Positions 1-64,000 of a DNA stretch of 64,000 bases are shown piece after piece. The stretch comes from Stegostoma tigrinum (lineage: Eukaryota), in assembly GCF_030684315.1 (NCBI RefSeq), contig NC_081396.1, forward strand, positions 558,001-622,000, given 5' to 3'. A model generated the notes under the pieces. The model made no database searches. It worked only from the letters and a program-made list of their open reading frames with translations, and was not told where the DNA came from. How positions within the stretch are numbered: the first letter of the stretch is position 1; every line of letters starts with the position of its first letter. The position numbers and the translations under genes are program-made.

Positions 1-669
1 GTAGGTGACAGGATCGTATCAGTCAACATCATTTACAGGTGACGGTCTTTCACATCCTGGAGCCAGTGGGCAGTAAGTGTAGTTCGTGATACATCAGTGG
101 ATCAAACAGTGTTGGGAAATGGTGGTCAGGACATGGATGTGGGGATAACTGATAAATTCCTGATGCTGTCAGCATTGACCCGAAGAACAGCAATAGTGAG
201 GAGAATGATGAGCAGAACTGTATCAGCAGACAGCTGGAATTTATAAAATGATATTCAGGGTGAATCTGTCCTTGAGTGATTTTACTGAGAGTGAATCTCA
301 GCTCAGGTTACAATCTGTCCTGGCGTCTTTCCAACTGTACTCAATGGGATTGAAAATCTGGGCAGCTGTGAAACACATGGGTGATTCAATGTAACCTGAT
401 GTGTTCTACAGCCAAGACCACATTCACCCTCAATGTGTGATTGGTGAAACCTCATTTCATGTCAGTGTGTAATTCTGAATCGTCCAACAGAGCTAAAGGA
501 TACTGTGGTCCATGAGAACTCAAGGTCCAACAGATTCAGAATGGTTCAGCATTTTAGGAAGTGAGGTTGAGGGGGGCGCTGTGGAAATTAAGCAGCCTGG
601 TGTTATTTTCTTTGCAAGAGTTAAGCAGGGTATGTTCACTTTTGTTCCCTGGTGTAAAACAGACAAGGA

Positions 670-1030
670 TTGTTCACTCAGCAGTGATTCAGTGGTTGCA
701 GTCTCACTTTAAACCAAAAGTTTGGAGGTTTTAGCGGATTCTTGAGCACCAAAACTAGATCGATATTCCTGAGGGAGAACCACACTGTTGGGGTCTGATC
801 TTTTGGATCAGACATTGAATTGACTTCTCAATGTGCTGGCCAGCATTTATCCCCAGCCAACATCATTAAAAACACATTATCTGGTCAGTATCCTGTTGTT
901 CATTGGGTCCTGGTTTGCACAAGTTGTCTTCAGAAACCTGACAGCACTTCAAATATACTCAAAAACTATAAACTACTTGGGTACATCCTGAACTCACGGA
1001 AGGCGCTACACAAATACAAATTCTTTCCTT
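670..1030 (+). mobile_element. Old, decayed shark SINE remnant (LF-SINE-like core)
   Basis: Degenerate tRNA-like head (gattcagtggtt), a core resembling ctgagggag..cactgttgg..tctttt.gat.agac.tt.aa, and a tail aggcgcta.a.aaat.caa.ttcttt. Recognised by eye only. Confidence 0.4.
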
Positions 1031-1199
1031 TGCAACTACTTCAAGCAAATGACAAAGAGTTTTGGCGAATACAATAAAGGAGCTTTGCTAGCTTGACAGA
1101 ATGTGCAGCACAGAATGTGTCTATTTGGCCTAATTGGTCCATGCTGGTGTTTATATTCCACTTGAGCCTCATATTATTCTATTCATTCCTAGGTTGAGA

Positions 1200-3330
1200 T
1201 CTCACTATCTGAGGCAGCATTTATTACCTATCCCTTAATTGCACCAGAGAAGGTGATGGTGAGAAATTTTCTTGAACTCCTGCCGACCATTTAGTGTACA
1301 GACACGCACACATGTTAGGATGGGAGTTCCAGGACTTGGGACCAGTGACAGTGAATGTCCAACAATATAGTTCCAGGTCAAGATGGTATGCAGGCTGGAT
1401 AGGAACATGTACGTGGAAATGTTCCAAAGCGCTTACAGCCCTTGTCCTTCTAGATGTTGGTGGTTGTGGGTTTGGAAGGTGCTGTTGAAGGTGCCTTAGT
1501 GATTTATTGCAGTGCATCATGTAGATAGTGCACACTGTTGTCACTAAGGGTTTGTGGTGGAGAGAACAGATGGATCCTTGTCTACACCGTCATAACCAGC
1601 CAATCCCTTCCCTTTTATGGACTTGTCTAGCTTCCCTTTAAATCCACCACTCTTGAAATTTAACAATTTCACATTCGCACCACTCTTTGGCTAAAGAAGT
1701 TCCAAAAAGATTCCGTGAGCACTGTCCTATATTGATGGCCTTGAGTTATGCAGTTTAAGACAGAGATGAGGAAGAAATTCTCCTCATAGAAGAAAGTGAA
1801 TCTCTGAAATTCTTTACTGCAAAGGGCTGTCGAGGCTGGGTCATTAAGTATATTCAAGACTGAGACAGACAGAATTCTTAATCAGGAAGGGAATCAAGGA
1901 AAACGGGGAAAAGGCAGGTAAGTGGAGTGGAGGATGATCAGATCAGTCATAATCGCTTTAAATGGTGGAGCAAACTCAATGGACTGAATAGCCTAATAGG
2001 TCTTCCCACAAGGTGAGCCATTCTCTTTGTACTCTGTTTAATAAAAACCTTTCAGAACTTTCACAATCTTGATTAGGTCACTCCTCAGCCATCTTTATCC
2101 AAGTGAGACGAGACCCAGTGCCCTGTCAATCCTGTCATTGTGTGTGAACCCAGACATAGGAACATCAGAACAGGAGTGGGCCACTAAGCCTCTCAAGCCT
2201 GCTCGACCATCTGAGATAATAGCTGATCATCCCCTCGATTCCATTCTTCTACTTTATCTCCATGTCTCTTAATGTCATCAGTCTCCAGAACTGCATTGAT
2301 TTCTGTCTTGAACCTGATCAATGATTGTACTTCCACAGCCCCATGGGTAGAGAGTTCCAAAAGATTCACTACCCTCTGAAAAAAGAAATCTCTCCTCATC
2401 TCAGTTTCTCAGTTATAAATGACTTGTTTCTGATCCTAAGATTATTGGTTCCCTCATTCAAGATTCACCAGCCAAGGGAAACATCCTATTTATATCCACC
2501 CTGTCAGCCCCTGTAGGAATTCTGTCAGTTCATTAAGATCACCTCACAATCTTCAAAACTCCAGGGGAAACAGACCCAGTTGCATCAATCCCTCTTCGTT
2601 ACACAACCCTGCCATCCCAGGGATTAGTCTGTTTAACAACCATTGCATTGCTTCCATGGCAAACGCATCCTTTCTTGGATAAGGGGACCAAAATTGTGCA
2701 CAGTGCTCTGGGTACAGTCTCACCAAGGCTCTACAACTGCTGGAAGGCATCTTTACTTGTGTACTCAAATCGCCTTGAAATTATTGCCACATATCATTTC
2801 CTTTCTGAGGTAATTGCTGCACCCACTCAGTACGTTTGAGTGACTCATGGACAAGTATACCCAGATCCCTTTGGACACACACTTCCAAATCAGACTTCCT
2901 GTTTTTTTCTATCAAAGTGAATAACTTCAGACTTCTTTATACTGTATTTGAAAAGCTCAGTTCTAGCTCACTGACCAAGCCAGTCTAATCTGCCTGAAGC
3001 CTGTTTACACCCTCCTCACAATCCAATTTGATGTCATCAGAAAATTTGCAAATATTTGCATTGGTCCCCACATCTACATCATTTAGACGGATTGCAAGCA
3101 GTTGTGGAACTACTATTGACCCTTGTATTACCCCAATAGTAACAGCCTGCCGTCCTGAGAATGATCCATTTCTTCCAAATCTCTGCTTCTGCCTCGTGAC
3201 CGATTCTATATCCACATTTGTATGTTTCCCCCAAGTCTAATATTTTTATCCCCAGTGTGGGGACTTCTCAAAAGTCTTCTGAAAATCCAGAGGCTACATC
3301 TGCTGGTTCCCCTCTGTCCATGCTATAAAT
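1200..3330 (-). mobile_element. Cluster of decayed CR1/L2-type LINE 3' fragments (mostly minus strand)
   Basis: Minus-strand ORF remnants with RT C-terminal motifs (LVRLYPEHCAQFWSP, FFFQRVVNL, QGSIVVPQL..CKFSDDIKL). Confidence 0.75.
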
Positions 3331-6032
3331 ATCAGTGCATGGTGACTCTGGTGTGACTAACCACACAATCCCACTCCCCTGTTACTGGCCCAGAGGGCTG
3401 TCAAATGTTTTCCGCTCAAGATCCATCCAATTCCATTTTGATCTTTACAGCTGAACCTGATCCTTCTGTCCTTTTAGGCAGAACATAACAAATCACTGGA
3501 ACACCCTGAGGAAAAGATGTTGCCATGAATTTTACCCTGAATTACTGTCTGTAAAAGTTTTTTTTCTCAGCTGTGCCATCAGGCTGACTGGACTGTAACG
3601 TGTCAGTGGTAGCCTGGCTTTTAATTCGCTCCTTTATATCCTTCATCCACTCTTTCAATTTCATTCAAAATTTTAAATACCTTTCCCTACCACAGAAGTT
3701 ATCAAATTAAAAGCTCCTAGATCCTCAATAATTAATGGTGAGAGATTTGAAATGTCTTTCAATGCTGACAGGAACTCACACCATACACTAAATGGGCCTC
3801 ATCCAGTCCATGACAGTCCAGCGTCAACATCCTACTGCAGACCTCACTTCTCACACTGAACCGATCCTTACAACATCTTTCCAGAATATTCCAGCTTTAA
3901 CCCCATTGATAGGTGGTGGGACTGTTCTACTGAAATTGTAGGACACAGAGGGTGAGAAAGGAGGAAGATAAAGTTCAAGTAATGAAAACTGGGGAAGAGA
4001 TGGAGAGACCAAGAAAAAGGAAAGGAATTGACAAAAATGGAAAAAAAGATGGTGAAAGACAAAAAGAAAGATGAGAAAGGAAGGAGAGTGCACCCAGTGA
4101 GTAAATTCAGACCAGAGGCTGAACAAGAACAACTGCAGAAACACATCTAAAAATTGCCCAACTACAAGAAACATTTGTCCACCTTTTTATAACTTCCTTG
4201 ATGGGGAAGAATGGGGGAATTGGAATCACACAGACGGAGGTCTTTCACTCCAGTAAAACTGACTCCTGACTCACCCTGTGTTTATGATCGGGGATGTTCC
4301 CAACACACAGTCCGTGTTACGGTCAAACACTGCAGCCAAGAAATTGTTCACAATGGGTGAGGCAAACATGGGGTAATCAGATCCCCCACCTGTTCCACAC
4401 TGTGCCTAGCATTCAATTCCAGGTCAGTCTCTGGAATTCAGGATCAGGCACTGGGCAGGAGGAGTGGCAGGTTGGAGAACTGCCTGTTTTATCTCACTCC
4501 CTGGAAGGAATTTCTAAACCAGTGAATCCAGGGAGATAGAGAGGAGGTGCAATGAAAGTTACTGTGTGCTTTTTGTAAAATTCATTCTTTTTGTTAAATG
4601 CCCTCAGGAGGAAATGTTGAAATCATGGTTGTCCTTCCTGGTAATTTAGTTAAAGAGGTTACTAAAAGAAATCTGTTTCAATCAAATGTATAACACATCT
4701 TAAAAAGCTCACGGGAGAATATCATAGCTCTCATGAATAATGCAAGAATCCGTTTTCTTTACATAACTCTCTCTTTTGCACCTGGGAAGGTTGTGAAATG
4801 TCAATTCAAGCTCCTTAATCGCGAGTGGATCATAAACCTGCCCCTGAGAAAGGATCATGCACTTCCTTTCCCATTCGCCTAACTTCTATTTTAGTGATCG
4901 TCCCCACTAAAAGAGCACAGTGGTCAGAACTGGCTGAATATTAAACTTTGTTCAACTAACCTTGTATTAAGAAATCATATTCCTGCCCTTTGGACTTTCA
5001 CTCAATCAGATTCAATCATCGACCAGTTCATGTTAGTGTGGAGTTCCCTTGTCAAATATTTTAATCCAATAATTGCAAATGTTGAAATAGTGAACAGAAT
5101 AACCTGATATCCACAAACTGAAAAATAATTGATTCAATGCTGTTATTGCTCAATAACATTTTCAACCAGATAGAAACCCTTCCAGTTCTCAACCCTGCAA
5201 TGTGGGTCCAGTTAAAGATGAAATTTCAGCGTGAGAGATGATTTCAAATCTCACAGATAGTTAAACTATTAATGTCAAGCCACACACTAAATCCTGCCTC
5301 AATGAGACACAACTTCATTCCACACATAGCATGTTCTGAGGAAGGGCCTCTGGACCTGACATGTTAATTCTGTATTTTTCCCTCACAGATGCTGCCAGAC
5401 CTGCTAAGCTTTCCCAGAAACTTTGATTTTGTTCTGCTGTTTGTTCAGAGAATTCACTGGAAAATGCTGCAAACTTGTTGGGGTGAGGCATTTTAATGAA
5501 CACTAATCCCTGTGTCTCACGCTGTCCAAATCATTTCTCTCTGTTTGCAAAATTATCAAGTGAAATCCAGAGCTTATTATTTTTAAAACTGTTCAACAAG
5601 GTATGAGGTCTCAAAACAAAAATTTAAACGACTGTGACACCAACTATTAAATCACAAAACAATTGGATCATGTCTTTAAACTCCAATTATAATAAATTCT
5701 TAACCCACCTCCAAATATCCTGAAGTCCAAAATCATCAAACTTGCCTGAACACAGTAAGTATCCTGACCAATGTCATCTGGATCAAGCTGAACATGCTGA
5801 ACAGATCCTGGAATCTTTATTATATTTCCTGGGGTTTAATATTAACTTTCAATACAGTCTCAAATTTCAGTTCCAGTTACTGGGTATATTCCTGATTCTA
5901 CAGAAATTCACCCCTCTGGGATAGAAACACCTAATTTTCCGAAATATCTCACTGATTTTACTGAATTATCAAAAACACAAATTAAATACAATGTACAGTA
6001 GAAAAAGAATAGAATTGAGAAGGTTTTCTTAC

Positions 6033-6080
6033 CTGAAGTCACTTCCAGGAAGGTTCCGCTCCCCCAGTGAGCAAGATAAT
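6033..6080 (-). CDS. Ig heavy-chain J segment (IgW-type), YLAHWGSGTFLEVTS
   Basis: WGxG motif, phase-1 splice donor TCAG|GTAAG at 6033/6032, directly preceded by a 23-RSS. Confidence 0.93.
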
Positions 6081-6119
6081 CACTGTGCTCTGTCTCTTTA
6101 TTCACCCAATACAATAACT
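6081..6119 (+). promoter_or_regulatory. 23-bp-spacer recombination signal sequence of the J segment
   Basis: Reading away from J: heptamer CACTGTG (6081-6087), 23-bp spacer (6088-6110), nonamer ACAATAACT (6111-6119). Confidence 0.9.
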
Positions 6120-6432
6120 GACCCTGAGCACCGTATATAATAATCCCCAGGGAATATAAATATAAACTGTGTTGGAACCTGGAGCAGCAACTTCCTGCGT
6201 TTACATCTGAAATTTCAACCTAATCCTATCCCAAATGTATCTATAAATGATATGTTTTCACATTTTCCTGTTTGCGGACACCAATTCCTGCAAATTACCC
6301 AGAAACAGAATTGCCACCTTTTGTCTTCTATTCTCCCAGAAATCGACATTTTCCCTGATAATCCGAGTCAATGTTTAGATATTTCTCTCTAGGAAACAGG
6401 AATGTGTAATCCATGGATACACACGTCATAGG

Positions 6433-6460
6433 AGCTTGTGTTAAACTTCATGCTGCTGTG
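6433..6460 (-). promoter_or_regulatory. 12-bp-spacer RSS at the 3' side of the D-like segment fused to V
   Basis: Minus strand: heptamer CACAGCA (6460-6454), 12-bp spacer GCATGAAGTTTA, nonamer ACACAAGCT (6/9 match to ACAAAAACC). Confidence 0.78.
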
Positions 6461-6782
6461 GCCAAGTTACCATGCACAGCCTCCCTTGCACAGTAATAGA
6501 TGGCGGTATCATGGACTGTCAGATTTGGAATCTCAATGGAGGTCGTAGAAAAAGATTTAATAGAAAAGGTCATTCGCCCCTGAACTCCGCTTGCGTAGTG
6601 AGTATCGTATCCTTTGTGATAAGAGAGTAACCATTGCAGTCCTTTTCCGGGGACCTGTCTCACCCAGACCATTCTGTGGACGTTAATATCTTCCCCACTC
6701 ACTGTACAGGTCAGTCTGTGAGACACCCCCAGCTTTTTCACAACTGACTCGGGCTGGTTCAGCACGATCTCAGACCGGACAC
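6461..6782 (-). CDS. Ig heavy-chain V exon (IgW-type) already joined to a D-like segment
   Basis: Acceptor ttcacAG at 6783. Open frame GVRSEIVLNQPESVVKKLGVSHRLTC..WVRQVPGKGLQWL..DTAIYYCAR-EAVHGNL has both canonical Cys and the FR2 Trp. IgW assignment rests on leader, FR1 and J resemblance to shark IgW from memory. Confidence 0.93.
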
Positions 6783-6902
6783 CTGTGAATAAAAGAGAAA
6801 CAGAAGAGAGTTCACTTTAATAAACCAGTCAGATAAACAGAGTCACAGAATCTGGGAAGAAGCGGCCTCACTGTGCGGGGAGAAAGCCTCGGGAGCTCTC
6901 AC

Positions 6903-6948
6903 CTGTCAGACAGAGCAGGAGGACGCAGAGATAAGGAAGAATCCCCAT
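6903..6948 (-). CDS. Leader (signal peptide) exon of the IgW-type V gene, MGILPYLCVLLLCLT(G)
   Basis: ATG at 6948, 46-nt exon, donor ACAG|GTGAG, 120-bp intron (6902-6783), in phase with the V exon. Confidence 0.92.
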
Positions 6949-7080
6949 CGCTGTGTGGAACCAGAGGCAGAGTCAGACACTCCAGAAATCCAGCTGCTTC
7001 AGGGCGCCTTTATCTGGAGCTGGAGTCAGTGCTGTTTCAATCGGGGAGTGAGTGGGCGAGGGTCCCACAAGTTCAACAGC
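6949..7080 (-). promoter_or_regulatory. Putative VH promoter / 5' UTR
   Basis: Directly upstream of the leader ATG. TATA-like GATAAA about 60 bp upstream and E-box CAGCTG at 6991-6996. No ATGCAAAT octamer seen. Confidence 0.45.
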
Positions 7081-7269
7081 AGCTCCACCCACTGAAACCA
7101 GAAACAGAGTTTCCTGTCCCCGCCTCCAGCACAGATTTCAATTCACTACAAGATTATGGTTTGTACAATAGGCTACAGATCAACAGTAATAATCAGATTA
7201 ATGATCCTGTCCACAGTTTATCCTGTTTCTTTATTTCAAGAGTAAAGAGCTTGTTAATAGCAAAGAAAC

Positions 7270-7407
7270 TGAGAGATTCCAGTCAGTGTGCAGATATCTC
7301 CCTGAGAGAGAGAGGGGGGACTGAGAGACACCAGCCAGTGTACAGATATCTCCCTGAGAGAGAGAGAGAGAGGACTGAGAGACACCAGTCAGTGTACAGA
7401 TATCTCC

Positions 7408-7451
<44 letters not shown>

Positions 7452-7932
7452 ACTGAGAGACACCAGTCAGTGTACAGATATCTCCCTGAGAGAGAGAGGG
7501 GGGACTGAGAGACACCAGTCAGTGTACAGATATCTCCCGGAGAGAGAGAGAGGGGGGACTGAGAGACACCAGTCAGTGTATAGATATCTCCCTGAGAGGG
7601 GGGGGGCTACTGAGAGACACCAGTCAGTGTACAGATATCTCCCTGAGAGGGGGGGGGCGGCTACTGAGAGACACCAGTCAGTGTACAGATATCTCCCTGA
7701 GAGAGATAGGGGACTGAGAGACACCAGGCAGTGTATAGATATCTCCCTGAGAGAGAGGGGACTGAGAGACACCAGTCAGTGTACAGATATCTCCCTGAGA
7801 GAGAGGGGGGGGACTGAGAGACACCAGTCAGTGTACAGATATCTCCCTGAGAGAGAGGGGGGGGACTGAGAGACACCAGTCAGTGTACAGATAGCTCCCT
7901 GAGAGAGAGAGAGGGGACTGAGAGACACCAGT
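7270..7932. repeat. Compound minisatellite, about 12.5 units of ACTGAGAGACACCAGTCAGTGTACAGATATCTCCCTG + (AG)n + (G)n
   Basis: Near-identical 37-bp core repeated with variable-length purine linkers; unit length roughly 48-78 bp. Confidence 0.97.
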
Positions 7933-8011
7933 GATGGAAAATAAAAATATGGAGGCAGACGAAGGGTTAAATCTTACAGTGATCAGTAGGATGATGTACT
8001 GGATTATGGAA

Positions 8012-8218
8012 TAGAACATAGAACATAGAACATAGAACATAGAACAGTACAGCACAGAACAGGCCCTTCAGCCCACAATGTTGTGCCGACCATTGATCCT
8101 CATGTATGCACCCTCAAATTTCTGTGACCATATACATGTCCAGCAGTCTCTTAAATGACCCCAATGACCTTGCTTCCACAACTGCTGCTGGCAACGCATT
8201 CCATGCTCCCACAACTCT
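8012..8218 (-). mobile_element. CR1-type LINE 3' end with (AGAACAT)n tail
   Basis: Tandem AGAACAT followed by agaacagtacagcacagaacaggcccttcagcccaca, the inverse of the LINE 3' tails at ~17.95 kb and ~62.7 kb. Confidence 0.8.
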
Positions 8219-8311
8219 CAGAATGTGGGAAGAAGCGGCCTCACTGTGCGGGGAGAAAGCCTCGGGAGCTCTCACCTGTCAGACAGAGCAGGAGGACGCA
8301 GAGATAAGGAA
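8219..8311 (-). pseudogene. Orphan 93-bp duplicate of the IgW leader exon (ATG missing) and 5' half of the leader intron
   Basis: Matches 6846-6938 with one mismatch seen (gaatgtggg vs gaatctggg). Confidence 0.92.
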
Positions 8312-8880
8312 TGTTGCAATAATCAATGAAATGCTGTACCTTAATAGAATGAGGCACTTGAACAGGTCAAGGGAGCATAGAACAAAGGTAGTATAACTAG
8401 GCTAGCTATTAACGGCAGCTTAATTAGGTTGATTAATGCATGTAACATAGAAGCAAGGACTAGCATGATGTAATGGGGTGAACCCGAGGTGTAGGACCTT
8501 TGTGGCAGATGTAGTAATAAATAATCACTACCTTATAGACTAAATTTGGAGTAGAATAGACCATTGTGGCAGATGTAGTAATAAATAATAATTATCTTAG
8601 TTTGAAGAAGAAACAGCCATAGTGGCAGAGACAGAAAGATAACATAAACTAACAGCATTGACTTACTGCCTAAGTGTAGAGAGATAACCCCTACTGACAC
8701 CGTTAGGCATGCTGGCAGCCTGAGAAAGAGCATGATAACTGGAAATGTATGAGGGATAACAAGCCCTGAGGATCGGGGGCGATCGGAAAACCACTTTCTG
8801 ATTGTCACAGCTTTTGTTTGCAAATAAAAGTTTAACCTCCTGAAGAATTCTCCGCATCTCCTGGTAGTTTCTCCACTACA
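8312..8880 (+). mobile_element. LTR-like element (probable solo or truncated LTR)
   Basis: Starts TGTTG and ends CTACA. AATAAA at 8823-8828. Internal direct repeat tgtggcagatgtagtaataaataat (~8502 and ~8565). No TSD found. Confidence 0.55.
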
Positions 8881-9239
8881 CTAGCAGGTTTGCAAGTCCA
8901 CACTGTGTTTTTCACTGGGCTTACGGTCTTCCAGGAGCTGATTTTTATCTCCCTGCATTCCTTGGAACACAGGTGGAGAGCAGAGTCCTGCAGTTCAGAG
9001 CTGCAAGAGATAATCCTAAATGAAAAATCTACTGCATCTTTTTCCAAACCTGTTTTGTATAAGGCATTGCCTGGAGTATGTAAGTGCCAGTCTCATTGTC
9101 AGTGCAGCCATCTCAATGGCAGTGAGTTGACAGAGTGCACGCAGGTAAAGACCAGAAGGTCCTACACACAAGCAGCCAAGTTACAAGCAATGCTGATCAA
9201 GAAAATGGGTATTGCATTACTGGGCATTGGAAAAGACAC

Positions 9240-9625
9240 ATAAGAACATAAAAACTAGGAGCAGGAGTAGGCCATCTGGCCCCTCAGGCCTGCTCCTCCA
9301 TTCAATAAGCTCGTGGCTGATCTTTTTGAGACTCTGCTCCACTTACCTGCCTGCTCACCATATCCCTTAATTCCTTAACTGTTCAAACATTTATCTAACC
9401 TTGCCTTAAAAACATTCAGTGAAGTAGCTTCAACCACTTGACTGGGCAAGGAATTCCACAGATTCACAACGCTTTGGGTGAAGAAGTTCCTCCTGACCTC
9501 AGTCCTACATTTGCTTGCCTTTGTTTTGAGGTGATGCCCTCTAGTTCTAGTTTCATCTGCTAGCAGAAACAACCTCCCTGCCTCCACCTTATCCGTTCCC
9601 TTCATAATCTTATATGTTCCTATAC
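9240..9625 (-). mobile_element. CR1-type LINE 3' fragment
   Basis: ORF remnant YKIMKG.DKVEAGRLF..TRTRGH.LK..RRNFFTQSVVNLWNSLP, typical CR1 ORF2 C-terminus. Confidence 0.85.
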
Positions 9626-10029
9626 GATCTGGATGGGGAGAAGAACAGGAACAGTTTGGAGGGATATGGGCCAAATGCTAGCAAATGACATTAGATTAAT
9701 GCAGAATATCTGGTCATCATGGACAAGCTGGACTGAAGTGTCTGTTTCCATGCTGTACGCGGCAAGTATCTGTGTGAAAATGAGGAATTTGGGAATAGTA
9801 TGATGTGTAATGAAGTATTGGAGAAATGAATGTCGCTTAGTGTCAGAATCTATGATTGAGGTGGTGAACTGAGAGAATTGCTGTGGAAGATCTGGACTGT
9901 AATGAAGGATATGTGATTGAGACGTACATAATGATAAAATAAATAGACAAGTGAACATGTTCTCATGGCAGGAGCACATGTACTGTAATAATACCACTAA
10001 GCATTTCACCTACTTCAGTAACACCAACA

Positions 10030-10360
10030 GATGGCTGAATAATTCACTGACACCAGTAACATAAAGTGTTCGTACTGCAACAATCGCACTGATTGACTCT
10101 GTATCATACCCTCACCAATAACACTACCTAAAGAATTATTGCTGTACATGCATCGCCCACAGCACTGGGTGTCTCTGTATTATCCCCTCACCAGTAACAC
10201 TGTATTAAGTACTGGTACTGTACCTGCAGCAGGAGCAGTGCTGAGTGTTTCTGTATCACATCCTCAACAGTAAAACCATCTAAAGCTTTAGAACTGTTCC
10301 TACAGCAGTAACTACACTGACAGTCACTGTGTCACCCTCACTAGTAACATCATCTAAAGT
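10030..10360. repeat. Degenerate tandem repeat, ~75-bp period
   Basis: Recurring ctgtatca..ccctcaccagtaacact...taaag motif, about 4 copies. Confidence 0.65.
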
Positions 10361-10680
10361 GGGACAGCATTGTGGCCTCAATGGTTAGCACTACTACCTT
10401 ACAGCACCAGGGACCTGGGCTCGATTCCACCCTCAGGAGACTCTCTTTGTAGAGTTTGCACATTCTCCCCATATCTGTGTGGATTTCCTCCAGGTGGTCT
10501 AGATTCCTCCCACAATCCAAAGATGTGCAGGTTAGTTGTATTAGTTATGTTAAATATTGCATAATGTGCAGACTAGGAGAGAAATGGGGGGGATGGATCA
10601 GAGTTAGATGCTCTTCAGAGTCCCGGTGTGGACTCAGTAAGGCCAAATGGCCTGCTTCCACAGTGTAGGGATCCTGTGAA
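10361..10680 (+). mobile_element. HE1-type (V-SINE) shark SINE
   Basis: tRNA-derived head (tggttagcact..gggacctgggctcgattcc), V-domain gagtttgcacattctcccc..tcctcccacaatccaaagatgtgcaggttag, LINE-derived tail. Confidence 0.88.
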
Positions 10681-12978
10681 GTTTTAGGTCTGATCCTGTA
10701 GCAGTAAACAGCGTGAGTAAATCGCTCTGTCTGTCTCTATTCCTGTCTTACGCTCTCTATGTATTTATAAACGTAAATACACAATAATGCATTAATTCAC
10801 AATAATATACATTTATCTATCAATACATAAATATGTAAAATGTGTGTCTGTACTTAAGAGTTAATTATTAAGTTGAACATTCACAGTTTCAGCTTCAAAC
10901 CTGAATGGTCAGTAGTTGCTTCTGATTATGCAGAGTTAAGCAGTGGATGGGATTGGGGCGATCATTCACATTTTACTGATCACCCCCTCCCACCAAACCC
11001 TCCAACCCCATCCCCATCCCCATCCCCAACACCGACCCAGTATAGGTCAGTGGGTTGCTCACAGAACCAGTCCACTGCTACATTTGAGATAAACAGCGGA
11101 AATGGTTTTTTTAGACTGAATCCTTAAAACGCAACAGGCAGCGTTACACACTCAAAAATAACCTCACTCCATCAACAATGATTGATGGAAACCGCACTTG
11201 AAGTGTTTCACTGACCATGTCAGCTCCATGTGAAGCAAACTGTTTCTGAGCTGAAAACATTGCCCAGCCTTGAATGTGCCCTTCCTGAGTTTTCCCTCGT
11301 GTTGTCTCCTTCACTGTCTCCCTCTCAAACCTCACTCAGTAAAGCTGTCGTGAAACCGGGTCCAGGGCTCACTAAGGCCACATACACCTTGACTTGATGG
11401 GATTGAAGGAATGTGGTGAAGTTGTTCAGTGAGCACTCTTTCCCAAGGGTTCATACATATTGGAAAGTCTCCCTGGCAGGGGAACACAGTGGTGGAAGGG
11501 TTCTGTTACTACTACACTCTCAAGCCAGAAATGTGGACTAAGAAATTCTGCCAGTTTGAAAAATTGAGATCAGTTTCATTATGTGAGCATTCAGATGTAA
11601 ACTGGTGACAACCAATACAGAAGTGTCTTTTCAGGAAGGAATCCTGTTGTCCTTTCCTGGTCTGTCAATTGGTTCGGAACAGGTTCTGATCGAGAGAATC
11701 AGCACTACAGGGGACAGAATGGATCCTGGCAGGAAGATCATCCAGGCACTATCTTTTTGTTGGAGATGTGAGCATTGATGAATGTTCAGGAGATTTCTTC
11801 AATTGTGTTTGATATCCAGAGAGTTTTCACCCACAGATTTTCTCAGGAGTTTAAAGAGAGTAAATAAACTTTTAGGGTAGTATAGTGTATCCATAATATG
11901 TGGAAGGAGATTAAATAGGTGGTAATCCCAGGACGACGTGGGTTGTAAATGGGCTGTGGAAGGTGATTAAATAGGTGGTAATCCCAGGACAGTGTGGATT
12001 GTAAATGGACTGCATATGATGCAGATTCATAGGTTAGCTGATGATTATGATTCAATTTTTCTCCATCACAAGGTCAATTCACTTTGTTGTTCGCCAGTTA
12101 ATCATCACCACATTCAATCGGAGACAAACTCCAGGTTTATCGATAAACTCAGGATCTTTGTTTAAAATCTTGACCAAGTTCCTCAAGTTAAGGGTAAAGA
12201 TTTTCTACTTCAGAGATAGTTTTATGCAGTTCCTGGACAAAGGACAGATTGTTCTCCCCTTGTACATGGAGACTCATTTTTGAATCTCTTTTTCCTTCAC
12301 ACTTTCAGTCTTGTTGGTCTTACCTTTTTTTTCAGTAACTACTAGAACTAATAATTAGTGTTATTCACTAAATTAGAATCATATTTCCATACGTGCTTAT
12401 TCTTTTTAGTAACACTGCTCTCTCTGGGAGGCCCCCTGTTCAGTTTCTGTGATGCCGCCAACTCTCACAGGAAACGTAAGGAGAAGGAAATAGACCTGAG
12501 GTTGTTGCTGAGTTTCACACATCTGACAGCCATGAATGAAAATATCAAACTGGTTTTTCATATCTCGACAGCTGCACACTGTGAGATGCTGTACAAATAC
12601 AGAGGAAACTCAGAACTGGAGTGGACCATTCAGACCCTCGATGCTGTTCCATCGGTCACAAGTGGATCACGGCTGAGGCGCACCTACCTAACTCAGTTGT
12701 ACATCCTTCAATAATGCCTTCAGAAAAATAATTTGTTTTGATTCATTTATTATTATGTGTATTTTGTGACAAAATAGAGTGAAAAGTGTTACATGGTGTC
12801 TCCACTCTCCGACGCCATCTTAAAACACAGAAAAATAAACCAAAACATAGAATAGAAAGGCAGAAAATGAAGAAATAAAGAAAAAGAGTTCAATTTTACA
12901 GTCCTCATTAAGTGCTCCATTTCATGTTCCACCGATGCTAGAATGAAAGTTGCCACTTTCTGATGCCATCGTATCTCA

Positions 12979-13300
12979 AGGGGAGGCGATGGCCTGGTGG
13001 TATTATTGATAATGTTCATGGGCACTGGGTTCAAATCCTGCCATGCAAGATGGTGGAATTTGAATTCAATAAATATCTGGAATTAAGAGCGTAATAATGA
13101 CCATGAATCTATTGTCAATTGTCAGAAAACCCCACCTGGTTCACTAAAGTCCTTTTCGGCATAAACTGCCATCCTTACGGGGTCCAGACTTTATGTGACT
13201 CCAGACCCACAGCAATGTGGTTAACTCTTAACCGCCCTCTGGGCAACTGGGATGAGCAATAAATGCTGCCTATTAGCGACTCCCTCATCCCAATAAAAGA
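12979..13300 (+). mobile_element. DeuSINE-type (SacSINE-like) element
   Basis: gggttcaaatcc head, aaaccc..ctggttcacta..gtcctt and gtgactccagacccacagcaatgtggtt..ctctta core; a similar copy lies at ~55320. Confidence 0.75.
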
Positions 13301-14389
13301 AAATCCTATGCTTACACCATGTTAAGTCCTCTATGGTCCTTGCCAATGCAGATGCCACCAAGACCAGTGGTTACTGCACTGGCCTAAACACGACACTGTT
13401 GTCGCCATGAGTCAGTTTTGGGCTCACCTGGCCAATTCAGCCAGTGCTTTTGTTATGTGTATTTTGTGGTTGACTCTTAAATGTCCTCTGGGCAATTAGG
13501 GATGGGCAATAAATGCTGGCCTAACCAGTGACACCTCATCCCATGAATACATATTTTAAAAGGTCTGCTGTTTTCATAATAAATCCTGTGCCTTTGCATC
13601 AAACCTTAATCATCCTCTGTCAGAATTACTGTATTCATGATGGAATGTTTGCTAATTTATAATTTAAGGGGACTCACTAGGGTTTGTGGCCTGTCTCTGT
13701 CTTGATGTAGAGGCAGATGCTCTGAATGTCCATGTCACAACTTGTCCTTCTTTCTCTATCACTTTATATGTCTACTCACTCTTTTTCAGTGATCTTGTTC
13801 TGTGCTTTCCTTCTCTCAGTATCTGAAACAGCACACACCCCATTGCTGTTGAAGTTGCATCTGCTTCACTATGATAGTGGGTTGTTCTGGGTTTTGACGC
13901 TGAAACAGTTCTTGAGCACCACCTTGTTGGTTCTGCCAGAGGTGAAATAATCCCTTGCTTAATTTGCAAGAGTGGATGAGATTTTGTTCTGGTTGTAAAC
14001 AGCCACACTGGCTTTGTTTCTTGATGTTGAATTATGTGGTTATGTTGATTTCCTTTTTTACTAATCCAGTGACTAGAAATGTAATTTTATCTCTGGAATT
14101 TGCAGTCTGATATGAACTTACAGATGAACATACAAATTAGGAGCAGGAGTAGTTCAGCAGCCCCTGAGGCCTCCTCCACCATTGAGTAAGTTTAACTGTC
14201 ACCTCAAATTCACAATCCCACCTCAGTCCACTAACATTTGACTCCCTCAGTTGTCAAGATCTATCTACCATCACCTTAAAACTGTTCAATTATCTTCTTG
14301 GCTTTCCTCTACTCTGCAAATCAGATGTGAGTCAGTGCAGTTTATAAGTGAACAACCCCAGTTTTGTGTCATATGCTCCATTTTTTTTT

Positions 14390-17300
14390 GCTGCAGCAGC
14401 AGGAGCAGTGAGAACGAGGACAATGGGCCTGCCTGGAGGCAAGTTAAAAACTTCTCATGCAATCAGCGGCCTCCATTTTTTCCAGCAGTAGCAGCACCAG
14501 AGTGAGAACCAGGGCCCTGGCCCAGGTGCACAGGTCAGGGATGTCTCAGATCGAATGCAGGACATTCTGAAGGGCAAGGGTGAACAGCCAGCTGTTGAGG
14601 TGCGTATCGGCAGCAATAAGATAGGTTAAAACTGGGATGAGGTCCTACAAGCAGAATTTAGGGAGTTAGGGGCCAAGTTAAAAAGTAAGACCTCAGAGGT
14701 AATAATCTCAAGATTGCTACCAGTGACACATACTAGTCAGAGTAGAAATGAAAGAATAGGCAGGATAAATGCGAGGCTTGAGAGATGGTACAGGGGGGAG
14801 AGGTTCAGATTTTTGGGGCATTGGGACCGGTTCTGGGGGAGGTGGGACTATTACAAATCAGACAGTCTATACCTGGGCAGGACTGGAGCCAATGTCTTAG
14901 GGGCTGCTTTTGCTAACGCCATTGGAGAGCGTTTAAACTAATGTGGCAGGGGGTTGGGAACCAAATGAGGAGATTAGTGGACAATAAGGATGTATTAACT
15001 AAAGCCTGTAAGGAACTAATAATGAAGTCTGTGTGACTAAGGGGAAGAGGAGGCAGAGAGCAGAAGATGAGTTCAAAGGGACAGGTGGTCTGAGGTGCAT
15101 TTGTTTTAATGCGAGAAGTGTAGTAGGTAAGGCTCATGAATTTAGGGCTTGGATTAGTACCTGGGAGTTATTGTTATTGTTATTGCTATTACTGAGACTT
15201 GGTTGAGGGAAGGGCAAGGTTGGCAACTAAATATTCCAGGATATAGATGCTTCTGGCGAGATAGAGAGGGAGGTAAAAGGCGTGGAGGAGTTGCATTACT
15301 GGTCAAAGATAGTACAGCTGTGCTCAAGGAGGGCACTATGGAGAACTCGAGCAGTGAGGCAATATGAACAGAGCTCAGTACTAGGAAGGGTGCAGTAGCA
15401 ACGTTGGGCTGTACTACAGGCTTCCCAACAGTGAGCGTGATAGAGGTACAAATATGTAGACAGATTATGGAAAGATGTAGGTGCAACAGGGTGGTGGTGA
15501 TGGGAGATTTTAATTTTCCCAGCATTGACTGGGATTCACTTAGTGCTAGGGGCTTAGATAGAGCAGAATTTGTGAGGAGCATCCAGGAGGGTTTTCTAGA
15601 GCAGTATGTAAATAGTCCAACTTGGGAAGGGGCCATACTGGACCTGGTGTTGGGGAATGAGCCCAGCCAAGTGGTTGAAGTTTCAGTAGGGGATTACTTT
15701 GGGAATAGTGATCACAATTCCTAAGTTTTAGAATACTGATGGATGAAGACGAGAGTAGTCCTAAAGGAAAACTGCTGAATTGGGGGAAGGCTAGGTATAG
15801 CAAAATTCGACAGGAGCTGGGGAATGTGGATTGGGAGCAGGTGTTTGAGAGTAAATCCACATTTGATATGTGAGATGCTTTTAAAGAGAGGTTGATTAGA
15901 GTGCAGGACAGACATGTCCCTGTGAAAATGAGGGGTAGAAAGGGCAAGATTAGGGAGCCATAGATGATAAGTGAAATTGTGAGACTATCAAAGAGGAAAA
16001 AGGAAGCATACACAAGGTCTAGGCGACTGAAAACAGACAAAGCTTTGGAGGAATATTGGAAAAGTAGGACACATCTGAAACAAGGAACTAAGAGGGTTAT
16101 AACGAGTCATGAGATATCTTTAGCAAACAGGGTTAAGGAAAATCCTAAAGTCTTTTATTCATACATAAGGAGCAAGAGGGTAACTAGAGAAAAGGTTGGC
16201 CCACTCAAGGACAAAGGAGAGAAGTTATGTGAGGAGTCAGAGAAAATGAATGAGATTCTTAATGAGTACTTTGCAGCGGTATTCACTGAGGAGAGGGACA
16301 TGACAAATGTTGAGGTTAGGGATAGATGTTTGATTACTCTCGGTCAAGTCAGCATAAGGGACCGGGGGGAAGTGTTGGGTATTCGAAAAGGCATTAGGGT
16401 GGACAAGTCCCCAGGTCCGGATGGGATCTATCCCAAGTTACTGAGGGAAGCAAGAGAGGAAATAGCTGGGGCCTTAACAGATATCTTTGCAGCATCTTTG
16501 AGCACGGGTGAGGTCCCGGAGGATTGGAGAATTGCTAATGTTGTCCCCTTGTTTAAGAAGGGTAACAAGGATAATCCAGAAAATATGGACCAGTGAGCCT
16601 GACGTCAGTTGTGGGGAAGCTGCTGGAGAAGATACTGAGGGATAGGATCTATTTACATTTGGAAGAAAATGGGCTTATTAGTGATAGGCAGCATAGTTTT
16701 GTGCAGGGAAGGTCATGTCTTACCAACTTGATAGAATTCTTTGAGGAAGTGACAAAGTTGATTGATGAGGGAAAGGCTGTAGATTTCAGGTACATGGAAT
16801 TCAGTAAGGTGTTTGATAAGGTTCCCCATGCTAGGCTGATGGAGAAAGTCGCATGGGGTCCAGGGTGTATGAGTTAGATGGATAGAGAACCGGCTGGGCT
16901 ATAGGAGACAATTGTAGTGGAAGGGAGTTTTTCAAAATGGAGAACTGTGACCAGTGGTGTTCCACAGGGATCCGTGTTGGGACTGTTGTTGTTTGTGATA
17001 TACATAAATGATCTGGAGGAAGGTATAAATGGTCTGATTAGGAAGTTTGCAGATGACACTAAGATTGGTGGTGTAGCAGATAGTGAAAGGAACTGTCGGA
17101 GAATGCAGCAGAATATGGGTAGATTGGAGAGTTGGGCAGATAAATGGCAGATGGAGTTCAATCCAGGCAAATGCGAGGTGATGCATTTTGGAAGATCCAA
17201 TTCAAGAGCGAACTGTACAGTAAATGGAAAAACCCTGGGAAGAATTGATGCACAGAGAAATCTGAGTGTTCTGGTCCAATGTACCCTGAGGGTGGCAACG

Positions 17301-17969
17301 GAGGTCGATAAAGTGGTCAAGAATGCATACGGCATGCTTTCATTCATTGGACAGGGTATTGAGTACAAGAGTTGGCAGGTCATGTTACAGTTGTATAGGA
17401 CTTTGGTTCAACCACATTTGGAATACTGCACATAGTTCTGGTCGCCACATTGCCAAAAGGATGTAGATTTGGAGAGGGTGCAGGGGAGGTTCACCAGGAT
17501 GTTGCCTGGTACAGAGGGTGCTAGCTATGAAGAGAAGTTGAGTAGATTAGGATTATTTACATTAGAAAGACAGTGGTTGAGGAGAACCCTGATTGAGGTC
17601 TCCAAAATCATGAGAGGTATAGACAGGGTGGGTAGCAAGAAGCTTTCTTCCCCCCCCAGATTGGGGGACTCAATTACTATCGGTCACGATTTCAAGGTGA
17701 GAGAGGAAAAGTTTAGGGGAGATATGTGTGGAAAGTTCTTTGCACAGAGGCTGGTGAGTGCCTGGAACATGTTGCCAACAGAGGTGGTAGAGGCAGGCAC
17801 GATAGCATCATTTAAGATGTATCTCTACAGGCACATGAATGGGCAGGGAGCAGAGGGATACAGAATCTTTGGAAAATAGATGACAAGTTTAGATAGAGGA
17901 CCTGGATCGGTGCAGGTTTGGAGGGCCGAAGGGCCTGTTCCTGTGCTATAATTTTCTTTATTCTTTGTA
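14390..17969 (+). mobile_element. Near full-length, inactivated CR1-type LINE (ORF1 esterase-like remnant, AP endonuclease, RT)
   Basis: ORF1 remnant (FRFLGHWDRFWGRWD), EN motifs VVVMGDFNFP and SDHN, RT motifs KSPGPDGI, GVPQGSVLG, FADDTK, and a 3' tail. Several stops and frameshifts. Confidence 0.95.
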
Positions 17970-18213
17970 AAAGCTTCTGTGAGATTTCTCTCATGATTTT
18001 GGAGGGTTGCACTCAGTTCCCTCATGAGACACCTGTGTAGTTATTTGAATGATGCCTGGAGAGAAGTTTCCCTGATTGTAGTTGAGAATCAGAAAGAACC
18101 AAAATTACTTCAACTGTATCGAACTTCAAACATAGAATTCAGCAAAGGAGGACCAAGAAATTGAGAAAGAGAAAACAAGATATGAGTATAAAAAAAAGCA
18201 AGGAACATGAACT

Positions 18214-18424
18214 CAGAGATAATGGGAACTGCAGATGCTGGAGAATTCCAAGATAATAAAATGTGAGGCTGGATGAACACAGCAGGCCAAGCAGCATCTC
18301 AGGAGCACAAAAGCTGACATTTCGGGCCTAGACCTGCGATACGGTCTAGGCCCGAAACGTCAGCTTTTGTGCTCCTGAGATGCTGCTTGGCCTGCTGTGT
18401 TCATCCAGCCTCACATTTTATTAT
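18214..18424. mobile_element. Penelope-like fold-back insertion (inverted terminal-repeat palindrome)
   Basis: 83-bp arms (18252-18334, 18343-18425), 8-nt loop, 15-bp TSD CAAGGAACATGAACT (18199-18213, 18425-18439). Confidence 0.92.
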
Positions 18425-19390
18425 CAAGGAACATGAACTGTAGGTTTGTAAAATGGAAAACATTAACAAAGACAAATGTATATCCATTTTAGGCAGAGGC
18501 AAGAGAATGTATAATAATAAATAAAGAAATAGCAGAGAAAATAAAAAAGGATTTTTACATCTGCCTTCACAGAGGAAAACCCAAGAAGTGTCCCTGAAAT
18601 GATTAAGTTCCAAGGGTCTAGTGGTAGCGAGGGACGGAAAAAGACTGGTAAGATCATAACTCCACAAGATGGAGGAGTAGAAATATGCCATTCAGCCTAT
18701 TGAGTCTGCTCTGCCATTCAGTGTAATCATGGATGATCTGATCATTCTCAACTCCACTTTCCTGCCTTTTCCCCATAACCCCAATTCCCATACTGTTTAA
18801 AAATCTATCAGTCCAGCCTTGAAAACACTTAATGACCCAGCCTCAACAGTCCTGTGTGGTAAAGAAATACTAGCCTCAGAGAAGAAATTCCTCTTCGTCT
18901 CCATCTTAAATGTGCAATCCTTTAATGAGTTGAGGATTAACAGAATAACCATGATCTCACCAAATGACACAGAACGCTTGATGGGCTAAGGGGTCTACTT
19001 CTACTCCTATGTCTTATCAAGATTACGTTCTCTGGCCCTAGACTTTCCCACAAAGGAAAACAATGTTCCATTTCTATCCCCTCAAGACCCCCAAGAATCC
19101 CATATGTTTTAATTCAGCTGCCCCTCATTCCTTTAAATTCTAATGTGTACAAGCCCAACATACTCAATCTCTCTTCATAAGACAGTCCCTCCCCATCCCT
19201 GAAGTCAGGCAGTGAGCATTCTCTGGGCTGCCTACATTTCCAGTATATCTTTCCTCAGACAAGGACCCAAAATTGATCACAGTATTCCAGCTGTGGTGTC
19301 TTGTATTGATTTAGAAAAACCACCCAAGAAGCAGGGAACTTGCTTCAGAATAAAATACAAGCTTTTTGAGACATAGATTAGGAGGAATTT

Positions 19391-19715
19391 AGGGCAACAT
19401 GGCAGCTCAGTGATTAGCACTGCTGTTTCACAGCATCAGGGCCCTGGGTTCGATTCCAGCCTTGGGTGACTTGTGAAGTTTGCATGTTCTCCCTGTGTCT
19501 GTGTGGGTTTCCATTGGGTGCTCCACTTTCTTCCCCAGTCCAAAGTTATGCAAATTAGGTGGATTAGCTATGCTAAATTAACCCCGTTTTGTCCAGGGAT
19601 GTGCAAGTAAGGTGGGGTACCCATAATTAAAATGGGTCATGGGTTGGAGTGGGATGCTCTTTGGAGGTTTGGTGCAGACACGATGGGCCAAATGACCTCT
19701 TTCTGTACTGTATGG
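19391..19715 (+). mobile_element. HE1-type SINE
   Basis: ggcagctcagtgattagcactgctg..gggttcgattcc head plus V-domain. Confidence 0.85.
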
Positions 19716-20704
19716 TTACTTTGTGTTGATCACTCAGGGATAAAATGTCCATCTCCAGAAAAGTTTTGCAACTGCCAAAGCCATTTATCCTTTTCCAGTT
19801 ATCATTCTCCTACTTCCAATTACATGATTTTGGCACCAGGTATCCCACGGTGAGCCTCCAGTGTTACTTTATGACTGCGATGAGGAAAGTGCACTGCCGT
19901 TCTCTTGTTCCACTTCTCCATGGTTCAGAACACAAATTTAATTGATTCATCCAGCTCCTAGTCTGACCACTTGTACACTTTTTATATATTAAACATAGAA
20001 TAAAAAGATCTATCCAATCACCAAGCATTCTTCAATAAACACAAAATTTGAGTGCTGTCGAAACAGACACTTTGTCAAAGCTTGTTGGTGAGCACTCATC
20101 AGAATAATTCGCAAGAGATACCAAAGTAAAAGGAAAGCAATATTGATATTGTATGAAAGGAGAATGCTGAGTTATTGGTAGAAGTGTCGTCTTGGAGACT
20201 ACAACATTTAAGGAGGACAGTTAAGTGCCAACCTTTGCTTAAAGTTTAAAACAAGAAGGTTAACTCTACCCCATAGGATATTCTAATTATTGATGTGCTG
20301 ATACAGAATATTTGCAGTCAGCTGAGTTAAAAGAAACATTAATCTTATTGAATCATCTTTGAAGTTAGAAAAGGACATTGGGAAAATTTTAAATTGATTA
20401 GTTCGATTGAGCTCACCTACTTAAGAGTCCCAAATAGACCCCTTCAAACAATGTCATTCAAATGCTTCAGGTTTGATGGAGATATACCATCAATGAAATC
20501 AAGGTTATTAGGTTACCGAATCATGTTCAATTTTATGAAGTCCTGAAAGATGGAACGGCTGATTCCTCGTCCATATACTATTCAGTGGCTCACATTCACA
20601 GCCAGGAATACTCACACACAGTCACGCACGTATTGAATCTTTCTCACACAATACTCTCTGTCACATATACTCACTCACTCATACGCATAGTTGCGAACTC
20701 TCAA

Positions 20705-20705
<1 letters not shown>

Positions 20706-20749
<44 letters not shown>
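20706..20749. repeat. (CA)n microsatellite
   Basis: About 22 perfect CA units. Confidence 0.98.
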
Positions 20750-20752
<3 letters not shown>

Positions 20753-21871
20753 TCTCTCACCTTCGTTCTTTACCCTAAGCTGGCTGCACTTTGTGATATT
20801 TTTAGTTGATATGTTTCTGTAGTATTTTTAAGAAAGGGTTCCATTACCTATCTCACAAATGATATGAAGCTTCTGGATCTGAAAGAAAGTGTGTAAAAAT
20901 ATGGATACGATCTATCCAGACAATCGCAAGTGTGTATTCTGTATTGCCCCTGGATTATTCCTTCCCTGGGTGTGCTCACTGTTCAACAGGTACAGAAGTG
21001 ATAACAATACACTACGACAGATATTATAAAGTCAGGGAAAAAGAATGTAGTGTCAGAAAACGAGCAAAAAGTTCATGTGATTTGTATTATCAAAACTGGA
21101 AACAGATTGAAACCTTCACGAATCTCTCAAGGAACTGCTCTGGCTCTCCAGAAGCACAATGATTGTTTATGATCAATGTTTGACAGATGTTCGAAACTCA
21201 GTGATAACATCAAGATTAGTTCCTTCTCCTTCCACTTCCTCTCAGAGATCACAGTCAGGTTTAATCTGAGCAGGGGGGCCTCCCAGAGGGACTTAGTTAC
21301 TAAACGGAATAAGTACTTTGATACTGATATGGAAATATAATTCTGATTCTATTCTTTGCTCCAACAGACAGGTATATATTTACTGAAAGGTGACAGACTG
21401 GCAAAACTGAAACAAATTGCAACATTCCTGTTTAAACCCCACATCAGAACTTAGTCCAACTTGCAATGAACATTCAGACTCTTGTGAAACATTCTCAAGG
21501 AAGGCTATGGATAGAAAATTGAATTATTGTACAGAAAATTTTGTCATCTGCAGTTAAAGCTCTTAGTTTATGAAAAGATGACTCTGGGGAGAATCTATTA
21601 TCACAGTTACAGCGTGTGACTGTACATGAGTGAGAGCGCTGTAGAAAGTAAAGTTATAATGTGGGGCCATACAAAGATTGATGGAACACTACAGAAACAT
21701 GGTTGCAGTAAGTAGCATTATACAGGATAACAAGCATACAGGGGGTTAAAAGCAGAATACCCCTGTAGGGAAAATTACTGAGAGTGTGCATACACAATAA
21801 TAGATGTCCAGAAGCACAAAATGGAAGGCACAGAGAATTACCTCTCCACACTTTGGGAATTTGCTGACATT

Positions 21872-22249
21872 TGTCTTCAACTGAAGAATGAGTTTACTGG
21901 TTAAGGGAAGGGAGACTGTGAGTCTGTGACTCTCAAGGAAGAGATAACTGAAGGCCAGGAATATTGAGGTGCATGGGACTCCCAAAGATATTGCGGGGCC
22001 CACACACAGTTTAGTGGGAACTGCGTGGTGATCGGAACTAGATGGACCTTTATTGACTACAAGTTCTTTCATTGGGTTTGTTAACGCAGGGCAATCAAGA
22101 AGCCCTGGCCAATCAACATAAACAGGGGATTTAGAATCTCCTCAGTTTGGGGAACTCACTCTGAGCTGGCTGGCCACAGCCAGAGTACTATGCATGACAA
22201 ATTAAGGGTGACTTGGTGACAGAAAACCAGCCTCTGTGCAGGAATTTCA
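21872..22249 (+). mobile_element. Possible decayed solo LTR
   Basis: TG..CA bounded ~380-bp segment with CCAAT and TATA-like motifs (ccaatcaacataaa) and a U5-like end (attaagggtgacttggtgac..cctctgtg..atttca). No clear TSD. Confidence 0.4.
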
Positions 22250-22547
22250 ACCTGAAAATAGTTTCAAGAGATAACTTAAAACCAGTTGGTACCAGTCACA
22301 GAAGATCCAGGACATGTGACTGGGGTAAAACTCAGATGTAATTCTTGAGGTGAAGGGTCAGGCCTTTCGATCAAGCAGGATATTGCATTCTAATTTGTGA
22401 CAACTAATTAGAAAGTCAGGCATTTAGATCGATATCTAGTGCTCTTAGGAAAATATGTTAGCTTTTTTATTATCTCAGGAAATGTATATTTAGCTTCAAA
22501 TAAGTTTATCCCGCTTAACTGTAGCAAAGCTGGATTTTATTTAAGGT

Positions 22548-23310
22548 GAGATAACACAGTGTGAAGCTGGATGAACACAGCAGGCCAAACAGCATCTGAG
22601 GAGCAGGAAAGTTTGACATTTTGGGTCGAGACCCTTCTTCAGAAATTGGGGAGGGGAAGAGGGTTCTGAAAATAAATAGGTAGACGGCGATGGTGGGGGG
22701 GGGAAGATGGATAGAAGATGGATAGAGAAGATAGGGTGAGAGGAGACAGACAGGTCAAAGAGGTGGGGTTAGAGCCAGTGAAGGTGAATGTAGGTAGGAG
22801 TTAGGGAGGGGATAGGTCAGTCCAGGGAGGATGGACAGGTCAAGGAGGCGGGATGAGATAGTAGGAATGGTTATGGAGGCAGGGACTAGCTGGGCTGGTT
22901 TTGGGATGTGGAGGGGAGATTTTGAAGCTTGTGAAGTCCACATTGTTATCCTTGGGCTGCAGGGCTCCCAAGCAAGATATGAGATGCTGTTCCTGCATCT
23001 TTCGGATGGTGTCATTGTGGCAATGCAGGAGGCCCAGGATGGACATGTCATCCGAGGATTGGCCGGTTGTGGGGGGGGGGTGGGGGAAGAGTTGAAATGG
23101 TTCGCGACTGGGAGGTGTAGTTGTTTGGTGCAAACAGTCAAGGCGGTTCAGACTCTGAACAGCCAGTTTTAAACATTGAGTTATCAGTCTGAACATGCAC
23201 CAAAACTACTGAAAGGTAACAAGCTGTGGAGCTGGAGGAACACAGCAGGCCAGGCAGCATCAGAGGAGCAGGAAAGATGATGTTTCAAGTCTGGACGCTT
23301 TTTCAGAAAA
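22548..23310 (-). mobile_element. Penelope-like 3' fragment (GIY-YIG C-terminus, 3' UTR, terminal repeat) plus an adjacent short terminal-repeat copy
   Basis: HLPVANHFNS..MSILGLLHC..EQHLI..LG.LQP on the minus strand; same terminal repeat as other copies. Confidence 0.88.
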
Positions 23311-23479
23311 ATCTACTGAAAGGTAGAGTGTCTGTCCAGAATGGGGTGCATAACTGTACTTTGTGTTTTAAAACCATGATTATTTGTAACTCAGTGGATA
23401 GTCTTCAAGCTGCTCCCTACAGGAAATGAATAAACGACTTATGAGTTGAGCTCAGACTGCTAAGTATTGACTCTTATTT

Positions 23480-24050
23480 AATACTGACCACCTGATTTTG
23501 CAGGACATGAACGTTCCTTACTCAAATCATAACAAATATCGTAAATAATTGTGTCCCCAGCACTGATCCACATGGCATGGGAATGCTTCTCCATTATCTA
23601 TCCTGCTCTTACCTCCTCACAGAGTTCGAATAAATGTGATAAGTTAATGATTTTCCATTTGTGAAACTATGCTGACTCTGCTTGATCATATTTCCGAATA
23701 CTCTGCTGTTACGTCCTTTATAATTGGCTCTAATATTTTCCCTGATTGGCCTATGGTTACCTGTTTGTTGCCTTCTTCCTTTGCTAGTAAAGATGTTACC
23801 ATGGCAGTTTTCCAATCCTGAGGGGTTTTTCCAAGAACTAGAGATTCTTGAAGGTTTACAACCAGTGCATCCACTATTTCTTTTGTTCTTTCTTTTGATG
23901 CTCTAACCCCATCAGTTTCCCAAGCACTTTTTCTTAGAGATACTTATTATAGTTATTCCCTCTATGCCTACATTGAAGATTGATATGAAGTATTTATTCA
24001 ACTGTTCTGCCATTTCTTAGTTCCCCATTCATATTCCCCAGCCTCATTAT
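23480..24050 (-). mobile_element. Decayed CR1-type LINE (RT part), continued at 26000-27420
   Basis: QESLVLGKTPQDWKTAMVT..GKILEPIIKD remnant. Confidence 0.75.
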
Positions 24051-24059
24051 GTGAGGGAC

Positions 24060-26000
24060 TGATTACCAAACAAGTCAATCCGAGAGTCGCCTCGCTATAA
24101 ACCTTGGATGAACCAGGAAATCCACTACCTGCTGAAAACCAGATGTACAGCATTCAAGTTGGGTGACCCAGGCCAATACAGGAAATCCAGATATGACCTC
24201 TACAAAGTAATCAGGGGCGCCAAGAGGCAGTACCAGACCAAGTTAGAGGCCCAAGCCTACCAAACAGACTCCCGCTGTCTATGGCAAGGTCTTAATGACA
24301 TTACAGGATACAAAATGAAACAGTACAAGATAGTGGACAAAGACACATCTCTCCACGATGCACTCAATGCTTTCTATGCTCAGTTTGAGCAGAATGTCAG
24401 CAGCATGGTTATGCCTGCCCCGACAGTACTGGACATATCTGTTCCCTCCATCACCACTCCAAACATCAGATTGGTCTTCCAGGGAGTCAACCAAGGAAAG
24501 TGATGGACTGGGATAGTGTCTCCGGCTGAGCACTCAGATCCTGTGTGGACCAACAAGTGGAGGTATTCACCAACATTTTCAACATCTCCGCCTCCAAGCC
24601 AAAGTACCTACCTGCTTCAAGAAGACTCCATCATCCCTGTACCTAAGAAAGTACATGCAATGTGCCTTAATAATTACTGCCCAGTGGCATTGACCTCAAC
24701 AATCATGACATGCCCCAAGCTGTTGTGGGCTGTTCCTGGCCCACAATCAACTGCAGTCACTCAGCCTGCCTCGATCCCCTAGAATTTGTCTACCAATGCA
24801 ACACGTCGATACAGGATGCCACATTCCTAGCCCTGTACTCACTCCTGGAACATCTGGACAACAAAGATGCCTACGTCAAACTCCTGCTCGTTGACTCCAG
24901 CTCTGACTTCATCACCAATATTCCCTCCAGACTGATCTCAAAACTCCATGACCTTGGTCTCGTCTCCACCTTTGCCACTGAATCCTCAGTTTTCTGACCC
25001 ATAGGCTGCAATCAGTGAGGATAGGGAACTGCATCTCCCTCACAATAACACTCAACACTGGAACTGCACCCCTCCCCCCCACCAGATGCATATTCAGCCT
25101 CTTACTGTATTCCCTACACACCGTATCGGCTGTATCACCAAATTCCCAATGAATGCCATCTACAACCTCACTGATGACATCACCATAGTGGGACAGATAT
25201 CTAACTATAGTGAGTCAGAATACAGAAGAGAGATGGAGGGCTTGGGGATGTGGTGCAATGAAAAACACAGTCTGTTTCTCAATGTCACTAAAACTAAAAA
25301 CACTGATCATTGACTTCAGAAGGAAAGGAAAACACACCCATCTACAAGAACGGAACTGAGGCTGAGGGGGTGAACAGCATCAAGTTCCTCAGAAGTGACA
25401 ATAACTGACAGCTTGTCCTGGACTTCCCATGTAGTTGCAATAGTCAAGAAGGCCTCTTCTTCCTCAGGCAGCTCAGGAAATTTGACATTTTGGTAAGGTC
25501 CCTCACCAACTTCTACAGATGCACCACTGAAGGCACTGTTGGGTGCACAGTGGCCTGGTATGTCAATTGCTCTGCACAGGATCGTAAGAAATTACAGAAG
25601 ATGGTGTGCACAGCCCAGACCATCATGGAAGCCAACCTTACATCCATGGACTCCATTCACACTGCCGGCTGATGCAGACAGGCTGCCAACAACATCAAAG
25701 ACCCATCGCACTGTGGTAATGATCTCCTCCAACCTCTTCCATCAGGCAGAAGATACAGAAGCCCAAACACACGCACAAGCAGGTTCAGGAACAGCTTTTT
25801 CCTGGCCGTAATGATTGACAAATGGACTCTCTTGCCTCGCATAATGCTGACCTTGCTAACAATGATCTCGCCTAGCACATGTCCTGTACAATGTAACCTG
25901 TATGCCAATAATACTTTTGATCTGTACATCCTTTGCCTATAATGATCAGCTTGTAAACAAAGCTTTTCACTATATTTTGGTACACGTGACAATAAATCAA
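24060..26000 (+). mobile_element. Rex1/Babar-type LINE, 5'-truncated and decayed
   Basis: PWMNQEIH.LLK.R..AFK.GD..RY.L.K.IR.AKRQY, IIPVPKK..CLNNYCPVALTS, HLDNKDAYVKLLLVD; 3' end gtacacgtgacaataaatcaa. Confidence 0.85.
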
Positions 26001-27420
26001 ACATCTTTCCTGCCAAACTCCTTTCATAGTCCTCTTCAATTAGTTCGACCCCATTCCTTTGTAATTACTCTTATTTCAGTTTGGCAGTTATTTCCAACCC
26101 AAGTTTCTCCCACTCAAGATAACAAAATGTGGAGCTGGATGAACACAGCAGGCCAAGCAGCATCTCAGGAGCACAAAAGCTGATGTTTCAGGCCTAGACC
26201 CTTCATCAGAGAGGCCCGAAATGTCAGCTTTTGTGCTCCTGAGATGCTGCTTGGCCTGCTGTGTTCATCCAGCTCCACACTTTGTTATCTTGGATTCTCC
26301 AGCATCTGCAGTTCCCATTATCACTGATACAATTTCTCCCACTCAAGTTGAATTCTACTATGCTGTTGTCATTGTTTCCGAAGAGGTTTTTTAATCTGAT
26401 ATCATTCATTAAACTTGCCTCATTGCACATTACCAGATGCAAAATAGCCAAATTCTTCATTGGATCCAACAAAATATTGTTCTTGGAAACTGTCCTGAAT
26501 ACACTGTATGAATTCTTCCTCACAGCTACTTCTGCTAATCTGACTATCCCAATCACCATAAAGACTGAAGTCACCATGATTAATGTACTGACATTATTAG
26601 ATGCCCTCATTATTTCCTGATTCATTCTCTATTCTACCAGATATCAACTGTTTTGGGGCCTACTGCAACTACTATCAGCTTTATCTTCCTCATTTTATTT
26701 CTTACCTCAAGCCACATGGATTCTACATCATCCAATCTGAGATCACTTCTTCCTATCAAATTAATTCCATCCTGAACTGACAACGCTACCCAATGACCCT
26801 TTCCTTCCTTTGTGTTCTTTTGAAAAGTCACATGGTCCTGAATATTTAATTCACAGCGTTGGTCTCCTTGTAGCCATGTCTCCCTAATGGCTCTTCATTC
26901 AGACCCTTTAACACATATTGGTGATATTAATTCATCTACTTCTTTCTGATGCCATGCATATTCAAATAAAGAGCCATCAATTTTGCCATTTTCCCCCTCC
27001 TTGATCATAATTGCTGCTCTTTCTTCTACATTTGTGCACACTGCCTTTTCTGTGACTATCCCTCGGGGCATCATTATCCAAATGCCTGCCCTGTAACACT
27101 GCCGTATCCATTAGCTTTTGAGGCTGATGTATCCCTTTCCCCAAAATGCACTCACCCATCCCCAACAGTTTAAAGGCCTCAATATAGCTCTGCTTATTCA
27201 ACTTGCCAGGATACTGGTCCCAGCATGTGAGTCCCATCCCTCAAAAACAGTTCTCTTCCACCCCTGTACTAATGCTGGCCCACCACTGACTGAAATCCAT
27301 TTCACTCACATCGATCTTTGAACCACATATTTAACTCCTTGACTTGCTTATCCCACACCCCCACCATGCCTGTTAGCCCAAGGCTCAGGTAGCAATCTAC
27401 GGATTATTACCTTGGAGTTC
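26000..27420 (-). mobile_element. Decayed CR1-type LINE (endonuclease/5' part)
   Basis: DVESMWLEVRNK..LIVV and AILHLVMCNE..LGNND..IVEF-like remnants. Confidence 0.7.
26119..26332. mobile_element. Penelope-like fold-back insertion
   Basis: Inverted terminal-repeat pair, 15-bp TSD TTTCTCCCACTCAAG (26104-26118, 26333-26347). Confidence 0.9.
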
Positions 27421-27877
27421 TGCTTTTAGTTTAGCTCCAAAATGTTCAAAACCATACATCTTAACAGCTGAAATATTCTGAGCAGACCATCATTTCAAAG
27501 CAGTGACTGATTCCTTCATAGACTGTGACATCGAGTTTCTCCTCCTCCCATTCCAATATCTTCTTCAGATGTCTTTAACCATGGCACAAGGCAGGTAACA
27601 CAACATTGGGAACTTCTAGTCACAGCTGCAGAGAACAGTTTCTCTTCCCCCCCTAATTATGCCTGGTCCCAGCACACTGATATTTACTCCTTAAGGCATC
27701 CTGCACTGCAGTGTCATGTTCAGTTTATAAGCTTTATGGCATGTGGAAGGTAGGAAGCTGGCTGGATGTGTACTCCAACAGTCAAGTATTACATGAATCA
27801 CAGTTCCAGCAGATGAGCTGATGGGGAGGTTTTGGATGGTGTTACTCATGTAGAATGAAGTGGTCTTTGTAATGGTG

Positions 27878-28091
27878 ATAATGGGAACTGCAGATGCTGG
27901 AGAATCCACGATAATAAAATGTGAGGCTGGATGAACACAGCAGGCCCAGCAGCATCTCAGGAGCACAAAAGCTGACGTTTCGGGCCTAGACCCTTCATCA
28001 GATGAAGGGTCTAGGCCCGAAACGTCAGCTTTTGTGCTCCTGAGATGCTGCTGGGCCTGCTGTGTTCATCCAGCCTCACATTTTATTATCA
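27878..28091. mobile_element. Penelope-like fold-back insertion, perfect palindrome
   Basis: 90-bp perfect arms (27910-27999, 28001-28090) around a single A; 17-bp TSD TGGTCTTTGTAATGGTG (27861-27877, 28092-28108). Confidence 0.95.
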
Positions 28092-30469
28092 TGGTCTTTG
28101 TAATGGTGTGGATTGTGTATTTGAAACTTCATCTCGAGGTCAAATATAACAGCACATTTATGAAGAGTCTGGTTCAACCCCAGACAAAATGCACACTTGG
28201 ACACCCAAGCAACCTTGGCCCAGTAGGCTCCTCTTTGTGCTGGACATTCACCATCAACATTCTCTGGTGTAATACACTGCCACCCAGTGACTAAAGTTAT
28301 TATTACAATGAAACAACTGTTGAGAGTGAAAGCAGAAAATGCTGGAAAAACTCAGCAGGACAGGCAGATTGTGTGGAGAAAGAAACAGGTAACGTTTCAG
28401 TTAATGCATTAGCACTAGTCAAGGTGAGAGATTCAACAATGTGAGCAAGTGTGCAGTCAGGTGAAAATCTCCACCTTGTACTGTCCTCCTACACTGAGGC
28501 ATGTCCAATCTGTGATTGAACACCATATATCTGTCTCTGCCCCATTTCCCTTAACATGTTAAATTACAAAAAATATTCAATCTCCGATTAAAATCGACAC
28601 TTGATCAAGCACCAGTTGCTGCATGTGGAATCTCGAATTTCAGCTCTCCTTTGTCAAAGAAAACTTTCCCAGTTGCACTCCTTAAGTCCGAGATTCCCCA
28701 ACCAGTGGAACTAGTTCCTCCCAATTTATTCTATTTCTCCTGTTAAAACAATGTCATGGTCAGGGTGATGAACATTACGGGGGCAGTAAGGTGGCTGAAG
28801 GTGCATTTGAATAGTCACGTCAAGAGGTGACAAATGCATGAATGAGGGATTCATCTGCAGATAAGCTGCAAAAGGGCAGTGTCAAGGAATGTTACTCAGG
28901 TGGAAATAGTGATGGTTCTTTGTGGTGGTTCAGTTTATGTGTTTGATTGTTCACCTCAGAGTCAAACAGACCAGAATCGTAAAGACACTGCCTCACCCTC
29001 AGACAGACTCTCATTTGCTTCCCCAGGCCATTCTAACCCTGTGGACTCCTCTTGTGCTGTGCACTGATCACCAGCCCCCACTGGTGTTCTTACGTTGTCA
29101 CACTGTAGGTACTTTTGACATTCAAGGAATCTAAGCCCAGTTTGTTTAATCTCTGCTCATTTCTGAGCACTTGTGCCTGGGTATTGTTCTCATAAATCTA
29201 CACTGCACTGCCTCTACAGCCAATATATTCTTCCTAAGATCTGGTGCCCAGACTGGCTCACAGCCACTCCACGTGTGGTATAACCATTGTTTTAGATAGT
29301 TGAAATATGACATGTCCACTCTTTTACTCTGGTCCTCTGGATATGAAGGCCAGCATTTCAGTGCCCTTTTTGACTATTTTCTGGACCTGAATATGTCATG
29401 TCCATGATCTACATACATAGGCCCGAAGTCGTTGTTTCAGCTGGTCTCTAGTTAAAGTAGCCTGTCATATTCTTTGAGGTCCAGAGTGAATGACCACAGA
29501 TTGGTTCACATGAAAATGTATTTGCTCATTTGTATTGTCTATCCACTTGATCAATAGCACTTATTTTAATACTGCTTTTACTTTCTTTTACACTGCTTAC
29601 AATAAAACATTCAAATAATAATGTCGAATTTGGATATATGGACTCTGTTCAGCAAGGTATTAATGAATACCTGAATAATTGAGGTTTCTCAACAGATCCT
29701 TTTAGACAGCACTCATTACAGTCTATCAATAAAGATATCTGGCAATTGCCCTTCCTCTGACTCATACTGGTCAGCCATGTTCCTAACCAGACCAATCATT
29801 CACCTTCAATTCTGGGACCTTCCACTTTAACAATCAGTAATGGAGTACTTCAGCAAATGCCATAACTACCTTAATTAGACCAATGTAATGTCATATACTT
29901 GAGATATTTTACACATAGCTGATGAAAACAGTTGTTATAATTTAACACTAGCATCATTTAGATGAATCTGTGCTTCTTCCCCATCTCCAAAAACAATTCT
30001 TCCTTCCTTTGGTGAAATACTCATTATGGAACAGTACAGCAGACTGACTGAGATCTGATGGAAGGATTCAGGCTCAAGTTTACTCAATGTGGTGACAGTT
30101 GTGAAAGATGAGACATAACATAGGAAGAGCTGAGGTGGCTGTTGAACTGCTGAAGTTTACTTACAAGTTTACTTACTGCATTCATCCCAACTATAAACAC
30201 AGGAAGTTAAGGAAATAAAACAGCCAAACTTTGCCAGGAGAACTGCAAACAACATTCAAAGAAGAGAAACATCTCCACTCTTCAATAACAGAGTCTTCAT
30301 TGCCCACGGTTCTGAGATGCTGCTCAGATCATGGTTGTGTGATTTCATTTGAATGTCAATAAAAGTCACTGAATGTATTTATGACAATCCCAGAGTATCA
30401 CACGGTTCTGCTGGCTGTGCATACTTTTGCAGAACATTGGTCGGATCTAGACAAAAGCTCCTTTTAAAA

Positions 30470-31035
30470 ACTGTCAGATCAAACACTCAGAGGGGAGGTA
30501 CAGCAGATATGCAGTGATATACAATGTAAAGCTTTCTCCACTTTTTTCAAATGAAAGTAAAGCTTCTCTATACTGACTCCATCACACACCCCAGGACGAG
30601 GGCACACCAGGGTGAGGTACAGAATAAATCTCTCTCTCTACATTGTCACCATCCAACACTCCCTGAATAGATTTTTAAAAATGCAAGGAAACATACAAAG
30701 TAAAGCTCCCTCTACTCTTAAAATGCAAGTAAAGCTTCACGCACATTTTTCTCATCAAACACTGCTTGGACAAACAGCATGGGGTTTGAGACAGAGTAAC
30801 ACTCCATCTACTCTCTTAAACTGAAGTTAAAATGAAATTAAAGCCCCCTTGATAATGTCCTTTTCTAACACTCCAAGGACAGGAATAGCACCAGTTTAAG
30901 CTACAGAATAAACTTTGCTGTACACTCTACCCATCAAACACTCCCAAGACTGCTACAGCACAAGGATACATACACATTAGAGTATCCTCTACACGGTCTG
31001 CTTCAAACACTCCCAGGATAGGTACAGCATGGGAT
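30470..31035. repeat. Degenerate ~67-bp shark tandem repeat
   Basis: Unit resembling acactgtccccatcaaacactcccaggacaggtacagcatggggttagatacagagtaaagctccctct; further arrays near 31800-32260, 47660-48110, 48900-49290 and 61540-61830. Confidence 0.8.
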
Positions 31036-34000
31036 TACATATAGTCAGTCAGCTCAATATGCTAGACAGCTTATTGAAGATGGAGTGTCAAGCTAACAGT
31101 GTGAATTCAAATCCCCCTTTAACTGTTTTGAGACCTCTTCTGGAATACTGTGTCCAGTTCTGGTCACTCAGTTATAGAAAGCATATTATCAAGATGAAGG
31201 GGGTTCAGGAGAGATTTAACAAAATGTTGCTGGGTATGAAAGATTTGAGTTATAAGGATCGGCTGCGACCTCATTCACTGGAGCGTAGGTGCTAAACAAA
31301 TGGTCCTATTGAAGTTTATAAAATAATGTGAGGGATAGGTAGAGTTAATGGTCATTATTTTTTCCCTAGGATGGGGGATTTTAAGACTAAGTGGTACATT
31401 TTTAAGATGAGAGGAGAGAGATTTAAAAAAGAGAAGAACCAAATTGTTTACACAGAGGATGGTTCGTGTGTTGAGTCAACTTCCTCTGAAAGTGTGGATG
31501 TGGGTACAATTATAACATTTAAAAGACATTTTGATAGATTCATGAATAGGAGAGGTTTAGAAGGATAGGAGCCAGGCATGGACTGGTTGGACAAACAGGT
31601 GTGTTTCTGTATTATATGACTCCATAAATGAGCTCACCGTGACAGTTTCAACTTCATGGCCTTGCTCTTCGCCTTAGGTGTGGTGACCCTTATGTTATAC
31701 AACCACCAGTTTTCTCTCTCTAATGATGGAGTGGTCCTCTTGAGCTTCACTTCTCTGAACAGATTCAGAGTAAATCTTTCTCAATATTATGACCACTAAA
31801 TATTTCCAGGACAGATACTGCATGGGGTCAGAGATGGGATAAAGCTACCTTCTCACGATCCCTATCAAACACTTCCAGGATAGGGACACTGGACTCAAAA
31901 TGAATGATTTTATTGTCACATGTCTGTTTCTCTCTCTCTCTCTCTCGAGATGCTGCCTGATATGAAGGTCTGATAAGGTTCTCTAAAACTTTGTTTTTAC
32001 TGCCAGGATACTGTTACTTACAGAGTTAAACTCCCTCTACACTGTTCCCATTAAACACTCCCTGAACGGGTACAGCATGATGTTAGATACAGCATGCAGC
32101 TACATCTACACTGTCCCTACGAAACACATGCTGTCCCCAAGAAAGGAATAGCGTGGGATTAGTTAATGCATAAAGCTTTTTCTATACTCTCCCCATGGAA
32201 ACCTCTCAGGGTAGTTATAGAATGGTTTATGCAGAGTGAAGCTCCCTCTATATTTCCCTGCATACCTTCGCTCGTAGAATACAGTGTACAAGTTATTGAA
32301 GGCACTGGAAATAACAAAGGCTAAAGGTTTTGACATAAAAGAGAAAGTACTGGAAGAACTCAGCAAACCTGGCAGCACCTGCGGAGAGGGAAACAAAATT
32401 ACATTTCGTGCACAATATGATTCTTCTTTGGAACCAAGAATTGACAACATCCCAGCTGTATTGCTCAAAACTTTGGTGTTTTACAGCAAGTGAGGTGTGT
32501 AGCCTTGAGTTTTGATTTATACCATTTCATTTATATTAACTCAGAATATCTGAAAAGCTGATTTCCTGTTATAAATTCAGAGGGATAGAACATAGAACAT
32601 CATCTCGAACGTCGTGTCTGTTTATTCGTTCAAATGAACTGAATGAAATAAGAACATTAGAATTAGGAACAGGGTGAGGCAATTCAGCCCTTGAGCCTGA
32701 GCCACCAGTGAATATAATCACCGTACACCTCATCTGGGCCTCAACTCTACCTTCCTACCCACTCTCCATAACCCTTTAACCCATTATCAATTAAAAATCT
32801 GTCTGTACCCTTAAAAACACTCAGTGTCCCTGCATCCACTGCACACAGGAGTCATGAATTTCACAGATTCATCACCCTTTGAGGGAAGTTATTCCTCCTC
32901 ATTCCCGTTTTAAATCATTGAATAGAATCATGCAGTTCAGAAGAGGTCCTCCCTTTGCCCATCAGGTCTGCACTGCCAAAACTGTGGTAAATCTGTACTA
33001 GTCCCACTTTCCAACACTAAGCCCAAAGCTCAGAACATCATGACATTTCAAGTGCTTATCCAAGTCATCTTTACAAGATTATGAGGTTGCCCACCACAAC
33101 CACCCACCCTGGCAGTTCTTTCCAGATTCCACAAGTCTCTGGGTATAAAGCACTTTCCTCAAATATCCTCTAAACATCCTGCTTTCCAGCAGAAAAGTGT
33201 AACCCCGTGACCTTTGAACTGCTTGTTTCTATCCACCCTGCCCACGCCCTGTAATCTTATCCACGGCGATCAGGTGTGCCCCTCGTATCTGCTCTGCTCC
33301 AAAGAGAAGTGCCCAAGCTTATCCAATCTTTCTTTCAAGATCCATCCCAGGCAACATCCTGGTGAAGCTCCAGTGCAATCACATCTTTATTATACGGCGG
33401 TGACCAGAAGCACACACACTACTCCAGCTGTGGTCTAACCAAAGTTATCTACAGTTCCCAGATGGCCTCCCTACTCTTAAATCTACACCCTGACTGATAA
33501 AGGAAGTGTCTTGTCTGCCTGCTTAACAAAAGTCCATGCCAATTTCTGGGATTTGTGGACAAGCACGAGATCTCTTACATTCTTTGAGCTTCCTAATATC
33601 CTGCCTTTCATTGAGTATTTCCTTGTCTTGTTATTTCTTCCGATGTGCATCACCTGTTTCATCAGGGTTAAATTCCATCTGTCACTGATCTACCCATCTG
33701 ACAATCCATTTGTAGACTTTGTGTCTCAATCATTTCTTTCTAATGAGACAGCAGCGTTATGATCTGAGAACACTACGGTGATTTTACTTTATACGCTCTG
33801 ATAACCCAAGACCTTCAATTTCACTGTCAACCATCCAGCCAACCTTAGTGCCGTTTCCGAATTTACTTACCATCTCCTCCACATTGTATATATGTCACAT
33901 AAACAATAAGAGACCGAACAATAATTCCCAAGATATGCTAATAAATATCAGGCACTAATCATTCAAACATAGAACATAGAACAATATAGGCACTTCAGCC

Positions 34001-35599
34001 CATGATGTTGTGCCAACCCATTATCCTACTGAGATCAATTTACACTGCATACCCCTTAAATATTATTTTTTCTAAAACTATGACCTCTTGCTCTACATTG
34101 CCCCAGAAGGGAAAATACCCTCTCAATATCTACTTTGTTAATATTCTGTAATATCTAATATACCTCAAATAGATCTCCTCTCGTTCTTCTAAAGTTGGAA
34201 GAGTGTAGGCCTAACTGCTCAATCTCTCTCCATAATGGGGCCAATTTGTATTCTCAGCATATACGTCCAATTTATATTTTCCCTACATTGACACCTCTGG
34301 AAGACAAATTATATCACCACCTTGCATCAGTGACTGACTTGCTCCAGTATCTCCCAACACCTTTGTTCATTTACATCAGTTTGAAGAACAAGGAAATACT
34401 ACTTCATTTATAATAACTCAAGAGTATCTGAGTATCAGAGATTCATCATCTTCTCCAGCAGCAGACGCTGTTACTTGTTTCGAATCCTGGACACTCTCTC
34501 CATCATTACGTACACCACATGAACTGCAGGAGTTAGAGAATCCAACTCACTGACACCTTCTCAGGGATCAATCAGTGATGAGCAATAATTCCTGATCTTA
34601 CCGATACTGCTCATGTTTCACCAAGCAACAAAACCTGAGAAACATGAGAGAGGGTGTGAGATAGAGGAAAACAGGATTTGAAGAGCAGGAGAAGGCCATT
34701 CACAAAGTCAACCCAAGCTCCAATTCACCCAGATCTACAGTAACTACTACTTATTTTAATCTTCTTCATTCTTGAGGTGTGGGCATCACGTCATTTGATC
34801 CAACCTGAGGGGGTCGTTCCGAAGGTTTGGATCTGGAGTCACATGAAGGCAAACCAGGTCAGGAGAGCAGATTTTGTAAAAGGACATAAGCGAAAGACAT
34901 TTTTGCATTATCAGGTAGTTCCATGATGATTAATAATGAATTTGATTTGATCTTAGGTTTACTGATTAGAGTTACAGAGACATAGAACAGTTGGAGCACA
35001 GAACGCCATTCAGCCTCTCCCTGTCTATGCTGTCACACTAAAGGAGGAAAATCAGCCAGTGCTAGCACCCTGCCTCTTTCCCACCATTCTGTAAATCTTG
35101 TCTCTACACTTACTGATCCAATTTCCTCTTGAAAGCCTCAACTGAATCGGCCTTCACTACAGTCTCAGGGAGCACGTCCAAATCAGAGCCAGTCACTGGG
35201 TACAAACACACCCCTCGAGTCACCGTTACTTCTTTGGTAATTGCCTTAAATCTGTGCCCTCTAGATTGCCCAGGGGTCACTCCGTGGTGAGCCCTTACAA
35301 TTCCGCATGGGGACTGGAGTCACATATGGGGCAGGCCTGGGAGAGGAGGGTCCGGTTCCATCCTCTCAGAATATCTGTTGATTTTTTTTGTTTTCTGACG
35401 CCATGTTAGTGTTCTTCTTTAAAGACAGGTGCTTTTTTTTTGGTCCTCTCACAAATGAATCCAGAATTTTAAAATGAGCTTACTGAGCCAGACAGCGTGA
35501 AAGTGTCTGGACCGTGCTCAGTTCACTGCATGAGTGCAACTTCGACATTTTGCTTCCTCTTGCTTCTTGTTCGCCCCCAACCCTCACTTTGCTTCTTTA

Positions 35600-36620
35600 G
35601 CATCATAACGTGTTCTCTTTGTCATCTTTTACATCCTCATGGCTCCACCGCCCTCCGGGAGGGGATGCGGGCGTTTCAATAGCCGGCTCCGTCCCACCCG
35701 TTGCTCCCGGGTCCGCTGCTCCCGCTCTCGCTGCCGCCTCGCGCTCCGGCTGTTGGGATTTAAATACGAAACAGACCTCGCTTTCCCCCGCGGGAACCGG
35801 GCCCGCCAATCGCAGCGACGCTTTTCCGCTCGCGCTTCCACCCGTTGGGAGTTCAAACATGTAGCGCACCCCCCTCAATCCCCACGTGACCCTCCCGTCC
35901 CAGCGATTCCGTTGCCATCAGAGATAACAGGAACTGCAGATGCTGAAGAATCCGAGATCATAAAGTGTGGAGCTGGATGAACAGAGCAGGTCAAGCAAGC
36001 ATCTCAGGAGCACAAGAGCTGGCGTTTCGGGCCTGGACCCTTCATCAGAGAGAGCATTCCGTTGCCATGGCTGCGGCCCCGCCCCACCCCCTCGAAGATC
36101 ACCATCGCAACAAAGAAGGGATTGGTTCTTCCTGGTTGGTGGGGCGGGGAGGTAGAAAATCCAATCAGGGCTTTGCTCGCCCTCTCACCTTGCCTTAAAG
36201 AGAGCTCGGTCCTTCGCGATTGGAGGCTGCGCGTGGACGGTTGCTACTTCTGAGCCCCACGGTTGTCGGCTTCGCCTGGTGCCGCTCGCGCTCCGGCCGT
36301 TGGCGGTTTGAAAAGCCTGAGGTCGCGCGGGCGGCGGGTGACGCTCCTTCAGTCTCCTGCAGTCAGTCTGTGGAGGGCGGCCTCAGGGGGAGGATACTCA
36401 CCCAGATCGCACAGGGACATACGGGGGCGAAAGAGAGGAATGAATAAGGGAAGGGGGCAGACTGAGCGGACATTTGGAGGGATTTCCAACCTCACTCCCA
36501 CTCAAAGATAACAGTAAAAATCCCGAAGAAGCTGAGGGAAAGACCAGGAGAATACATTTGGGGCTCCGTCCGCGGGGCATCTGGCTGAGGACATTGCGCC
36601 GCTTGGCATCTCTTCCTAAT
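35600..36620. promoter_or_regulatory. CpG island with promoter-like motifs (copy 1)
   Basis: Dense CpGs in a CpG-depleted background; CCAAT boxes at ~35806, 36121, 36161, 36219; ATTTAAATA at ~35758; GGCGGTTTGAA at 36302-36312. Confidence 0.75.
35919..36055 (-). mobile_element. Short Penelope terminal-repeat insertion within the CpG island
   Basis: 13-bp TSD ATTCCGTTGCCAT (35906-35918, 36056-36068); absent from the paralogous site near 53545. Confidence 0.92.
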
Positions 36621-37134
36621 TTCTATCAGGAACCTGGGATTGGTATCCAGTTTAACATTGATCCCACTGGATTGTCCAACACACATCAATGCAGCAGGAG
36701 AAGTTAGTGGCTGTTGTGAGAATCTGGAGTTTTTGAAGTTCATAATTTATTTGTATTGTTTCAAATCTTGGGCTCCAAAGTGGACAAATATTGAATAGTT
36801 GAACATTTGTTCTGTGTGTCCACATGGTCATACCACTTGTTCTATGCATACTGCAGCATTGTCTGGAGCTTATTTACTTGTGTTTAATCCGAAAGCTAAA
36901 CTCTTGAGGTGAACAGTTCAATGCATTGGGAAACAAATGATAAGAAAATCACATTAGACTTGTAATGTTAACTTTGTTTATGTTTCCCCAGGTGTGATCC
37001 AGGGCAGTAGTCTGGGAGTCTGAAATATTAATCCAGTGACATTACCATGACACCACAGCCTCCTCTTGCTTTATTGCTGACCAGCAAGTCTCCAAATTTA
37101 TTTGGGCAACACATCTCCTGTGTTTACAATTTTT

Positions 37135-37500
37135 GACCTGGAAGCCCTGACCTCTTGTAGTCATAAAGCCAGGAGGAAGCCTTACAATGGATCCTGCAGC
37201 ACTCATTCTCATGGTCTCCTTGACCTGTTGCCTGCTGCTCAAACTGAAACAGGTCATTGACCGCAGTGTTGTATCCAATCACCTCAATGTACCTGATGAA
37301 GAATCTGACCGCATTGTCATTAGGGATATGGGGTTGGAAAGATGAGTGATCACAGTACAGTTTTGCTGCAATGGCAGTGAATGTGGTGCTTCAGTGAAGA
37401 TTGACAGCGATGTCCCATTACCCTTGCCCTTGAAGGCCTTCAGAAATTCCAACCATGCTGAGATGTTTTTGAAACCAGTGTTCAAATTTCTGTGGTGGGA
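37135..37500 (+). pseudogene. Decayed coding-like segment, possibly a DEAD-box helicase remnant (copy 1)
   Basis: Across frameshifts: GLLDLL..KQVID.S.V..HL.VPDEESDRIVIRDMGLER*..EGLQK..AEMFLKPV..ISVVG, in the order of motifs Ib, II and the post-III region. Spacing is imperfect and the match is by eye. Confidence 0.33.
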
Positions 37501-39539
37501 AATTGTGATAGACAGAAGTTTTTTTTGCAGATTGAAGTCAATACCATGTGACTGAAGAGGGTTCAGTTCAATGGCATGACTTCTGTCTTCTTCACTGTTA
37601 GCACCACAGGAATGTGAACCTCCAGTTTGAGTTCTGGGTTATTTCTGGTCAGTCTGGATTGTCAAGCCTTTACTGTCTTGGCATTATGTGTATTCTGAAA
37701 GGAAACTGCACCAAGCAGAGCAGAACTCAAACATTTTTCCGGCATTGATTTGAAGCCTAGTGGGGGGTCCGCACAAAACAAAGTGAAAAAGGACTCCTTT
37801 CAGATCAGACAGTTATCACACTTGACCATTGCCAAATGGCCAAGTATCTGCTGTCCATTTAGTCAGGCTACACCTACAGTGTAGGTTGGAAGTTCCAGGT
37901 CCTTGATATTGTGACACTGATGGAGAGGCGATAGAATTCTAGAATGATGTGCTCATTGGAGGAGGATATGCAGGTGAGTGTTATCTATTAAGTAAATAGA
38001 ACTTGCTTCCATTTGTCTGGATGGTAGGTTTCACAAGTTTGGGAAGTGCTGGAGAAGCTGCTTTGACAAGCTGCTGCTGAGAATTTTACAAATGTCACAC
38101 ATTGCTGCCACTTCTGCCTTTGTTTAAGGATCTGGATGGGATGTCAATCAAATTTGTTATAAAGTCCTGGATTGTGTCAAGTGTCTTGTATTGATGAAGC
38201 TGTAATCAGCATGTAAGTGAAGGTAGAGAAAATATTCAATAAGGCTAATAGGACACTGGCCTTCATATCTAAAGGGCTGGAGTACAGCAATACAGGCACG
38301 ATGCTAAAGTTATACAAAACCCTAATTTGACCCCACTTCGAGTACTAATGAGCAGTTCAGGGCACCTCATTTGAGGAAGGATGTTTGGCCCTGGAGGGAG
38401 TTCAGCACAGGTTTACAAGATGATAACTGGACTCCAGGGGTTAAGTTATGAGAAGAGATTAGATAAATTATTTTTCCTTCTTTATTATTTAGAATTTAGA
38501 CAGTTAATGGATTATCTCATCTGAGGTCTTCAGGATATTAACATTAAAGCTTCAAACCAATTGCAACAAAAACACAATTCTGAATCATGAAAGCCATTCA
38601 GGCCACTGGACATCATGAAACTTAACAGATACTTGTAATACTTTGGCAGAAATAACTTAAATAGTGGTCTTTGCCCACTACTGCTTGACTTTAGCGCATC
38701 CCTCAGGATGTAGTCTTGGACTTAAAATGTGCCAGTCTGCAATATTCAGTTGATGTCAGCAGTTTGCACTGGAAGAAACTTTTAGGTGGGCCAAGGATGG
38801 TCTTTGAAGGTCTTGGTGTGCATCCCAGTGAACAGCTTGTAGAGCGCAGAACCCAGCATCATGGAGCTGCTTAGAACGAACCTCAACAAAAACTGAATCA
38901 ATCTCAAGACTTAATGCTCTGGGGACAGGGGCCACTGGTTGAATGAATTTAAATTCAATTGTAAAAATCTGGATTTGAAAGCTAGTCTCAGCCTTGAAGA
39001 CTGTGAAACATTTGATCATTGTCAAAAGCCACTTGGTTCACTTATGTTACTTAGAGAAGGAAATCTCTCCAAACATAGGGATGTTTTTGTTCTGCTGGAG
39101 TGTTACCTGATGCTTTAATGACACCTGAAATGATTGTGTTAGAGAAATTAGGCAAGAGGCAACATATGCTGGCCTTGCCAGCGATGCCCACATTCCAGCA
39201 AAAAATAAATAAAAACTAATGTTTTGTTTCTTTCCCATGTGTGCTAGACTGCAAGTCTTTAGGATAGGAAGTTTCATTGAGCTTGCTCCTGTTAGTTTAA
39301 TTGTTCATCATTCATAAAGACATGATGTGGCAGGATTGCAGACTTGATCTGATCTATTTGTTGTGAGATTGCTCAGTATATCCATCGATTACTGCTTCAG
39401 CAGTTTATCATGTACTTGGAGGGCAGTGGATCTGTGGAATTCTTGACCACAGAAGTCCAGGGTTATAGGAAAAGGCAGAAAAGTTGAGTTGAAGATTATC
39501 GGATCAAATATGATCTTCTTGAGTGGTGGATGGATGAAT

Positions 39540-41905
39540 GAGAGATAAGGTGCAGGGCTGGATGAACACAGCAGGTCAAGCAGCATCAGAGGAACAGGAA
39601 AGCTAATGTTTCGGGCCTAGGCCCTCCTTCAGAAATGGAGGAGAGGAAAGGGGCTCTGAAATAAATACAAGATGGATAGAGGAGAAGATAGGTGGAGAGG
39701 AGACAGGTCAAAAGCGGGGATGAAGCCAGTAAAGGTGAGTATAGGTGGGGAGTTAGTGTGGGGATAGGCCAATCGAGGGAGGACAGACAGGTTAAAGGTG
39801 AGATGAGGCTAGTAGGTAGGAAGTGGGGGTGCGACTTGAGGGGGATAGGTAGGAGGAAGGACAGGTTAGGGTGGCAGGGACAAGCTGGGCTGGTTTTGGG
39901 ATGCGGTAAGGGGGAGAGAGTTTGAAGCTTGTGAAGGCCATATTGATACCATTGGGCTGCAGGGTTCCCAAGCAAAATGAGGTGCTGTTCCTGCAACCTT
40001 TGGGTGGCATCATTGTGGCACTGCAGGATGGACCTGTCATCTGAGGAATGGGGAGGGAGTTGAAATGGTTCGCGACTGGGAGGTGGAGTTGTTTAGTGCG
40101 ACCTGAGTGTAGGTGTTCCGCAAAGTGGTCCCCAAGCCTCCACTTGCTTTCCCCAATATAGAGGAGGCCACAAAGGGAACAGTGGATACAGTATACCACA
40201 TTAGCAGATGTGCTGGTGAACATCTGCTTGATGTGGAAAGTCTTCTTGGGGCCTGGGATGGGGATGAAGGGGGAGGTGTAGGGGCATGTGTAGCACTTTC
40301 TGCAGTTGAAGGGAAAAGTGCCGGGTATGGTGGGGCTGGAGGGGACTGTGGAGAGAGTGGTCCCTGCAGAAGCAGATGAGGGTGGGGAGGGAGAAATGTC
40401 TGTGGTGGGGTCGGATTGCAGATGGCTGAAGTGTCGGAGGATGATGCATTGGATCTGGAGGTTGGTGGAGCTTGAGGACGAGGGAGATTCTGTTTTGGTT
40501 GTTATTGTGAGGAGGGAGGGGGTGTGACAGATGAATTGTGGGAGACACAATTGAGGGCATCCTCAACCACAGAGAGGGGAGTTGCAGTCCTTGAAAAACG
40601 AGGACATCTGAGATGGGAGTGCAGTGCCTCATCCCGGGAGCAGATGTGGTGGAGGAAAGGGAATTGGGAATAGGGGATGGCATTTTTTGCAGGAAGATGG
40701 GTGGGAGGAGGTGTATTCTAGGTAGCTGTGGGAGTCGGTGGGCTTGAAATGGATATCGGTTTCCAGATGATTACCAGAGATGGAAACAGAGATCCAGGAA
40801 GGAGAGAGAGGTATCTGAGATGGTCCAGGTGAACTTAAATTTTGGGTGGAAGGTGTTGGTGAAATGGATGAACTGCTCAAGTGCCTCATGGGAGCACGAG
40901 GTGGTGCCGATACTGTCATCAATGTAAAGGTGGAAGAGGTGGGGTTTAGAGCCAATGTAGCTACAGAATAGGGATTGTTCCACGTAACCTACAAGGAGGC
41001 AGGCATAGCTTGGACCCATGCGGGTACCCATGGCCACCCCATTTGGCTATAGGAAGTGGGAGGAATTGAAAGAGAAATTGTTGAGGCTGAGGACGAGTTC
41101 GGCTAGGCAGATGAGGGCGTCAGTGGGGGGGAACTGGGCAGGACTGGGATAGGAAGAAGCGGAGGGCCTTTAGGCCATCTGCATGGGCAATGCAGGTGTG
41201 TAGGGACTGGACATCCATGGTAAAGATAAGGTGTTGGGGACCAGGGAATTGGAAGTTTTGGAGGAGGTGGAGGGTATGTCACGGATGTAGTAGGGAGTCC
41301 CTGAACTAAGGGGGAAAAAATGGAATCGAGATAGGTGGACATAAGTTCAGGGACAGGAGCAGGTGGAGACAATGGATCAACCAGGGCAGTCGGGTTTGTG
41401 AATTTTGGGAAGGAGACAGAAGCAAACGGTACGGGGTTAGATTAGATTAGGTTCCCTACAGTGTGGAAACAGGCCCTTCTGCCCAACAAGTCCACACTGC
41501 CCCGAACAGCATCCCACCCAGACCCATCCCCCTATAACCCACACACCCCTGAACACTACGGGCAATTTAGCATGGCCAATCCACCTAGCCTGCACATCTT
41601 TGGACTGTGGGAGGAAACCGGAGGAAACCCATGCAGACACAGGGCGAATGTGCAAATTCCACACAGACAGTCACTGAGGCTGGAATTGAACCTGGGTCCT
41701 TGGTGCTGTGAGGCAGCAGTGCTAACCACTGAGCCACCCTGCCGCCCACTATGGTGAACGACGAGGTTGGAGACTGGGTGGGAGGTCACCTGAGGTGATG
41801 AAGTTGTGGATGGTTTGGGAGATGATGATTGGTGGTCAGGGGTGGGTTCATGATCAAGGGGGAGGTAGGAGGAGGTGTCAGAGATTTGGCACCTGGCCTC
41901 TGCAA
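39540..41905 (-). mobile_element. Penelope-like retroelement, large decayed fragment (RT + GIY-YIG endonuclease + terminal repeat)
   Basis: AMGTRMGPSYACL, LYIDD, FTWTISDTSLSFLD, KPTDSHSYLEYTSSHP, NVVYCIHC..CGLLYIGE; frameshifted and interrupted by a SINE. Confidence 0.94.
41438..41748 (-). mobile_element. HE1-type SINE inserted in the Penelope element
   Basis: Minus-strand gggcggcagggtggctcagtggttagcactgctgcctcacagcacc head, V-domain and (TTAGA)n tail. Confidence 0.92.
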
Positions 41906-43429
41906 TTATTCAGGCTCCAACAGAAGGAGATAAATAAAGGTGTGAGTGATACAGAGAATCTCCAACTGAGGGAGCTAGATGAATGTTTGAGTTTGGTCAT
42001 TCTCAGGGCCTCGAAGAAAAGGACAGTGAATGAAGTGGTTAAGTGCAAGTTTGAGCAGGGTGCTTCACCAACTCAGATCACTGACCAGAGCACACTGATT
42101 TCCAGTGGTTGGAGGGAAATAAGAAGTGACGTGAGGGAAACATTTTTTCAAGAAATGTGTTCTTACAATCTTGACTGCACTGCCTGAGAATGTGGTGGTG
42201 ATACATTCAATTGTGGCTTTCAGGAATAGGATAATTATTTAAAGAGAAATGATTTGCAGGCATGGACTGCCTTTGAAACCATATTTACCTTGCACTTCCA
42301 AGTCATTCCAGTCTCATTCTTAAAAGTGGATTCTAAGATCTTAACAATGACAGAGGCCAGGCTAACTGGCTTATAATTTTCTGTCTTCTGTTTCTCTCCC
42401 TTCCTAAGTAGGAGTGTTACACAAGCCACTTTCCACTCCTCTGGAACCCTTCCTGACTCCAGTGATTCCTGAAAGATCAACAACAATGCCTACCCAATCT
42501 CCTCAGCTATCTCGTTCTGAACACTGGGATGTAGCCTATCCTGTCCAGGTCAATCTCAGGATATTCAACGAGAAGAATTCCAGTAATTGTAATGCCACTG
42601 TCCATCAAGGAGCGAAAGTTAGTTTCTCTTTTGTTTAAGATGGATAATGCCTGACACTTGTGTTATGTAAACATTACTAATAACTTATCAACCCAAGCCT
42701 GGATTTTGTCCAGTTCTTCTGCAAATGAACACAGGCTACTTCAGTATGTGAGGTGCTGTGAACGCTGCTGAACATCTTGCAATCGGTAGAGAATATACCG
42801 ACCTCTGGCCTTCTGATGGAGGAAAGTTCCACAGTGAAACAGCTGAAGATTGCAGGCCCTGGATACTAGTGACCCTACCACTGGGCCAAGAGACCTGAGT
42901 TCAAGTTTCATCCCTATTCCAGGTGTGTGTAGTAACATTTCCAAACAGGTTGATGATGAATTATCTACCTGAGAAGTTCTTATCATTTCCTCAGAATGTG
43001 GAGGCTGACTTCCAACAATTGTATCCATCTTCCTTTGTGCTAGTGATGCCTCCAACCAGTGGGAGAGAATGCTTGCCTTGGTTCCCTTTGACTACAGGCT
43101 TGTAAGCACTCCTTGACATCACACCTGTTAAAATGAAGTGTTGATGGCAATGGCAGCCGACTCAGTTTCACCGCTTGTTTTCAACTCATTTGTGCATGTT
43201 AGAACCAAGACTACAATGAGTTTGGAGTTGAGTGGATCAGTTGGAAGACAAGCTGAGCAGGGTTGAGAATGTTATTGTTGAATAAGTTTCACTTGGTTGT
43301 ACTATTGGCCACATTTTCTGTTACTTGACAATTGAGAGTATATTGATGGGGCATTACTTGTGCGAGATGGATTTGTTCTGCTTTCTGTGATCAGGGTATA
43401 CCCATGCAATTTTTATTTTATTTCAAATG

Positions 43430-46000
43430 TATACTTTATACTTTATTTATTAAAAAAAAATTTATATATTTAGATAATAACAAATGAACCTTGACAAACT
43501 TTTGCATCTTCTCCTAACCTCCTTTGCAAAGTCATGTTCCAGCAGGAGATGTAAGACAGTCTCAACCACACCCTCACCCTTATCTATAAGCAGAAGAAGG
43601 AGATAGAGGAAATCAGAAATTGGCGACGAGTCTCATGGCTAATTGCAGACTATAAAGTCCTCTTGGTGACTACATTGGCACACTTACAGGGAATGAGACA
43701 GACTTCTACCATGTACAACAACTGAGTGAGTGCTTCATATCTGATGATCAGGTTTTTACCTGCACTGGAGAGGGTGCAGTCCTCCCAAAAGACCATTTCT
43801 GCTTCACCTTCCACACTAACCCAGATATTTCACACACCCTGGCCTTTCGGAATCATACTCCCAGCACCTTGAGGTAATCTGCCATGATGGTGATGGGGAT
43901 ACATGATCGGTCGGTCCAGTTTCGAAAGAACATGGCTTCTCTGTGACCTTGATTTACCTCCATGTTCAGGGAGGATTTGACCCACAGGCATCCGCTGCCT
44001 GAAACAGTCACCCCTTCAGGCTTGCATCGTCCCTGATGTACAGAGCAAATGGCTTTACAAAATGCACAAACAAGGCAGGAGAGAGTGGACAGCCCTGCCC
44101 GACTCCAGATCTGATCAAGAAGCGTTCTTATTCACACCCACTGACTGAGACTGCACCATCAAGATGTGGAGCAGTCAGACCCAATTGCAGATTCCCTTCC
44201 CAAAGCCCATTTTGGACAACATGACCCACATGTACTTGTGTGATTTCTTGTCAAAGGCCGCCTTCTAGTCCAGGCTGATGAGGCAGGCATCTGCCCTATC
44301 TCGTGCTTGAAGGTGATTGTATATCTGAAGAGTGTGAGGCTGTCAGAGGTGTAATAACATCCCCTGGTCCTGTCCAGTACAACACAGGTTTAGTCAGGGT
44401 GAATCACCGATCCCAGAGCAGACCTGACCCCCATGGCGATGACCTTAGATAGGACTTTATTGTCTGCATTCAGCAGTGAGACAAATTGCCAATTTTAATT
44501 TCCTCCCTCTTCCCCCTTCTGCTTATAGATGAGTGTGATGATACATTTTCTCATGGACTCAGATGCGCTGTCCACCAGAAGCGTACTGTCATACCCCCTT
44601 CATCAGGTCCTGGCCAATTAGGCCTCACAGAGCCGAATACAACTTGGTTGGTAAGCTGACATTTTCAAAGAACTCCAGGGCCTTGGTCAGGTAATCCAGA
44701 GAAAGCAGCTGGTCTGGCCTTTCTTCTGTGCTGATGACTAAGCCCTCCATGATAGAGGAAGGAATGATTGGGAGGTTGTACTGTCTGTAGCCTTTGTGCC
44801 ATACAGTTTGCCATAAGAGAACTTGCTGATCCTCAGTATGTCAGACTGAGATGACCGTACAGAACCATCTTTGTCCTTCAGGCTGCTGAGGACAAAGCTC
44901 TGCTTGTGCACTTTCTGGAAGAAGAAACTTGAGCAACATCTCATCCTGCTCCATGTTGCAGTCCCTAGAAAACTATGAAGCCCCTTTTCTCATCTCCAGT
45001 GGTCTGATGGGAACTAGTCATGGGAATCGAGAGGTTCTCTATCCTTAAAGGTATTCAGAAGGTGGAGATAGGTGGGAAAACTGTACAAACTTCAGAAAAC
45101 ATACAGAATCCCTGGAGCGGAAGATTATCTTGGAGGCCTCCAAGGCAAAGAGCGAGGCTTGCAGTCTCTTCACTTTGTGGAGATCCTCTGACATCAACCC
45201 CCTTCATCTGCAGCTGAAGTTGGTTCTTCATGACTTTGAAATTTGGACAGTTTTCCCCATCTACCCCTCACCTTCTGAACACCTTTAAGGATAAAGAGCT
45301 TCCTGAATGTTCCCATCACCCCACTGGAGACTATAAGAGGCTTCATAGTTTTCCAACCTGTAAAAGCCCTCTTGAGCTCTTCAGGGTTTTCTGGGGTCAA
45401 CAGTTTCACGCTCAGCTCTCATGTCTCCTTACTTGCCGGCTGGTTGCCCTGTGGGTGACAGTCATCCAGCAGGGGGTAGTGGTCAGAGAGGAGCACTGGC
45501 TCGACATTCGTAGATCTGACAGACAAGGCAGAAACAGTAAATCTATCCTTGAGCGGATAGAGCCGTCTTGCTGTGACCAGGTGTATCTGCGCTTTGCTCT
45601 GTCTGTGGGGGTATTGAAGATGTTGTGCAGCTTGGTGACTTTTTTTAACTGTTTCCATCAGGAATCCAGATATGGAGTCCAGTTTGCTGTCAGCCCCTCC
45701 AGATTGTCTATCTGCATCGATGATGTAGTTGAAGTCTGCGGCCTGAATGATCAGCCCGGATGTTGCCAGCAGCAATGGGAGCAGCGACACCACAGCCAAC
45801 CACTCACTCTTTAGCACTGGGGCCTACGTGTCAATTAGCCTCCAGGGAGGATTTCTGTGCATGATGTCTGGTCTCAGGAGACAGCCACCCACCACCTCCT
45901 TAACTTTGGAGATGGTAGAGTTGCTTCCTCACAGCAGAGTATCCAGGCCTATTGTTTTCCCCCTGAGCAAATCGAAGGTCCATGATTTCATAAGGTTGGC
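43430..46000 (-). mobile_element. Decayed L1-Tx1-type LINE fragments
   Basis: EN remnant AADFNYIID..LSDHYPL and linker CSSFFFQKVH..SLKDKDGSVRSSQSDILRISK; A/T-rich tail near 43430-43470. Confidence 0.75.
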
Positions 46001-46282
46001 TGTTTCCTGCATCTGCTGGGATTTGGTATCCCAGACTCCTACAGAAACAGGAGGTCTGCTTTGATGTTGAACAGGTAAGCCAATGTAGAAACAAATTGCA
46101 TGGTGGATTTAAAACAATAGATGTTAATATTGGCAATTTTAAAACCCATTTTAACAGTTTATAGAAATACCTAATGTCCTCTTCCTGTGGTGTGAGTGAA
46201 CTGTTGGACGCTCTCTACACTGAGGTAGCTGTTCTGTTCCTCCCTTGGATTGTTGCCCTGAACCAGTGTTTTTGGAGTACTT

Positions 46283-47124
46283 CCTTGCTATACTTGCCCC
46301 CACACCTCCTCCCTCACCCCCATCCCAGGCCCCAAGATGACCTTCCATATCAAGCAGATGTTCACCTGCACATCTGCCAATGTGGTATATTGTATCCATT
46401 GCACCCGGTGTGGCTTCCTCTACATTGGGGAAACCAAGCAGAGGCTTGGGGACCGCTTTGCAGAACACCTCTGCTCGGTTTGCAATAAACAACTGCACCC
46501 CCCAGTTGCGAACCATTTCAACTCCCCCTCCCATTCCTCAGACGACATGTCCATCATGGGCCTCCTGCAGTGCCACAATGATGCCACCCGAAGGTTGCAG
46601 GAACAGCAACTCATATTCCGCTTGGGAACCCTACAGCCTAATGATATCAATGTGGACTTCATAAGCTTCAAAATCTCCCCTTCCCCCACTGCATCCCAAA
46701 ACCAGCCCAGTTCGTCCCCTCCTCCCACTGCATCCCAAAAACAGCCCAGCCTGTCTCCGCTTCCCTAACCTGTTCTTCCCCTCACCCATCCCTTCCTCCC
46801 ACCCCAAGCCGCACCTCCATTTCCTACCTACCACCTCATCCCGCCTCTTTGACCTGTCTGTCTTCCCTGGACTGACCTATCCCCTCCTACATCCCCACCT
46901 GTACTCTCCTGTCTACCCATATTCTTTTCTCTCCATCTTCAGTCCGCCTCCCCCTCTCTCCCTATTTATTCCAGAACCCTCGCCCCATCCCCCTCTCTGA
47001 TGAAGGGCCTAGGCCTGAAACGTCAGCTTCTGTGCCCCTAAGATGCGGCTTGGCCTGCTGTGTTCATCCAGCTCCACACTTTGTTATCTCGGATTCTCCA
47101 GCATCTGCAGTTCCCATTATCTCT
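46283..47124 (+). mobile_element. Penelope-like 3' fragment with open GIY-YIG domain, 3' UTR and full terminal repeat
   Basis: ORF 46337-46768: FTCTSANVVYCIHCTRCGFLYIGETKQRLGDRFAEHL..VANHFNS..EQQLIFRLGTLQP; ends gcagttcccattatctc. Confidence 0.94.
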
Positions 47125-47785
47125 TAAACAAACTGGGCTTGGATTCTTGAATGTTAAAGGTGCCCACTGGGTGGCAGTATAACAATACCTGTGCGGGCTG
47201 GTGATCAACGGACAGCGCAGGAGGAGACTAGTGGGTTAGAATGGCCTGTGCAAGGAAATTAGAGCTCTGACTGAGGTGAAACCAGTGTCTTCACGACCCT
47301 GGTGTAATCCTTGGTCCTGAGGTGAACGACCAAACACAAACTGAACTATCACAAAGAACCAACAGACAGACACATGTGTTTTAATCAGCCATGTGTAAAG
47401 TATTTCAAGTTTAGATCTTTAAATTGGTCTAATTAAGGTAGTTACGGCATTTGCTGAAGTACTTCATTACTGATTGTTAGCTGAACTTGAAGGTCTCAGA
47501 TGAAGGTAAATGATTGACCTGGTTAGGAATGTGGCTGATCAGTACATGTCAGAGTAGGAACAATGGCAAATATTTTTATTAAGAGACTGTGATGAATGCT
47601 GTCCATAAGCTGCCCATAGTCTGAGTGACAGACTGACACTCCGTCTACTCTCTTAAACTAAAGGTAAATGGAAATGAAAACTCCCTTGATACTTAACCTT
47701 TCAAATACTCCAAAGACAGGCACAGCAAAGGGTTAGATACATCCCTTCATACTCTAACCATTAAACACTCGCAGTACTGCTACAA

Positions 47786-48026
47786 GATAATAAAATGTGA
47801 GGCTGGATGAACACAGCAGGCCAAGCAGCATCTCAGGAGCACAAAAGCTGACGTTTCGGGCCTAGACCCTTCATCAGAGAGGGGGATGGGGAGAGGGAAC
47901 TGGAATAAATAGGGAGAGAGGGGGAGGCGGACCAAAGATGGAGAGTAAAGAAGATAGGTGGAGAGAGTACAAGAGAGTTGCAATGGAAGAGAGATTCCCT
48001 GAGGTTGGTCCGGAGGGAGGAGGGTA
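47786..48026 (-). mobile_element. Short Penelope-derived insertion
   Basis: 10-bp TSD ACTGCTACAA (47776-47785, 48027-48036); empty site in copy 1 at ~30950. Confidence 0.9.
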
Positions 48027-49296
48027 ACTGCTACAACACAGGGATACATACAGATTAAAGCATCCTCTACACTGTCGATATCAAACACTCTCAAGATAGG
48101 TACAACATGGGATTATGTACAGACAGTTGGCTCAGTCTCCTAGACAGCTCATCTATGATTGAGCGTGACGCAAAGTGAGAGTTCAAACTCCCACCAACTT
48201 AGTGAGGCCTCTTCTGGAATATTGTGTCCAGTTCTGGTTGCCCAGTTATAGGAAAGATATTATCAAGATGGAGAGGATTCAGAAGAGATTTTACAGGACG
48301 TTGCTGGGTATTGAAGATGAGAGTTATAAGGACAGGCTAAGACCTCTTTCACTGGAGCATGAGAAGTTGAGAAAAGATCTGACAGAAATTAATAAAATAA
48401 TGAGAGGTATAGATAGAGTTCCTGGTAGTTGTCTTTTCCCTCGGATGGGGGAATTTCAAGACAAGAGGGTACATTTTTAAGGTGAGAAGAGAGAGAGTTT
48501 AAACAGAGAACATCCAAACTGTTGATATGGAGGGTGGTTCGTGTGTTGAATGAGCTTCCTGAGAAAGTGGTGGATGCAGGTACATCATTTAAAAGACATT
48601 TGGACAGATTCATGAATAGGAAAGGTTGGTGGGATGTGGGCCAGGAGCAGGCAGATGGGAGTAATTTAGTTTGGGATTATGGTCAGCATGGACCGATTGG
48701 GCAGAAGGATCTGTTTCCGTGCTGTATGACTCTAACTGAGCTCACTGTGATGGTTCCACCTTCACTACCTTGCTCCTTGCCTTGTGCGGTGACCCTCATG
48801 TTATACAACCAGCAGCTGTCTCTCTCTAATGAAGGTGTGGTTCTCCTGAGCTTTACTTCTCTGAGATTCAGAGTAAATCTCCGTTAGCACTGTGACAATT
48901 AAATATTTCCAGGGCAGGTACTGCATGGCTAAGAGATGGGACAAAGCTGTCTTCACACTGTCCCCATCAAACACTTCCATGACAGCTGGACTCAATGCAT
49001 GATTTTGTCATGTCTGTTTCTCTGTCTAGAGATGCTACCTGAAGGTAAGGTGATCTGACAAGGTTCTCTACAACTTTGTTCTTGCTACCAGGATACTGTT
49101 AATTACAGAATTAAACTCCCTGTACACTGTTCCCATTAAATACTCCCTTGACAGGTACAGCATGATGTCAGATACAGCAAGTAGCCACATCTACACTGTC
49201 CCCATGAAATACTCCCAAGATACGGACAGGATGGGGTTAGATAATGTGTAAAGTTTTCTCTTTAGTCTCCCCATCCAAACCTCTCAGGGTAGTTAT

Positions 49297-49480
49297 AGAG
49301 ATAACCAGGTGTAGAGCTGGATAAAAACAACAGGCCAAGCAGCATCAGAGGAGCAGTAAGGCTGATGCTTCGGGCCTAGACCCTTCTTCATAAATGGGGG
49401 AGGGGAAGAAAGTTCTGAAATAGATAGGGAGAGGGGGGTGGCAGATGGAAGATGGATGAAGGAGAAGATAGGTGAATGGG
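49297..49480 (-). mobile_element. Short Penelope terminal-repeat fragment
   Basis: Diverged terminal repeat plus purine-rich 3' UTR; absent at the paralogous site ~32220. Confidence 0.8.
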
Positions 49481-51917
49481 ATGAAGAGTGAAGTTTCCTC
49501 GCTATTTTACTAGCAAAGATATGCAGGGCATACATGAAATTTACAGTGTGGAGGCGCTGGAAATTGCAAAGGCTCAGGGTTTTGATGATATAAAAGGGAA
49601 AGTGCGAGGAAAAACTCAGCAAATTTGGCTGCATCTGTGCACAGGGAAACAAAATTAACATTTCATGTCCACTATGATTATTCCCTGGAACTAAGAGTTG
49701 ACAACATCCCAGCTGTATTGCTCAAGACTTTGGCTTTTCTCAGCTAGTGAGACGTGTAGCCTTGAGTTTTAATTTATAATGTTTTCCTGTTATAAATTCA
49801 GGATTTCTAACCTTATCTCCATATATCCATTCAAATGGACTGAATTATATAAGAACAGGACAAGGCAATTCAGCCCATTGAGCTGATCCACCATTCAATA
49901 CAATCACTGTTGATCTCATCTAGGTCTCAACTCCACCTTCCTATCCACTCTCTATAAACTTTTAACTCATTACTAATTAAAAGTCTGTCAGTGTCCTTAA
50001 ACACACTGTGTCCTGCATCCACTGCACACAGGTGTCATGAATTCCACAGATTCATCAACTTCTGAGACAAGTTATTCCTCCTCATTCCTGTTTTAAATCT
50101 TCAAATAGAATCTTGTAGTTCAGAAGAGGCCTTCCCTTTGCCCATCAGGTCTGCACTGTAAAAACTGCTGTAAATCTGTACTAGTCCCACCTTCTAGCAT
50201 GAGGCCCACAGCTTTGAACATCATGACATTTCAAGTGCTTATCCTAGTCCTCTTTCAAGGTTATAACGTTACCCACCCGCCCTGGCAGTTCATTCCAGAT
50301 GCCCACAAGTCTCTGGGTGTGAAACATTTTTCTCAAATATCCTCTAAACCTCCTGCCTTCCAGCAGAAAAGTGTGATCCCATGTTAGTGACCTTTGAACA
50401 CCTGGTTTCTATCCACCCTGCCCATGCTCCCATAATCTTGTCCACTGCTACCAGGTGCCCTCATACCTGCTCTGATCCAAAGAAACCAACCCAAGCTTAT
50501 CCAACCTCTCTTCTGAGATCCATCCCAGGCAATATCCTGGTGAAACTCCAGTGCAATCACATCCTTCTTATAGCGTGGTGACCAGAACTGCACACAGTAC
50601 ACCCCCTTGCCTAACCAAAGCTCTGTACAGTTATAAGGTAACCTTCCTACCCCTACTCTTAAATCTACACTGACTGATAAAGGCAATGTCTTGTCTGCCT
50701 TCTTAACATAACAAATGCCTGCCACTTTCAAGGATTTGTGGACAAGCACCCCAAAATCCCTTTCTTTCTCTGAGCTTCCGAATGTTCTGCCTTTCATTGA
50801 GTACTTCCTTGTCTTATTACTTCTTCCAATGTACATCCCCTTAGCTTCACCAGGGTTAAATTCCATCTGTCACTGATCTGTCCATCTGACAGTCCATTTG
50901 TAGGTTTTGCGTCTCAATCTCTCCCTTCGCCTGAGCCAGAGTGACTTCAGGCTAAAAGCACCATCAATCATCTCTTTCTCATGAGAGAGCAGCCTTATGG
51001 TCTGAGAACACTATGGCAACTTTCCCTTATATCCTCTGATAACCTAAGACCTTATTTTTTACTGTCAACCATCCAACCAATCTTTGTGCCATCCACAAAT
51101 TTACTTATCATCTCTCCACATTCTCATCTACATGTTTATAAATATATATTTATCTATATCACATAAACAATAAGAGACTCAATAATAATTTCTGTGATAC
51201 GCCAATAGATACCAGTCTCAAATCATACAAACATTTGTTTTCTTTTGTCCTAAACCATGACCACTTATTTCACATTGCCCCAGAAGGGAAACTACCTCTC
51301 AACATCTACTTTGTCAATATTGTCTAATATCTTAGATACGTCAAATAGATCTCCTCTCATTCTTCTTCATTCAGAAGAGTGCAGGCCTAACTGCACAATC
51401 TCTCTCCATAATGTTATCAGTTTGTATCCTCTGCATACACTTCCAAATTATGTTTTCCCTTCATTGACACCTCTGGAAGACAAATTACATCACCACCATC
51501 ACTATCAGTAACTGACTTGCTCCAGTCTCTATCAATATCTTTGTTCACTTACATCAGCAATTTGAAGAAGGAAATACTACTTCCTTGATAATAACACTCC
51601 AAACATCTGGAAGTCAGATTTACTTGATCAGTAATCGAGGAATAATTATTTTGTCAGTCCTGAGCCATCGCCCTTCCTTCCAAGGTTCTATGCTTCAACT
51701 GTACCATTACAACAGGTTTACAACCCATTTTCATTCTCGATTACTAGATTTTCTATCGACTGTTATGGGGACAAATTATGGAGATTCATCATCTACATCG
51801 CAGACGCTGTTGCTCGATTCAAACCCTGGACTCTCTCTCCATCAGTACGTACGTCACATGGACTGCAGAGATTTGAGAATTCAACTCGCTAGCATCTTTG
51901 CAGGGGTCAACTAGTTA

Positions 51918-52248
51918 CTCATAGAAGTCACAAAATCCCTACAGTGTGGAAACAGGCCCTCCAGCCCAACAAGTCCACACCAAACCTCAGAGCATCCCAC
52001 CCAGACCCATCCCCTATAAACTCACCTAATCATACACATCCCTGATTAGCGCAGATAATTTAGCATCCCTAATCCACCTAGCCTGGACATCTTTGGACTG
52101 TGGGAGGAAACCACAGCATGCAGAGGAAACCTGAGCAGACACAGGGAGAATGTGCAAATTCCACACAGACAGTTCCCCCAAGGGTGGAATCGAACCTGGG
52201 TCCCTGGTGTTGTGAGGCAGCAGTGCTACTGAGCCATCGAGCCACCAT
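51918..52248 (-). mobile_element. HE1-type SINE
   Basis: Minus-strand ggtggctcgatggctcagtagcactgctgcctcac head and V-domain; absent from copy 1 (~34575). Confidence 0.9.
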
Positions 52249-53029
52249 TGTGAACAATAATTGCCAATCTCACCAAAGTGCTCACGTTTCACAAAGCAAC
52301 AAAACCAGAGGAACACGAGAAGGTGCAAAATACAGGAAAACAGGATTTAAAGAGCAGGATAAGGACATTCCGCCATTCACAAGCCAACCTAAGCTCCAAT
52401 TCACCCAGACTATAGCAATTACTTCCATTTTAATCTTTTCATTCTTGAGGTGTGGGTGCCAGGTGGTTTGATCCAACCCGAGCAGCTTGGTCAGAGGGCA
52501 ATTGGGAGTCAAACACATTGATTTGGATCTGAAGTTACATGAAGGCAAACAAATGTGAAATACATTTTTAGGGCTGATATTTCCATCATCATTATGAATT
52601 AAATCAGATGTGATTTTAGTTTTATGAATTAGACTTAGTGTTACAGAACAGTCGGAGCACAGGAGACCATTCAGCCCGACTTGTCTATGCTGCCCCACTG
52701 AAGCAGCAATCAGCCAGTGTAGCCCGCTGAGTCTTCCTCATTCTGCAAAACTTTTCCTTACATTTACTGATCCAATTTCCTTTTGAAGACCTCAACTGAA
52801 TCTGCCTTCACTGCACTCTCAGGGAGTGTGTTCCAGATCTGAACCAGTCACTCGGTACAAACACACTCCTCGAGTCACCGTTACTTCTTTGGTAATTACC
52901 ATAAATCCGTGCCCTCTAGATTGCCCAGGGATCACTCCGAGGTGAGCCCTTACAATTCCACATGGGGACTGGAGCCACATATGGGGCAGGCCTGGGAGAG
53001 GCGGGGCCGGTTCTGTCCTGAGATACCAT

Positions 53030-54120
53030 CTGTGCATTATACCGGCTCCAGGCTCTATTTTAAAAGTAGGTGCGCTTATATTTTTTTGTTCTCCCGCAAA
53101 CGAATCCGGGATTTTACATTGAACTCAACTGAGCCGGACAGGGTCAAAGTGCGTGCGGTTGCGGAGTTCGCTGGATGAGTGCAATTTATACATTTTGCTT
53201 TCTCTTCTTCTCCTGCATTCATCCTTCTTATTTGTCTTTGTCGTCATCATCCTTTCTATCTCTATTTCGTTCTTCCTCCTCCACCACGCCCTCAGGGTTT
53301 AAATACCCGGCTCCGCTCCACTCCACCTGCCCCTCCAGGCTCCGCCAATCACAGCTTTTCCCACTCTCTCTACCTCCTCGCGCTCCGGCCTTTGAGATTT
53401 AAATATAAAACCTACTTTGGCATTCTGCGGGAACTGGGCCCACCAATCAGAGCACCGCTTTTCCGCTCGCGCTTCAACATTTGGGGGCTCGAAGATACAG
53501 AGCCCCTTCAATCCCCACGTGACTCTCTGCCGATCCAAAGCCGCCGTTGCAACGGCAAAAGCTCAGCCCCACCTCCTCAAACATCACCATCGCAATGGAG
53601 CGCTTGGTTCTTCCTGGTTGGTGGACTGCAAATGTAGAATATCCTATCAGCGCCTCGCTCGCACCCTTTCCATGCTTTAATTTTTGCAATTGGATGCACC
53701 GTGTCAATTGGCCCGCTCCGCACCACATGATCGGTGACTCTCCAATCGCCGCGGCTCTCCTTTCTCGCTCTTCGCCTGGTGCCGCTCGCGCTCCGGCCGT
53801 TGGCGGTTTGAAAAGCCTGAGGTCGCGCGGGCGGCGGGTGACGCTCCTTCAGTCTCCTGCAGTCAGTCTGTGGAGGGCGGCCTCAGGGGGAGGATACTCA
53901 CCCAGATCGCACAGGGACATACAGGGGCTAAAGAGTGGAATGAATAAGGGAAGGGGGCAGACTGAGCGGACATTTGGAGGGATTTCCAACCTCACTCCCA
54001 CTCAAAGATAACAGTAAAAATCCCGAAGAAGCTGAGGGAAAGACCAGGAGAATACATTTGGGGCTCCGTCCGCGGGGCATCTGGCTGAGGACATTGCGCC
54101 GCTTGGCATCTCTTCCTACT
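53030..54120. promoter_or_regulatory. CpG island with promoter-like motifs (copy 2)
   Basis: CpG-dense; CCAAT at ~53345, 53444, 53742; TTTAAATA at ~53298 and ~53398; GGCGGTTTGAA at 53802-53812. Confidence 0.75.
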
Positions 54121-54705
54121 TTCTATCAGGAACCTGGGATTGGTATCCAGTTTACCATTGATCCCACTGGATTGTCCAACACACATCAATGCAGCAGGTG
54201 AAGTTAGTGGCTGTTGTGAGAATCTGGAGTTTTTGAAGTTCATAATTTATTTGTATCGTTTCAGATCTTGGTCTCCAAAGTGGACAAATAATGAATAGTT
54301 GAACATTTGTTCTGTGTTTCTATGTTGTGTGTGTCCACATGGTTATAGGTTCATTCTCTACTTGTTCTGTGCATACTGCAGCATTGTCTAGAGTTTATTT
54401 ACAAGTGTTTAATGGGACAGCCAAACTCTTGAGGTGAACAGTTGAATGCATTAGGAAACAAATGAGAAAAAAAATCACATGGGACTTGAAATATTAACTT
54501 TGTTTATGTTTCCCCAGATGCTGCTAGACCTGCTGAGTTTCCTCAGTATTTTATGTTTATGATCCAGGGCATCAATCTGAGAATCTCAAATACTAATCCA
54601 GTGACACTACCATGGCATCGCAGCCTCCTTTTGCTTTATTGCTGACCAGCAAGTCTCCAAATTTATTTGTGCAACACCAACTTTGTGTTTGTAATTTTAC
54701 AATAG

Positions 54706-55085
54706 TTTATAATAGACCTGAAAGCCCTGATCTCTCACAGTCGTTCAGCTGAAGGGAAGGAGTACGATGGATCCTGTAGCATTCATTCTCTTGGTATCCT
54801 TGACTTGTTGGCTGCTGCTCCAAATCCGAAACAGGTCATTGACCTCAGTGCTGTTTCCAATCACCTCAATGTTCCTGGTGAAGAATCTGACTGCATTGAC
54901 ATTAGCGATATGGGGTTTGAAAGATGAATGGTCACAATGCGGTTTTGGTGCAATGGCAGTGAATGCAGTGGTTCACAATGAAGATCGACAGTTATGTCCC
55001 ATTACCCTTGTCCTTGAAGACCTTCAGACAATTCAACCATCCTGGGATGTTTTTGAACAAAGTGTTCAAATTTCTGTGGTGGGAA
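54706..55085 (+). pseudogene. Decayed coding-like segment, possibly a DEAD-box helicase remnant (copy 2)
   Basis: 73 open codons 54706-54924 (..GILDLLAAAPNPKQVIDLSAVSNHLNVPGEESDCIDISDMGFER*), then AVNA..RQ..T..VQISVVG in another frame. Confidence 0.33.
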
Positions 55086-55319
55086 ATCCTGATAGAGAGA
55101 TTTTTCCAGACTGAATTTGTAGGATTCAAATAAAGAAGGCTCAGTTCAGTGGCATGTCACAGAAGTATTCAACATGGAAGCAAATCCTTTGGCTCTCTTG
55201 TCAAGACTAACTAGATTTTCTAAACTGAATTACTCCCACCTCCTTGCATTAGCCAATATCCATCTAAACCTTTCTTATTCATGTTCCTTTCCAAATGCCT
55301 TTTAAATGTTGAAAGTATT

Positions 55320-55680
55320 GGTGGGTGATGGCCCATTGGTATTATTGTGGGACTATTCATCGAAAAACCCAGTGAATATGAGGGGGACTCAGGTTCGAAT
55401 CCCACTATGGCAGATGATGAAATTTGAATTCAATAATTTTTTTCAAAAAGTCTGGAATTAAGGATCTACTGATTGCCATGAAAAAATTGCTGGTTGTCAG
55501 AAAAACCCATCTGGTTCACTAATACCCTTCAGGGAAGGAAATCTGCCACCCTCACCTGGTCTGGCCTAGGTGTGACTCCAGACCTGCAACAATGTGGTTG
55601 ACTCTCAACTGCCTTTTGGAATGACCAAGCAAGTCACCCAGTTGTACCAATCACTACAAAGTCTCAAAGAAATGAAACTG
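55320..55680 (+). mobile_element. DeuSINE-type (SacSINE-like) element
   Basis: ggttcgaatccc head and aaaacccatctggttcactaat..cttcagggaaggaaatctgcc core. Confidence 0.75.
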
Positions 55681-55699
55681 AAAAGATCACTTGGCATTG

Positions 55700-58215
55700 A
55701 CCTAGGCACTGTAGTTCATAGTACAGTGTTTCTTAGTACAGCCCTGTTGACCCTACAAACTCCTCCTCACTAACATCTGGGGATAAATTGCAAAAATGGG
55801 ACAGCTGTCTCACAGTCCAGTTAAGCAACATCCTGACATTGTATAAGACGCGCAATCATGCTTTACAGACCATGTCCCAGACACCACCATCACCATCCCT
55901 GGATATGTTCTGTCTCACAAGTAGGACAGACCCAGCAGAGGTGGTGGCACAGGGTGTACATTTGGGTGGGAGTCCTCAACATTGACTCCAAACCCCATGA
56001 AGTTTCATGGCTTCAGGTTAAACTTGAGGAAGGAAACTTCCTGCTGATTACCACATACCATCCTCCCTCAGCTGATGAATTAGTACGCCTCAATGTTGAA
56101 CTTAGAAGAAACACGGAGGATGGCAAAGTCAGAAAATATACTCTAGATGGGGGATTTCAATGTCCACCACCAAGAGTGGCTTGGCAGCAGTACTGCAGAT
56201 CAAGCTATTTGGGTTCCTAAAGGACATAGCTGCTAGACTGGGTCTGTGCAGGTGGTGAGGGAACCAACAAGAGGGAACAAGATTCTTGACCTCAACCTTA
56301 CTAATCTGCCAGCTGCAATTGCATCTGTCCATTATAGTATCGGTAAGAGTGACCACCGCATGGTCCTTATGATGATGAAGTCCCACCTTTTCATGGAGAA
56401 TAAGCTCCATTGTGTTGTGTGGCACTATCACCGTGCTGAATAGAATAGACTTCGCACAGATCTGGCAACTCAAGACTGAGCAGAGCACTGAAGACTTGTG
56501 CTCCAAAACTTGCTGCCTCCCTACCCAAGCTGCTCCAATGCTGTTGTAACACTGGTAGCTACCCGACAATGTGGAAAATTTCCCAAGTATGTCCTGTACA
56601 CAAAAAGCAGGACAAATCCAACCTGGCCAATTACCGCCCCATCAGCCTACTCTTGATCGTCAGTAAAGTGTTAGAAAGTGTCATCAACAGTGCTATCAAA
56701 CAGCACCTGCTCAGCATTAACCTGCTCAGTGACACCCAATTTGGGCTCCACCAGGACCACTCACCTCCTGACAACATTACAGTCTTAATTCAAACACGGA
56801 CAAAAGAGCTGAATTCAAGAGGGTGAGGTGAGAATGACAGCCTCTGATATCAAGGTTGCATTCGACTGAGTGTGGCATCAAGGAGCTCTAATAAAATTGG
56901 AATCAATGGGTATTAGGGGGCACATTATCCAGTGATTAGAGTCAGACCTGACACACAAGAAGATGGTTAAAATTGTATTAGAGATAATGGGAACTGCAGA
57001 TGCCAGAGAATCCGAGATAACAAAGTATGGAGCTGGATGAACGCAGCAGACCAAGCAGCATCTTAGGAGCACAAAAGATGACATTGGGGCCTAGACCCTT
57101 CATCAGAAAAGTTGTTTGGGGAGAGGGTGCTTAGCCTGCTGTGTTCATCCAGCTCCACACTTTGTTACATAGGAAGATTGTCATGGTTGTTGGAGGTCAA
57201 TCATCTCAGCTCCAGGACATCTCTGCAGGAGTTCCTCAGGATAATGTCCTGGGCCCAACCATCTTCAGCTGCTTCATCAATGACCTTCCCTCCATCATAA
57301 GGTCAGAAGTGTGGATGTTCACTGATGATTGTGCAATGTTCAGCACCATTCGCGACTCCTCAGATGCTGAAGCAATCCATATTCAAATGCAACAAGATCT
57401 GAACAATATGCAGGCTTGGACTGACAAGTGGCAAGTGACATTCGCACCACACAAACGCCAAGCTATGACCATCTCCAATAAGAGACAATCTAACCACCGT
57501 CCCTTGATATTCAATGGTGTTACCATCACTGAATCCTCCACTATCAACATCCTGGGTGTTGTCATTCACCAGAAACTCAACTGTACTCACTACATAAGCA
57601 CAGTGGCTACAACAGCAGGCCAGAAGCTAGGAATACTGTGGTGAGTAACTCACCTCCTGACTTCCCGAAGTCTGTCCACCATCTACAGGGCACACATCAG
57701 GAGTGTATGGAATACTCCCCACTTGCCTGGATGAGTGCAGCCCCAACAACACTCAAGAAGCTTGACATCATCCCAGACAAAGCCACCTGCTTGATAGGCA
57801 CTACATCCACAAGCATTCACTCCCTCCACCGCCGACTCTCAGTCGTAGCAGTTTGTACCGTCTACAAGATGCGCTGCAGAAACTCACCAAAGATCCTCAG
57901 ACAGCACCTTCGAAACCCACGACCACCTCCAGCTAGTAGGACAAGGGCATCAGATATTTGGGTACACCATCACCTCCATGTTCCTCTCCAAGTCACCCAC
58001 CATCCTGACTTGGAAATATATTGCTGTTTATTCACTGTCACTGGGTCAAAATCCTGGAATTTTCTCCCTAGTAACATTGTGGGTCAACCCACAGCAGGAG
58101 GACTGTAGCGATTCAAGAAGGCAGCTCACCACCACCTTGTCAAGGGCAACTAGGGATGGGCAAGAATTGCTGGCCAGCCAGCGACACCCACATCCCACAA
58201 ATGAATAGAAAAAAA
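55700..58215 (+). mobile_element. Decayed CR1/L2-clade LINE with internal deletions
   Basis: QVVREPTRGNKILDL..SDH, WKISQVCPVHKKQDKSNLANYRPISLL, AGVPQDNVLGP, FTDDC; A-rich 3' end at ~58210. Confidence 0.9.
56980..57168. mobile_element. Older Penelope fold-back insertion inside the LINE
   Basis: Full antisense terminal repeat followed by a short sense arm (gcctgctgtgttcatccagctccacactttgtta). Confidence 0.85.
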
Positions 58216-59640
58216 ATTGTGCTTGCCCCTATCATTTACTCTGGCAGTTCAAGCCATATGTGAACCACTCTCTGTATGAAAAATTTGTCCTCCTCACCTC
58301 AAACCTCTAGTTCTGGACTCCCCTACCCTGGAAAAACCTTGATTATTCATTTTATCTATGCCTCATGATTTTATAAGCCTCTATAAGTTCGCCCCTCAGC
58401 CTCCTGTGCTCTAGGGAAGAAAAGACTCCCAGTCTATAGCCTTACATCTCAAATCCTCCAGTGCTGGCAACATCTTTGTAAATTTTTTCTGCACCATTGC
58501 CATTCATACGACATCCTTCCTATAGCAGGAAAACCAGAATTATATGCAGAGCTCCAAATAGGAATGTGAACCTACATCTACCGCATTCCCCACCACCACC
58601 AACCTCCGGCACCCCGACCAACTCCCAGCTTGGAATCTGAATTGGTTGTGGTCATTCTAGATTGTTAACTCTTCACTTTAGCAGCATTTGGTGAGAATGA
58701 TAAGGAAAATCCATCAATCAGAGAAGAACTGAAATGTTTTTGAGGTATTAAGTTGAAGCCAGCAGGGGGTGACACCTAAAATAAAATAAAATCTCACCAC
58801 TGAGATCAGACAGGCACCACAGTTGATAGTCGCCAAATTACTAAGTAGCAGCTGTCCATTTAGGGGAAACTACACAGAGAGTGGATCGCGTGGGGAGCTC
58901 CAGGTCCCTGACGTGGTGTCACTGAAGGAGAGGAGATATAGTTCAAAGTCAGAATGCTAAGCTCCTTGGAGGGGAATATCCAGATGCTGGTGTTATTAGG
59001 AGCTTGCTGCCCTCTGTCTAGGTGGTAGGTTTTGTAGGTTTGGGAAGTGCTGGAGAAGCTGCCTTGACAAGGTGCTGCAAAGAATTTAACAGATGGCACA
59101 CATTGCAGCCACTTTGTGTCATTGCTTAAGGAACTGGATGGTATATCAACCAAATGCGTTGTAAAGTCCTGGATTGTGTTAAGCATCTTGACTGTTGATG
59201 AAACTGCAGTCAGCCTGTAAAGTGAAAAGTATTCTATCACATTCCTGAGTTCTGCCTGGAAGGTGGTGGTCAGGATGTGGGGAGTCAGGAAGTGAGTTAT
59301 CCATCACAGAATTCCAATCCTCCACAAAGCTGGGATCAACAAAGCAGCCAATTTCCTGTAAAATGATGAGGCACTGGCATCAGATCAAGCCAATCTTTGA
59401 TTTAAAAATTGAAAATTTTCTTGGTGCAACTAGGTTGAGGGTAAATTATGAAGAGAATGAAAGGGATATAAGATTGAGCAATGTGGATCAATGTAAAACA
59501 ATGTGCAGTGCAGTAAAAAATGGAGAGTTTGATGTTTGCCAAGAAGAATCAATCAAGAGACTTTAATTAAAATTGAAAGATATCACAGGACTCTGAGGTA
59601 CAGAGGGTTATGGGTGAACTGGGATATGAATTAGGTTGAG

Positions 59641-60613
59641 AGATAATGGGAACTGCAGATGCTGGAGATTCCAAGATAATAAAATGTGAGGCTGGATGAA
59701 CACAGCAGGCCAAGCAGCATCTCAGGAGCACAAAAGCTGACGTTTCGGGCCTAGACCCTTCATCAGAGAGGGGGATGGGGGGAGGGAACTGGAATAAATA
59801 GGGAGAGAGGGGGAGGCGGACCGAAGATGGAGAGTAAAGAAGATAGGTGGAGAGGGTGTAGGTGGGGAGGTAGGGAGGGGATAGGTCAGTCCAGGGAAGA
59901 CGGACAGGTCAAGGAGGTGGGATGAGGTTAGTAGGTGGCTGGGGGTGCGGCTTGGGGTGGGAGGAAGGGATGGGTGAGAGGAAGAACAACTGCACCTCCC
60001 AGTCGCAAACCATTTCCACTCCCCCTCCCATTCTCTTGATGACATGTCCATCATGGGCCTCCTGCACTGCCACAATGATGCCACCCGAAGGTTGCAGGAA
60101 CAGCAACTCATATTCCGCCTGGGAACCCTGCAGCCATATGGTATCAATGTGGACTTCACCAGTTTCAAAATCTCCCCTTCCCCCACTGCATCCCTAAACC
60201 AGCCCAGTTCATCCCCTCCCCCCACTGCACCACACAACCAGCCCAGCTCTTCCCCCCCACCCACTGCATCCCAAAACCAGTCCAACCTGTCTCTGCCTCC
60301 CCAACCGGTTCTTCCTCTCACCCATCCCTTCCTCCCACCCCAAGCCGCACCCCCAGCTACCTACTAACCTCATCCCACCTCCTTGACCTGTCCGTCTTCC
60401 CTGGACTGACCTATCCCCTCCCTACCTCCCCACCTACACCCTCTCCACCTATCTTCTTTACTCTCCATCTTCGGTCCGCCTCCCCCTCTCTCCCTATTTA
60501 TTCCAGTTCCCTCCCCCCATCCCCCTCTCTGATGAAGGGTCTAGGCCCGAAACGTCAGCTTTTGTGCTCCTGAGATGCTGCTTGGCCTGCTGTGTTCATC
60601 CAGCCTCACATTT
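59641..60613. mobile_element. Young Penelope-like insertion with long inverted arms
   Basis: ~309-bp arms (59679-59987, 60308-60616; one mismatch seen) around a sense GIY-YIG C-terminal fragment; 16-bp TSD TATGAATTAGGTTGAG (59625-59640, 60614-60629). Confidence 0.95.
60527..60558 (+). ncRNA. Minimal type I hammerhead ribozyme motif in the Penelope terminal repeat
   Basis: CTGATGA-A-GGGT-CTAG-GCCC-GAAA-CG-TC-AG: both catalytic boxes, stem II, palindromic ACGT stem III and a GUC cleavage triplet. Intact minus-strand cores also at 59737-59768, 47848-47879 and 27972-28001. Confidence 0.7.
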
Positions 60614-60671
60614 TATGAATTAGGTTGAGTTGGTCTGGAAGGACGGCAAATGATTAGGAAGGCAAAGAGAT

Positions 60672-60819
60672 AGTAGGAACTGAAGATGCTGGAGAATCTG
60701 AGATGACAAGTTGTAGAGCTGGATGAACACAGCAGGCCAAGCAGCATCGGGGAGCAGGTTAGCTGACGTTTCGGGCCTAGACTCTCCTTCAGACCCTTGA
60801 CCCTATACCTTGTTATCTC
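60672..60819 (-). mobile_element. Short Penelope terminal-repeat insertion
   Basis: 16-bp TSD AGGAAGGCAAAGAGAT (60656-60671, 60820-60835). Confidence 0.88.
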
Positions 60820-62179
60820 AGGAAGGCAAAGAGATTGTTTTTTCATTCATTCACAGGATGTGAGCATCACTGGCTGGGTCAGCATTTATCCCCCATTCCT
60901 ATCCACCTCAGAGAAGGGGGGAGTGAGAGAGACTGATTATTTTGCAGAACCAGAAATTAAACTGCAGTTTTCTCTGTTCAACATTCAATCATTTTGTTTG
61001 CACTGATCTATTCCGTCTATTTTCCAAAAGGCAGCAATTCATGTCTCGGTGTTTCAGTTCTCTTAACAACAGTGTGGAGCTGGAGAAACATCAACTTTGC
61101 TGCTCCTCTGATGCTGCCTGGTCTGCAATATTCCTCCAGCTCCACACTGTGTTATCTCTGATTCCAACATCCGCAGTTCTTGCTATTTTTGTTCTCTTGC
61201 TGGCTCTATCCATTTCCCCTGTATCCTCCTTAAGTCTGTTACTGTTCTCTTCCCTGTTTACTCCATTGTCAATTTGGGTGCCATCTGCAATGTGCAGTTA
61301 TGTCCTGTAATTAATATATAACAGAAAATGCAGTGCTCCTGATACGAACCTCTATTGGATTGCACTCCGTAGCTCACGTCAATCTTTAAAAAATTCCCAC
61401 TGCCATGTCTGTCTCTGACCCAATATTGTATCCTTTCTGCTATGACCCCTTTAATCCCATGACTGTTAATTTATCTCTTTGTTCAGTTTTAAGACAATAT
61501 CTCTTTCACATGAAGGAATTGGGCCCAGACAATTCTGTTTACCCTGTATTCTATCAAAACTTAAGAGAGAGTGACGGGAGAGATTTTTCACAAAGTAATG
61601 CCTCTGTACAACTTTTGGTACACGTCCAGGGCAGGACCAATTCTGGGCTAAATACAGTGTAAATCTTCCTTTACATGCCATCCTCATCAAACACTCCTAG
61701 GACAGGGACAGCATGGGGTTAGATACAGGGTAAGTTACCGCAACCCCCCCCCAACCCTGCATTGTCCCCATTGAACACTTCCTCTCTACAGGTTTCAGAT
61801 CCCATCTCCACACTGTCCAATGACTGTAGATGTGCCTCTGAATTTTGTAACATCATTCAGAGAGCTATTCAGCTCAGTGAACCTTCACAGCTTTCTCTCA
61901 CTCTCTCTCTCATTGTCTCTGTCTCTATCTCCCTCTGTCTCTCTGTTTACCTCTTGCTTTTCTGTCTTCCTTCCTTCTCGCTTCAGTAGTTTCCTGAGAG
62001 TATGTTATAACATTGTAATGTTAATTCAGACTACATACTGAGTGTAACCTTTTTTGCTGTGTCCTGGATGATAGAAGATTAGCCAGTGAACAGTAAACAG
62101 GGTTATTTTCTGTTGGTGAGCTAGTACCAGTGGGAATACGAGAAGGGAAAAATGTCGTGTCTCCAGGTTTAGCTACACA

Positions 62180-62720
62180 AAACCCTGGTTCAGCATATCT
62201 GGAGTCTTGCGTCCAGTTCTGGTCACCTCATTACAGGAATTATGTGGAAGCATTGGAAAAGGTGCAGAGATTTACCAGGATGTTGCCTAGAATGGAGGGA
62301 AGGCCTTACAAGGAAAGATTGAGAGAGCTAGGGCTTTTCTCTTTAGAATGACGAAGGATGAGAGCCGACTTGATAGAGTTGTACAAAATGATCAGAAGTA
62401 TAGGTAGAGTCAGAGACTATTTCCTAGTGTGCAGGTAGCTATTACGAGGGGGTATAGTATTAAAATGAATGGAAGTAAATAGGGGGAGACATCAGAGGTA
62501 GTTTCTTTACTCAGAGAGTGGTAGGGGTGTGGAATACATTGCCGGAGAGGGTAATGGAGTTGGCCTCATTAGGAGCATTTAAGCGGCTATTAGATAGGTA
62601 TATGGATGATAGTATAATGTAGAGGCAGAGGTTAGATAGACCTTAGGTTTAGGGAAAAATTCTGGCACAACATCGTGGGCCAAAGGGCCTGTCGTGTGCT
62701 GTACAGTTCTATGTTCTGTG
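62180..62720 (+). mobile_element. CR1-type LINE 3' fragment
   Basis: LESCVQFWSPHYR..ALEKVQRFTRMLP..Y.ERLRELGLFSLE; tail gttctatgttct. Confidence 0.88.
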
Positions 62721-62892
62721 TTCGCTGACAAGACCACATTGAGTGGGAGAGAAAGCTGTGGGGATGACAAAAGAGGCTGGGAACAGATAAGGACAGGTTC
62801 ACTAACTGGGAAGCAATTGGCAGATGGAATATATTGTAGTGAAATATCCATTTGAAGCAGAGATTTCCAAACTAACTCGATGGCTTATTAAA

Positions 62893-63190
62893 GATAAAAG
62901 GAACTGCAGATGCTGGAGAATCCAAGATAACAAAGTGTAGAGCTGGATGAACACAGCAGGCCCAGCAGCATCTTAGGAACACAAAAGCTGACGTTTTGGG
63001 CCTAGACCCTGCATCAGAAATGGGAGAGGGGGAGAAGGTTTGAAATAAATAGAGAGAGAGGGGGAGGCGGATTGAAGATGGATAGAGGAGAAGATAGGTG
63101 GAGACAAGAGAGTTGCAGAGGGAGAGAGATCCTCTGAGGTTTGTCCAGAGTGAGGAGGTTAACTTCTTCAGGTTAGGCATCCCTAGAAGA
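62893..63190 (-). mobile_element. Short Penelope-derived insertion
   Basis: 11-bp TSD GGCTTATTAAA (62882-62892, 63191-63201); same internal junction as the 47786 copy. Confidence 0.9.
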
Positions 63191-63585
63191 GGCTTATTAA
63201 AATCTCTGTTCCCTGCCCAGTGCACACTTCCAGACCCAGTGAAGATTTGTCCCTTAGGGAAGCCAGTTTTCGGACTAGATATTACTGCGTGTAACACTGT
63301 TTGCTACATCCCATCATGTCATCTACTTTACTGTCTATTTCATGTTAATTCTATTTAAAACAATGGTAGATAGAATATAATGTGGTGAAATGTGATTGAT
63401 GCTTGTAGGAAGAATAGAGAAACGAAATGCTTCTGTTTAAAATAGTGAAAAATTATTCAAGATTATTGTCCAAGAGACGTTGATTGTATTGGAAAGTTAA
63501 CATGATGCAGTGCCAACAAATAGAACAATAAATGATACATTGCCAGTTAATGCCTGGAAAATTGAGGAACATGAGGAAGTCTTGC

Positions 63586-64000
63586 TGTGAAATTCTATTC
63601 CTATTGTCAGGTTCATTTTTGGAGACCCTCACGGACTTGCTGCAATAACAAGACACTGACCTGTTTAGAAAAACACAAATCCTTTTATTACCAAGCGAGT
63701 ACAAGCTGTGGAGAATCACTGTACTTCACCCGGCACAGAGTGCAGAGTCTCGTAAGTAATTCTCCCCGAGCAGCGGACAGTCCCCTTTTTATACTTTACA
63801 GAAGACATGATACAGAAAACAATTTCACAATTTACAAAAGACATGATTCATGAAACAATTACTACAGCAGACAAAGACAGGATACCAAGCAAGTATTACA
63901 TCAAGAACATAAAAGACCAGGATATAGTATCGATTGCGAGTGAAGTAGCTGCTAATGGCAGGAGGCGATTCCGAGTTGTTGTCCGGGACAGATTCTGATT
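63586..64000 (-). mobile_element. Probable LTR, truncated by the window edge
   Basis: Begins TGTG where an old LINE fragment breaks off; minus-strand AATAAA (63684-63689) and TATAAAA (~63787-63793) in R/U3 order; CpGs retained. Confidence 0.5.

Follow-up and report, generated by a model that had tools for sequence, protein, structure and literature searches.

Structure of the joined locus

The window analyzed here is a stretch of 64,000 nucleotides of the Stegostoma tigrinum genome (G000:C55:558001-622000). Its minus strand carries a heavy-chain gene in which V and D sequences are fused and J lies apart. Three further clusters on the same contig (at 232, 390, and 479 kb; L002-L004), all of them unjoined, share the J type and C exons of this gene and are called sisters below. 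The features of the joined locus, in window coordinates, are as follows.

6903-6948, minus strand: leader exon of 46 nt, read from the sequence, with a phase-1 GT donor at 6902
6485-6782, minus strand: IgW V exon of a divergent V family, without a terminal 23-RSS (Pfam V-set and tree)
6475-6484, minus strand: V-D junction, as putatively parsed
6461-6474, minus strand: D2-derived coding sequence, 3' end apparently untrimmed, in register with sister D2 (7/13 nt identical)
6465-6473, minus strand: splice donor within D (exon end 6471, GT 6470-6469; 7 of 9 consensus positions)
6433-6460, minus strand: 12-RSS, the 3' signal of D2 (2 + 3 mismatches to consensus; aligned to the sister D2 RSS)
6120-6432, minus strand: D2-J spacer of 313 bp without a further D (RSS scan; covered by spliced contigs of run X5)
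6081-6119, plus strand: J 23-RSS, facing the 12-RSS and identical to that of sisters L002 and L003
6033-6080, minus strand: IgW J with a WGSG motif (read from the sequence; GT donor at 6032)

A leader intron of 120 nt separates the leader from the V exon, which starts at 6782, has its YYC motif from 6498, and matches the Pfam V-set with E 1.4e-11 over profile positions 2-91 of 109. No 23-RSS stands at the V end; 24 nt follow TGTGCAAG before the heptamer CACAGCA (6460-6454), which together with a 12-nt spacer and the nonamer ACACAAGCT (6441-6433) forms the 12-RSS. The 23-RSS of J (6119-6081) begins after exactly 313 bp and is followed by an intact J with the splice donor CAG/GTAAGA. The first-pass annotation, made from the letters of the window, had described this same arrangement, including the missing V-end signal, the intact leader and splice sites, and the 313-bp gap, and only its length for the extension after V (~23 nt) needed correction. 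Its view that no further D precedes J also holds, as a relaxed scan of the interval between the 12-RSS and the J RSS detected no other RSS. The unjoined reading frame stops 14 codons past the last Cys codon, within the RSS spacer (6450-6448).

The 12-RSS is weak relative to the consensus and is missed by strict RSS scans; it was recognised by alignment to the sister clusters and by the relaxed scan. Judged by sequence comparison, it is more than a chance match, because alignment puts it in register with the D2 3' RSS of three sisters with the same heptamer CACAGCA, and because the D-J spacer behind it is 81-91% identical to the sisters' spacers. Its nonamer is one mismatch further from the consensus than those of the sisters, and the G at nonamer position 7 is also present in the IgM D1 signals of unjoined clusters in the same genome.

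Constant exons and relationships of the V exon

The first-pass annotation had pointed to the region left of the window as the place to look for intact C exons, and there we found six C1-set exons on the same strand (C55:556.7-546.6 kb), all open and with AG/GT borders. C1 is ~7.3 kb downstream of J (G000:C55:556714). The same cluster includes a TM exon (543.8 kb), a secretory tail, and a sequence matching the IgW short-form tail. The six C exons match nurse shark IgNARC (IgW) with 82-92% aa identity. A single V, the D region, J, and the C exons are thus arranged in one minilocus in the same orientation, and no second V or second J was found within the 64-kb window. In a 48-row V tree, which excludes L022 (no YYC match), the V falls inside a 20-row clade (100/100) that holds all named IgW V, the IgM-type loci being outside, and it pairs with a white shark IgW-type V with support of 100/97. 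On these comparisons of C exons and V, the joined cluster is an IgW heavy-chain cluster, the type that had been assigned to it at first pass.

The V protein shares 57-61% aa identity with those of the sisters. At the DNA level, identity to the sisters is 90-99% for the promoter, leader, and FR1 (leader plus leader intron, 98-99%), 57-58% for the remainder of V, and 77-82% for the J-C intron. For the C exons, pS was about 0.05 and pN/pS was 0.42-0.48; this ratio is no clean sign of selection because the low synonymous divergence suggests gene conversion. The joined cluster appears to be an old cluster lineage, the exons of which would have been kept alike by selection or gene conversion. A protein labelled as S. 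tigrinum matches the C exons of the sisters at 93-100%.

Comparison with unjoined clusters

Each sister has the layout V-23, 12-D1-23, 12-D2-12, 23-J. Since three sisters with the same J type are unjoined V-D1-D2-J clusters, the fused segments here are V, D1, and D2, and hence the locus is a VDD-J join in which two of the three joining steps have been made. The gene had previously been called a pre-joined VD-J: pre-joined it is, the 23-RSS of V and the V-D1 and D1-D2 spacers being gone, whereas VD-J has to give way to VDD-J, both D segments being in the join. That all IgW V genes of this family might end in the same extension plus a 12-RSS is contradicted by the three sisters in the same genome, which keep split V, D1, D2, and J. 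No unjoined copy of this V was found in the genome; the 48 protein matches (with 148 of 148 candidates scored) and the 7 DNA matches each contained one full match. As to the donor segments that the first pass had proposed to identify in unjoined IgW clusters, the sisters align with D1 and D2, while the true donor D1 and D2 are absent from the genome.

To place the locus among the heavy-chain genes of this species, 30 V loci were compared, 24 of which are V of IgH clusters that have a J or lie close to one (L001-L023 and L026); the other six (L024, L025, and L027-L030) were left out of the IgH count. Six of the 24 are joined, 16 are unjoined, and two (L005 and L022) are unclear. The joined loci besides the IgW cluster are L017 (V-DD-J), L020 (VDD-J with decayed signals), L023 (VD-DJ), and L019 and L026 (both VDJ-joined and broken). 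These five are IgM-type clusters with four layouts, and L017 keeps both signal pairs. In protein searches, the closest V elsewhere was a white shark gene model (65-69%). The same searches returned no ortholog sharing the junction, an absence that carries little weight because they were shared-word searches.

Probable inheritance of the join

We used read contigs from three runs (X1, X5, and X6, from samples S1, S2, and S3) among 20 listed. X1 may come from the assembly's own sample; X5 and X6 come from another study. One X1 contig spans 6168-6756 with no differences, and the junction is bridged, again without differences, by an X5 contig (6354-6570) and an X6 contig (6352-6500). X5 and X6 share two fixed differences from the reference, C6571A (M to I) and A6725T (V to E); Ile at 6571 is the white shark residue, and Glu at 6725 is the residue of two sisters. 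The same junction is therefore present in three samples, two studies, and two alleles, the fixed differences pointing to separate animals. Because one junction occurs on two alleles, the VDD-J join is likely inherited rather than the mark of a somatic clone, and the heritability proposed at first pass is supported by the contigs of the second allele (S2 and S3).

A somatic VDD-J intermediate from a lymphocyte has the same layout. According to the accessible part of PMC2435157, such intermediates are frequent in shark thymocytes, and spleen contains transcripts of them. Nevertheless, we consider a somatic intermediate or a misassembly in the reference extremely improbable in view of the identical junction in all three samples, both studies, and both alleles, the lack of an unjoined V copy in the assembly, and a DNA contig that is unbranched and has a depth of 7.0 compared with 7.5 for a flanking contig.

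Junction sequence and origin of the join

The last 13 nt before the 12-RSS align with sister D2 (7/13 identical), and the junction at 6475-6484 can be parsed in two ways. In a RAG-type parse, it would consist of 3 untemplated nt, GGCTG as a 5-nt remnant of D1, and TG as 2 P nucleotides; GGCTG has its counterpart in sister D1, and TG is palindromic to the start of a D2 that begins with CA, the pattern expected of P nucleotides. Alternatively, GGCTGTG occupies the position of the sisters' D2 5' heptamer and may be a heptamer leftover. The junction letters fit both readings. The 5-nt match to D1 has P 0.05 (random) or 0.17 (shuffled 11-mers), and TGTG at the D2 edge has P 0.008-0.016, both in post hoc tests. 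Either way, the D1/D2 parse relies on diverged sisters, the donor D1 and D2 of this V family being absent from the genome.

The heptamer reading corresponds to an ordinary germline deletion without RAG, which would have broken the DNA just 5' of D2, left the heptamer part CTGTG, and produced the same present anatomy. The exact position of GGCTGTG at the sister D2 5' heptamer site, followed by 14 nt (the D length of IgM segments in this genome) and the 3' RSS, agrees with this, as does the positional P value of TGTG; moreover, RAG-type joints are described without RSS leftovers in the part of PMC2193156 available. The D1 remnant and P nucleotides account for the same letters, however, and the other break lies ~2 nt from where the sister V heptamers begin, as RAG cutting predicts. 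Collapse by microhomology offers no explanation because both look-alike stretches, at the V end and in the junction, are present. We regard a non-RAG deletion as unlikely. RAG activity in germ cells is favoured over it on the sequence, since the break on the V side falls where the signal would stand and the junction shows no sign of a microhomology collapse.

Transcripts of the unjoined gene

The leader intron is skipped in an X6 contig and by the loose ends of X5 contigs, and neither run has cover within the intron. As the contigs are spliced and the intron is uncovered, X5 and X6 were taken as RNA, and the gene was thus taken as transcribed, the run type being judged from splicing alone. X5 contigs extend over the leader, V, D-J spacer, and J as far as the J donor, as unjoined read-through RNA would; both X5 and X6 read through the unjoined D-J gap. 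The X5 loose letters at the J donor (6033; two-contig consensus) do not match C1; 19 nt of them match the J-C intron (G000:C55:557801-557819), possibly a cryptic exon.

The V contig of X6 divides at 6471: one branch is the read-through, the other a 59-nt contig, 29 letters of which are exactly the first C1 bases after the AG acceptor, joining 6471 to C1. The contig depths were 19.9 for the 59-nt splice, 56.2 for the read-through, and 94.2 for V, and they do not rank the forms. The donor within D (ATG/GTAACT) has the phase of the J donor and is absent from sister D2. The D-to-C1 splice product is in frame, its junction reading His and then Asp, and it has no J. This J-skipping splice is represented by one contig in one run (X6) of three, and X5 shows no branch at 6471. 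A D-J-joined contig was found in none of the three runs (X1, X5, and X6), and contigs drop rare, diverse junctions. The first-pass claim that the gene is one RAG step from a complete V region is accordingly borne out in its geometry, while the transcripts seen are read-through and the J-skipping splice, with none of the D-J-joined kind.

In an AlphaFold2 model of the unjoined product (mean pLDDT 83.9; 26-row alignment), the V-set strands extend as far as residue 96 and the tail is disordered, with pLDDT under 50 at residues 100-107. According to the model, both J-less products (read-through and D-to-C1) are without the G strand that J supplies. General Ig biochemistry predicts poor stability for such products unless a partner completes the sheet. 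The D-to-C1 product, which is without the J-encoded G strand, is for this reason more likely a by-product than a working chain.

These transcripts bear on a different view of the locus, namely that the join is inherited but the cluster has been frozen for a new role, with D2-J joining rare or lost and RAG-independent products made instead, either a chain of V, D, and C1..C6 without J or a short-tailed free V domain, similar to a surrogate chain. Unjoined forms are indeed the only transcripts seen, and the D donor is unique to this cluster, is in the correct phase, and is used in X6, where 59 nt is the length expected of a true splice if a single G is common to the donor and the other exon ends. 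Joined genes have also been proposed to evolve into rearrangement-free receptors, with VpreB cited, in the accessible text of PMC2193156. The phase match, however, has a one in three chance; the splice is confined to that single contig, with X5 unbranched; the modelled J-less V has no G strand and a disordered tail; both RSS are retained; and there is neither protein evidence nor a same-junction ortholog in the protein searches. We consider this view improbable. Still more specific, and doubtful indeed, is the idea that a J-less, invariant, RAG-independent IgW heavy chain, made through the gained D donor, is a natural step from an antibody gene to a VpreB-type surrogate receptor.

Taken together, the locus is an intact IgW cluster with V, D1, and D2 fused; the fusion was probably made by RAG in germ cells, with one somatic D2-J step left. 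This explanation is based on the sisters, which are unjoined with the same J type and spacer, and the lack of an unjoined copy of this V; on the bridging of the junction in X1, X5, and X6 on two alleles; on the six open C exons and the TM exon, kept although the V family and the J-C intron are old lineages; on the unchanged J 23-RSS and a nonamer whose position 7 G recurs in unjoined IgM D1 signals; and on the five other joined IgH loci in the genome. RAG in the germ cells of an ancestor would have fused the three segments, as read from the D1-like remnant and from a P-like TG that adjoins the untrimmed D2; an argument for RAG joining in germ cells, with P nucleotides, is made in PMC2193156, as far as its available part goes. 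One 12/23 signal pair would then be left for B cells to cut in order to join J, presumably in frame about one time in three, and the resulting antibodies would vary at a single junction, the first half of their CDR3 being fixed. Before the D2-J join, the active promoter would give read-through RNA stopping 14 codons past the last V cysteine, with the in-frame splice from the GT within D to C1 as a side product.

Relation to known joined genes

Germline joins of the VD-J, VD-DJ, and VDJ types are typical of cartilaginous fish and affect up to about half of the loci, according to the accessible parts of PMC5192425, PMC4279169, and PMC3308330, and pre-joined D segments are mentioned for bamboo shark IgNAR in that of PMC8692893. 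The partly joined IgH clusters of horn shark and skate (VD-J, VDD-J, and VD-DJ; PMC2193156, PMC5192425, PMC4279169, and PMC3308330) resemble the present one in that V and D are fused with one RSS pair left and in that joined and split clusters are mixed in one genome. In the available text of these sources, they are described as IgM or general IgH and not named IgW, whereas the cluster here is IgW; and expression of the joined horn shark H chains was not detected (PMC2193156, same limitation), whereas the IgW cluster is taken as transcribed.

With the long-form IgW of nurse and sandbar shark (IgNARC/IgX), the cluster shares the leader, V, WGSG-type J, six C exons, secretory and short-form tails, and TM exon, and it differs in the pre-joined VDD and the J-skipping splice. 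The IgW splice forms given in the reviews, as far as accessible, have 2, 4, 6, or 8 domains or are V-less, and a J-less form is not among them. Nurse shark IgM1gj is likewise an expressed germline-joined heavy chain in those reviews, but it is a fully joined VDJ with three C domains, while the IgW gene still lacks the D-J join. The somatic VDD-J intermediates of nurse shark IgM have the same layout and the same D-J read-through RNA; in the accessible part of PMC2435157 their junction is unique to each cell, in contrast to the one junction that recurs here across samples and alleles. The VpreB surrogate light chain, as treated in the available part of PMC2193156, is also a V domain without J sequence and RAG-free, by analogy and not homology. 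Unlike VpreB, the product here has no known strand-supplying partner, and the locus keeps J and putatively working RSS. Neither a joined IgW cluster nor an IgW splice lacking J turned up in the literature covered, which lay outside the primary IgW papers and most subscription journals.

Partly joined shark IgH clusters are thus already known, and what is new is the IgW isotype, the transcription, and the J-skipping splice, the last from one contig. The function of partly joined shark heavy-chain genes has so far been in doubt, judging from the accessible text of PMC2193156. Here an intact, transcribed joined gene of the IgD-like class has a V distinct enough from the three sisters to be tracked by reads or primers, which makes it testable whether B cells complete the final join more often than in split clusters and whether a joined gene can escape rearrangement through splicing. 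Should the J-less chain prove to be no more than splicing noise, the locus would be a neat IgW case of a phenomenon already known.

Other observations on the IgW and neighbouring loci

The J of the joined cluster has five more coding nt ahead of its Trp codon (6067-6080) than the J of L002-L004; the sisters may have lost them. L003, the 232-kb sister with J at ~234 kb, has the J donor CAA/GT, not CAG/GT, and is inverted relative to the other three IgW clusters. L005 (G000:C54:14161056) combines an IgW-clade V, weak signals, and apparently one D with an IgM-type J only ~800 bp away, and C1-set matches lie at C54:14171928 and 14174730; it is possibly a chimeric or one-D cluster.

The six V loci left out of the count (L024, L025, and L027-L030; G000:C55:1.05-1.19 Mb) form a separate IgH-like V clade with 23-RSS, ~0.5 Mb from the IgW clusters. 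No J was found within 1.5 kb of them, and they are perhaps V segments of a neighbouring T-cell receptor region.

The leader exon/intron junction (6843-6938) recurs 1.3 kb upstream as an inserted 96-nt copy with 98% identity (8216-8311); in the stretches compared around the three sisters, no equivalent was found. Directly upstream of the promoter, ~7270-7930 is a tandem array with a roughly 50-nt unit and (GA)n tracts, of which the sisters carry a shorter or altered form.
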